Positions 1 through 64,000 of a stretch of DNA of 64,000 nucleotides are shown here, piece by piece. The DNA is taken from the NCBI RefSeq assembly GCF_964213995.1, contig NC_135817.1, positions 52,700,001 to 52,764,000 of the forward strand. Direction: 5' to 3'. Source of the stretch: Mustelus asterias (taxonomy: Eukaryota). The notes below the pieces were generated by a model. That model had not been told where the DNA came from, ran no database searches, and saw only the letters and a program-made list of their open reading frames with translations. Each line of letters begins with the position of its first letter. Within the stretch, counting starts at the first letter, position 1. The position numbers and the translations under genes were made by a program.

Positions 1-206
1 TTATTTACACCTCCCCAACAGGCAATATAACAAAATGCTGATATCTTGGAAAATATTATGCTCCCCACTTAAAAATAACTTGAACATTACTAATGTAAAA
101 TGGTGCAGGCACATATTATCACAGAATACAATACGAATAAATCGATATCAATACCTGAAATGTCATGGATTTGTTTGTATACTTGTTTTTACGGTACTCA
201 ACCAAA

Positions 207-966
207 GCTTTGCCCCATCAGTGGTTTCTGTAATACTTTCAGTTTCTTTCTGGCTTCAGTTTGCATTGTAGGTGCAATTTGGACTGGAGGAAGTTTCTCC
301 TGGTTGGGAGCAGCTATGCTGCGTTTATCTTCCCTTGTAAACGTTCATAGGAGAAGGGGGGTGGGGGGAAGAGAGAGAGACACACACACACCATTAACAG
401 CAATACCCAAGGGAGTGCAGCAACAATGGCAGAACACTGAAGAGAAACACCATTATCTTCAACACCTAGGGGAAAGCAACAATACACATAAATTGATACA
501 CTATCAGGAGCACACATGCATGTTAAAATTGCTGGATTAAAATTTCCTGAACTCAGGGATGTATCACCATCAATCACTGCCGACTCACTAGACATAGGAA
601 ATTTAACTCTACTGACGGATACTATCATAGTAATTTACATGTTAAAATGTTTTTCCTTAACACCAGTATGTGTTTAACAAAAATCTCTTCATTTTGAAGA
701 AATAATGAAAAGAATAACTTTTTCTTCTTCCTTCCTACATACTTTCAATAATCAGTCTGGCATCTTTTCTGCTTGAGTATCTCCTTGTGTTTCTCTGACT
801 GCATCAGACCTGAACTTTGACTACCTACTCCACTGATCAATGCCACTGTCCCAACTAAAGACTCTGACTTGCTTTGCCCCATCAGTGGTTTCTGTAATAC
901 TTTCAGTTTCTTTCTGACTTCAGTTTGCATTGTAGGTGCAATTTGGACTGGAGGAAGTTTCTCCTG
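207..966 (+). repeat. 96-bp dispersed direct duplication (207-302 and 871-966)
   Basis: GCTTTGCCCCATCAGTGG...GAAGTTTCTCCTG occurs twice with one mismatch. Confidence 0.95.
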
Positions 967-3030
967 CTCTCCCTTAGTCGGATTTCCTGTTTCAAGCAAA
1001 TAATCTACATGACCCTGATGTAGTCTTCCTCTAAACTTCACTAAATCTGTAAAAGCATCTAGTCTCTTTACAACAACTCCAATCACCACCGTTATCACCA
1101 TGACCTATTAACCAGCTCTGAACTCTTCAGGTTTCATGACTCATCTTCACTTTGTCTTGCTTTTCCCTTGGTTTGCTACTGGTGTTAGACTTAAGCAAAC
1201 TGAAACTTGTCCTTGGAGCATGTTTAAATGCTTACTCATAAGGTGAGCAACCTGTTGTAGACTGAGGTTAACCCATAAGGGAACAGAAAATAGTCTCATG
1301 TATTGAAGAGAGGGAAATTACAGTCTAGCTCATCACCTAGCAAAGACCTCTTCGTGATCAGTGAAATTCATTCTGCAGCATCATTCAATGCTGGGTGTGA
1401 CATAAACAATGGACTGTTATCTGACACCAACACCTCTGGCAACCCATAAGTTGCAAACCAATCTCCCAAAACCGCAATCATTTTGGCACTTATATTGGTC
1501 ATAGACCCACATGCTATAGCTGTCAACAAAAGCAAGGCACAATCCCCTTTTGATTTCAAATTCATTGATATGTACTCATTCCCACAGTTTCCTTGTGTTT
1601 GCCCATGAAAGAAAAAGAGACTTAGTTGAATAATTTCTTATTCCAAGACACACTATTCACCAATTTCTTAATATCTTCACCTACTGTTGAATACCTAAAG
1701 TAGCTTCTTGCTACTGTTTACCTCTGTGTGCTCGCAAACAATCTCATTCTAAAACTTGGTGGAATAATGACTTATAGGAGACAGTCTTGATGTGCACTCG
1801 TTTGATTTCTACGTCTGAACCACTCCTGCAATTTCTCATCACCATGGTCTTCAGTTTAAATTTTAAGTTTATTTACTAGTGTCGTAAGTAGGCTTACATT
1901 AACACTGCAATGAAATTACTGTGAAAATCCCCTACCACCACACTCCGGCGCCTGTTCGGGTACACTGAGGAAGAATTCAGCATGAACAATGCACCTAACC
2001 AGCATGTCTTTTGGACTGTGGGAGGAAACCGGAGCACCCGGAGGAAACCCACGCAGACTCCGCACAGACAGTGACCCAAGCCAGGAATCGAACCCGAGTC
2101 CCTAGCACTGTGAGGCAGCAGTGTTAACCATTGTGCCTGAGCACTTTACTGAGCAGCACATCCTTGTGGGTTTCATCACCATCTTACTCTGACATGTCAT
2201 TTGTGTATGTGAAGTAATTCCCAGTTAACTAAGTGACCAGTGAATCAATGGTCACAGGAAATCTTGAGCTGCATTCACATTAGCATGATCTGCTGACTTG
2301 TGCTTAATATTATACTGGTGGCTAGGCTTATCATTTGGTCCTCCCGGCTCAAAGTTCATGTTGTGCTCTCTTAACACTTCCTCAGTGATAAGACTTCCTG
2401 ATCCCTACTGTAAAAGAACTTGGCCCAGTTTAACCATATCATAAGTCAAAACATTTCCATTTCAGGGAGGCTTCATTCCCTCCTCCTACTTCAGATGGCA
2501 AGTAATGGGATGCTTCTTCAAATTCCACCCTCATATAACACAGCAATATTATTGTTGCAATAATAATCAGCTTCATACCAGTTTTGCATAAGAGAATGTA
2601 ATTTAGGGATTTCTTCTATGCTCTTCTGAGATAACAGACCTTGCAGCTGTATCACTGGTGAATGTAAGTTGTGAATCTCCGATATTTGCTTTTACTGGAG
2701 ACACTGGAATTGTATCTTCAGCCCTATTATTCTCATCGTCCGTGTGCTGTTTCTCTTGCTCTTGTAGAACTCTTGATCTTCCTGCTTGATAACATCACCT
2801 TCTGTTTCTATTTCCATATCTCTCCTGTGCATGTTCAAGGACCCCTGAACTAGCTTTAGATCTACCACAACGTTATCCTTGGTGCATGACTGTGACTTGG
2901 TGCTGCATTGTAACCCTGAGCATTACAGTTTCCTCTGCTGCATACCATCTTGATAGCACCCACTTTTCCACAGACTTAGCACTTTGAACATAAATCTCAC
3001 TGCAATTTTATTCTCGGTCATGCCATGTGA
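745..3030 (-). mobile_element. Decayed Gypsy-type LTR retrotransposon (gag/integrase remnants)
   Basis: Minus-strand WFATYGLPEVLVSDNSPLFMS resembles the integrase core (GLPxxxVSDNGxxF); HVDYLL resembles the integrase C-terminus; C*VCGKVGAIKMVC near 2940-2985 resembles a gag zinc knuckle. Probably continues at about 5290-5700 beyond the CR1 insertion, with a PBS-like TGACAACGAG at 5676-5685. Confidence 0.65.
1866..2137 (-). mobile_element. tRNA-derived V-SINE, tail type 2
   Basis: tRNA head, V-core GGGTTTCCTCCGGGTGCTCCGGTTTCCTCCCACAGTCC, tail ...TTGCAGTGTTAATGTAAGCCTACTT...AAATAAACTT. Confidence 0.85.
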
Positions 3031-3319
3031 GTCCAGAATTTGATTGATTTATGTGTATTTTATAATACTGGGGTTTTACAGGCAACATCGGTTAAACACT
3101 ACAGGCCGAGTATCCTTTATCTGAAACCCTTCGGGCTGATTACATTTTGGTTTCAGATCTAATATATACACAATAGGCCAACTTGCATTACAACAATCTA
3201 AGCCTAGGCTAGCTATACTCTACAAACACTAGGTAGTTTCTCCATTTGCCGAATCTTTCCATGCCTGTTTCTTACCTTTTAACGCTTCTTACATCTGTAA
3301 TATAATACTGCATGTAGGA

Positions 3320-5270
3320 TATCTAAGGAAATAAAGGAGGGTATCAAATTGAAAGAAAATGCATACAAAGTGGCAAAGATTAGTGGGAACCTAGAGGATT
3401 GGGAAATCTTTAAAGGTCAACAGAAAGCCATGTAAACAGTTATAAAGAAAAGTAAGATAGATTATGAGAATAAACTAGCACAGAATATAAGAACAGATAG
3501 CAAAAGTGTCTACAAATATATAAAACGAAAAAGAGTGGCTAAAGTAAACATTGGTCCTTTAGAGGACGAGAAGGGGGATGTAATAACTGGAAATGAGAAA
3601 ATGGCTGAGGCATTGAACAGGTATTTTGTGTCGGTCTTCACAATGGAAGACACAAATAACATGCCAAAAATTGATGACAGGAAGACTATGGCAGGTGAGG
3701 ACCTAGAAACTGTCATTATCACGAAAGAGGTCGTGTTGGGCAAGTCTCCTGGTCCTGATGGAATGCATCCCAGGGTACTAAAAGAGATAGTGGGAGAAAT
3801 AGCAAATGCACTAGTGGTAATTTACCAAAATTCGCTGGACTCTGGGGTTGTTCCCGCAGATTGGAAAACAGCAAATGTGACGCCACTGTTTTAAAAAGAG
3901 GTAGACAAAAGGCGGGTAACTATAGGCCGGTTAGCTTAACTTCTGTAGTAGGGAAAATGCTTGAATCTATCATCAAGAAAGAAATAGCGAGACATCTGGA
4001 TATAAATTGTCCCATTGGTAAGACGTAGCATTGATTCATGAAGGGCAGGTCATGTTTGACTAATTTGGTGGAATTCTTTGAGAACATTACATGCGCAGTA
4101 GACAATGGGGAACCTGTGGATGTGGTGTATCTGGATTTTCAGAAGGCATTTGACAAGGTGCCGCACCAAAGACTGCTACATAAGATAAAGGTACACGGTG
4201 TTACGGGTAATGTATTTAGCATGGATAGAGGATTGGTTAATCAACAGAAAGCAAAGAGTGGGGATAAATGGGTATTTTGCTGGTTGGCGAACAGGACTAG
4301 TGATGTGCCTCAGGGATCAGTGTTGGGACTACGATTTACATAGATGATTTGGAGTTGGGGACCAAGTGTAGTGTGTCAAAATTCGCAGATGATACTAAGA
4401 TGGGTGTGCAGAGGACGCTGAATGTAGATAGTCTAAGTGAGTGGGCGAGGGTCTGCCAGATGGAGTACAATGTTGGTAAATGTGAGGCCATCCATTTTGG
4501 TAGGAATAACAGCAAAATGGACTATTATTTAAATGGTAAAAACTTGCAGCATGCTGCTGTGCAGAGGGACCTGGGTGTCCTTGTGCAAGAATCACGAGGA
4601 GTTGGTTTGCAGGTGCAGCAGGTAATTAAGAAGGCAAATGGAATTTTGTCCTTCGTTGCTAGAGGGGTGGAGTTTAAAAACAGCGAGGTTATGTTGCAGC
4701 TGTATAACGTGCTGGTGAGGCCACACCTGGAGTCCTGTGTACAGTTTTTGGTCTCCTTACTTGAGAAAGGATATACTGGCACTGGAGGGGGTGCAGAGGA
4801 GATTCACTAGGTTGATTCCGGAGTTGAGAGGGTTGGCTTATGAGGAGAGACTGAGTAGACTGGGGCTATCCTCATTGGAATTCAGAAGAATGAGGGGAGA
4901 ACTTATAGAAACATATAAGATTATGTAGGGAATAGATAAGATAGAAGCAAGGAAGTTGTTTCCACTGGCAGGTGAAACTAGAACTAGGGGGCATGGCCTC
5001 AAAATAAGGGGAAACGGATTTAGGACTGAGTTGAGGAGGAACTTCTTCACACACAGGGTTGTGAATCTGCTGAATTCCCTGCCCAGTGAAGCAGTTGAGG
5101 CTACCTCATTGAATGCTTTTTAGGCAAGGATAGATACATTTTTGAACAATTAAGGAATTAAGGGTTATGGTGAGCGGGCGGGTAAGTGGAGCCGAGTCCA
5201 CGAAAAGAGCAGCCATGATCTTATTGAATGGCGGAGCAGGCTCGAGGGTCCCACTCCTGGTTCTTATGTA
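3320..5270 (+). mobile_element. CR1 LINE, 5'-truncated, disrupted ORF2 (RT)
   Basis: KSPGPDGMHPRVLKE, GRSCLTNLVEFFE, VYLDFQKAFDKVPH, VPQGSVLG, KFADDTK, RRMRGELIETYKIM; CR1 3' UTR; stops and frameshifts. Confidence 0.95.
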
Positions 5271-6912
5271 TTTATTAACATACAAATGAACTGCATAACT
5301 TTAAAAAAAAACACACTCTGTTCTTGGCTGTGTTCAGTTTTCAGATGTACCTCAAAAGCATCTGGCGAACAAAACATTTACTATTGTCCTTGTCTCCTGT
5401 TTTATTCTCTTCCAGCCATATTGCTAACCTTTGATCATACTGACACCAGGCCTCTTCATTTGGGTTATATTTCCCCCATTTGCTCCAAATATGCCTCAAG
5501 TGCCATTTTCTTTTTTGCACGCCGTGCGGACCCAGTGCCTGAACATGATGTGCAGATGGAGCAATCCTTCAAATTACTCAAACTTCCTCAAAATCGTCTT
5601 GTAAGAATCCCAAGAATGTGTCACAATTTTCATCACTCATAAATTTCTTAACTGAAATGTAAAAGAAAATTCCATCTCGTTGTCATCTTTCTGTTGTATA
5701 TCACACTGAGTAAGAGTGATGCAGCTAGGTGGGGCTGATTTATGTTAGACTGCACCTTGAATCAGGACTGCACCCAGTTCTGGTCACGGACAAATGAGTT
5801 AGACTTTCAGTTGCTGGAGGCACTTCAGAAAGGGCCCTCATGTTTAGTTGCCAATATCGGGTATGCTTTTCAGTCTGGAGAGAAGGGTTGAAAGGTAACC
5901 GTAGAGATGTAGGAGGTTCTAACGGGTACGTAACTTGGAACGTTACTTCATACTAAATTGCAAAAATCGAACACCATGGGTTCAAACTAGAAACGGGGGC
6001 TTTTATGGCATGTAATTCTGCATGAATAATAGACATGCACAGAGACGAAAGGAAGTAAAAACTGCGACACCAGGATGATTTGTGGATCTTGCTGGGTGAG
6101 ATGAAATAAAATATATCTAATGGCTTTCCTCAATGTTACTTTGGAGAAGGGCAATAAAAAGAGGGAATAGCACTGAAACTCAACTCCCCTGTTGCGCAGA
6201 CAGGAGGACCCTAAAAGGAGTAGCAGAGCCACATTGAACAGCTAGGGTGGGTAAATGAAAGCACCTTCAAGGGAGATTTGGGGTGGGTGGGGGGAGAACT
6301 GGGCAACGAGACCCAGACCAAATACAACTGAGGAAACACTTAGCCATTTAACAGCTCTTAGAGAGAAAATAGGACTGTGTGGAGGCTGCTTGATGAATTT
6401 CTTGATTTGGAAGAAAGGGGTGATTATATTCTTTATCTGGATGATTCAGTGCCAGCAATTGTTCCTGAGTCTTCTGTTCCAGCTGCTTGCTTGTGCAAAA
6501 TTACACTGGTGCTTCAGGAAATACAGTTAAATGAAGATATGATTAATAGCTTTCACCCTCTTTGGGCAGATGTTTGGAGTCATCTGTTTACATGTAGTGA
6601 CATGCAAGTGGTGTGAGTAATGTAATCTGATCTATACAAGATATGGAAACGGCAAAATAATTTCAGTTTCAATAACATCACTATACTTATTTAGAGAGAA
6701 TAAAGAACTATTAAGTGTTAATTGCCAGAGGCATTTTTTTTTTAGTATTGTTGAACCATTCTGTAGCTCCTGTTTTTAATACATGATTTCAATGCTGTGA
6801 AATGGGGACTTGGTACAAGTATTATGAAGCTCTTGACTTGCATAAAATGAAAACCTGTTGTGGATGCTTTTTGCGGCCTAGTTATTATTTGGTCATTAAT
6901 GTGCCTCCTTTT

Positions 6913-8577
6913 TGAACAAAGAACAATACAGCACAGGAACAGGCTCTTCGGCCCTCCAAGCCCGTGCCACTCCCTGGTCCAAACTAGACCATTCTTTTGT
7001 ATCCCTCCATTCCCACTCCGTTCATGTGGCTATCTAGATAAGTCTTAAACGCCCCCAGTGTGTCCGCCTCCACCACCTTGCCTGGCAGCGCATTCCAGGC
7101 CCCCACCACCCTCTGTATAAAATATGTCCTTCTGATATCTGTGTTAAACCCCACCCCCCTTCACCTTGAACCTATGACCCCTCGTGAACGTCACCACCGA
7201 CCTGGGGAAAAGCTTCCCACCATTCACCCTATCTATGCCTTTCATAATTTTATACACCTCTATTAGGTCACCCCTCATCCTCCATCTTTCCAGTGAGAAC
7301 AACCCCAGTTTACCCAATCTCTCCTCATAACTAAGCCCCTCCATACCAGGCAACATCCTGGTAAACCTCCTCTGTACTCTCTCCAAAGCCTCCACGTCCT
7401 TCTGGTAGTGTGGCGACCAGAACTGGACGCAGTATTCCAAATGCGGCCGAACCAACGTTCTATACATCTGCAACATCAGACCCCAACTTTTATACTCAAT
7501 GCCCCGTCCTATAAAGGCAAGCATGCCATATGCCTTCTTCACCACCTTCTCCACCTGTGACGTCACCTTCAAGGATCTGTGGACTTGCACACCCAGGTCC
7601 CTCTGCGTATCTACACCCTTTATGGTTCTGCCATTTATCGTATAGCTCCTCCCTACATTGTTTCTGCCAAAATGCATCACTTCGCATTTATCAGGATTGA
7701 ACTCCATCTGCCATTTCTTTGCCCAAATTTCCAGCCTATCTATATTCTTCTGTAGCTTCTGACAATGCTCCTCACTATCTGCAAGTCCTGCCAATTTTGT
7801 GTCGTCCACAAACTTACTGATCACCCCAGTTACACCTTCTTCCAGATTGTTTATATAAATCACAAACAGCAGAGGTCCCAATACAGAGCCCTGCGGAACA
7901 CCACAGGCCTCCAGCCGGAAAAAGACCCTTCCACGACCACCCTCTCTTCTGTGACCAAGCCAGTTCTCCACCCATCTAGCCACCTCCCCCTTTATTCCAT
8001 GAGATCCAACCTTTTTCACCAGCCTACCATGAGGGACTTTGTCAAACGCTTTACTAAAGTCCATATAGACGACATCTGCGGCCCTTCCCTCATCAACCAT
8101 TCTAGTCACTTCTTCAAAAAACTCCTCCAGGTTAGTGAGGCATGACCTCCCTCTCACAAAACCATGCTGACTATTGTTAATGAGTTTATTCCTTTCTAAA
8201 TGCGCATACATCCTATCTCTAAGAATCTTCTCCAACAACTTCCCCACCACGGACGTCAAGCTCACCAGCCTATAATTACCCGGGTTATCCTTCCTACCCT
8301 TCTTAAATAGCGGGACCACATTAGCTATCTTCCAATCCTCTGGGACTTCACCTGCGTCCAGTGACGAGACAAAGATTTGTGTCAGAGGCCCAGCGATTTA
8401 ATCTCTCGCCTCCCTGAGCAGCCTTGGATAGATTCCATCAGGCCCTGGGGATTTGTCAGTCTTTATATTCTCTAACAAACCTAACACTTCCTCCCTTATA
8501 ATGGAGATTTTCTCCAACGGTTCAACACTCCCCTCCGAGACACTCCCAGTCAACACATCCCTCTCCTTTGTGAATAT
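6913..8577 (-). mobile_element. CR1 LINE subfamily A, young, 5'-truncated (391-aa open RT segment)
   Basis: ORF 7144-8319 has RT motifs (YMDFSKAFDKVPH, GVPQGSVLGPLLF, KFVDDTK); 3' tail GTATTGTTCTTTGTTC; nearly identical to the copy at 27742. Confidence 0.96.
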
Positions 8578-9269
8578 TGGTTCATTGAATGTTTGGTTCA
8601 TTAAATATAAAATTCAGATAGCAATGAGTTTTTGACTAATAGTTACATGTGGCACACCACATCACTCGGCTTTAGGATCAGTTTAAGTAAATTTTACTCC
8701 TTTTAAATTTGCATTTTTAACAGTCCAGTTTCTGTAGGAAATGTTGTAGAAAAGCAGGAAGCACAAAGCACAAAAGGAATGGGGAGAAGATTCCACCTTT
8801 GTTGCTGGCCACCAGAAAATCTAGTCTAACTCCTTTGGTAAGCTACTGACTCTTTGCAGTTGCTGAATAGCTTCAATAGTTACTAGTCACCCCACATGCA
8901 GTATGTGGAAAAACGTCCTCTTGAATATGGGAATCTGATGGGAACACTGGGGAGTTAGGAACATGGGAACAAAGCATGTATTATTTGCAATGTGACTCAA
9001 GTCCATATTGGGTTACTTTTTTTTTTAAGTATTCCACCACTTCATATTTACACCAGATGGTTTTGTCATGCAACTTGGTAGAATTACATTTCGTTCAAGT
9101 AATGAAGATATGCATGGTCAGGGACCACAGTGAATTTTGACTCTATTTGTCCATCAAAATGGTGAGTTTCAAAACAGCAAAATACTTAATCGATCAGGGT
9201 CTGAGTCAATATTGACCTGCAAGATTAGTCGGGCAGATGAAACACCCGCCAAAAGAAAATGAGGAATGT

Positions 9270-9447
9270 CACAATCCAGATGTGCGGGTTAGGTTGACTA
9301 GCCATGCACAATTGCCCTTTAGTGTCAGGGGAATTAGCATAGTAAGTACGAGGGGTCATGGGAATAGGGCCTGGGTGGGATTGTTGTCAGTGCAGGCTCA
9401 ATGGGCCAAATGGCCATTTTCTGCACTGTAGGGATTCTATGATTCTA
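9270..9447 (+). mobile_element. HE1-like SINE 3' part, tail type 1
   Basis: GATGTGCGGGTTAGGTTGA...TGCACTGTAGGGATTCTATGATTCTA. Confidence 0.8.
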
Positions 9448-10159
9448 AGCTAAACACTGAGGCTTGAGGAGAAGACTATTGTGCTTTTCCACCTCGGCAG
9501 AAGCATTTTTAGTTGGTCTGAAGATAGGAGACGTTCTTTGGTTAGCCTAAAAAGGAGCCCAAGCCCTCAACAGGAATGTCATGACTGGAAATCTACTCAC
9601 TGGTATAGCTTTCCACTGGAAGCCTACTCCAAATTGAAGCCTACTCCAAATTAAAATTTTCCTCAATTTGTTGACATGATATTGTGGCAGAAAAACATAA
9701 TAATTGGCTTGCCGCCTGTGGTATAATAGTTTCATTGACCCAGTCCAGTGTCTCTGGGCTTAATAGAGTTCAGCACAGGTTTGAATAAGTGTCGCTGTTA
9801 TCCTTTCAATACAATGGCTGAAAATTCATCTGTATCACTGAAAGAAATCCAATAGATTTATTGCCCTCATCGGATTGAAAGTAATAGCATATCGCCAATT
9901 CACAAGTCGTATCTTTTAAAATGTCTTTCATCATTGGAGTTACTGGGCCTTATTCATGGCGTACCTTCTTTCGTTCATGACTCCTTTTTGTCCCACTGAA
10001 TGGGGCCAGGGAATTGGAGTTGCTGAGGCTGGGGTTATGAAGTCAGGAGAAGCACTTCTCCATCTGGGCTCAAACATGATGAACCTGACTACAGATTCCT
10101 CTTCTGCCAGAACACTACCCGATACTGGAGTGTGCGTGTGTGCGCGCACCCGTGTCCGT

Positions 10160-10366
10160 CCCAGGGTTCCGTTCCCAGCTTCAGTCACTGTCTGTGCGGG
10201 GTCTGCAAGTTCTCTCTGCGTCTGCGCGGGCTTCCTCTGGCTGCTGCAGTTTCCTCCCACAGTCTGAAAGACGTGCTGATGATGCGAAATTCTCCTTCAG
10301 TGGAGCCGAACAGGTGCCAATTTCATTGCAGTGTTAATGTAAGCTTGTGACTAATAACTTATTAAA
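10160..10366 (+). mobile_element. Degenerate V-SINE, tail type 2
   Basis: V-core remnant and TTGCAGTGTTAATGTAAGC tail. Confidence 0.7.
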
Positions 10367-10848
10367 AAATTTAGCAGGCCACCACTAGACTCAGCTGCTC
10401 TGGCTAGTGGGTTTGTGGGAAAAGTTATAGTCATGGCAACAGCAGCAATGGGACAATAGGTCATTGACCACTTTGTATTCCAGGTGTCATTGTCCAGATC
10501 CCCCCAGGTGGGGAGGCCTGAAAATTCATCATGCAACCCTCTCTCTCTCTTTCTCTCCACCCCCAGTCACTACTTGTGTCGTTTCTAACATGGTTATTGA
10601 CATATCGGTTTGATGGACTATAATTACCTGAAAGATTTAATGTCAAACTCTGATCACCACATCTTGATTTATAATCCCCTTTGAATTTTGGGAGTTGATT
10701 AAAATAGGGGTATAATGCAAACCCCTCCAGTCCATTGCCAATTTAACCCCTTAACTACAGGCAGTGATAACATTAAAATGGTTGGGCCACACATGCTATT
10801 GGTTGACAGAAACCATTGCTCCATATTTTATGCACTTCTGTTCAGTCT

Positions 10849-11470
10849 AATGAGTCAAAACACCAGATAGAATTTTCCCAGTCCCAGGGAGGCTGTTTAG
10901 GAGGCAGGAAGTTGTAAAATAGCTCGTCAGGCCAACCACTTGAAATGTTCCAACCTCAGTGATCTTACCAGAGGTGGGATGAACACGGCAAAAACTGGCA
11001 GTGGAGGGCAGCCAATTTGGCCAATTAAGGGAGTAAAATACCTGAAAGGTGATGGTGTCGCTGGGATTTTCCTGATGGTGGGCAGACTGAGCCAGGCATT
11101 TAACTGGAGGCAGTTCCTGGCACCAGGCCAAAGGAGCATCAATGCCTTTCTTCACTCACCGCGGTTTTGCTTCCAGTTCTGCCAACTAAACCACCTCCCC
11201 AGGACCGGGAACATTCTGCCTGATGTTTTGACTCATTGCACTGGACAGAACCTCAGCCATGCCTGCCTGTCCCTCTGAGGCAACCAGCTTCGACATTGCT
11301 GTGGGCCCTCCTATTAGACGACCTGCTTCCCTTGTCTGGTTCTTAATTGGATGGTGCTACCGGAGGCAGTGACTTAATTGGCCATCTCTAGGAAGGTCAT
11401 GCCATGTCCACTTCCTGGTCCTGACCTGACATTGAAGCTGAGGGATGGCAACCTAACCAAAATTCAACCC
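10849..11470. repeat. MITE-like element with ~55-bp inverted repeat (10849-10900 / 11186-11237)
   Basis: AATGAGTCAAAACACCAGATAGAATTTTCCCAGTCC... is the reverse complement of ...GGACCGGGAACATTCTGCCTGATGTTTTGACTCATT; the element ends AAAATTCAACCC at 11470. Confidence 0.6.
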
Positions 11471-11865
11471 AGTTTTTGGCAGGAACACTTTTCCAGGCCA
11501 TGTTGAAGTAGATTATTTAAGAACAATCCTCTTTTTGACAGGCCCAATATTCAATAATAACCACTTCCATTTGTATGGCATCTTGACATCGAAAAATGCC
11601 CCAAGACGCTAAGTCTGCCTTTTAACCAAAGTTGGTCTTAAAGATCTAAAGAACTACTTTACATCCTTAGCTTCACCTCCTAGGACATCACATTGGGGTT
11701 TTACAGGCTGAACTATCTGCTGTTATGATGCCTAGAATGTTGATGCACACTTTGTAATTTCTAGTTTTGTTTAAATATAAAGGACATGGAATCAAACACT
11801 TAACCATTGCCTTTTAGTTTGCAAAAGATACAAGGACCATTAACGTTTTGTTTGCTTGTCAAATT

Positions 11866-12844
11866 CATAGAAACATAGGAGCAGGAGGAGGCCATTCATT
11901 ATGATCATGGCTGATAATCCAACTCAATAGCCTGATGCTGCCATCTTTTGGGCGGCACGGTAGCACAGTGGTTAGCACTGCTGCTTCACAGCTCCAGGGA
12001 TCTGGGTTCGATTCCCGGCTTGGGTCACTGTCTGTGTGGAGTTTGCACATTCTCCTCGTGTCTGCATGGGTTTCCTCCGGGTTCTCCGGTTTCCTCCCAC
12101 AGTCCAAAGATGTGCGGGTTAGGTTGATTGGCCATGCTAAAATTGCCCCTTAGTGTCCTGAGATGTGTAGGTTAGAGGGATTAGTGGGTAAATATGGGCG
12201 TAGGGCCTGGGTGGGATTGTGGTCGGTGCAGACTCGATGGGCCGAATGGCCTCCTTCTGCACTGTAGGGTTTCTATGATTTCTATGATTTCTAAGTGAAT
12301 ACAATCTAACCCACTCAATCTCTCCTCATACTTCAGTCCTGCCATCCCTAGAATCATTCTGGTAAAGCTTCTCTGCATTCCCTCTCGAGCAAGAACATTC
12401 TTCCCCAAATAAGGAGACCAAAACTGCACACACTATTCCAGGTGTGGCCTCATCAAGGCCCAGTATAATTGCATCAATACATCCCTGCTCCTGTACTCTA
12501 ATCCTCTTGCTATGAAGGCCAACATACATTTTTTACATTGTTCTTCTTACTGCCTGCTGCACCTGCATGCCTACATTCAGTGATTGGTGTACATGGACAC
12601 TCAGGTCTCGTTGCACATTACCCCCTCCTAATTTATGGCCATTCAGATGGTAATCTGCCTTCCTGTTTTCGCTACCTAAATGGATAACCTCACATATATC
12701 CAAATTATACTGCATCTGCCATTCATTTGCCCACTCGCTCAACTTGTCCAAATCACACTGAAGGGTCTCTGCATCCTCACCCTCCCACCCAGCTTTGTCA
12801 TTTGCAAATTTGGAGATATTACATTTAGCTCCCTCATCTAATCA

Positions 12845-12893
<49 letters not shown>

Positions 12894-13345
12894 GCAGTAC
12901 CCCACTAGTCACTGCCTGCCATTTGGGAAAAGACCATTTATTCCTACACTTTTTTTTGTCTGCAAACCAGTTTTCTCTCCATCTCAATACACGACCCCCA
13001 ATCTTAGGCACTTTAATTTTACGTGCTAATCTCAGGACTTGTCGGAAGTCTTCTGAAAGTCCAAATAAACCACATCCACTAGCTCCCCCTCATCAACACT
13101 TCTAGTTACATCCTCGAAGAATTCCAGTAGATTTGTCAAGCATGATTTTCCCTTTCATAAATCCATGCTGACTCTGTCCAATCCTGTCAGTGTTTTGCTA
13201 TAAAATCTTTAATAATGGGTTCTAGAATTTTCACCGCTACCAATGTCGGGCTGACTGGTCTATAATTCCCTGTTTATGGGGTTACATTAGCTACCTCCAA
13301 TGTGTAGGAACTGTTCCAGAATCTGTGGCGTCTTGGAAGGTGACC
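11866..13345 (-). mobile_element. CR1 LINE fragment interrupted by a SINE and a (TA)n tract
   Basis: 3' end at 11866-11945; RT C-terminal fragments (DKLSEWANEWQMQYN, QFWSPYL) in 12294-13345; (TA)n at about 12849-12888. Confidence 0.88.
11950..12293 (+). mobile_element. Full-length HE1-like V-SINE, tail type 1
   Basis: A/B boxes (TAGCACAGTGG, GGTTCGATTCC), V-core, CR1-like tail ending TTTCTATGATTTCTATGATTTCTA. Confidence 0.92.
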
Positions 13346-13367
13346 ACCAATTCAGAAGAAATCGCTT

Positions 13368-13715
13368 TAGAATCATAGGATCGTAGAATCCTACAGTGCG
13401 GAAGGAGGCCATTCAGCCCATCAAGTCTGCACCAACCACAACCCCACCCAGACCTTATCCCCACAATCCCATGCATTTACCCGAGCTCGTCCCTAGCTAG
13501 TCTACCCTAGCAAGACACTAGGAGGCAATTTAGCATGGCCAATCCACCTAACCATCTTTGAACTGTGGGAGGAAACCGGAGCAACCAGAGGAAACCTACG
13601 CAGACATGGGGAGAACGTGCAAACTCCACACAGACAGTGATCCAAGCCGGGAATTGAACCCGGGTCCCTGGCGCTGAGAGGCAGCAGTGCTATCCACTGT
13701 GCCACCGTGCTGCCC
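13368..13715 (-). mobile_element. HE1-like SINE, tail type 1
   Basis: Full head, core and tail in reverse orientation. Confidence 0.9.
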
Positions 13716-13940
13716 CTTTACATGGAACGTTCTGGAAGGTGAATGTTATAATGAACATACCCGAGTGTGAGAGAGTTGGATACCAAATACCACCCTGACC
13801 GCGAAGAAAGGAACTGGTTCAAAACAACTATTTGTCAAAAAGAAACTCATTTTAATTCTGAGAGCGCTAGTTCAGATTTTAAAGTTATTGTGGTGAGCTC
13901 GAAGTAGACCTGGAAAAGTAAGTAGCATTGTGTCCACTGG

Positions 13941-14224
13941 GCTGCCTCACAGCGCCAGGGACATGGGGTCAATTCCGACCTCGGGTCACTGTGTGGAGTT
14001 TGCATGTTCTCCCTGTGTCTGCGTGGGTTTCCTCCGGGTGCTCTGGTTTCCCCCCACAGTCCGAAGATGTGCGTGTGGGTTAGGTTGATTGGCCCTGCTA
14101 AATTGGTCCTTAGTGTCGGGGGGTAAATACTTGGGGTTATGGGGATAGGGCCTGGGGTGGATTGTTGTCGGTGCAGACTTGCTGGGCCAAACGGCCGCCT
14201 CCTGCACTGTAGGGGTTCAATGAT
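13941..14224 (+). mobile_element. HE1-like SINE, tail type 1
   Basis: Head, core and tail; head-to-head with the 13368 copy. Confidence 0.88.
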
Positions 14225-15315
14225 CCCTTCTGTGATCTTCAGAGAAAACAGCAGGGCATGATAGTCACATACTCATTGAAGAATATTATCATGATTCAGG
14301 CAGCAGAATGGCCCCACCTGCATTAAGGGAGGGTATACAATAGAAAAATTAGGTATCCAGATGATCAATTGCACCAAATGTTTTTCCACACTAACTCCAA
14401 CCTTGTGATACATGAATCCATTCATACATCCATTCCCACTTGTGTTCTGTGCAGTGCTATAGAATTGCTGAATGCCACTGCACAGAAATAGACTATTCAG
14501 CCTACCAAGTTTTTCTCTCAAGAACCAATTTAATCTAATTCTATTTTTCTGCTTGTTTCCCCCCCAATTTTTCTGAGAGATATTTCTCTCTTTTCAAACA
14601 GCTGTTTTTTTTGTTGTCCCTGTTTCAGCTCCGAGCGATCTGGAGAAATTTGCTTTGATAAATGGGTCACTATGGCAATGACAAATATTTTACACTATTC
14701 AAGCGCTGCTGGTTTTCAGCTGTGGAATTCGGGTTCCTGAAGCCAGCAAGTAGAAGGAAGGTGGGGGTTGTACGGACGGCTGGGTTTGACCTGACTGACT
14801 ACAAGCTAATGGCTACATCGTACATTACTTCATGTAGAATTGTTGGTAGATAACATGATGCTGAAAATCCTCAAAATTAATGTCTGTTCAATAGGTGTAG
14901 TCTTTCTGTGTGTTGTTATGGTTCTCCTGGCCTAAAGCATGCACGCATTAGACTATTTGCATAATTCTGAACTTTGCGCATGCAACATTGCTGTGACTGT
15001 TGTGTTGCAAACATATTTAGCCTGTTAAGAAATAAATTTCATATCCAATTACAGCACATTTCTGGTTTTACTTTCTTGTACAAATTTTCCCTCTGCATTA
15101 TATAAGGAATCTACCAATTTCTGGTGGGGCTTAAAGGCCCCATAGTGACTCCAATGTTGATAAATTGGTGCATCACAGCGACTTTGTATGCGCATGACTT
15201 GTATGTTTGCATTTTTGGTGCTGTTGTCGTTGTCCATTTACTTGCATTGGAAAAAGTGATGGTTGCCCTATTATTAATACACCACGGGGTCATGTACAAA
15301 GCAGAAAGAAACAAA

Positions 15316-16139
15316 GGGGGCGATCCTATGACAAAAATTCTAAGTCCAGGACGAGTGTGAAAACGGGAGAGTTTTGGATCCGTTTTTTCGGCAAATCTCG
15401 GAATTTTCTGCCTTTAGAGGGATTGGGCGGGGCTTAAATCGCTAGGAGGCCATCTGAGAGCAGCAAAAGAGTGCAATTGTGTTTGTGCAGGTCTCTACTC
15501 TGAGAGCAGCAGAGACCTATCACAAAGCCTCTGCTGTTTTCTGCTGGCCTCCATGGCCTAAACCCGGCACACTCCCCCTCCCCACTGATTGCAGTGCAGA
15601 GTGGCAGCGATTCCTCCCCCACCCCCACCCCTCCTGATTGCATCTGCAGAGTGCGCAGTGGTTTGTCAGACCCTGCCCCCTTGGCACTGCCCTTTGGTGT
15701 CCAGTGGACAGTCAGGCTGACACTGCCAGTGTGCCAGGCTGGCACTGCCCAAGGGGCACCCCCTTGCCCCCAATCTACCAGTGGGGCTTCAATGGCCTCT
15801 GGTTCTACCGGCAAGGCCACCATGTCTGGACCCCTTTGTTGGGGACTAGCTGCGATTTTTGCTGGAGGGAACCTCCCGTGGTGAGGCCACACAGGTAAAT
15901 GAGCCCGGGCGATTTAGTCCCAGGCTTGCTAATTTAATTCAAATCAGCTTTACAATAAATTTAAATAATTTATTCAGCCTCACGCCGGAATTGGAGTGAG
16001 GCTGATCGTGCCGGATATCCGGTGCTGATAACACCGCGAGAGGTGAGAAATTGGGCGCGAACCTGATTTCTTGGCTCTCCTGCAATCTTACTGGCTCATC
16101 CCGCCCATCGGCCAGTGGGAAGTGATGGTAAGATCGCCC
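15316..16139 (+). mobile_element. GC-rich non-autonomous TIR element (MITE-like), copy 1
   Basis: Termini GGGGCGATCCTA ... TAAGATCGCCC; homologous to the inverted copy at 17351-18271; no transposase. Confidence 0.7.
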
Positions 16140-16758
16140 AAAAGGGTGCGTTACGACCTGGGATAGTTCCAATCATCTTAAATCACTCAGAAGTTTTGCA
16201 GAATGCTTGCAAGTTCCAGATTGATTTACAAGCTTTTAGTTCCCTCACTTTTGTTTTTGATAAACTGAAGGTCACGAAGAAGTCACTTTATCATGGGAAG
16301 GATAGGGCATGTGCTTAGTCAGATTCTCCTGGTTTAATGCCATGAGTTTCAAAATACGAGCTTTCATTTAAGGAACACCAGCAAATCTTTTTTTTTCGGA
16401 AGGCTATCGGCATTTCTTGGAAACACAGCTGTTAACCTTTGCAGATAATGTTCTCGCTTTATGGCCATGTAGTTTTAAAGAAAAGTTTGGAAATGGTGGA
16501 TAATTGAATTGCTCTATTCGATGGGCCTTGTCAGCTATTATAGAAATGTGCCATGTGTGATCTCTTGAAGGCTAACTGAGTTTTCCTTTTGTTCGCTGCT
16601 ACTGGCTGGTTTGTATTTGACCGGACACTTTAGTTAGTCACACTTCGAACTAATGGGTCTGCTCACTCTTGTGGTATGTTTTAAATCCATCCATGAGAGA
16701 GACGAGTCCTGAGGACAAATCACCAAGCAACTGTATGTTAGCAGCATAAAAAATAACT

Positions 16759-17073
16759 TGCACTATGGTTAGCACTGCTGCCTCACAGCGCCAGGGTCCC
16801 AGGTTCAATTCCAGCCTCTGGACACTGTCTGTGTGGAGTCTGTACCCCCACCCCCCGTGTCTGCGTGGGTTTCCTCCGCGTGCTCTGGTTTCCTCCCGCA
16901 GTCCAAAGATGAGCAGGTTAGGTTGAATGGTCATGCTAAATTGACTGACCCTTAGTGTCAGGAGGATTAGCAGAGTAAATGTTTCGGGAATAGGGCCGAG
17001 GTGGGATTGTGGTCGATACAGATTTGATAGGCTGAATGGGCTCCTCCTGTACTGTAGCGATTCTATGATTCTA
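16759..17073 (+). mobile_element. HE1-like SINE, tail type 1
   Basis: Head, V-core, TTCTATGATTCTA tail. Confidence 0.88.
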
Positions 17074-17350
17074 GGACTGGCTCCAAATTCTGTTTGAGCA
17101 AGGCAAAGCTTAATCCCCAAGATTAATATTTAAGAAATTGGAACAGTGACCCCCTAATACGACCATCACTTTCTCTCTGTGGCGTCTATGTACAAACAAT
17201 GAATCGTTATATGAAAAATGTAGTGTTACATTATTCTTTCTCTTTTTGGATTAAGATATAGGGGGGAAAAGATGATCTTTGGTCCAATTTAACATTAAAT
17301 TCAGCCATTCTAATTTACAAGCCTCTTAGTTTTTGCGCTGTAACTTCATG

Positions 17351-18271
17351 ATGGGCAGGGCGAGCTGGTAAGATCGCGCGAGAGCCAGGAAATCAAGTTT
17401 GTGCCCGATTTCTGGCCCCTCATGGTCTTACTGGTACTGGATATCCAGTGCGATCAGCCTCACACCCATTTCTGGTGTGAGGCTGAAAATATTATTTAAA
17501 TTTGTTATAATGTTAATTTAAATGGAATTAGCGAGCCCGGGATGGTATTGTCCGGGCTCACTTGCCTGTGTGGCCTTTCCGGAGCAGGTTCTGTCCGGCG
17601 AAGTTCATATATATGGTCCCCTATCAATGGGGACCAGACCTGATGGCCTCGCTGGTAGAACTGGAAGCCATTGAGGCCCCCTCTCCCCGCCCCCTAAGGG
17701 GAAGTTGAGGGCAAGGGTAAGTGCCCCTTGGACGGTGCCAGCCTGGCACTTTTGCACTGCTCACTGGGCACTGGATGGGGACTGAGGGGAGGGGGTAGGG
17801 CCAGACTGGGGGTGGGGGGGTGGTGGAACCCAGCCACTCTGCAACAGCGTTCGGTGGGGAGAGGGTGGCAATTTGTCCTGGTATTTGGGAGGGGCAGAGG
17901 GTCAGGGATCGGGGGGGGGGGGTGGGGGCGATTGGTCTGGCCGGGAGAGGGGTTGCGAATGGCCCGTGGGGAGGGGGTGGGGGCGCTTTAGGCCACAGAG
18001 GCCGGTAATATCTAGCTGAGGCTGTGATAGGTCTCTGTTGCTCTCAGAGCAGAGACTTACACGTGTGCAATGGCGCCCTCTGCGCTATCAGTAGGCTCTC
18101 TGGCAATTTAAGCCCTGCCCCCTCCCCCTACAGGCGAGAAACAGATTTCAGGATTTTATTCATGCAATAAGTGTATAAGATTCGACATTTGAACTCACTG
18201 AGGAAATGGATTCAAAACTCCCGCTTTCACGCTCGTTCCGGACTTGGAATTATTTTCATAAGATCGCCCCC
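17351..18271 (-). mobile_element. GC-rich MITE-like element, copy 2 (inverted relative to copy 1)
   Basis: Reverse complement of 18200-18271 (GGGGCGATCTTATGAAAATAATTCCAAGTCCGGAACGAGCGTGAAA) matches 15316-15390; 17351-17560 matches the reverse complement of 15880-16110. Confidence 0.7.
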
Positions 18272-18679
18272 TTCTGTCTGATTTAAGGAGATTGTCCTGT
18301 TCAGTCAGGTCCCAAGTGCCCAGTTTCTCTTGCAGTGACATTGAGATTGCACTTTTATCAACTTGTGCAACATGTTATTGTGATTAAAAAGGAAGGTCTA
18401 ACTAACTGCAGACGTTGTAAGATGCACTCATAAAGTATGGCCCTGGGAATCGTACCATCGCAAAGATGCAACTATTCATATACAAGCATTGATTTACACA
18501 TGTCCTTTGTACATACCATGCGAGTATTAAGTCCAAACACAAGAACAGTGTCTATTACTCCATCATTATTAATCCGTAATACAACTAGTCACATCTGGAT
18601 TTTCAGATAACCACTTGGCTGATATTTGATGTATTAGACAATAGTGGCATTATGCATCCATTTCCTTCCTGGTGTTTGT

Positions 18680-18850
18680 ATGGAGAAATGGAAGCTCAAA
18701 ATTTAAAACATTGGCCATGATGGGAAGTGATTCTTTGCAATTAAGCGTATCACATTACTGGAATCATTAGTGTCAGTAAGTGCCCTTTTAACATGCACTT
18801 CTCATCCGCTTCTCAAGAGCTACGCTGCCATTCACCAGATGAGCCAGAGA
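18680..18850 (+). mobile_element. Possible decayed hAT transposase C-terminal (dimerisation) fragment
   Basis: Across frameshifts reads WRNGSSKFKTLAMMGSDSL / ITGIISVSKCPFN / LRCHSPD, loosely resembling WxxxxxxFPxLxxxAxxxLxIPASSVSSERxFS...RxxLS. Weak. Confidence 0.3.
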
Positions 18851-19193
18851 TTAAAGCAGCTGGATTTCAGTCAATTGAAACCATATCCCATACAGGCAGC
18901 CCTCAACTTTACGACATTCAAGTCATGACTTGTAACATTTGTAAATTGACGACCTGTTTCGTATTTACAATGTCTGTATCGACTTGCGGCACATGCCAGC
19001 GAACAAGCTCAAATTCATTTGTGCGCATTAACATCTGCACCACCCACTTCCCTGACTCAAGACACTTGGTTGCTGATCCAAGACATTTTCATTGGTGAAT
19101 CTTTGTCTTTCCAAATAATTGATTTAAGTAAAACAGTCTCGGTTACTTTGGTGAAAGTAGGGTATGAAGCCGTGGTACAGGAACCAATCCCCG

Positions 19194-19818
19194 ATTTATT
19201 TGATTTATTATTGTCACATGTATTAGCATACAGTGAAAAGTATTGTTTCTTGCACGCCATACAAACAAAGCATACCGTGCGTAGAGAAGGAAAGGAGAGA
19301 GTGCAGAATGTAGTGTTACAGTCAGCTAAGGTGTAGAGAAAGATCAACTTAATACGAGGTAGGTCCATTCAAAAGTCTGACGGCAGCAGGGAAGAAGGTG
19401 TTCTTGAGTCGGTTGGTACGTGACCTCAGACTTTATCTTTTTCCTGACAGAAGGTGGTGGATGAGATTATGTCCTGGGTGCATGGGGTCCTTGATTATAC
19501 TGGCTGCTTTTCTGAGGCAGCGGGAAGTGTAGAAAGTCAATGGATGGGAGGCTAGTTTGTATGATAGACTGGGCTTCATTCATAAACCATTGTAGTTTCT
19601 GGCTGTCTTGGACAGAGCAGGAACCATACCAAGCTGTGATGCAACCAGAAAAAATGTTTTCTGTAAAAGTTGATGAGTGCCTTGGAGGACATGCCAAATT
19701 TCCTTAGCCACCTGAGAAAGTAGAGGCGCTGGTGGGCTTTCTTAACTATAGTGTCGGCATGGGGGGACCAGGAGAGGTTGGTGATATGGACACCAAGAAA
19801 CCTGAAGCTCTTGACCAT
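19194..19818 (-). mobile_element. Rex1/Babar-type LINE 3' fragment
   Basis: VKSFRFLGVHITNLSWSPHADTIVKKAHQRLYFLRWLRKFG, ENIFSGCITAWYG; tail TGTGACAATAATAAATCAAAT. Confidence 0.85.
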
Positions 19819-20071
19819 AACTTGAAGTGATTTATAACATTGTTCTTATGGGATAATTGGTTCTGACTTGTCGACGTTTCGACTTTGAGGTTCTGTTTTC
19901 AGGAATCAATATGTTGCAAGTCTGAAGACTGTCTGCAAAGTATGCTTATGCTTCTTTGAACATATTGATTGACATAATGTTGGCAAGAATGCGGGTATTT
20001 CCCATCTTGCTCAATATTCTGCTTTTTGAGGTATTCATGTTTGGGTATTTTTTTTCCCCTTTTCCTCGCAG

Positions 20072-20434
20072 GACTGAGTTCAGGACGTGTTGTGAAAGTC
20101 CCAGCGGGTGTTCTGTACCGTGTCGTTGGAACTCCAGTCAACATTCCCTGCAACGTCAGCAATTATGAAGGGCCATCTGAACAAAACTTTGATTGGATTG
20201 TGCTTAATGATAGACAGAGGAATCTTGTCAGCACACTGGAACCTGAATTTTCAGATGCTGAATACAAGGATAAAATCCAGAAGAAGGAGATTTGGGTGAA
20301 GAGACTCAGTGACAGCTCTGTTGAGCTACATTTCAAGAGCGTGAAATTTGAGGATGCCGGGGAATATGAATGCCAAACACCGAGCACAGATGAAAATAGT
20401 TCTGGAAATTATAAAGAGCGTGTGACTTTGAAAG
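20072..20434 (+). CDS. PTGFRN: PTGFRN coding exon 2 (end of signal peptide + Ig domain 1)
   Basis: Polypyrimidine tract + cgcag acceptor; donor AAAG|gtaagc; 363 nt, phase 1-1. Translation GRVVKVPAGVLYRVVGTPVNIPCNVSNYEGPSEQNFDW...YECQTPSTD...GNY matches the N-terminal Ig domain of PTGFRN (RVVRVP...IPCNVSDYDGPSEQNFDW...CSTPSTD). Confidence 0.93.
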
Positions 20435-23340
20435 GTAAGCTTTGCAAATGGTACATTAACTTCTATTGCCTTTAGTTCATTTTAAGTGGATGTGTATGTC
20501 ACATGATGACATTACTGATCCTATTTGTATCTACTTTCTTGCTATTTACTAATTTAACACAAAATAAGTTCACCTTTTCCAATATTTTCCCTCCTCCACT
20601 TTAGTTGCTACCTGATACCGGGATAAGCTTCTGCATGTGCTGGCAACTTACTCGTATCTCACCCAAGTAGCGGCCTTTCATGTGAAAATGTTGACCTTAA
20701 ATGATGGGTTCTTCAACTGTGGAAGCAACTGGACTGAGCTTATTCCTATCTTTACTTGTCTTGTACGCAGGCATACACACAAACAGGTCTCCAGTGGCTG
20801 TTCCTGGCAATTAATCAGAAAGAGGAACACTGGGGTCTTATTTCTATCATCCCTGACCCCAACAGAAATGGAGCTGGATGCCGTCCTGGCCTGTATTTGC
20901 TCATTACATAGTATAGAATTTATTTCCTAAAAGGAAGGTTACTAATTTTAGTTAGTTAGAGATGTTGGCAGGCCTGTTGAGTTTTTCCATGTCCTGGGCT
21001 CTTGTCTTAGTTTTTCTGGTGTGTTTGTAGGATTAAGAAATATGACTATTAATTTGGCCAGTGCCACATCCTGTCTCTGGGTTCAAAGGTTGTGACCAAA
21101 AACCATTAGAAGAAGTCATCCATCTCACTGTGCCAGCTGTGAATTAAGATTAGATTCCAACTGAGATAGTTGAACATGCAATTTATTCCTCTAAAATAAA
21201 TGAATCTTTTAAAATATTTATTTAATTATGTGCAGAGACCAGATTCTCCCAAATCCTCATTTGGATATATATTGTCATTCCTCCTTCCATGATGGGTCAG
21301 AACCTTCAAAATCCTTTCTCAAGCCTCCATTGTGGGTGCACCATTACCACAAGGATTGGAGAAGGCCAGCAGTACAATCCTAGATAGGGCAGCCAGAACA
21401 GGTTCTCTTGCCCATGTCACCCACCCCATCAATTTTCTATTTCCTAATTCTATATTTACCCCCTTGTGCCTAAATCTTTACCTGCTTGAGACACAGCTTC
21501 TTCTTGAGGGGCTCCTTCGTCACAATCTTGGAGACAACAGCATTTTCAGTCTTCACTCCCAATATCTCACTATTGTGGGGGATTGTCAGTCACAGAAACG
21601 GATCGCACAGTCCCAGTCGTCTTGGAAGACCTAAGCTCTGGTGCTATTGTGGCTGTCTTTCCAGGAGTTAATGGACGCAATTTGTAGCTTCCATTGCAGA
21701 GACAATGTCTGTGGTCCTCCTTCGACTGTCGCTTAGCTGCAGATCGTCCTTGCTTTTGGGGATCTGCATTACTTAACAAATTTCTTTCATTGTGTTGCTG
21801 ACAATGTAGCTTGTAAACTTCGCAAGTTGTCATCTTCAGAAAAATGTGTATGGCTCGCAGCAGTTCTATGGCCTTGCATACATTTTCAGATGAATATCTG
21901 AGTTTCGGACACCGTGGCTCTTCTGCAGGGGGCAGTCATTTCTGTCTCGGGTCAGACACTGTTGTTGCTTTACCTTGTGTCTTCTACTCACTGATGCTCT
22001 TTACACCTCCTTCATTTTCTCCTCTATCCCCGAGCGGAGTATCGGAGCAGTTAGGTGCCAAGATGATTTGGCTGAGGCTGGTGTGGGAATTGTTGAAATG
22101 ATGCTGCAACATATTTGCACAGAGCAAGGTGCCAGCAGTCGTGAAAAATGTTGAATGGCAATTTAATCTGGCGGTGGCTTTCGAGGGATTAAGCATCAGC
22201 AGAACGCCCCAGCTCCATTTCAATCTCTTGCATCTATCTAAGACGGTGAAAGCTGGCACCTTTGACAATGCACAACTCCCTCAGTATTGCACTGAAGAGT
22301 CAGTGCAGATTATAGACTTGGAATTGGGTTTGAATCCACAACATTTTAACTCGGATCAATGCACGACCACTGAGCCAGTGCTGACCCTTTGGCTCTAGGA
22401 CTCTAGAATGAAAGATAATCATCCTGAGATAACTACAAAATACTTATCTTAATCTTGATGTTTATAATAATAATTGTTATGCTTCACTGATCTTTGCTTT
22501 CTTTTATCTGATTGCATTTTCAATTTTGAAACTATTTGGAGTTGCTGTAGTTTGGGTTTTTTTCCACTCCGTACAAAAATATTTGGTGCAATGCACCGTG
22601 TTGGCTTGATTTTAATAGGATATCAATTACGTAATAAGATTTGATTCTGGGGTGCTGTAATTTGAAGAGAATGACAGTGGGTGAAATTGCAAAGAATCTA
22701 AAAGCATAATGGTTCAAAATGGCAGAATTAGTGATTGAACAGCATTAGAGACTTTGTCTGCATTTTCCAGGGTAATGAACTGTTGCTCTTTAATTGTATG
22801 TACTCTGAACAGGGTAGCGATGTAAAACCATAATCACTTCCATTGATATTGTGCCTTTAAAGGATGGTAGGAAAAAGGGCCTCCTTCAGCATGTACATGG
22901 CTGAGCATTGGTTCTTGGAGGTTTCATGTTAATAACTGAATGAATTGTGAAGTATTTCTGCCCTGTAATGCCTCACAGTTACTGACACTAGGCTTTGTTG
23001 TCACTTGTCAGTTTTGGCGTTCCAAACAATCTATCTGATATCCTTGCAAATGCTGTCCAGGTCCTGGGAAGCTGCCAGTTCCCATAATCAGTTTAGTCGT
23101 GCAGAATGGCTCTTTGTAAGTGAGTTCAGAAACATGTAATCAATGAAGTCTGTAAACTGTTCATAGAAGCTTTCTGTTTCAGTCTCGACATTCCAGGGTA
23201 CAATGTACAAAAATAGAGGTGGAGTTCAACTTGCAGAGATCATTGCTTCAGCCTCAAGTTAGAATATTCTGTACTTTACTCCACGAATCTCCCAGGGAGT
23301 AGAGCGAGTTTCACTATGATACCAGGTACCACTTTTAACT

Positions 23341-25302
23341 ACAAAAGACAGACTAGGAACCGAGGCATTTTAGATCAAGAAGGAATCTTTTCAGAGAAAA
23401 TTACAGGTGATGAGATAAATGGGGAAATTCAATTTCCATTGGTCAGTACATTGGTAACGACAATTTCTTTTTTCCGAAATAGAAACCAGTGGCTAGAATT
23501 GTTTTTTGGAATGCATTTAGTTTGATGAACATAAATATCTTGCCAGAAACTAGATGAAAACTAGAGTGTAATTGAATCAACAGAAAGGGAATATTATTGC
23601 TTCAAAGTGCACATCGTTATCTCTATTATAGCTATCACATGTATTCTATCAAATAGTAAAACAATTTCATTGTTCTTTCTCTGACACTCACACCGGGATT
23701 ATTTTAAATTCAACCACCACAATCTTTTATAGTATTAAAAATCGTCCTATACACATGAAATTAGAACTATACATAATGAAATTAGAATTGAAACTTGTAT
23801 CGGGGGTGTGAACAGAAAATGTTATTAAAAGTTCCTGATTTTACTTTTTATGACTTTAAGTATCCTTTGCATTTTGGTTTTGTTTGATATCCTGATGCAT
23901 TTCTTCATCAAACAGTGATCCCAGATGGACTGACTTTACCATTGGGCAAATCCAGAAGTGTAAAGCGCACAAGCTACACCGAAGGGAAGCCTCTGGAACT
24001 TCAATGTGTCGCAGTGACGAATTCATCTGTTCCCACACATCTGGCCATAACATGGGAGTTGAAGGTAAATGGCACTGAGATTCGGGACGTCCTGTCATTC
24101 ACTGAACGTGACTGGTTTTATCCCGGTGGTTCGTACAGAAGTAGATACCAAAGTGGTGATGTTAGAATGGCATTGGAAGAAAATGGCATCTTCAAGTTGA
24201 TTATCACCCGCTTGCGACCTGAGGACGAGGGCATTTACTCCTGTATTGCAGCCGAATGGATCAAAGAAGATGGCTCCAACTGGAGAAAAATCCAACAGAA
24301 AACAACGGACATTGCAACAATCAAAGTACAACCATTGGGTATGTTATTCTCAGCAAATAACTCCATTACACATCTTCACACCAGTACTACTGAATGACTC
24401 TTTCTCGGGTCGAGGGTGGTTTAGATGGAATTGTTAGCGTAGGTGCTAAAAACAGGGTTTAAATCCATTATTTAATTCCAGCAGGCTGTTCAACAATGGG
24501 TAATGCAACTTGGGATTATTTTTGTTGTTTTTTGTTCATTCTTGCTTTGTTTATGACCTAAACAGCATCTCACGTAAATCGGGCTAAAAAATGAAATGAA
24601 TGGAGTTTATTTAAAGTTTACTTATTAGTGTCACAAGTAGGCTTGCATTACCACTACAATTAAGCTATTGTGAAAATCCCCTAGTTGCCACACTCCGGTG
24701 CCTGTTCGGGTACACTGAGGGAGAATTTAGCATGGCCAATGCATCTAACCAGCATGTCTTTCTGACTGTGGGAGGAAACCAGAGCACCCGGAGGAAACCC
24801 CACAAAAGACAGACTAGAAATTGAGGCATTTTAGATCAAGAAGGAACCTTTTCAGAGAAAATAAAGGTGATGAGATAAATGGGGAAATTCAATTTCCATT
24901 GGCCAGTACATTGGTAAAGACACATTTTTTTTGCCAAAATAGAAACCAGTGGCTAGAATTTTTTTTTTTTAATGCATTTAGTTTGATGAGCATAAATATC
25001 TTGCCGAAAACTCGAGTGTAATTGAATCAACAGAAAGGGAATATTATTGCTTCAAAGTGCACATTGTTATCTCTATTATAGCTATCACATGTATTCTATC
25101 AAATAGTAAAACAATTTCATTGTTCTTTCTCTGACATTCACACCAGGATTATTTTAAATTCAACCACCACAATCTTTTATAGTATTAAAAATCATCCTAT
25201 ACACATGAAATTAGAACTACACAATGAAATTAGAATTGAAACTTGTATCGGGGGTGTGAAACAGAAGGTGTTATTGAGAGTGATCCAAGTTCCTGATTTT
25301 AC
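23341..25302 (+). repeat. ~500-bp dispersed direct duplication flanking exon 3 (23341-23844 and 24802-25302)
   Basis: ACAAAAGACAGACTAG...GTTCCTGATTTTAC appears twice at high identity; the second copy sits inside a SINE. Confidence 0.95.
23916..24338 (+). CDS. PTGFRN: PTGFRN exon 3 (Ig domain 2 with EWI motif)
   Basis: aacag|TGATC acceptor, TTGG|gtatgt donor, 423 nt; VIPDGL...EGKPLELQC...HLAITWE...DEGIYSCIAAEWI, containing the family-defining Glu-Trp-Ile motif. Confidence 0.93.
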
Positions 25303-25412
25303 GGTGGGAGTACGTACAGACTCTTCACAGACAGTGACCCAAGCCAGGAATCAAACCCCGATCCCTGGCACTCTGAGGCAGCAGTGCTAACCACTGTGCC
25401 ACCGTGCTGTCC
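24603..25412 (-). mobile_element. V-SINE tail type 2, split by the 500-bp duplication
   Basis: Tail and core at 24603-24801; head resumes at 25301-25412. Confidence 0.88.
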
Positions 25413-25609
25413 CCCAAGGGAATACAGGATTGTGCAGCAAGAGCTTTCGAATGTGGAAGCTGAGATGTAATGCGTGGATATAAAACATTTACTAAGGTTT
25501 TGTGTTCTACTCCATAAGAAGGATGTTGAAGAAACAGTGCATCCTCAAACCCTTTTGAAATTAAGGTAGTGAAGAGTATAGGTAGAAACATACTGTTTCT
25601 AACAAGTAG

Positions 25610-26165
25610 TTTGTTCGGCCATTTCAGAGGGCAATTAAGAATTAATCACATTCATAGGATCCCTACAGTGCAGAAGGCCATTCAGCCCATCGAGCCCGCA
25701 CCGACAACAATCCCACTATCCCTGTAACCCCAGTAATCCCCCTGACATTAAGGGGCAATTTAATATGGCCGATCCACATAACCTGCACATCTTTGCACTG
25801 TGGGAGGAAACCCGAGCACCCGGAGGAAACTCACGCAGACCTTGGGAGAACGTACAAACTACACAGTCACCTGAGGCCAGAATTGAGCCCAGTTCTCTGA
25901 CGCTGTCCCATTGCTGTGGATCTGAAGTCACATGTAGGCCTGACCAAGTAAGGACGCAGAGTCCTATCCCTAAAGAACATTAGTGAACCAGATGGGTTTT
26001 ACAGCAATCAATGATCGTTGTTATGGTTACCAATACTGAGACTAACATTAATTTCCAGACCTAGTGAATGCAAGTTCCACCAGCTGCCATGGTGGGATTT
26101 GAACCCTGTCCCCAGAGCACGTGCGCGGGCCTCTGGATCACGAGTCCACTGTCATTATCACTATG
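25610..26165 (-). mobile_element. tRNA-SINE family C interrupted by an HE1-like SINE (25653-25905)
   Basis: CACATT...CATTGCTGTGGATCTGAAGTCACATGTAGGCC matches the 60371-60724 copy; an HE1-like SINE is inserted in its 3' part. Confidence 0.8.
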
Positions 26166-26294
26166 TTAACATTTCATCTTTATAGGAATGGAGGAGGTAT
26201 TATGGACTACTTATGGAGTTTACTATATGTAAACTAACAGTTTCTGGCTTGAATATTTGATATTCCTTTGAGACTGAGCTTAGGGACACAATTA

Positions 26295-26586
26295 GGCGGC
26301 ACTGTGGCAGAGTGGTTAGTACTGCTGCCTCACAGCGCCAGGGACCCAGGTTCAATTCCGATCTCTGGTCACTTTCTGCGTTGGTTTGCACTTTCTCCCC
26401 ATGTCTGCGTGGGTCTCCTCCCACATTCCAAAGATGTGCGGGTTAGGTTGGCCATGCTAAATTGACCCTCGACTCGGGGATTAGCAGGGTAAATGAGGGT
26501 TATGGGAATAGGACTGGGGTGGGATTGTGGTCGATACTGACTCGATGGGCCGAATGGCTTCCTTCTGTACTGTAGGGATTCAATGA
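26295..26586 (+). mobile_element. HE1-like SINE, tail type 1
   Basis: Head, core and tail, ending about 110 nt upstream of exon 4. Confidence 0.88.
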
Positions 26587-26694
26587 GTCACCTACCTCAT
26601 CTGCTACAATGTTCTTTGGTCCGAATGGGCCAGTTGGATGTTTGGAATGCTCCTTGGAGAAACCATACTAAATAACATAACGTGTTTGTTACAG

Positions 26695-27078
26695 CCCAGC
26701 TGCTACAGGTCTCTACAGTTGGAGGGACCCACACTTTGAACAGAGGTGATGAGATTGGCCTCATCTGCAATGTAATAGGGGTTGAAGACGCGGCAGTTGA
26801 CGTGAGCTGGTATTTTAGCGCATCTGCGGCAATTCATCCTCAGAGTGATAAAGTCCTGGTGCACTTGAACCATACGGCAGTGGTGAGCAATACAGGTTTT
26901 GTCACGTTGAGCAGGATTAGTGGTACTGATTACCAGCTGAGGGTGCAACAGATTGAGGAAACAGACAATGGATATTATTACTGTACAGCTTCTGCTTGGA
27001 TCCAGTATGCCAGCGAGACGTGGCACAAAGTCGCGGAGAGAACATCCAGCCCTGTCGCTATCACTGTCGCTCTTTTAG
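26695..27078 (+). CDS. PTGFRN: PTGFRN exon 4 (Ig domain 3)
   Basis: ttacag|CC acceptor, TTAG|gtaatt donor, 384 nt; LICNV...VSWYF...YQLRVQQIEETDNGYYYCTASAW V-set Ig pattern. Confidence 0.92.
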
Positions 27079-27741
27079 GTAATTCAATTCTTCAATGCTA
27101 GAGAAATTAATTAAATCCAGTGGTAAATATGAAGTTTGAGCATTTATCAAGAATGTCTTTTCTGTCTCATTACACCTGCCTGTTTAGGCACCTGTATTGT
27201 ACAATATTGAAATAGAATGGTGTTTAATTAACCTATTTATGTAAAGCTAACTCAAAATTACTGTATTTTTGTTAAAAAGGATGGTGGTTGCAAGTTGGTT
27301 TGCTTTATTCACACAAATCTAACCTGGCACAGAGAAAAAGGCATTTACAAAAGTATCCACTGAACACCTACTAAAAACTGGCATCCTACAAACTAGGGGA
27401 CACAAGCTCAGATGAGAGGTGAGAGCCTAATTAACATAGAACATTGGGCTCTGATAATATCATTGAGATCCTGACATCGTTTGAACCATCATGTTTGGTG
27501 TCAGTGTCGCCAGGAACACAGTGCAAAATAACAGCAAGTCCAGATGGTGACCTGTATGGGAGTTACTTTTTAAAACTTGGTAACCTATGGGCCAGGCAGT
27601 TAGTGTTCATAGAATCCCAACAGTGCAGAAGGAGGCCATTCGGCCCATCGAGTCTGTTACCAACCACAATCCCACCCAAGCCCTATTCCCACAACCCTAC
27701 ATATATACCCTGTGAATCCTCTGATACTAGGGTCAATTTAG

Positions 27742-30700
27742 AAAAAAGAACAATACAGCACAGGAACAGGCCCTTCGGCCCTCCAAACCCGTGCCGCTCC
27801 CTGGTCCAAACTAGACCATTCTTTTGTATCCCTCCATTCCCGCTCCGTTCATGTGGCTATCTAGATCAGTCTTAAACGTTCCCAGTGTGTCCGCCTCCAC
27901 CACCTTGCCTGGCAGCGCATTCCAGGCCCCCACCACCCTCTGTGTAAAATACGTCCTTCTGATATCCGTGTTAAACCTCCTTCCTCCCCCACCCTCACCT
28001 TGAACCTATGACCCCTCGTGAACATCACCACCGACCTGGGAAAAAGCTTCCCACCGTTCACCCTATCTATGCCTTTCATAATTTTATACACCTCTATTAG
28101 GTCACCCCTCATCCTCCGTCTTTCCAGTGAGAACAACCCCAGTTTACCCAATCTCTCCTCATAACTAAGCCCCTCCATACCAGGCAACATCCTGGTAAAC
28201 TTCCTCTGCACTCTCTCTAAAGCCTCCACGTCCTTCTGGTAGTGTGGCGACCAGAACTGGACGCAGTATTCCAAATGCGGCCGAACCAACGTTCTATACA
28301 ACTGCAACATCAGACCCCAACTTTTATACTCTATGCCCCGTCCTATAAAGGCAAGCATGCCATATGCCTTATTCACTATCTTCTCCACCTGTGACGTCAC
28401 CTTCAAGGATCTGTGGACTTGCACACCCAGGTCCCTCTGCGTATCTACACCCTTTATGGTTCTGCCATTTATCGTATAGCTCCCCACTACGTTAGTTCTA
28501 CCAAAATGCATCACTTCGCATTTAAGAACATAAGAACATAAGAAATAGGAGCAGGAGTAGGCCATCTGGCCCTTCGAGCCTGCCCTGCCATTCAACAAGA
28601 TCATGGCTGATCTGAAGCGAATCAGTTCCACTTACCCGCCTGCTCCCCATATCCCCTAATTCCCTTATCGATCAGAAAACTATCTACCCGTGATTTAAAC
28701 ATTCAACGAGGAAGCCTCCACCACTTCAATGGGCAGAGAATTCCAGAGATTCACTACCCTCTGAGAGAAGAAGTTCCCCCTCAACTCTGTTCTGAACCGG
28801 CCCCCCCTTATTTTGAGGCTGTGCCCTCTAGTTCTGGTTTCCCTTCTAAGTGGAAAGAATCTCTCCACCTCTACCCTATCCAGCCCCTTCATTATCTTAT
28901 ATGTCTCTATAAGATCACCCCTCATCCTTCTAAACGCCAATGAGTACAGACCCAATCTGTTTAATCTCTCCTCATAAGCTACACCCCTCATCTCCGGTAT
29001 CAACCTGGTGAACCTTCTCTGCACTCCCTCCAAGGCCAATATATCCTTTCGCAAATAAGGGGACCAAAACTGCACACAGTACTCCAGTTGCGGCCTCACC
29101 AGTGCCTTGTACAGTTGCAGCAAGACCTCTCTGCTTTTATATTCTATCCCCCTCGCGATAAAGGCCAACATTCCATTTGCCTTCTTGATCACCTGCTGCA
29201 CCTGCAGACTGAGTTTTTGCGATTCGTGCACAAGGACCCCCAGGTCCCTCTGCACAGTCGCACGATGTAATTTTTCTCCATTTAAATAATATTCCAATTT
29301 ACTATTATTTCTTCCAAAGTGGATAACCTCACATTTGCTAACGTTATATTCTATCTGCCAGATCCTCGCCCACTCGCTCAGCCTATCCAAATCTCTCTGC
29401 AGACTTTCCGCGTCCTCCACGCAATTCGCTTTCCCACTCACCTTCGTGTCATCAGCAAACTTGAATACCCTAGATTCAGTCCCCTCCTCCAGATCGTCTA
29501 TGTAAATGGTAAACAATTGAGGCCCCAGCACCGATCCCTGCGGCACGCCACTGGTCACCAACTGCCAACCAGAAAAGCACCCATTTATCCCAACTCTCTG
29601 CTTCCTGTTAGATAGCCAATCCCCAATCCACGGCAACACCTTACCCCAACTCCGTGTACCCCAATCTTCTGCAGCAACCTTTTGTGAGGCACCTTATCGA
29701 ACGCCTTCTGGAAATCTAAAAACACCACATCCACCGGTTCGCCTCTGTCAACCGCACTAGTGACATCTTCATAAAAGTCCAGTAGATTCGTCAAACACGA
29801 CTTTCCCTTCATGAATCCATGCTGCATCTGCTTGATCGAACCATTCTTATTCAGGTGCTCTGTTATTTCCTCTTTAATAATGGACTCTAGCATCTTCCCA
29901 ACTACGGACGTTAAGCTAACCGGCCTGTAGTTACCCGCCTTTTGTCTACTTCCTTTTTTAAACAGCGGCGTATCTGGATTGAACTCCCATCTGCCATTTC
30001 TTTGCCCAAATTTCCAGCCTATCTATATCCTTCTGTAGTCTCTGACAATGTTCCTCACTATCTGCAAGTCCAGCCATTTTCATGTTGTCCGCAAACTTAC
30101 TGATCACCCCAGTTGCACCTTCTTCCAGATCGTTTAGATAAATCACAAACAGCAGAGGTCCCAATACAGAGCCCTGCGGAACACCACTAGTCACAGGCAT
30201 CCAGCCGGAAAAAGACCCTTCCACTACCACCCTCTGTCTTCTGTGACCAAGCCAGTTCTCCACCCATCTAGCCACCTCCCCTTTTATCCCATGAGATCCA
30301 ACCTTTTGCACCAACCTACCATGAGGGACTTTGTCAAACGCTTTACTAAAGTCCATATAGACGACATCCACGACCCTTCCCTTGTCGACCATTCTAGTCA
30401 CTTCTTCAAAAAACTCCACCAGGTTAGTGAGGCATGACCTCCTTCTCACAAAACCATGCTGACTATCGTTAATGAGTTTATTCTTTCTAAATGCACATAC
30501 ATCCTATCTCTAAGAATCCTCTCCAACAACTTCCCTACCACGGACGTCAAGCTCACCGGCCTATAATTTCCCAGGTTATCCTTCCTACCCTTCTTAAATA
30601 ACGGGACCACATTAGCTATCCTCCAATCCTCTGGGACCTCACCTGTGTCCAGTGACGAGACAAAGATTTGCGTCAGAGGCCCAGCGATTTCATCTCTCGT

Positions 30701-30963
30701 CTCCCTGAGCAGCCTTGGATAGATTCCATCAGGCCCTGGGGATTTGTCAGTCTTTATATTCCCTAAAAAACCTAACATTTCCTCCCTTGTAATGGAGATT
30801 TTCGCTAACATCCTGGTAAACCTCCACTTTTGTCCCTGAGGTCCGATTTTTTTTTTCCCAGACAACCCATTTGTTCCTAACATATGAATAAAATGCCTTG
30901 GGATTCTCCTTAATCCTGTCTGCCAAGGACATTTCGTGACCCCTTTTTGCCCTTCTAATTCCT
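27742..30963 (-). mobile_element. CR1 LINE subfamily A, interrupted by CR1 subfamily B
   Basis: Segments 27742-28524 and 29971-30963 are collinear with the 6913-8577 copy (CGCATTTA|TCTGGATTGAACTC junction). Confidence 0.95.
28525..29970 (-). mobile_element. CR1 LINE subfamily B, young, 5'-truncated
   Basis: 314-aa and 102-aa RT ORFs separated by one frameshift (GVPQGSVLGPQLF, KFADDTK); (ATGTTCTT)n tail; CpGs retained. Confidence 0.96.
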
Positions 30964-31414
30964 AATTTAGCATGGCCAATCAACCTAACCCACACATCTT
31001 TGGACTGTGGGAGGAAACCGGAGCAACCGGAGGAAACCTACGCAGACACGGGAAGAATGTGCAAACTGCACACAGTAACCCAAGGCCGAAATTGAACCTG
31101 GGTCCCTGGCAATGTGAGGCAGCAGTGCTAACCACCCTGCCACTGTGCCACCCATTCTTCCAGGGTCTTCCACGAATTTGATCGCTCTGTGCTCCTGTCT
31201 CTGATTGCCACTGAATCTCTTACTTCTGCCTATCCTGGCCTCAATTCCTCCGAAGTAAGGGTTCACTTATGTGCTTGCCCAACTTCTGCCTGGCGGTGTT
31301 GATGCTGTGTTTGGGTGAGAGTTTGGCCTTAAATATGCCCAATGAGTTAAAATGGTCCTTGCCATTCACCTCCAAATCAGGGCTTCATCATGTAAATCAG
31401 CTGTCAATGCTGCA

Positions 31415-31718
31415 TGGTGGCCCAGTGGATAGCACTGCTGCCTCTGTGCTAGGGACCCAGGTTCAATTCCGGCCTCGGGTGACTGTCTGTGTGGAGTTTG
31501 CACGTTCTCCCCATGTCTGCATGGGCTTCCACTGGGTGCTCCAGTTTCCTCCCACTGTTCAAACGTGTGGGTTAAGTTGATTGGACGTGCTGCATTGACA
31601 CTGTGTCAGGGGGACTAGCAGGGTAAACACGTGGGGCTACAGGGATAGGGCTGGGGTGGGATTATTGTCGGTGCAGACTCAATGGGCCGAATGGCAACAA
31701 CCTTTTGCATTGTAGGAA
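31415..31718 (+). mobile_element. HE1-like SINE, tail type 1
   Basis: Head, V-core, tail. Confidence 0.85.
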
Positions 31719-31759
31719 TAAAGGCCGGAACTGATTTCAAAGATTCCAGGACATTTCTC

Positions 31760-32225
31760 ACTCCAGAAGATAAAATAGGAACAGATGCAGACTTTCTGAC
31801 CCATTGAGACTTCTGTCTTTAAGTATGATAATGGCTGTATCTCTACTTTTCTGCCCGCTCCTCTTTTCCGTTGATACCCTGAGTCTCAATTTGTATATCT
31901 CAGCCTTAAGTATATTTAATGACCTAGCATCCATAATCTTCGAGAGAAAATTCTGAAGATCCCCAGCTCTCAATCTCCTCATCAATCTCCTCATCTCAGT
32001 CTGACATGATCATCCCATTTTCCAGAGATACTGCCCCCATGTTCTAGAATTCTCTCTTGTCAAGCCCCTTTGTAATCTTGAATGTTTCAATGAGATTACC
32101 TCTCATTCCTCTGAACTCCAGAGAATACACACATAATTTTACGAGCCTTTAAGCAGAGGACAACACCCTTATACATACTGCTTCCAATGTAATTATATCC
32201 TTCTCCAACTATGGAGATCCAAAGC
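31760..32225 (-). mobile_element. Old CR1 3' fragment
   Basis: Decayed CR1 ORF2 C-terminus/3' UTR (ARSLNILKAEI). Confidence 0.65.
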
Positions 32226-32713
32226 ACACTTTGGCCTGAACTTTTAGGATGACGGGGTCTTGGTCCTCACCCTCAGTCAGGGGAACATATTCCTGCTGAT
32301 TCCATCGACCCTGATGCCGTATTACTCTCTAATGAGCATTGATTAGCATAAGACGGGACTGCTGCCTGTACTTGGGAGGAAATCCTACCTGGAACAGCTG
32401 CTGGCCAATTGGATTGTGTAAGTTTTCAAGTTTTGAGGTATCAAACCTTTTGTAATTTAAAACAAAAACTCCTAGTCACATTCTCTTGTCAACATATCTT
32501 AACTCAAGCCCCCCCCAAACTAAAGCTGTTGGTTTCCCTCTCTGATACCGATCACTTGAAGTAATGCATGGTTTGTTTAAACATGGTGTAATTTTAAGTT
32601 CAGGCTGATTTCTAGTTGTGCCTTCAAGCTGATTAAAACAAGCATCTAATTGTATTGTGGCCATTAAGATGGCTTTAGCTCACGACTCAAGGGAGCTCCC
32701 TCTTAAAACAAAC

Positions 32714-33029
32714 CATAGACTCCCTACAGTGCAGAAGGAGGGCATTTGGCCCATCGAGTCTGCACCGCCAACAATCCCACCCAGGCCCTATCCTCCGTCC
32801 CCCACGTATTTACCCTGCTTGTCCTCCCTGATACTAAAGGACAATTGAGCATGGCCAATCAACCTAACCCACACATCTTTGGAGTGTGGGAGGAAACTGG
32901 AGCACCCGGAGGAAACCCACGCAAACACGGGGAGAACGTGCAAACTCCACACAGACAGTGGCCAGAATTGAACCCTGGTCCCTGGTGCTGTGAGGCAGCA
33001 GTGGTAACCACTGTGCCACCATGCTGCCC
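32714..33029 (-). mobile_element. HE1-like SINE, tail type 1
   Basis: Full-length, reverse orientation. Confidence 0.9.
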
Positions 33030-33092
33030 AAATGTTTTGTTTCTTCATCAACAACTGCTTTCCTGTTCGCCAGCTACTTTGACCGTTACAGT

Positions 33093-33368
33093 AAAGTTAA
33101 AGTTTATTTATTGGTCGCAAGTAAGGCTTACATTACACACTGCAATGCAGTTACTGTGAAATTCCCTTGGTCGCCACACTCCGGTGCCTGTTCGGGTCAA
33201 TGCACCTAACCACATGTCTTTCAGACTGTGGGAGGAAACCGGAGCACCCGGAGGAAACTCACGCAGGCACGGGGAGAATGTGCAAACTCCACACAGACAG
33301 TGACCAAGTGGGGGATCGAATTCGGGTCCCTGGCGCTGTGAGGCAGCAGTGCTAGCCACCGTGCCACC
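33093..33368 (-). mobile_element. V-SINE, tail type 2
   Basis: Head and core shared with type 1; different tail. Confidence 0.88.
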
Positions 33369-33984
33369 CACGGTTAATTGTCAAACAAAAAAGTCGAAAC
33401 TGAACCAACATAATTTGAAACTATGGTTAAAGAATAAAATTTATGAATATTAGAGACTTCCAAATTCAGAGTTGTCAAAATCTTACAATTGGCCAGTGGC
33501 TCTGCAGTCCCTCTAGGCACAGTGCTGCAGTGGCCGGAAGAGGCACTGCATGGAGGTAAGTCTTAGGCCCTAGAAAGCAGGAACGGTAGGAAATGCCTAG
33601 GGGAATTGTAAGGTTAATATTGGAGTCTCGGGGGATGGTGGGGGGAGAGGGGATGATATGGAGGGATTTCCAGAGGGTGCCCCTAGTCAGAAGGGCCCTC
33701 CTTCCTCAGATTGAACGTTGTATTTATCTGGCCTTCACTTAAGGGCCTTAACTGGGGAAAAGGGCAGGCTTCCTGCTGGAGACCCTTCCTGTCCCAGAAA
33801 GAAATCGCAACCAGGTCAAGGCAACGGAAACTTAGAAGGAGTTCCATCCATGCAATTTTACACTTGACCACCCTGTCTACCCTCTTTCCCCCCTACTGCT
33901 TCTCCGAATGCTCTCTGGGGGGAGGGGGGGGAAGCTGTAAAATTCTGGCCATTTTCCCAAGTAGTCTCTCCAAACTGCTGTGCA

Positions 33985-34830
33985 GTTATCGCAAGACTTA
34001 TTGGAGCGCAAGAACAAAGTCCAACATGCCTATCCCTTCCTAATTGCTTGCTGTATCTGTATATTAACGTTGTGTTCTTTGTGTGAGTACCCTCAAATCC
34101 TCTGAACATCGTCTACCCCTCTGAAGATCTTTTACAAGTTCCACACCTTATAAAACATTTCTGATTTTCTGTTCTTGCGACCAAAGTGAATAGCCTCTCA
34201 CTTCCCCACGTTACACTTTATCTACTACCTTGTTGCTCACTCACTTAACCTGTCTATATATCTCTTTCCAGCCACTGTGTCCCCCACAGCTTATGTTTTC
34301 ACCTAGCTTAGTATTTTCAGTAAATTCTCACTCTCTCTCTTTGGCTAAGTCTAATATAGATTGTAAATGAGGCCTCAACACTGATCCTTATGGAACTCCA
34401 CTAATCATAACCTGCCAACTTAATTCTCCACGTATCCTGATTCTTTGCTGCCTGTCGATTAATCAATCCTCTATTTGTGCTGGTAGATTACCCTAACTCC
34501 ATGAGCCCTTATCTTGTCTATTAACCTTTTTTTTATGTGGCATCTTATTAAGTGCCTTTGGAAATCCAAGTTTACTCCTGTACTCCAAGTTCTCATTCAT
34601 TTACCCTGCTAGGTAATCTTCAAAAACAATAATACATTTGTTAAACATGATTTGCCTTTTATTAAAGCGTGTTGACTTTGTCAGATTGCACTGTGATTTC
34701 CTCAGTGCATCCCAAAGACTCCATTAATAATAGATTGCAGTACATTCCTAACAGCTGATGTGATACTGACTGGCCTGTAGTCCTCTGTTTTCTTCCTCTC
34801 TCTCCCTTCCTGAAAAGTAGTGTTACATTA
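33985..34830 (-). mobile_element. Old CR1 RT fragment
   Basis: Decayed RT region (GTGGAGTTCCATAAGGATCAGTGTTG, TTGGATTTCCAAAGGCACTTAATAAG on the minus strand). Confidence 0.75.
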
Positions 34831-35350
34831 GCCCTCCTTTTTACACTGTTGCATGATGAGCCATTGATTTCCAGATTCAGGCTACATTTGGACTAACGTG
34901 GGTTCGGTGCAACTGCGAATGCAGCTGCAGTGTGAATGTACTCTGACTTGTCCTGGAGGGGGAATAGTTTACTGTTAACCTGGAGTAGTTCGTTCAGCCA
35001 AATTGTACATATCGCCCCATTTTTCCCTTGTTGCTCTGAGTTAACCAAGAGGAAATGTTCTACGCAGCTAGCCATGCTTCTGCACGTTGGTGAAATGCTT
35101 TGAGATTCTCATGACATTCCTTTGCACGAGTGTCATTATATACGGCTCGAGTCTGGCAATTCAAAGAGGAATGTTCTTTAGGAATGTAGTCAACTTGTTT
35201 ATTGATGAAAATCAAATTGCAACTTTTTAATGTTCCTCTTTTTAAAAATAATTATCTATGGCATCACTGATTTAGTGGTCGAACTTTATCAGCTTCTGTT
35301 AATTTTGCAGTCTGTCTTAGAGGTAATCTTTGCTCCATTCCAATCTACAG

Positions 35351-35773
35351 ATCCTACGTACACTGTTCAGCTAACTTCCATCAAGGTACCTAGTTCCTCA
35401 GGAGAGTCAGCTGTGCTCGAGTGCCGGGTGTTGAATTTACAAAACGCGGACGATACAAAGCTGACTGTGACTTGGTATTTCAACCCACAAGGACAGAATG
35501 GTGCTACTGAAGCAACTGTGCCTATAGCAACGATGGATCAGGATTGGACACTAAAATTGGACAATAAGTATAGTGAACGAGCGGAAAAGGGAGAGGTTGT
35601 TTTTATGAAGCCTGAGCTACATGCTTTCAAGTTTCAGATGCAACATGCTCTTCCCGCAGACAGAGGAGAATATTTTTGCAATATTACTGCCTGGGCTAAA
35701 CAACGAGGCGATGTATGGCTGAAAAAACAGGAGAACTCTTCCCTCGCCATTGATATGTTCTGGAAAACAGAAG
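35351..35773 (+). CDS. PTGFRN: PTGFRN exon 5 (Ig domain 4)
   Basis: ctacag|AT acceptor, GAAG|gtaaga donor, 423 nt; LECRV...VTWYF...MDQDWTL...DRGEYFCNITAW. Confidence 0.92.
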
Positions 35774-36197
35774 GTAAGATGCTTCCACAGTTCTTCTCTT
35801 GTTCAAATTTTTAAAAATCTGGCATTTTGCAGACATGATCATGCTGTTGGAGATTGTTTATTCTTATCTGACAATTATTTTCCAACAGGGGTTGATGTGG
35901 GCCAGATTTTGTTAACCAATCCTCCTTTTCCATGCCATCAACTCTTTGGTATTTGCCTGACCTCTTGCTTATTTTCCATAATTGTGTGGCTGTGATTGGG
36001 AGAACAAGACATCGGCAATAATTCTCAAACCTTTTCATTGTGCACTAAGTTCTGCTATCACAAGTAGAATAATTCATGACTATGATTAGTGTGCATAATA
36101 CATCGTGTTGCCTTTGGGTCATAGCAGTAACTGGTTTAGGATTGCAATGAACCTGCATTTTTAATTGCATTTAATAATATTCTCTTCACTGTTTTAG

Positions 36198-36611
36198 ACC
36201 CAGTTCTGAATATTGTAGCAACAGAAGAGAAACCAGTATCCACGCGAGGCAACACCTTTGAGATGATCTGCAGTGTTTTTGCGGAGCATGTAGAAGTTCC
36301 TCATTACTCTGTAGCTATAGCGATGAATGAACCAGCTTTTACTGATCCAAAGGACAGCAAAACACTCATCTCGTTGACCAGGGACTCGGTGGTCAAACTG
36401 GAGAGATGGGATGACCGGGACCGATCGGAGGATGTTGTTCTTGAAAAAGTTGGTGGTGATGAGTTCCGTTTCCGCCTGTATAGGACCCAATTTTCTGATG
36501 AAGGATCGTATTACTGTATTGTCCAAGCTTGGGCTTCAGATACAAATGGGCAGTGGTCTGAAGTAGTTGGAAATTTGTCCAACACTGTAGCTGTTGCTTT
36601 TAGAACAACAG
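36198..36611 (+). CDS. PTGFRN: PTGFRN exon 6 (Ig domain 5)
   Basis: ttttag|AC acceptor, ACAG|gtaggt donor, 414 nt; RGNTFEMICSV...LISLTRDSVVKLERW...VVLEKV...EFRFRLYRTQFSDEGSYYC. Confidence 0.93.
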
Positions 36612-37528
36612 GTAGGTTTTGAATTTAATCAAACAATTGAAAGGGTCATCAGCAGATGAAATATTGATGTACGTATCTTTCAGATCTGGTTCGACAAAAG
36701 GTTGCTGACTGTGTAATAAAATACTTTTTCTGCATGGATGGTTTGGCAGTTTAGAATCTGGAAACCTTGTGGGGGTTAACACCTGCACGGTCCCCCCTGG
36801 AGCTTTCTGATTGGATGAAAATGCGGATCATGCCTTGCATCTGATTTAGTCGGCACCAGTGCCTCCCATTCCCGGAACGTGTCGGATAACGAGAGATTCT
36901 CCTTCCAGGTTTCAAAACATCAGTCAACACACAAGTACAAAATAGAAGCACAGGTAGAATTAGATTGTCTGACCTGTGCTGTGTGTGGTCCATGGGCAGT
37001 TGTGCCATCCAAATGGTAACGTAAACTAGGGGGCCTGAAATTAGACATTTATCCAAATTCGACCAAGGATCCCAGTACTGCCATTTAGACAGCTGTTACC
37101 TCTCTTTTTACAGAGTCAAAGATTTCCACATCTCGTGGAGATGTTGTATTTTGGAGTATCCATATCCCCCTGCCTGGGTTTTAAAAAGCTCAGTGAAGAG
37201 GTACGGGCTTTAATGCATCATTATCCTTCTTAAGCCACCAATGTTGCAGATTTGATGCAAAATGGCTTGTTATGGGTTTCACATCACGTCACAACGAGAT
37301 ACCCATTGACTTTTGATGTTCAAACTCTTAAGTAAATTTAATTTCAACTTTTAGTATAGCCAGGTGTATTGCACTTCTAAACAGTGCCTTCAGGGCAGGA
37401 TAGGAGGAAATAGATTTTTAAAATCAGCATTTGACTTTTTGTGACCTGGGCTCACTGCTGCACAGCCACAGAGAGTGAACCTTCCCTCTTTTTAATTGTT
37501 CAGTGCAAGAGTCATGCATATGAAGTAT

Positions 37529-37930
37529 CATAGAATCCCTATAGTGCAGAAGTAGGCCATTCAGCCCATTGAGTCTGCACCAACCACAATCCCACCCAGC
37601 CCCTATTCCTGTAACCCCACGTTTTTACCCTGCTAGTCCCCCTGACACTAAGGGGCAATTTAGCATGGCCAATCAACCTAACCCGCACATCTTTGGACTG
37701 TGGGAAGAAACAGGAGCACCCGGAGGAAACCCACGCAGACACGAGGAGAATGCGCAAACTCCACACAGTAAGTAGTTCCAAAGATGTGTAGGTTATGTAG
37801 ATGAACCATAGTAAATGCACAGGGTTATGGGAATAGGATGGAGTGAAGGTCCTGGATAAGATACTCTTTTGAAGAGTCGGTGCAGACTCGATGGGCTGAA
37901 TGCTCTCCCTCTGCACTGTAGGAATTCTTG
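37529..37930. mobile_element. Two fused, oppositely oriented HE1-like SINE pieces (37529-37769 minus; 37775-37930 plus)
   Basis: Both outer ends are type 1 tails; the heads are missing at the junction. Confidence 0.85.
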
Positions 37931-38030
37931 ACTCTAGTTTCTATCCCCCTTCTAATAAGTGCCATTTCAAAGTTTAAAGCTGTACTTAAATTGATAATAG
38001 TATAATAAATGTTCTTGTCACTCTCTGCAG

Positions 38031-38138
38031 CTCCCCGGTTTAATGTGACTTTGCTCTCTGAGAGGCCTCACGTGTACCAAGGCGAGACTGTGGAAATGAA
38101 CTGCGCTGTCGATCTGTCTGACATACCTAACAACTCAG
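38031..38138 (+). CDS. PTGFRN: PTGFRN exon 7 (first part of Ig domain 6)
   Basis: ctgcag|CT acceptor, TCAG|gtaatt donor, 108 nt; APRFNVTLLSERPHVYQGETVEMNC supplies the B-strand Cys of Ig6. Confidence 0.9.
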
Positions 38139-39332
38139 GTAATTTTAGCATCGTGGGTGCAGACTGTTTTCCCAAGAATAGGTTCGACTGAAGGGCTCAA
38201 GGTTTCAAGCAGATTACATTTGAAATCTTTAGGCAGCCATGGTGACTGCTTCCACTGAACAGCTGCCTCTGCTTAGGAATCTGCTATGGTTTGTTATTCG
38301 TACAGCCTGACTCCTGTCCTCTGTGTACAGTACCTATGTGCTACATTGAATAGGAACACCTCACTGAAAAAATAGTATTCTTCCAATGAAGTCTCCCATC
38401 TTATTGCTTGGCCCCTGCTAATAGTACATCAGATTCTTTCAGTTATTCTGTTCCAGTCTTGCATCTCAAATTAAATATTGTTGAAATTTTACAGAAAACT
38501 GATGGAAACAGTGTAGTCGGGACAAAGTTCTAGCCATGGCAGAGGTGATGGAAGCAAATTGTCGCTCTATTGAAGGGAAAATGGAAATTTAAATCTTGAA
38601 TAAAAATGTAGTTTTTTAAAAACAAAGACATGGTTTGTTTTCCAATTTGATCTCTTGGCAAATGATTGGTGGGTCTTGGAAAAATATAAATTGGGTGATA
38701 GTAATGGTTGAGGTAATAGGTGCAGGAAGATCCTGTGAGATATTCTTAAAGATGGGGAACAGAAAATGTATTTTCTCCCTGGCTGAGTTGTTCCCTTGAG
38801 TTCAATGTCTGTGCTGCTTGGAGAATGTTACACCATTGATGAAGCTGCCCTTTTCTGTGAACATAATCAGTCTTTTTTAGATAAACATTGTTGGCATTCT
38901 CATCCTTATTTTCAAATTCTTCCTGGCCTGGCCCCTCACTATTTCCATTATCCCCTTCAACCCCACAACCCTCCAGGATATCTGTACTCCTCTAACTCTG
39001 GCCTCCTGCGATTCCCCGATTTTAATTTCTTCACTAATCTTGGCCGTGTCTTCAGTTGTTTAGGCCCCCACCTCTAGAATACCCTCTGTGCTTCTTTCTG
39101 CCTCGCATTCCTCCCTAAAAAGCTACCTCTGGCCAAGAATTTGATAATCTGACCTAATCTCCTTATGTGGCTGAATGTTTTATAATATTCCAGTGAAGTG
39201 CCTCGGGATTTTCTATTACGTTAAAAGGTACCATGCAAGTATAATTTTTTTGTATTTGACTGCAGACACATGTCAGCTATTGGTTAATCACACCCTTATC
39301 CAGGATAACGTTGGATACTTTATTCATGCACA

Positions 39333-39633
39333 GGGCGGCACAGTGGCTGGCACTGCTGCCTCACAGAGCCAGGGACCCAGGTTCGATTCCAGTCTTGGTC
39401 ACTGTGTGGAGTTTGCGTTTTCTCCCCATGTCTGTGTGGGTTTCCTCCGGGTGCTCTGATTTCCTCCCACAGTCCAAAGGTGTGTGGGTTAGGTTGATTG
39501 GCCATGCTAAAATTCACCCTAGTGTCAAGGGGGTTAGCAGGGTAAAGTTATGGGAATAGTGTCTGGGTGGGATTATGTTCAGTGCAGACTTGATGGGCTA
39601 AATGGTCGTCTTCTGTACTGTAGGGACTCTATG
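39333..39633 (+). mobile_element. HE1-like SINE, tail type 1
   Basis: Head, core, tail. Confidence 0.88.
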
Positions 39634-41040
39634 TGAAGTAGTTGCCTGTTCAACCTAATCCCTCCCCCTCCCTGGTAAAACTTTGCTTCAAAAGGTCATT
39701 TAAAATACTTCCTCAGAGAGAGGGGCAGTTGCACCTGTTTGTGGTATTTCTCGAGCACCCTCATAGACGCTGTCTACATAAGGGCTTCTTTCTGGAGAGG
39801 TACATTGCATTCCAAATCCTTCTACTCAAATCCTATTCCACTTTCATTGCAACCAATGAACAGGCTGTTTGTAGTGTAAATCCAGTGACTTTGAGATTTT
39901 TGTAGAAGTATGTGACTTTGGCTTGATATTGTGCAAGTTTAATCTTTAATCACTCTGGCACCACGTAACCTTTTTGAGATCTTGAGTTATGTTGCTGCAG
40001 TCAGGATGTTTTAAAAACTTACTGACCTTTTCTAACTTTCAAATAGACTTGTTAAAAATAACTTCCTGCTAATGCAAAACATATAAAACTATACCATGTT
40101 TCTGTTCAGCAGCCGGATAGTTAAGGAAATTGGTGATATTAGCAGGCTGGAGCTCATTCAGTGCAATATTTAAAGAAATGGCTTAAACTTCACTGTATAT
40201 TTATGTGCAAACATTATAACAACTGCAGATGAAGGCAGGTGCACAATAGAAAACAGAAATCCCAAAGTAGCTGTCTTGAGGTGTGTCATTCCAGCATACC
40301 ATCATGTGAATGCGATCATTCTATCGAGCTCCCAATTGCAATACATTGAGCAGCTTAAAGTTCATCTACCCTCATGGTACTTGCAAGCTAAAGTTGCCTC
40401 AAAGTTAGAATTGGTCTGAAGTGAAGCAAAAGGCCTGTTTTGGGGCCATTTAAATTCAGCACGTACACAAGTAAACCTGGATTAGCGAACAACTGTTTTA
40501 AAAACCATGTGTTATTTACTTGCCAATAAATCTTCCTGGCACCAAAAAATTAACTATTAAAGTTCTGCAGTCTCGTTCCTTCAGGTTTTAATTGTCAGAT
40601 ATTTAAAGATGTGAAATTTAAACTAAAAAAGCACTTGTACTCCAATCTTTTGTTTTCTCTCTCTACCTGATTGAATTCACACACTCTACTTTTCACTTTC
40701 TCTGTGTCCCCTGACTAGATACAGTTGCTTGCTCCATTAACACAGGGCCAAAATGCCTGTTTTTTCTCACTGCAACATCCAGCTCACACTTAGAGCAACC
40801 CGTCATACAAAATGTTGCTGAGATTAAACAGGCAAGGGCAGGTCTCACAACATGGATTCACTCCTGCAGCGAAGTGTGTGTGTGTGTCCCTCAATCTATA
40901 TTATTTTGGTTTATCATGGAAGTATTGCTGAAAAGGATTTTATGAGCATGGCTCGATTTTCTTGGTTTCCTTGCAGGGAACTACTACCCTCGCTTTGACT
41001 CTCTTACTCTGCCTGCATAATAGACTAATTTTTCTCTCTC

Positions 41041-41169
41041 CAAAAGAGAAAATACTGGAAAATCTCAGCAGGTCTGGCAGCATCTGTAAGGGGAGAAAAG
41101 AGCCGACATTTTGAGTCCAGATGACCCTTTGTCAAAGCTTTGACAACATCTGCAATAATTTGCTTTTAT
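41041..41169. mobile_element. Short Penelope-like pseudo-LTR remnant with fold-back centre
   Basis: Inverted arm 41041-41137, 18-bp palindrome TTGTCAAAGCTTTGACAA (41129-41146), then tail CATCTGCAATAATTTGCTTTTAT. The minus strand shows a decayed hammerhead-like TTGACAA-GGGTC/GACTC-AAAATGTC. Confidence 0.6.
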
Positions 41170-41434
41170 CCAATCATTTTCTCTCTGTCTCTCTCTCTCT
41201 CTTTTGATTGTAATCATTAAGGATTATCTTTTGAGTACTCGCAGCCTTTAAATTTCAGTATCTACTCATTTCTTTGACACAGTGCAATATTTCAGTCAAA
41301 ATCTGTTTTTAATGGAAGCATAGAAACAGGTTGCAGGGAAGGAATTGAATCTTAGTGTTGAATTGAATTTGAGTATGCCAATGATTATAGTGACCCAATA
41401 ATAACTTGTTTGGATCAATTGATCTTCCTCCTAG

Positions 41435-41734
41435 ATGTCTTGTATGAGGTAGAATGGTTTGTGACCCAACGGTTCTCCAATGACACTCAAAGTCCTCTGG
41501 TGTCAGTAGATCAGAGGTCGGTGGTGACATATCTGAAGGATGGTAGCGCCAACGACATCAGTGTTGAACGAGTCAGTACACATGAATTCCGTCTGCGACT
41601 ACACTGTTCTGAGAAGACTGCTACCGGGGATTATTTCTGCGCAGTCACACCTTGGGTAAAATCAGAGACTGGAATGTGGCAGAAAATGGCCCCGCAGCAA
41701 TCTGATTCGCTTTCTATACGCATTGATATTTCAG
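41435..41734 (+). CDS. PTGFRN: PTGFRN exon 8 (second part of Ig domain 6)
   Basis: cctag|AT acceptor, TCAG|gtgagt donor, 300 nt; DVLYEVEWF...ISVERVSTHEFRLRLH...GDYFCAVTPWVKSETGMWQK. Confidence 0.92.
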
Positions 41735-41894
41735 GTGAGTTTGCTTTGCTCATTAAGACGATGCTGTTGGGTAAACATAAAGTGCTTTGTTCTTTAGTGT
41801 GGTTGGGGCTACTTTCCCGGTTTCCTGGGTGTTTCTTTTAAAAACACGCCAGATGAAACCAGGAGAATCCAAAGTGTTGGAGGTAGTATATTGA

Positions 41895-42920
41895 CATGGA
41901 TTGGCGACCTGTAACCAGCGGGTTTCCACAGGGATCAGTGCTGGGACTGCAACTGTTTACAGTATATATTAATGACTTGGAGAAAGGAAGCGAATGTACT
42001 GCAGCCAAATTTGCAGACAACACAAAAACAGGCAGAAAGGCAAGTTGCAAGAGGGATACAAACAATTCACAGAGAGATATTGATAGGTTAAGTAAATGGG
42101 CAAAAAGTTGGCGAATGGTGTATAATGTGGGAAAATGTAAAGTTCATTTCAGAAGGGAGAACAAAACAGGATATTATTTAGATGGAAAAAAACTGCAGAA
42201 AGCTGCAACACAAAGGAACTTGAGGGTACTTGTGCATGAAACACAGAAATCCAGCATACAGGTATAGCAGTTAATCAGGAAGGCTAATGGAATGTTGGCC
42301 CTTATTTCAAGGGGGTTGGAATATAAGAGTAGGATGTCTTGCTGCAACTGTACAAGGTACTGGTGAGACCACATCTGGAGTACTGTGAGCAGTTTTGGTC
42401 CCCTTATTTAAGGAATGATATTTAATTGGAGACAGTTCAGAGAAGATTCACTCGGATGATCACCGGTATGGAGGGATTGTCTTATGAGGAAAGGTTAAAC
42501 AGGTTGGGGGTCTACTCATTGGAGTTTAGAAGGATGAGAGGTGATCTCATTCAAACATACAAGATTCTTAAGGTGTTTGACAGGGTAAATGCTGAGAGGA
42601 TGTTTCCCCTCATGGGTCAGTCTAGGACCAGAGGGCATAATTTCAGAATAAAGGGGTACCAATTTAAGACTGAGATGAGGAGGAATTTCTTTTGAGCGTT
42701 GAGAGTCTTTGGAACTCCTTGCCACAGAGAGCTGTGGGAGCAGAGTCCTTGTGTACATTTAATGCTGAGATAGATAGATTTTTGATCAGCAGTAAGTGAA
42801 TCGAGCATTACAGAGAAAAGGCAGGAAAGTGGACATGAGAAATGTCGGATTAGCCATGATCCTGTTGAATGGCAGAGTGGGCTTGAGGGGCTGAATGGCC
42901 TATTACTGGTCTTATGGTCT
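41895..42920 (+). mobile_element. CR1 LINE 3' fragment
   Basis: SGFPQGSVLGLQLF, KFADNTK, RRMRGDLIQTYKIL; CR1 3' UTR. Confidence 0.93.
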
Positions 42921-43914
42921 TTAGGTGAGGGAAGGAGTTAAAATGCTAAATTTAACCTGGTGAACATTTTGCTAGTTATATTGGTTTGTTGAAAAGTTAT
43001 GCCATATTTTCGAAACAAGCGGAGCAGTCTAATTTCTTGTCTGACTTTCATTGGGAACTGGAAATGAGATGCATCATTCTATATAAGATTATATATCCAA
43101 GTTCATACTGATAGATGCACAGCAACGATATGATATTCATATTTGGGGAATTGTATATTTGGCAAATTGGGGGAAAAAAAGTCTTACAGTTGTAAATTTG
43201 TCAAGGAAATAAATTTTTGTGGTAAATGTTCTGTTCTTGCCATCATCATATTGTGGTGGGTTTATTTCTAGTGTAAGTTTCATATCCTTTTCTGAAACCA
43301 GTCTATTTCTTTGTGTGAACCTAGGGGACAGGCTACTGACTGTTAATAACATCACATCCACAGTCCAATTCTTTACCCAGTGTTCATAGATGCTCACACA
43401 CATGATCACGCACGTGCTTACTTTGCCAGTTGAGTCAATGTTTAATGTTTATTTATTAGTGTCACAAGTAGGCTTACAGTAACACTGCAATGAAGTTACT
43501 GTGAAAATCCCCTATGGATGGGAAGCAAGCAATAAGCCTTTATAATTGTTCCTCTTCTCCCTTCCCAGCTTGAGGACTCTAAAGCCCATGGTAGCACCTG
43601 ACTGAGAATGACTAACTTGATAAAGATCAAAGTTCAAACCGCCGGAGCTTGTTGTTAAACCAGGCAGTACCTTTAAACATCAAATGATTCAGGAAAGGCC
43701 ATGATTCACTTCAGAACGCCAAGTTCAACCTCCAAAGGCTAGTTTAGCAGACTGCAGTTGGCCCTTCTACCAGTGATGTCACATCTCTTGACCCTTTTGA
43801 TCTTCAGGCAGCAGTTTTTTCATAAAAGCTGTTCAGAACATAAATCAAAAGTGTCTTTTATAAATAAGCAGGGATTATTGGTTAAGCTCAAAATGTTTAC
43901 AGATTTCTTTGGCT

Positions 43915-44268
43915 AGAGTGGCACAGTGGTTAGCAATGCTGCCTCACAGGGTCCGGGATCAAGGTTCAATTCCAGGGATCAGGGTCAGGGATCAATTCCA
44001 GCCTTGGATGACTGTGTGGGACATTCTCCCAATGTCTCCCAGGGTTTCCTCCAGGTGCTCTGGTTTGCTCTCTCAGTCCAAAGCTGTGCAGGTTAGGTGG
44101 ATTGGCCATGCTAAATTATCCCTTCGTGTTCCAAGATGTGTAGGTTAGATGGATTAGCCTCGGAAAATGTGTGGGGTTGTGGAGGGCCTGGATGGAATGC
44201 TCTGTCTGAGAGTTGGTGCAGACTCAAAGGGCCGAATGTCCTCTTCTGCACTATAGGGATTCTATGAT
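43915..44268 (+). mobile_element. HE1-like SINE, tail type 1
   Basis: Head with a small internal duplication, core, GATTCTATGATT tail. Confidence 0.85.
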
Positions 44269-45448
44269 TGGTGCATATACTGGCTGCAGATTTGACTCTG
44301 GGCAGAATACAATGTTTGTGAGCCACCGTTTGCCACTTTAGGAAAGAGATGTTCTGAATCCATAAATGATAAATTGGCCACGTGCAACAAAAGCTAGAAA
44401 ATCCAGCAGGTTGGACTGCATGCTTGTGAAGAACCTGCACATTCTTTGCTCGATTAATGTGAATGCCGGAAGGCTGGGTGTTTTTTTTTAATAATGTCTT
44501 ACAATCCAACCTCTCCAATTCTGGAATTCACTGTCCCTGGCAGTCTAGTGCTTCAGGATACTTGTGATAGAATAGCTCCTTTTTTTTTTGTCCCAGTCTA
44601 TTTTAAGATCGTGACATCCTCGAGACAGTTAGTTAAGCAGTGTTGTGAGGAGAACGTTCCTATGACAACACGGTAATTGCTCATCTTGTGAAAGTAAACA
44701 TGTAATAAAAGCGGGTTTGATTACATGGCTGGGATTTCTTACAACTGTGACATTATTGAGCTCAGACGCACAAGATAAAGTACATAATCCTCACATTTAC
44801 AGCATTTGGCCACAAAAGATTCCCTTTGTGTTACTCTGATTTTTGTTGTGATGCTTTTCCACAGATAAAAACAGTGAACTTCTAGATCCAACTAGCCTGT
44901 CTGACAGTATATACGATTCCGAGATGTGCGCACACCAAGTGGATATAGAGGGGGATGAGGCAACTGGCCACCTTTTAGCCATCATTATTTTGTGATCATT
45001 CAATTATCAGACATTGTTGTACAAGACATTCCTAGTTCTGAAGTGCCCTTTTCGTGCGGCTGTGAAGCCATTGGTTAACAAGTTCCTCCTTCTCCAACCA
45101 GGATTGCGTAATCACAGATAATAGACAGATGGCTGAGAAAGAAGGGAAAGATAAACAAGTCAAGTAAAACAGTGAGAAATAGTTAAAACATAGGTGTTTA
45201 ATGGGAAATGAAATATAACGGCAATATTAAAGACCAACAGGGTGGTCAGGCAGCTGAGAAGGGATGATACAAATAGGGCTCAAAAATACAATTCAGATAG
45301 ACTGCATAAAAATGATGCTAAAATAGAAAGAATATTTGCATAATGTGGAGGTCGGGAGGGCAGACCAAAAAAAAAGTATTAACTTTTTTTTCACTAACAT
45401 TCTCTCTCTCTCTCTTCTGCCTCATCCTTTCCCTTTCCTCCCCATCAG

Positions 45449-45612
45449 TGCTAGATTCCTTTAAGATGCCTTTGATATATGGGATTAGTGTCGCCTTATT
45501 GATTGGAATTCTCGCCTGTGCAATCGGAAAGTGTGCCTCTCGGTACTGCTCTGGGGAGAGAATTACGCCAAGATACGAGCAACACAGGTTAATCCCGATG
45601 GGCACGGACTGA
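45449..45612 (+). CDS. PTGFRN: PTGFRN exon 9 coding part (TM helix + cytoplasmic tail, stop TGA)
   Basis: Long polypyrimidine tract + catcag|TG; VLDSFKMPLIYGISVALLIGILACAIGKCASRYC...RLIPMGTD*, a hydrophobic helix with juxtamembrane Cys. Exons 2-9 total 2579 nt and stay in frame. Confidence 0.92.
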
Positions 45613-48600
45613 GACGATCTCTTGCAGTATTGCAGGGTGACCATTGGATGAACTGCGGAAACTACCTACTCTCTGCAACTTGGGGAGGAAGAAAAAGCAG
45701 ATGTTGAGGAGGTGTCCTGTCTTTTTTAGAATGTTAACATGTGCAATGATTGTAATTTTGTTTTTTTTTTAAAAAAGCCATGTTCCGGTATTCGAGTGGG
45801 GTAAAAACACTTTGTGGGAATGTCAGTGTGATTTTTGTTAATTATTTCTTATGTGCAGCAAGTGATATTTTAGAGATACTGCCAGTGTTTCTCAACATCT
45901 GACCATCTCTGCGTAGAGAAGATAAAACACCAGCGACGTTTTCTTGGTCTCTGCTGGTCAGTCACCATTACTGTGGTTTCAGGTTATCATTGGGTTCAGG
46001 CTGTAAACTGGATATTGTTCTCTTGAGTAGTAATGTGGATGGGGATTTTGTTCTGTGATATTCAAGTTCAAAATTGCAGTGAAATATCAATTCGGGCAGA
46101 GTGCTGAGTTCGACCAGCTTGCTTACAAAGGCTGAAATCAGTAAAATGAACAATGTTAACACCATTCTGGAAAGCATGGATAAAAGACTGGCTGGCTCGA
46201 AAGGGAGACCAATGGTTTCTCTGCTATACAGACTTGTAACAGAAGATATTATTTCTGGAGCGTTTAGAGGGAGGGGCAGAGGTTCCATCATGTACAATGC
46301 ATTCCCAAGACCCTATTGAGAGGGAATAACTGCTGTCTTTGAACTTGCAGGGGTTGAAATTTACCCAAAAGGGAGATTGAACTTGACGCAGCCCACTCCA
46401 GTGCAGTACAATTCTATCTGATCTTGGTACAAAAACATTTACTTTGGCATCAGTATAGTTTATGTAAATTAAGGCGAGGTTGCAATTAATGCAGTTTCAA
46501 AGAAAAATGAAACGGTCAGACTAAATTGTTGACTGCTGCTGAAGCAAGTAATTCCGTGTGATGTAGCATCGCCCAATAAATCCTGATCTTCTTACACTTG
46601 CTACATACAACACATTTTTTTGAACTATAATTTTTTAAAAAATTTTTTCAACGCTCAGAGGTGGGCTGTTTTTTAAGCAATTTTCATTGCCCAGTCCTTT
46701 ATTGGCACTCCAGTGGAAGACAGTTTTACCCCTGGTTAAGCAGTTATAAAAACAGACATGCTTCCAGGTTTATCTCACAATGTTATTACTTATACCGGAG
46801 GCACAGAATGAGGAGCCTCATTGATTGTCTCTTCCTCCTGTTTGGCACGCTGAGGGGCAGGTGGGGAATAAGATCGATGGCTTTCTCTCTCTCGATAACT
46901 GGCCTAAATTAGGTGCTCTGCATGGAAAAGTGAAACTGAGTGAAAGAGGCCCATTCCGCCCCGAACAACACTATATGGATTTTCCTCTTGCCCTAGCTGG
47001 GAAGGCAGCCGGCTGCCCCTTCATCACCTCACCGCATTAATGATGGCAGAGGAAGAAGCCCAAGAAATCCGCCCAATTTTCCTGGATTCTATTGCTACAG
47101 ATGCTGATGCCTGCTAGGAGATGGCTAATAGTAGAGAACTTGGGGCAGCATTGCCAGGCCTGTTGAAACTGTTCCTGGAGGGAATGGGGCCCAGTAGTGG
47201 AAGCCTCTCTTTCTCCTTGGGCCTATAACTTTGTCAACTGGTGCACTGCAGTATCATCATTCCCTCCTGGTAGTAGCAGGCTCACTTTTGCTGCCAGAAA
47301 CCATGCCTGCATTGCTCAACCCATTAAAATGCAAGGCCAGCCTCATACATTCCTCAGGCAATGAACCTACCCTGGAGGGAAATTTAGGCCTCTCAATATT
47401 TGTACAACCGTGCAATGGCCATACATGGCTGGCCTCTCACTTGCAGGATAAGTGAAGCATGTTAATTAACAGCCTCAATGGGAGAAAACAATCAAGTACA
47501 ACACAGATTTTCTATCATCTCCGGTACATTATTAAGAAGCAAATAATTGTTTTGTGCTTGGGGTGTGTATGCAGTTTTGTTTTATACAAGTTAACAAACA
47601 AGCCAAGTGCCAAAGTCATTTAGTGAGAATTACTGCCGTAACACTGCAAAAAGTCTTTTCAACTATTTCATTGAATGACTGAAATACACTCCAGTAAAAT
47701 TTAGGATTTTTAAATTAATTTTGCTTTGAATTTTGTTTAAAGGACTGGCTGTTTATACAATGGCACTTGAACCTGCAATGTTAATGACTAATCACAACCA
47801 CTATCTGATCTCCAATAGTTCACCTAATTCTGTTCATTTGTTTTCAGGGAATCTCTTCCTTGAGATCCTTGAAAGTGTATATCAGACATACACTGGCAAT
47901 ACAGTTAACTAATCTGTGTGTTCTGATACTTTGTTACTTCGGATTTCCAAATTGTGCATTTGTCTTTTATTTAGTGTCAAATAATCAATGATTTTAGATG
48001 ATACAATGAACCAGTCAGCCATTTTGAAATACACCATATCAGAATTAATCTCCTGATGGATTTTGCTGGAATTTTGTATGCACTGGAGCTGAGATCCAAG
48101 GCATGTGTTTGAAACATTCAAATTTCCATCCCCACACTTCTTTAGTCGTGAAATTGAACTATTTTTGTGTGGCTTTGCTGTTGACACTTGCAGAATGTGA
48201 CAAAGAAGTTTTTTTTTTCCTCTAGCAATTTTCTTTTACAAGGAAGCAGCATATTGAATTCTTAAGATGGTCAATTTGCATGGGCGGCACAGTGGTTAGC
48301 ACTGTTGCCTCACAGTGCCGGGGACCCGGGTTCAATTCCGGCCGCAAGTGACTGTCTGTGTGGAGTTTGCACATTCTCCTCGTGTCTGCATGGGTTTCCT
48401 CCGGGTGCTCCCGTTTCTTCCCACAGACCAAAGATGTGCGGGTTAGGTTGATTGGCCATGCTAAATTGCCTCGTAATGTCAGGGGGGGTTTAGCAGGATA
48501 AATATGTGGGGCTACGGGGATGGGGCCTAGGTGGGATTGTTGTCGGCACAGGCTTGGTGGACCAAATGGCATCCTTCTGCACTATAGGGATTCTATGATT

Positions 48601-49420
48601 TGCATAACAAAGCCTTAGAAACGATCCAAGCATATGCATGGCGATTGCATTTTTTTGGGCGGTGAGTAGAGAGGATTGTGTTAATCCAGTTGGAATCACC
48701 TTCACTGGTTTGTTTAAAAAAAAACTCCATATGCCATTTAGCAATTGAAATTTACTCTTGTGGTGGTTTAGATTCCACACTAGTGATAGGTAATAGTGGT
48801 AAAAAAGATTTAATAGAAACCTCATTGTCAGAACTAAATTACCAGATAAGAACTAAATTATCAGGGTGTACCTGGCTGTAGTTTAAGATTGGCCACGCTT
48901 CCAAAGGATGTATCCGTGCTGTGCCCACTCATTAGAAATCAGGGATTTTTAATCTTAAAATCCCCCCCCCACACTTTGTGTGATTTCCTGTCAAGGTAAT
49001 TTTGGGTATGACACACTCTTACCACATTCTGGTGCTCAGTTGCAAAAACCACTCCTTTTCCTATATAATTTCTTGAAACATTATTTCTACTGTTAAAAGA
49101 ACCTGACATATTCCCTTCAGGGAACTGATCTGAAAAATTATCTTGGACTTGAAGATTTTCTAAACATACTCTTCTGTCAATTGCCTTGCACATGTGGGTT
49201 AACCAAATATGTCAGTGTAAAATCAAAAGGGCAAAAAAAAGTTAAACTAAAATTCTTAACACATCCAAACTCTTAGGAGCGTTTAAGTTTTTTAATTGTT
49301 TAAACTTCTGCGCAAAATTTACAGAAGCATTTATTACCACAGTGAGTTGCAATTGTTCTCAAATGTATGTACATAAAACACTTAAAGTTTTCTGTTAATT
49401 AAAGTTTGCTCATGGTTTGT
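45613..49420 (+). other. Putative PTGFRN 3' UTR (extent uncertain)
   Basis: AU-rich, LINE-free stretch after the stop codon. Candidate poly(A) signals AATAAA 46575-46580 and ATTAAA 49398-49403; the latter is preceded by TGTACATA (49368-49375) and followed by U/GU-rich sequence. Confidence 0.4.
48282..48600 (+). mobile_element. HE1-like SINE, tail type 1 (within putative 3' UTR)
   Basis: Full head, core, tail. Confidence 0.9.
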
Positions 49421-49767
49421 ATTCATTTGATTGCTGAATGTTTTGGGAAAGTGTTCATTCCTTACTAGTCCATCTCTTGTGGCATCACTTGGGAGACAAA
49501 ATGTAAAAATATTTCTGAGAGTCTATCGCTCAGTAACTGGCTCTCCTGTCTTCCACTCTCATCTTTTCTACTCCCTCCCCCTCCCCTTCCACCATCTTTT
49601 CTTTGTTTTGTCTCTGCAAAATGGAGGCAAAAATGATTTATTTTGCAAAAATGATTTATTTTGCCTTGCTTCCAAGGCCTCTCTGATACTTATCCAATGC
49701 TACATACATTAGCACAGGGTCTGCTCTGCTCAGGATTTTTTTGGTTCTTGCGTTGGTCTAACCTATA

Positions 49768-49894
49768 GGTCAGAATTTTACCGGCATGCCTGCACCAATT
49801 CCAGGAGCGGGCGAGGCTCGGAGAACGGCATTCTTCGTTGGCATTGGGCGGGATCGTATGAACCTCGGGCGGATGTGCTGGTAAAATTCCGCCC
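49768..49894. mobile_element. 127-bp MITE (PIF/Harbinger-like termini)
   Basis: TIRs GGTCAGAATTTTACCGGCA / TGCTGGTAAAATTCCGCCC (16/19 match); flanks ATA and TTA. Confidence 0.65.
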
Positions 49895-50884
49895 TTAATC
49901 TTTAAAAGCCCCTCCCAACCCACCACAATACAGAAATGTAGAGCCAGGAGAAATTGGCATACTCCCTTTGGATCTAAAGCACTTTTCCGTACTTCTCATC
50001 TCTTATTCTACTTCTCCCGAATCCCTAGGATCTTGTTGAGGACGCTGGACTGACGAGCAACCATGTCAAAATATCAAGCTTAAGTCAGAGAGGTACCTGA
50101 TCCAGATAGAGGAGCTGTGATAGCAGTGTCTCTGTCTGTAACATGACCATGGAAAGATGTAGACAATGCAGAGAGTGAAAAAGGCAAAGGGATCCTGGCC
50201 CCTTGTAATCAGGTGACCTGTCAGAGCAGATTATTGGTGCTGTCTTCAGTGAAACTACTCCCCATAAACTGCCCCATTACAACTGTCCCTTGACCACCAT
50301 CCAACAGCAACAAGCCTCCAACAACAAATCAAATTATGCCAACAACAACGACTACTTATTTTTAGTGCCTGATTTTGTCTGCCCTTGTGTTCCTATAAGA
50401 TCAATGGGGGAGACTGCAGATGGCCATGCAGGACAGCCTCAAGCAGTCCGCGGCCCTGAGGCCCAGCTTTGGACTGCACCACATTGGCATGGGAGGGCAA
50501 CAGTCTGGACTGGCTGAATAGTGGGCAAAGGCACTGGCAGAATAGCAGTGGTCAGAACACAAATGCAATCATTTTTCATTGGTGCCACTTTCGCTGTTAA
50601 TCCAATGAGCGACTCCTCTGCAATCCTATGAGGATAGTGGTGCTGTGGGAGTCTGCAAGCCTCTCTGAGCATTGGAGCTTCTGCCATGTGTAGACTTGCA
50701 TGGCAACAGGCCGAAATTTCCTGATCGCAGTCTGAGCTTCACTGCACAGTGTCACTGCAAGGCTTCTTCCTCTGCTGCTAAGGAAGTCCAAATAGTGGCC
50801 GTGGGTGCTCCATGTTTGGATCGGCTAGTGCTGTTATGTAGTTGTGTTCCAAGCTCTCCTACGCTGGAGGTGGACTACTCCATG

Positions 50885-51700
50885 GTCCTTTTTTATTCAT
50901 TTACAGGATGTGGGCAGTGCTGACTAGGCCAGCATTTATTGCCTATCCTGAGTTGCCCTTCAGAAGATAGTGATGAGCTGCCTTTTAAAACAGATGTAGT
51001 CCCTGAGGTGTAGGTACAACCACAGTGCTGTTGAGCAACTGTGAAGGTGATATATTTCTAAGTGAGGATGGTGAGTGACTTGTAGCGGAACCTCCAGATG
51101 ATGATATTCCCAGGCATCTGCTTCTCTTGTCCTTCTAGATGGTAGTGGTTGTGGATTTGGAAGGTGCTGTCCAAGGAGCCTTGGTGTGTTCCTATAGTGA
51201 ATCTTGAGGATGGTACACATTGTTGCCACTGTTCGTGAGTTTGTTTGTGGAAGGGGTAGCAATCAAGCGGGCTGCTTTGTCCTGGATGTTGTTGGAGCTG
51301 CACTCATCCAGGCAAGTGGGGACTATTCCATCCCACTCCTGATATGTGCCTTGTAGATGGTGAACAGGCTTTGGAGGGGGTCACTGCAGAATTCCTAGCC
51401 TTTGACCTGCATTAATGCCTGGTCCAGTTCAGTGTCTGGTCAGTGGTTCCACCACCAACACCCCCCCACCCCCCCCGGATGTTGATAATTGGGAATTCAA
51501 TATTAAATATCAATGGGTGATGATTCGATTCTCCCTTGTTGGAGATGGTCATTGCCTGGCACTTTTGTGGTGCAAATTTTACTTGCCACTTGTCAGCCCA
51601 AGCCTTTCTGCATTTGGACATGGACTGCTTCAGTATCTGAGGAGTTGTAAATGGTGCTGAACGTTGTGCAATCATCAGTGTACATCCCAGTTTTGACTTT
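50885..51700 (-). mobile_element. CR1/L2-group LINE family C 3' fragment
   Basis: AWADKWQVKFAPQKCQAMTISNK; tail GGCAATAAATGCTGGCCTAGTCAGCACTGCCCACATCC shared with SINE family C. Confidence 0.85.
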
Positions 51701-51899
51701 AAAATCGTGGTGCTAAAGAGGCCAGAATTAAATGAGCACATCTATCTTGAAGAGTTATGGGATTGGAGGAGATTGTAATGGAAGGGGGGGCTGGGATTTT
51801 CCAATCCCACCAGCAGTGGGAATCCTCACAGGTGAGATTGGAAAATTTGGAGTGTAGCCAAAAGTCCAGATGTCTTTGGCGGGACTGGAAAATCCATCG

Positions 51900-52690
51900 A
51901 GTGGGGCACAGCTATGGAGTTATTTGAAAACGCAAATGAGAATTTAAAAATTGAGGTGTTTGGCAGGGAGCCAATGTAAGTCAACGAGATCGGGGGTAAT
52001 TGTTAGGACATGGGCAACAGAGTTTTGGATGACTTCAAGTTTACAGAACTTTACAGGTAGAAATGTGAGAGACCAGCCAGGAGCGTGTTGGATTAATCAA
52101 GACAGGTTTTGAAGCCTGAATGATAGTTGCAACAGCAGATAAACTGAGGCAGGAACAAAGTCAGGCAGGAACAAAGTCAACCAATGTTATGGATGTGCAA
52201 ATAGGCAGTCATAGTGACGCTGCAAATATGTGGTCAAATATCTTTGTGTCAAATATTATGCGGAGTTTGTAAATAGTCTGGTTCAGCATCAGACAGTTGT
52301 CAGGGAGAGGGATGGAGTCAGTAGCTAGGGAATGGAGTTTGGAATGGGGATGAAAATAATGACTTCAATCTTTCCAATATGTGGAGGAACCTTCTGCTCT
52401 GTTAAACAGTCTGCCAAATCCTCCACTGCTGTTACATTATCAATGAGGTAAAGATGGGTGTCATTAGCGCGCATGTGAAAACTAACATGTTATCCATTTA
52501 CATCACCAGAAAAAATAGTGGGAGAGGGAAGAGATGACATGGATGAGGAGTCTCAGGCTATGATTAGATACATAATAAAGGAAGCCAGGTGAGTACAGAC
52601 CCACCTAACCATTCACAGTGGAGAGGCATTGGAGGAGGATGGTATGATCAACCATGCCAAGGGCTGAAGACAGATCGAAGAGGATAAGGA
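51900..52690 (-). mobile_element. Decayed L2-like LINE fragment
   Basis: Pyrimidine-rich minus strand with L2-like RT remnants; no open frame. Confidence 0.45.
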
Positions 52691-52971
52691 ACAATAGTTT
52701 GGCTGAAAAGTGGCAAGTAACATTCATGCCATAAGTGCCAGGCAACTATCATCTCCAACAAGACAGTATCAAACCATCACCTCATGACGTTCAATGGCAT
52801 TACCAAATACTGAATCCCCCACTATCAACATCCTGGGGGTTACTGTTGACCAAAATCTGAACTGGACTAGCCATGTAAATATTGTGGCCACAAGGACAAA
52901 TCAAAGGCTAGGAATCTTGCAGTGGGTAACTCGCCTCCTGACTCCCTAAAGCTTGTCCACTATCTACAAGG

Positions 52972-53991
52972 CCAAAATTGGCTTGTTAGTAGGAGGCAAA
53001 GGGTGATGGTGGAAGGTTGTTTTTGTGATTGGAAGCCTGTGACCAGTGGTGCTGGGACCCTTGTGGTTTGTTATATACATTAAAGACTTGGATGTGAATG
53101 TAGAAGGTGAAATTATTTCATGCCGATGGCATGAAAATTGCTGGTGGTGTTGATAGTGAGGAAGATAGTCTTAGGCTATAGACTGATATTGATCAGCTGG
53201 TAAGTTGGGCAGAGAAATAGCAGATGGAATTTAATCCTGATAAGAATGAGGTAATGCATTTTTGGAGGTCTAAAACAGATAGGATATACACAATGAACAG
53301 TAGGTCCCTAGAGAATATTGAGGATCAAAGGGAACTTGGTGTGCAAGCCACAGAACCCTGAAGGTGACAGCAGAGGTAGATAGGGTGGTGAAGAAGGCAT
53401 ACAGAATGCCTCCATCAGCCAGTGCATAGAATTAGGAGCAGGGAGGTCTTGGTACAACTTTATAAAACATTGGTTAGGCCACAGATGGAATATTGTGTGC
53501 TGTTCTGGTCACCACACTATTGGAAGGGTATGATTGCACTGAAGGAGGTGCAGAGGAGATTCACCAGGATGTTGCCTGGGATGGAAAGTTCCAGCAAGAG
53601 GAGAGACTGGATAGGCTGGGTTTGTTTTCCCTGGAGCAGAGGAGGCTGAGGGAGAGGGAGGAGGCATTGATATGGTAGATCATAAGATTTTTTCCCCCAT
53701 GGCAGAGATGTCTAAGTCCAGAGGGCATAGGTTTAAAGTGAGGAGTAAATGGTTTAAAGGGATCTGAAGAAAAACCTTTTCCCCGAAAGGGTGATGGAAA
53801 TATGGAACATGCTGCCTGAGAGGGTGGTGGAGGTAACATTTAAGAAGCAGCTGGATGAGCACTTAAATTGCCAAGGCATAGTAGGTTATGGACCAAGGGC
53901 TGGTAAATGAGATTAGTATCGACTGGTATTTGATGGTCAGCATAGATCTGGTGGGTCCAAAAAGCCTGTTTCTGTGCTGTATGACTCTATG
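52972..53991 (+). mobile_element. CR1 LINE 3' fragment nested in family C LINE
   Basis: LVQLYKTLVRPQMEYCVLFWSPHY...QRRFTRMLPG; tail CTGTGCTGTATGACTCTATGA. Confidence 0.9.
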
Positions 53992-54078
53992 AAAAGTCAG
54001 GAGTATGATGGAATATCCTCTACTTGCCTGGGTGAGTGCCGTTCCACCAATACTCAAAAGCTTGACACTGTAGGACAA

Positions 54079-55040
54079 TGGTATTCATGATGTGGAGATG
54101 CCGGCGTTGGACTGGGGTAAACACAGTAAGAAGTTTAACAACACCAGGTTAAAGTCCAACAGGTTTATTTGGTAGCAAAAGCCACACAAGCTTTCGAGGC
54201 TCTGAGCCCCTTCTTCAGGTGAGTGGGAATTCTGTTCACAGACAGAACTTATAAAGATACAGACTCAATTTACATGAATAATGGTTGGAATGCGAATACT
54301 TACAACTAATCCAGTCTTTAAGAAACAAAACAATGGGAGTGGAGAGAGCATCAAGACAGGCTAAAAAGATGTGTATTGTCTCCAGACAAGACAGCCAGTG
54401 AAACTCTGCAGGTCCACGCAACTGTGGGAGTTACAAATAGTGTGACATAAACCCAATATCCCGGTTGAGGCCGTCCTTGTGTGTGCGGAACTTGGCTATC
54501 AGTTTCTGCTCAGCGACTCTGCGCTGTCGTGTGTCGCGAAGGCCGCCTTGGAGAACGCTTACCCGAATATCAGAGGCCGGGCATTCGGCCTCTGATATTC
54601 GGGTAAGCGTTCTCCAAGGCGGCCTTCGCGACACACGACAGCGCAGAGTCGCTGAGCAGAAACTGATAGCCAAGTTCCGCACACACAAGGACGGCCTCAA
54701 CCGGGATATTGGGTTTATGTCACACTATTTGTAACTCCCACAGTTGCGTGGACCTGCAGAGTTTCACTGGCTGTCTTGTCTGGAGACAATACACATCTTT
54801 TTAGCCTGTCTTGATGCTCTCTCCACTCCCATTGTTTTGTTTCTTAAAGACTGGATTAGTTGTAAGTATTCGCATTCCAACCATTATTCATGTAAATTGA
54901 GTCTGTGTCTTTATAAGTTCTGTTTGTGAACAGAATTCCCACTCACCTGAAGAAGGGGCTCAGAGCCTCAAGCTTGTGTGGCTTTTGCTACCAAATAAAC
55001 CTGTTGGACTTTAACCTGGTGTTGTTAAACTTCTTACTGT
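54079..55040. mobile_element. Penelope-like element (GIY-YIG C-terminus + pseudo-LTR) as a fold-back palindrome
   Basis: Arms 54123-54579 and 54586-55040 with a 6-nt loop GGCATT. Each arm encodes ASDIRVSVLQGGLRDTRQRRVAEQKLIAKFRTHKDGLNRDIGF*, the typical PLE endonuclease end (E..LI......GLN.D). ACTGTAGGACAA is duplicated at 54067-54078 and 55036-55047. Confidence 0.92.
54182..54227 (-). ncRNA. Minimal hammerhead-ribozyme-like motif in PLE pseudo-LTR
   Basis: Minus strand reads CCCACUCAC-CUGAAGA-A-GGGGC-UCAGA-GCCUC-GAAA-GCUU-GUGUGG: CUGANGA and GAAA cores, 5-bp stem II, palindromic AGCU mini stem III, CAC/GUG stem I. Confidence 0.65.
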
Positions 55041-56084
55041 AGGACAAAGCAGCCCGCCTGATTGGCACCCTTTTTCACAAACATTCATTGCCTCCACCCT
55101 GACAAACAGTGATACCATTAACAAAGTGCACTGCAGGAACCCACCAAGCCTCCTTAGACAGAACCTTCCATGACCACTACGATCTAGAAGGACAAGGGCA
55201 GTTGCTATGTGGGAACACCTGGAAGCACCGCACCATCCTGACTTGGAAATATATTGCTGTTTCTTTGCTATTGCTGGCTCAAAATCCCAGAATTCCCTCC
55301 CTAACAGCAAAATGGCTGTACCTACTCTATATGGTTTAAGGCGGTAGCTCACCACCAGTCTCTCTCTCACAATTTGGGACGGACAATAAATGCGGCCCAA
55401 TCAGTGATGGCCACAACTTGTAAATGTATATAAAAAAAGATTTAACTTTGTCACAGTCATACTGAATATCATCTGTGACTTTGATAATAGCTATTTCAAT
55501 ACCGAGGCAGGACAGAGGTGTTGAAGAAGTAGATTTGCAGTCGGGAACATAAGATGGGGGTTAAAGCTATACATTCCAGGTTGATCCTGGAATAGTGAGC
55601 AGTTTTAGTGGTCACGAGCGGGACCTGATAATGTTCTATGTGCTTCAGCCAGACCTGGCAATGAATGGCTATACCATTTGTCTGCCTTACCAGTTCAATT
55701 TGGCATGGTAATTATTTTAAGGGGTCTACGGCATCAAAGATGGTGAGGGTGTGGTTGAGCAGATCAGTTGCTACGGAAATGTTCCCATGAACCGAGAGCC
55801 TAAAAGTTAAATAGTTGGGGCGAAACATGGTCCACTATACTTCTCGCCAGAAGGCCACCTTGTTTACCTGGCTGTGCTTCAGCTGCTGCCTGGGGCTCTC
55901 CTGCCAACTGTAAAATTCCAGTCCGTGCAGGAAAGGGGCTTATCTCTACTGGCTTACTGCCTTGCTAAAAATAACTCCGAGGCAGGATGGTGCCTGCAAA
56001 TTGGCAAACCAGCCAGGAAATTGCATACCTCCTGCCTCCATCAGCCTCCCAAAACACAGGAAATTCTGAAGGGACTTAGTGTAA

Positions 56085-56290
56085 TAAGTGCTAGAGGAGG
56101 TGGTAAACACAGGCACATTAGCAACATTTAAGAGGCATCTGGATGGGTACATGAATAGGGAGGGAATAGAGGGATATGGATCAAGTAAAGGGCAAGTTTT
56201 TTTTTTAGTTTTGTTCGGGCATCATGATCGGCACAAGCTTGGAAGGCCGAAGGGCCTGTTCCTGTGCTGTACTTTTCTTTGTTCTTTGTA
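56085..56290 (+). mobile_element. CR1 3' end (subfamily A-like tail)
   Basis: EVVNTGTLATFKRHLDGYM; tail CCTGTTCCTGTGCTGTACTTTTCTTTGTTCTTTG. Confidence 0.85.
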
Positions 56291-57009
56291 AATGCTGAGA
56301 GACTGTATTCTAGACATTCCAACCTGCAGAAATGGTATCAGTCTTGGGATAAGATAAAATCATTTAAGACAGAGACAAAGAAGAATTTTTTTCACTCAAG
56401 TTTGTGAATCTTTAAAATGCCCGATCCCAGAGAGGGCACTAGGTCATTGAGTACCTTTTAAGGGCAATTTATATTTTTTGGAGCCTGGAATCGAACAGGA
56501 GAGTGGAGTTGAGGCCAAAAGATCAGCCATGGTGTTGTGGAATGGCAAAGGAGATTTAAGGGGCTTTATGGCCAATTCCTCCTAATTCTTACCATCATTA
56601 ACATACACTAACACATTTAAAATAGCCAGTTATGTTGCACTATGATAAAGTGACTGTTGTTGATTTACAACTACTCCGCTGCTGACATCAGATGTGTATG
56701 CCAAATATAGTTGAAGAGTATCCTCTTTATATTGTAAAACAGCTTCATCGGAATTATGACCCAAGGCTGCCACTGCAGTCAAATCCATTCCTTTTATGCT
56801 GCGTGCCGGATTTCACAGCAGCAGCCCAACAAACAAATAACACTGCATGTCTGAAAGTTGCTATTCACTTTGTTGCTGACGCATGGTCCATTCCTCATGT
56901 CTGAGAATAGTGTGTACTGCTCAACACACAACAAAAAAAACTGCATTACTGGGAGAGTGCCTCTTCCTCCAGTTGGGGGATTCCATTTTACCTAAGAAAA
57001 AGGAGGAGG

Positions 57010-58125
57010 AGAAGACCACATGGCCTCCCTGAGCCTGCTCCGCCATTCAATACGATCATGGCTGATCTCCAGCCTCAACTCCCATTTTCCCACCCATTTC
57101 CCCCATCCCTTAATTCACTGAAAGACCAAAAATCTGCCTATCTCAACCTTGCAAGTATTAAGCGGCATAGTGGTTAACACTGCTGCCTCACAGCGCCAGG
57201 GACCAGAGTTCGATTCCTGGCTTGGGTCACTGTGCGGAGTCTGCACATTCTCCCCGTGTCTGTGTGGGTTTCCTCTGGGTGCTTCAGTTTCCTCCCACAG
57301 TCTGAAAGATGTGCTGGTTAGGTGCATTGGCCATGCTAAATTCTCCCTCAGCGTACCTGAACAGGTGGCAACTAGGGGATTTTCACAGTAACTTTATTGC
57401 AGTGTTAATGTAAGCCTACTTGTGACACTAATACATAAACTTTAAACTAAACTTTAAACAATGCAAAATCCACAACCCTTTGCGGTAGAAAATTCCACAA
57501 ATGTGCAACCCTTTGAATGAAGACATTTCTCCTCATCTTGGTCCCAAGTGATTGGCTCATTATCCTCAAACTGTGCCTCTGTGGACTAGATTCCCCAGCC
57601 TTTGGAAACAACCTCTCTTATTTCAATGAAATCACCTCATTTTCTTAAACTTCGGAGAACATAGACACAATTTATTCAATCTCTCATCTCAGGAACCGAT
57701 CCAATGAACCTTTTTAATGCAAGCATATCCTTCCTTAAATATGGGCACCAAAACTGCGCACAGTATTCCAGGTATGGTCTCAATAAAGATAGGTATGACT
57801 GAAGCAAGACTTCCTTGCTCTTGTATTCCAATCCCATGGCAACAAAAACTAACATTTCATTTGTCTTCCAAATCACTTGCGGTATCTGCCTGCTAACTTT
57901 GTGTTCTTTGTACAAGTACACCCAAATCCCTCTGACTGTCATTTACAAGTTTCACACCGTTTTTATAAAAAAATCTGCTTTTCCATTCTTACATCCAAAG
58001 TGTATAACTGCACCCTTCCCCACATTACGCTCCCCTGCCACTTTTTTTCCCCACTCACTTATCCTATCTATATCTCTCTGCAGCCTCTTTGTGTCCTCCT
58101 TACAGCTTACGTTTCCACCTAGCTT
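57010..58125 (-). mobile_element. CR1 3' fragment containing a type 2 V-SINE (57162-57458, plus strand)
   Basis: LRPYLEYCAQFWCPYLRKD, LQRDIDRISEW; SINE with tail type 2 inserted. Confidence 0.88.
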
Positions 58126-58384
58126 TTTTGTGCATTTACCAGTTATGTGCTGCAGTCTCAAGTGGTAGGTTGAGGTGCTGTCCCCAAACTCAGCATTTCC
58201 ATTAGCGGTGGCGTTGTGAAGGAGGCAAAAGTGAGATCAGTAACCCAATTTGTTCTGTATGAAGTGTCTTGGTGTACTCACAAGTTGATTAGTGACAAAT
58301 TTGGCAGCATCTGGTTCAGGTATAAACTCAGAAATGCTGGCAACTAATGTCCATTGCAAACAATCTGCTTGATAATTTCAATTA

Positions 58385-58590
58385 GTTCAAAGATGTGCGG
58401 GTTAGGTTGATTGGCCATGCTAAAAAAAAAATTGCCCTTAGTGTCCTGAGATGCGTAGGTTAGAGGGATTAGTGGGTAAATATCTAGGGATATGGGGGTA
58501 GGGCCTGGGTGGGATTGTGGTCGGTGCAGACTCGATGGGCTGAATGGCCTCTTTCTGTGCTGTAGGGTTTCTAAGACTTCTAAGATTCTA
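58385..58590 (+). mobile_element. 5'-truncated HE1-like SINE, tail type 1
   Basis: Close match to the 3' half of the 11950-12293 copy. Confidence 0.88.
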
Positions 58591-58914
58591 AGAATGATTA
58601 GTGTTCAAAATGATTTGAACATGGTCAACCAAATAATTCAGATTTAATGCTGCAACTTATTTAAATGACCTCCTGTCTTTGATTTATCTCCAAAAAATGA
58701 AATTAAAAACAATTTTTTTTAAATTGGGCTTGTGCAGATTATGTTTGAATAGCTGGCAATAAAGATTAGATGCCATACAGCAACACTAAATTAAAATCTC
58801 ATTCGAAAATGTAACAGTTTGCACAGAGTTCACAATGTGAGTGCACTCTTTATCACCATGGCTATAATAGTTAGAGAGCCATCATTTTTAATCTAGGTAA
58901 ATTGAATTCTTCAA

Positions 58915-59200
58915 TGGCAGGCACTGCTGCCTCACAGTGCCAGGGACCCGGGTTCGATTCCCGGCTTGGGCCGCTGTCTGTGCAGTGTCTGCACCTTCTC
59001 CCCGTGTCTGCGTGGGTTTCCTTTGGGTGCTCCGGTTTCCTCCTACAGTCTGAAAGACGTGCTTGGTGCATTGGCCATGCTAAATTATCCCTCAGTGTAA
59101 CTAAACGGGCGTCAGAGTGTGATGACCAGGGGATTTTCACAATAAGTTCATTGCAGTGTTAATGTAAGCCTACTTGTGACACTAATAAATAAACTAAAAA
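58915..59200 (+). mobile_element. V-SINE, tail type 2
   Basis: B box GGTTCGATTCC, V-core, tail GCCTACTTGTGACACTAATAAATAAACT. Confidence 0.9.
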
Positions 59201-59541
59201 AACTTTTTAGGTGTTGCAACTTAGATAAGGAGAGATTATTTAAACACTACTTCAGAGTAATAAGAATGTTAAACAGTTTTTAACCATTGAATTTGTACTG
59301 TATGGAAATGTGTTTTTAAGCCCACAATTAACTGATAATAGCTCTCAACAAAGTTTCACTTTTTGTGTTTTTGAAAAAGTTATCCAGCTTGCAATCCTAA
59401 TGAACATTTGCCTTCGAAAGGGCTGCTACCATCCAGTTCATCTGGTGTTAATATTGTGGCTATATTGGAATGATTGTAGCCATTACAGGCCAACAGAAGT
59501 TGCTGACATGACTCTGAACCCCATGGCCGGAATTCTCTGCC

Positions 59542-59746
59542 CATATAAAGACACAAACTCAATTGAGTTTGTGTCTTTATATGCCCTGTTTGTGAACAGA
59601 ACTCCCACTCACCTGAAGAAGAGGCTTGGGGCTCCGAAAGCTTGTGTGGCTTTTGCTACCAAATAAACCTGTTGGACTTTAACCTGGTGTTGTTAAACTT
59701 CTTACTGTGTTTACCCCAGTCCAACGCCGGCATCTCCACATCATGA
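59542..59746 (+). mobile_element. Penelope-like pseudo-LTR (same family as the 54-55 kb element) with 42-bp perfect 5' palindrome
   Basis: 59561-59746 matches the palindrome arm including the tail GTTTACCCCAGTCCAACGCCGGCATCTCCACATCATGA; CTGAAGA at 59613-59619 and GAAA at 59636-59639; 59542-59583 is self-complementary. Confidence 0.9.
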
Positions 59747-60370
59747 TAACTTAATTGACAGAGACAATCGATTACCTGGAAAGAGATATGGATTAGACCA
59801 TGATAGGTTTGTTCTATTCTTTGCAAGCTGATGTTGATTACTGCAGCCTGTAATTTAGTGACTGGATCAGACAAGTAATACTTAATTCACAAATGCATCA
59901 GTGTTACGATGGTTAATTTGTTTTGCGTCAGTTTTATTCAGTGCGCTCGCATTAGTGTAGATAGGAGCTGAGGCTGTTTTCCATTCAGTTTTGTGATGAC
60001 AGCAAATGCAGAGCCATCAAAGATGGGTTGGATGTGCTTGTAGACAGGTGCATGGTGTGTGGTAAATAAACTTAGTGAACTGCAGGCTCAACTGCAAGTT
60101 GCTCCCTGGGGCTCAGACATAGTGGTAATGGCGAACACCTAGGCTAAAAGAAGGGGAAAAGGGAACTTCATATTCCTGGCTACAAGGTACAACAACAACA
60201 ACTTGTGTTTATGTAGTATCTTTAATGTAATGAATGGCACTTCACAGGAACTTTATGAAGCAAAATTTGGCATCAAGTCAAATAAAGCAGATAGCCAAAA
60301 GCTTGGTCAAAGACGTAAGCTTTAAAAACCATTTTGAGGAAAGAGTAGAGAGACATGTTTAAGGAGGATT

Positions 60371-60724
60371 TCTTTTTCATTCGTGGGACATGGGCACTGC
60401 TGGCTGGCCAGCATTTATTGCCCATCCCTAGTTGTCCAAGGGCTGTTGAGAATCAACCACATTGCTGTGGCTCTGGAGTCACATGTAGGCCAGACCAGGT
60501 AAAGATGGCAGATTTTCTACACTAAAGGACATTAGTGAACCAGATGGGTTTTTACAACAATCGACAATGGTTTCATGGTCATCAATAGATTCTTAATTCC
60601 AGATATTTTTTATTGAATTCAAAGTCCACCATCTAGCATGGCAGGATTTGAACCCGGGTCCCCGGAACATTATCTGGGTTTCCGGATTAATAGTCCAGTG
60701 ATAATACCACTAGGCCATCGCCTT
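60371..60724 (-). mobile_element. tRNA-SINE family C, full length
   Basis: Minus-strand A box TGGCCTAGTGG, B box GGTTCAAATCC; tail GGGATGGGCAATAAATGCTGGCC shared with LINE family C. Confidence 0.88.
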
Positions 60725-63700
60725 CCCTTCCAGAGCTTAGGGCAGCTGAAGGCCATAGCCACCAATGATGGAGCACTTAAAATCAGACATTAGCATTACC
60801 AACTCTGGCTGGTCATCTTATGGGACATGTCTGTGGAAGTGAAGTCCTGGGAAGCCAGCAGAAGTGATGTCATGGAATGCCAGTGGTGTGGTACGAGCAT
60901 GTGAAGCTAGAGAAAAGGCCTGTGACGCTGAGTGAAGGGAAATGAACCTGCCTGCACTGAATTCCACAACTTAGTTGGAACAATTCCTCTCCCTGCCAGT
61001 TACTCTGGGGGGGTATGCAAATCCGTAGCGCACCCCAATCTACCCGATTACCAACAATTTAATCCAACACTAATTAATAACACTAATTGCTCACTATAGC
61101 AGCATCTACCCAGTCTCAGCCAAGCCTAACCTTGGCTCATAATCAGTGCCCTTGCCTCCAGCTCTGCAGCCCAAGTGGGCAACGCCTCAACTGATTGGAG
61201 CACTGATCACCTGGTGTGGAGGCCATATTGGATATTTCCATCAAGTGGCCTCTGTCAATGCAGCTTTTCCATTGGTGGACGAGTAGGTTCCTGATTTAGG
61301 GAAGATCAGGTGGTACCCAAGCCCAGACTGTGATTGGCTGGTGATTGGCTGGTAGATGGCTGACAGAATGCTTTGTTTGGCCTTTGGGAGAATGAAGCCG
61401 ATTCTGAGGGACCCCCGGCCATTTCGGGAGGTTTGGTAATCCTATCAGGGATGTCTGAGAGATCAGAATTAGAGGAGTGCAGATATCCTGGAGGGCTGTG
61501 GAGCTGGAGAAGATTAGCAATAGGGAAAAATTATTGCTGGAGGATTAGTAAGAAGGCACAAATTATAGGTAATTGGCAAAAGAATGGTGGAAGCAGATAT
61601 AGATAAAGGGAATTCTACACATGTTTGAAAGGGAAACAAACTACAGGGCACTGGAAAAAGAGGAGGTAAGTTGAATTAATTGGAAAGGTCTGCCAAAGAG
61701 GTGGCACAAGTGCAATACGGTGAATGGCATCTGTTAAGCTGTATCATTTTATGATAATAAATACCTCATGCCTGCACATTGTGGTAACATGCCAGTATAT
61801 CAATGAGCTTGTAATGTTGCCGACTTTTCCATGTTAGGTGTGATAGTACAAGCTAATCAAATTGCCATAGCAACATAACACCAGTCAGCTTCCTGCTTGC
61901 TCCTTGGCTCTCAGCCTCTGTTAAGACCTTTTGTTTTGCTGCCACCTCTTCCTGCTCTCCCCTGTAGTAGGCAGCATCAGCAGCAACGACTGAGTTTCTG
62001 CCTGGGAATAGGCTGCAATTCACTATCTCGCTGTTCTCCCTGTGCTGTGCTCACCAGCGGTACCTTTCTCCCCACTCATTTGCTCCATTCTCAGCTCCGT
62101 AACTTTGATGATCTGTGAGGAATATCACAGGAAATCTACTACATAGCTTTTAAAATGCTTTATTGAGCAACTCTGCAGCCTTATTTACACATAACACTTT
62201 ATGCTGTTACGAATGCAATGCTGAATACAAGTTCAGTTGCCAGTGTAAACATTGTTGAGAAAATTTACCAGTTGATTAAAGGCTGCACAACGTTTAGACA
62301 CCAGTTCTGTAGGGATGTGGAGTGGCAAGTGTTGAACCAAGAGGTGACCTTTCTGTCATCCCAGAAAAATATCCCCTTGTGAATTTTAAAAATGTACACA
62401 GAATTGTACATGCCATAAACCCACACAAAAGTTTGACGATTAAGCCAGAACTACAGGACAAGCAAAGTAAGTTGGTAAGATTAAACAAAACTGCTTCCAG
62501 ACTTCATGTAAATGATCGAACTCAGGAATGAAATACAGTTTAAAATTATCAGATGAGGAGAGACTCAGGTTCAGTTTAGTGAGATATAATTTTGTTTTTA
62601 ATTTGTCAACATTGTTATAATAGGTTAGAATTCATAGTTGAGATTAAACTAATTATCATTTTGTACTGTGTAATTTTCATTACTGACTTTCTTGATCATT
62701 TTCAGGAACATTAAGGGGAGAATTCAACTCACAGCTACCGTTTCCCCCCCTCCCATATATAGTCAATGTAGCCCTTTAAATTTCACATCATGATCGAAGA
62801 TGGCTGAACTGTACCGGTTGTGTTAGACAGGACGTTGGTAAAAGTAACTTTTAGTCATTCAGGGCACACCTGAAACAGCTGATGGCTCCAAAATATATCA
62901 GCCAAATGAACAATTCAGATTTAAATGGGGCTGAATCTTGTGCTTTGTGTATCGTACCAGCTGTTGTGAGGCCCAGCGATCCTTAAAGCATCCACTCTTC
63001 TTGCTGTACCCAGCCAGAAGACCTCTGGCCCACTGCTCTTCGAACCATCCCCAAAACCTGATCTGCCATCTGGTTCAGTGTGGAAACCAGCTGATTTCCT
63101 GCCAGCCCTGAACAGGCAAGGCTCCTGCAGCTCACCAGCTACCCATTGTCTTGCCAGCATTGCCCCTTGTTAGAGGCACAAGTAGAATTTATCTATGATT
63201 AGTTATTTTGACCGACAGTTTATAAACTCACATTTTGACCACTGTCTTCAACATCCAACCATATTTTGCAGTGTTGTATTATCACCTGACTGAACTGTAG
63301 ACACCTGAGTGCATGGCCATTCCATGGTTCTCAATACTACATGCTACCCCCATCCCCACCCCGCCATGTCACCCACATTGGATCATTAACTGATCCAAGG
63401 AAGGTATTGAAACACCCATCACCAAGGCAGATACTAAACATCTGATTCACTTCCTCCTCCAATTATTGGCCATTGCCCAGTCTCAATTTCTAGGCTGCAG
63501 GGAGGATTGAACTTGTGTGGGAGAAGGCTGAAAATCAAGAGCATTACATCTTGGGCGGGAAGGGGGATGGGGCACTTCCATCTGAAGCCCCTTCTGAAGT
63601 TGGGCCTTAACTCTTAAGGTCCAGTGGTCTCTAGATCTCTCTTTCCTGACCTCCCAGACCCCGATCACCCACTTTGTGCATCTCCCCTCTCCCCCACCAA

Positions 63701-64000
63701 CCCCAAGCTTTCCCTGTCATCTCCATCCTGGAGCCTAGTAAAATTGCCTGGGCCTCCACTCCCCAGACTTCATCTCAGGTGATCTCCTGCATTTCTTGTT
63801 TTTGTCCATTACAGCGCTCATGCAACGTGGGGGCTTCCTCTCAAGTGAGAGGTGCAAGTCCCGCCTGTGGATACTTAACATTCGCTCGAGTGTGAAGGGG
63901 CACTAGGGGTCATCAGGGATGTGTTCCCTGCTAACTCTTTGGATGAAGGGAAGTGATAACCAGCCATTTAAAAAAAACTCAGGCCATGAATTAATTATGT

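Follow-up and report, generated by a model that had tools for sequence, protein, structure and literature searches.

The window analysed here (the whole 64,000-nt stretch of DNA) contains a near-perfect palindrome of 918 bases, formed by a left arm of 457 nt (54123-54579, minus strand) and a right arm of 455 nt (54586-55040, plus strand) around a 6-nt loop (54580-54585). Both arms are 5'-truncated copies of a Penelope-like element (PLE). The left arm holds the final 48 codons of the GIY-YIG domain and the pLTR, and the right arm the end of the ORF (stop codon at 54732-54734) and the pLTR. Two private substitutions in the left arm, at 54241 and 54258, and the loss of 2 nt from the right arm set the two arms apart; the innermost 321 bp are identical. 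This divergence (2 in 433 bp) is typical of the family (4.5 per kb), and the two arms match each other at all 16 of 16 subfamily sites. Only the left arm carries a tail of 44 nt (54079-54122, minus strand), which runs from the end of the pLTR into the first codons of the element's ORF; the family mode is shorter, at 35-37 nt. At the apex (54578-54585, plus strand), the loop and a 2-nt CG microhomology belong natively to the right arm, whose own sequence continues through the loop, and a native, imperfect hairpin underlies this apex. The right arm is tail-less and the longer of the two, the tailed left arm being the shorter.

The insertion is bounded by a 12-nt target-site duplication with copies at 54067-54078 and 55036-55047 (both plus strand). 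The first 5 nt of the right copy also match the end of the element, a microhomology of 5 nt against a family mean of 1.3. Outside the duplication, TG at 54063-54064 and CA at 55050-55051 (both plus strand) form the left and right halves of the symmetric motif that the family targets, TG-N2-[duplication]-N2-CA; the target at this locus reads TG-AC-[12]-AG-CA and so fits the family rule. The host is an older LINE, and both flanks continue one LINE copy. Among the sampled loci, four paralogous LINE copies are collinear across the site, with anchor gaps of 14, 14, 14 and 9 nt compared with 12 nt here. At 54067-54071 the host LINE is 2 nt shorter than its paralogues, which accounts for both the N16 spacing and the 5 nt shared with the element end. 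Upstream, at a distance of 1-4 kb, there is a further copy of the host LINE in inverted orientation, older and with parts deleted (51010-51600 versus 52700-55330, 70-90% alike).

Two samples of the organism that matches best yielded short-read contigs that cross the left junction without any difference (X1, 53965-54103; X3, 53952-54102). These contigs hold 24-25 letters of the element against a bridging bar of 31, and X1 may be the assembly's own sample. None of the contigs listed crosses the right junction, and neither an empty allele nor an orthologous empty site was seen among them, contigs of this kind being unable to show absence. The earlier note had described the palindrome with these arms, loop and mismatches and a perfect core of about 320 bp, a tail of about 44 nt on the left arm only, and a repeat on both sides within an older LINE, with its first 5 nt common to the element end; all its coordinates hold, and its reading of a single young insertion agrees with our results. 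The insertion is a dead, 5'-truncated, head-to-head copy. Because the inverted layout has already been published for PLEs, there is nothing out of the ordinary about the locus itself.

Upstream of the insertion, a plus-strand gene with Ig-type exons stops at 45612, at a distance of 8.47 kb. The previously noted spacing of about 8.5 kb is correct. The name given to this gene in the earlier note, PTGFRN, is presumably right; a search with an Ig exon gave weak PDB matches only. AATAAA occurs at 46575, about 1 kb past the stop, and at 52574; given the former, transcripts reaching 54 kb would not be the default expectation, and the dsRNA hairpin that the earlier note raised as a potential endo-siRNA or ADAR substrate is hypothetical. 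As RNA, the palindrome unit is computed to fold into a very stable hairpin, and as DNA a palindrome can plausibly form a cruciform. A microRNA or hairpin-RNA gene was rejected, since Rfam mir-3199 scored 73 bits against a gathering threshold of 100 and other miRNA models also fell below their cut-offs, scores of the sort that any perfect stem would obtain.

The assignment to PLEs, likewise anticipated, is secured by sister copies. The 50-aa peptide of the window, encoded by the final 50 codons of the right arm, is identical at 50 of 50 positions to the C-terminus of the 892-aa ORF of sister copy L031. This ORF contains a reverse transcriptase (RT; Pfam RVT_1, E = 4.7e-9, above the cut-off), a DKG motif and, at its C-terminus, a GIY-YIG endonuclease (EN) with internal cysteines and the CCHH motif, and in both L031 and L032 a C-x4-C-xx-C linker directly precedes the EN. 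Pfam searches with the window's 50-aa and 97-aa peptides gave no significant match, and no solved structure matched the full 892-aa ORF. Neptune and Nematis elements are defined by a CX2-5CxxC Zn-finger-like linker between RT and EN (PMC8557442, in the portion of its text covered). With its CX4CxxC linker, the family is predicted to be a Neptune/Nematis-type PLE by the definitions in that text, the assignment being to the two jointly; the Penelope/Poseidon clade, in which the linker Zn finger is absent, was ruled out by the linker in the sister copies. The pLTRs form partial tandems in L031, L032 and L035, and inverted 5' copies with a one-sided tail are found as well. Uninterrupted full-length 892-aa ORFs occur within the partial tandems of L031 (910-3648) and L032 (1699-4437), and the family may still be active.

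The pLTR of the left arm contains an intact minimal hammerhead-like motif (54185-54221, minus strand), with a CUGAAGA core, a stem II that folds, a GAAA box and a palindromic helix III. The core boxes and helix III were recognized by eye, on the CUGAAGA/GAAA consensus that we take to characterize the hammerhead core; Rfam gave no hammerhead match. The corresponding motif of the right arm (54944-54978, plus strand) has lost some of its GAAA box to the private 2-nt deletion, and on this presumed core it is predicted to be inactive. The hammerhead architecture is as in the covered part of PMC4209133.

To characterize the family, sister copies were gathered by protein and pattern searches of the genome. 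The copies sampled are young ones picked by exact match, and most come from contigs C1-C3. Complex chains were left out, as were loci truncated by the fetch window, pairs whose arms share <90% identity and duplicate loci. Of the inverted insertions, 94 have a duplication that measures 10 nt or more; it is 12 nt long in 40 of them and 12-14 nt long in 78. At the 40 sites with 12-nt duplications, T (33) and G (36) are preferred at positions -4/-3, and C (39) and A (37) at +3/+4. TG-N16-CA is centred on the duplication at 62 of the 94 sites (1.6% in the shifted-position control); spacings of N17, N15 and N14 were found in 18, 10 and 10 cases, and about a third of the sites do not fit exact N16.

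The ends of the insertions are just as regular. With the cut site set by the motif (57 motif-fitting pairs of 104 examined), no-tail ends lie at reference positions 3016-3022 in 53 of 57 cases and tail ends at 3052-3059 in 51 of 56. These two clusters, the pLTR end and the tail end, are about 38 nt apart, and each insertion has one of each. Microhomology with the target averages 1.3 nt at no-tail ends and 1.1 nt at tail ends, against about 0.33 nt expected for random bases by our own arithmetic, and both element ends join the target mostly without extra bases. The polarity is head-to-head for all 33 of 33 opposite-strand neighbours among 150 protein matches, and the first 100 end-motif matches include 28 '-/+' pairs and zero '+/-' pairs. 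Of 28 pairs, 25 have a single exact match to the tail, 3 have none and 0 have two, and 44 of 47 complete pairs have one tailed and one tail-less end. In L004, L063, L079 and L093, one arm extends barely beyond the tail (5' end at reference 2864-3015) compared with up to 1.5 kb for the other arm; each of these pairs still lies within a single duplication of 12-13 nt.

The end of the element, taken as an exact 22-mer, is present in 63,565 copies in the 3.68-Gb genome, of which the form with the tail accounts for 25,708. In the first 11 Mb of contig C1, 51 of 83 tailed ends belong to inverted tail/no-tail pairs; this is a lower bound, because a 60-nt subfamily insertion broke segment chains and inflated the counts of 'solo' ends. 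The two arms stop within 20 nt of each other in 33 of 54 simple pattern-picked pairs, only 2 of these 33 having arms >450 bp. A rough extrapolation from one region gives ~15,800 inverted pairs genome-wide, ~9,700 of them near-symmetric. With roughly 10,000 near-symmetric palindromes so extrapolated, the structure cannot be called rare; the locus lies in the long tail of arm lengths and is not unique (the arms of L040 are 1.6 kb).

Arm lengths and apexes bear on how such pairs arise. Among 97 simple pairs, the longer arm proved to be the one without the tail in 53 and the one with it in 32, both being of equal length in 12 (P = 0.029 against 50:50). The arms stop within 10 nt of each other in 41 of these pairs, compared with a mean of 4.6 and a maximum of 14 after shuffling, whereas 46 of the 97 are asymmetric yet have the same ends. 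Loops of 0-2 nt are found in 13 of 51 near-symmetric pairs, several with a native overlap of just 2 nt, which is too tight for an intramolecular primer. The apex of the studied locus is found at 3 loci in the genome, and in all 3 the arm without a tail bears the loop. One of these loci, L051, carries in both arms a 60-nt insertion absent from the studied locus and thus has another source. Another apex recurs at 9 loci: in 4 of them the tailed arm bears the loop, in 4 the tail-less arm does (one of these with a complex junction), and 1 locus is truncated. In folding energy, the native hairpin at the studied apex ranks within the lowest 2.5% of values along the element; family-wide, native hairpins at apexes show a trend only (P = 0.095). 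The apexes of L028, L046, L179 and L197 contain 6-25 extra bases that resemble short repeated copies of nearby element sequence, and these bases look as though they arose from repeated slipping at the join.

It is also clear that the two arms generally carry the alleles of one source. Comparisons at subfamily sites show agreement in 352 of 363 cases for near-symmetric pairs and in 438 of 459 for asymmetric pairs, where random copies would predict ~128 and ~161 disagreements, respectively. At least one discordant subfamily site is present in 13 of 40 asymmetric pairs. The near-symmetric pair L030 (G000:C2:131889731-131892880) has 7 subfamily sites that are discordant between its arms, each of them in the outer pLTR, which may reflect two templates, a template switch or later conversion; origin from one RNA is therefore not universal. 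Variants common to both arms and unseen in other sampled pairs number 10 in 13.0 kb of near-symmetric and 7 in 17.5 kb of asymmetric pairs, and this approximately twofold density leans towards some self-copying in the near-symmetric class. Gene conversion was rejected as the source of the perfect inner 321 bp, since near-symmetric pairs show no excess identity near the apex (32, 20 and 18 differences in the inner, middle and outer thirds); with no homogenization there and a P of about 0.2 at the family's rate, the perfect core is attributable to chance. There was no sign of faster loss of symmetric palindromes in a small sample of 17 symmetric and 21 asymmetric pairs with at least 300 bp compared, whose arm divergence was 4.5 and 5.9 per kb, respectively (P = 0.45); symmetric pairs in this sample are no younger than asymmetric ones.

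Reading the mechanism from the finished insertions of the family, that is, from sequence, we propose that the palindrome was made by reverse transcription primed at both ends of a staggered cut, the two cDNAs being joined 3' end to 3' end (probability of about 0.65). Landing takes place in TG-N2-[12 nt]-N2-CA, and the cut would be made by a dimeric, two-fold symmetric GIY-YIG endonuclease leaving 12-nt 3' overhangs. The two-fold symmetry of the target points to a dimer, as predicted for an Anolis PLE protein in the covered part of PMC11167929, and since a target-primed duplication requires 3' overhangs, each nick would lie 2 nt 5' of CA. The pLTR-end and tail-end clusters, each with 1-3 nt of target microhomology, would represent two target-primed start sites. 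The template, given that the arms carry one source's alleles, would be either a single RNA molecule or a pair of RNAs from one locus. The arms often stop within 10 nt of each other, and at the studied locus they stop 8 nt apart, on the native imperfect hairpin and with the CG overlap; this could come about if both cDNAs ended at a common template end or pause and were then joined through microhomology and filled in by the host. A variant, in which the tail-less cDNA would fold back briefly before pairing with the tailed cDNA, would yield the same product. The near-symmetry, the hairpin apex and the shared rare variants are compatible with a common template end, with a pause site and with a brief fold-back, and do not separate the three. 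Lock-step synthesis by two RTs was rejected, as it predicts stops offset by ~38 nt and the observed offsets centre on 0.

The earlier note had instead envisaged a truncated cDNA that folded back and copied itself. In such a scheme, a single cDNA primed at the tail end would snap back at a micro-hairpin and copy itself as far as the pLTR end, and later recombination between the arms would flip the loop at random. The 41 near-symmetric pairs of 97, the hairpin under the studied apex, the recurrence of apexes at 3 and 9 loci, and the alleles shared between arms, with rare ones denser in symmetric pairs, would all be expected from it. Without flipping, however, the tail should always be on the longer arm, which is seen in 32 of 85 unequal pairs and not at this locus, where the loop is native to the tail-less arm. 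The loop-bearing strand here began at the tail-less end, so self-copying held no template for the left-arm tail. Flipping could bring the proportion to 50:50 at most, in arms only ~0.5% apart, but the tail-less arm is the longer one in significant excess. The 46 asymmetric pairs with the same ends, the loops of 0-2 nt and the microhomology at both ends are also left unexplained. We therefore consider a single self-copying cDNA unlikely, and the tail being commoner on the shorter arm (53 versus 32) counts against the original proposal. Self-priming has also been proposed for antisense RNA (PMC3846280, in the part covered): the 3' end of the transcript folds back and is extended into a hairpin, which the endonuclease resolves and integrates with a one-sided tail. 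This would account for the head-to-head polarity and the junction palindromes discussed there, and symmetric target cutting would suit the integration of a two-ended DNA. It would need many antisense RNAs with scattered 3' ends, though, and predicts neither asymmetric pairs with spacers of up to 1.7 kb, nor untemplated or copied bases at junctions, nor the two start sites on sense RNA reported in vitro in the covered text of PMC11167929, which makes it decidedly unlikely here.

Two independent RNAs, one per subunit, could each be primed at one cut end and truncated independently. L030, near-symmetric but with 7 discordant subfamily sites, and the 13 of 40 asymmetric pairs with at least one discordant site are what this would produce. 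Most pairs, however, agree at nearly all subfamily sites, and independent truncation would leave ~5 near-symmetric pairs of 97, not 41; an improbable course in this form, it would hold up only were both RNAs to derive from a single locus and to have their stop sites in common. Two further possibilities are an artefact, of assembly or of a read folding back, and a palindromic unit of the MITE kind that would move whole; long palindromes are a known source of assembly error, and 3 loci share the studied apex. The flanks are not mirrored but continue one LINE, and the duplication has the family's usual length, which excludes a fold-back read artefact; the target motif, the private arm differences, the contigs of two samples across the left junction and the different source of L051 also tell against these possibilities. 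Jointly they are barely credible. A MITE or foldback DNA transposon was also rejected on the unequal ends (the tail), the variation of the apex from copy to copy and the apex-sharing loci, only 3 and from at least two sources.

Priming from both ends of the cut resembles LINE-1 twin priming, in which both target strands prime cDNA, the cDNAs are joined head-to-head at microhomology and a target duplication results. The product differs from that of L1, whose two cDNAs are templated by different RNA segments; in the present family the same 3' part would be copied twice, once from each of two fixed start sites, and a palindrome results. An L1-type twin-priming inversion was itself rejected, since the arms overlap across the entire 3' part and are not non-overlapping RNA segments. 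Among PLEs, an inverted 5'-truncated copy with a 30-40 bp tail on one end is typical of EN+ elements (PMC8557442), and Pen2/Pen2a of Adineta vaga have the same layout with duplications of 8-10 bp or none, for which self-priming on an antisense template was proposed (PMC3846280); these papers, and PMC11167929 below, are cited for the portions of their text that were covered. The present family shares with them the head-to-head inverted copy, the one-sided tail running into the first ORF codons, the target duplication and the junction palindrome, and with Neptune/Nematis elements (PMC8557442) the RT, DKG, CX4CxxC linker and GIY-YIG domain with internal cysteines (L031). Unlike the A. vaga examples, its duplication is narrowly 12-14 nt and lies in a symmetric TG-N16-CA, and its copy number is in the tens of thousands. 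In vitro, the Poseidon PAc protein of Anolis carolinensis cuts and extends both strands, beginning at two RNA sites on either side of the tail; it is a predicted dimer, has a preference for ATT in AT-rich DNA and uses a start site without homology to the target (PMC11167929). Two end or start sites bounding the tail are common to both, and the hammerhead-like motif of the present family may correspond to the pLTR hammerhead of PAc, whereas no symmetric target motif or inverted-pair model appears in the covered text of PMC11167929. Because the Anolis enzyme belongs to another clade, with its ATT preference and non-homologous start site, its support is by analogy. Neither PLE twin priming nor a palindromic PLE target was found in the literature searched, which consisted mainly of the text of open-access papers and included parts of PMC9977147, PMC12910113 and bioRxiv 10.64898/2026.07.22.740005; the covered text of PMC8557442 calls the formation of inverted, tailed PLE insertions undefined.

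Extended to the whole family, the odds in our view slightly favour a site-selective, two-ended retrotransposon, whose dimer would read TG-N16-CA and cut with a 12-nt stagger and whose RT would start from both ends, leaving ~10,000 near-perfect palindromes, some with >1.5 kb per arm, that are tolerated without signs of faster loss or homogenization. If true, two-ended retrotransposition would account in a single step for three features of PLEs, namely the inverted copy, the one-sided tail and the target duplication. Taken singly, the locus is of minor importance; its value is as one footprint of a testable mechanism, for which the family copies give exact bench predictions: the cut sites, the length and polarity of the overhangs, the two start sites, and a tail on either arm. 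For genome writing, a retroelement whose target rule is symmetric and whose stagger is fixed would be of interest, and thousands of long near-perfect palindromes in a vertebrate genome would bear on palindrome stability and endogenous dsRNA.

The window contains a second, short insertion of the same family but another subfamily (59542-59749, plus strand), a tailed pLTR piece with a 21-nt inverted stub and zero loop; a target duplication was looked for there and not found. One subfamily is distinguished by the 60-nt insertion, which lies at the ORF stop and is bounded by a 17-nt direct repeat (L051, 1303-1370; also L215, L218 and L220); where present, it is found in both arms. Short-read contigs of organisms B and C (runs X4 and X8) include very many matches to the element end and tail with pLTR variants, so related families are abundant in relatives.
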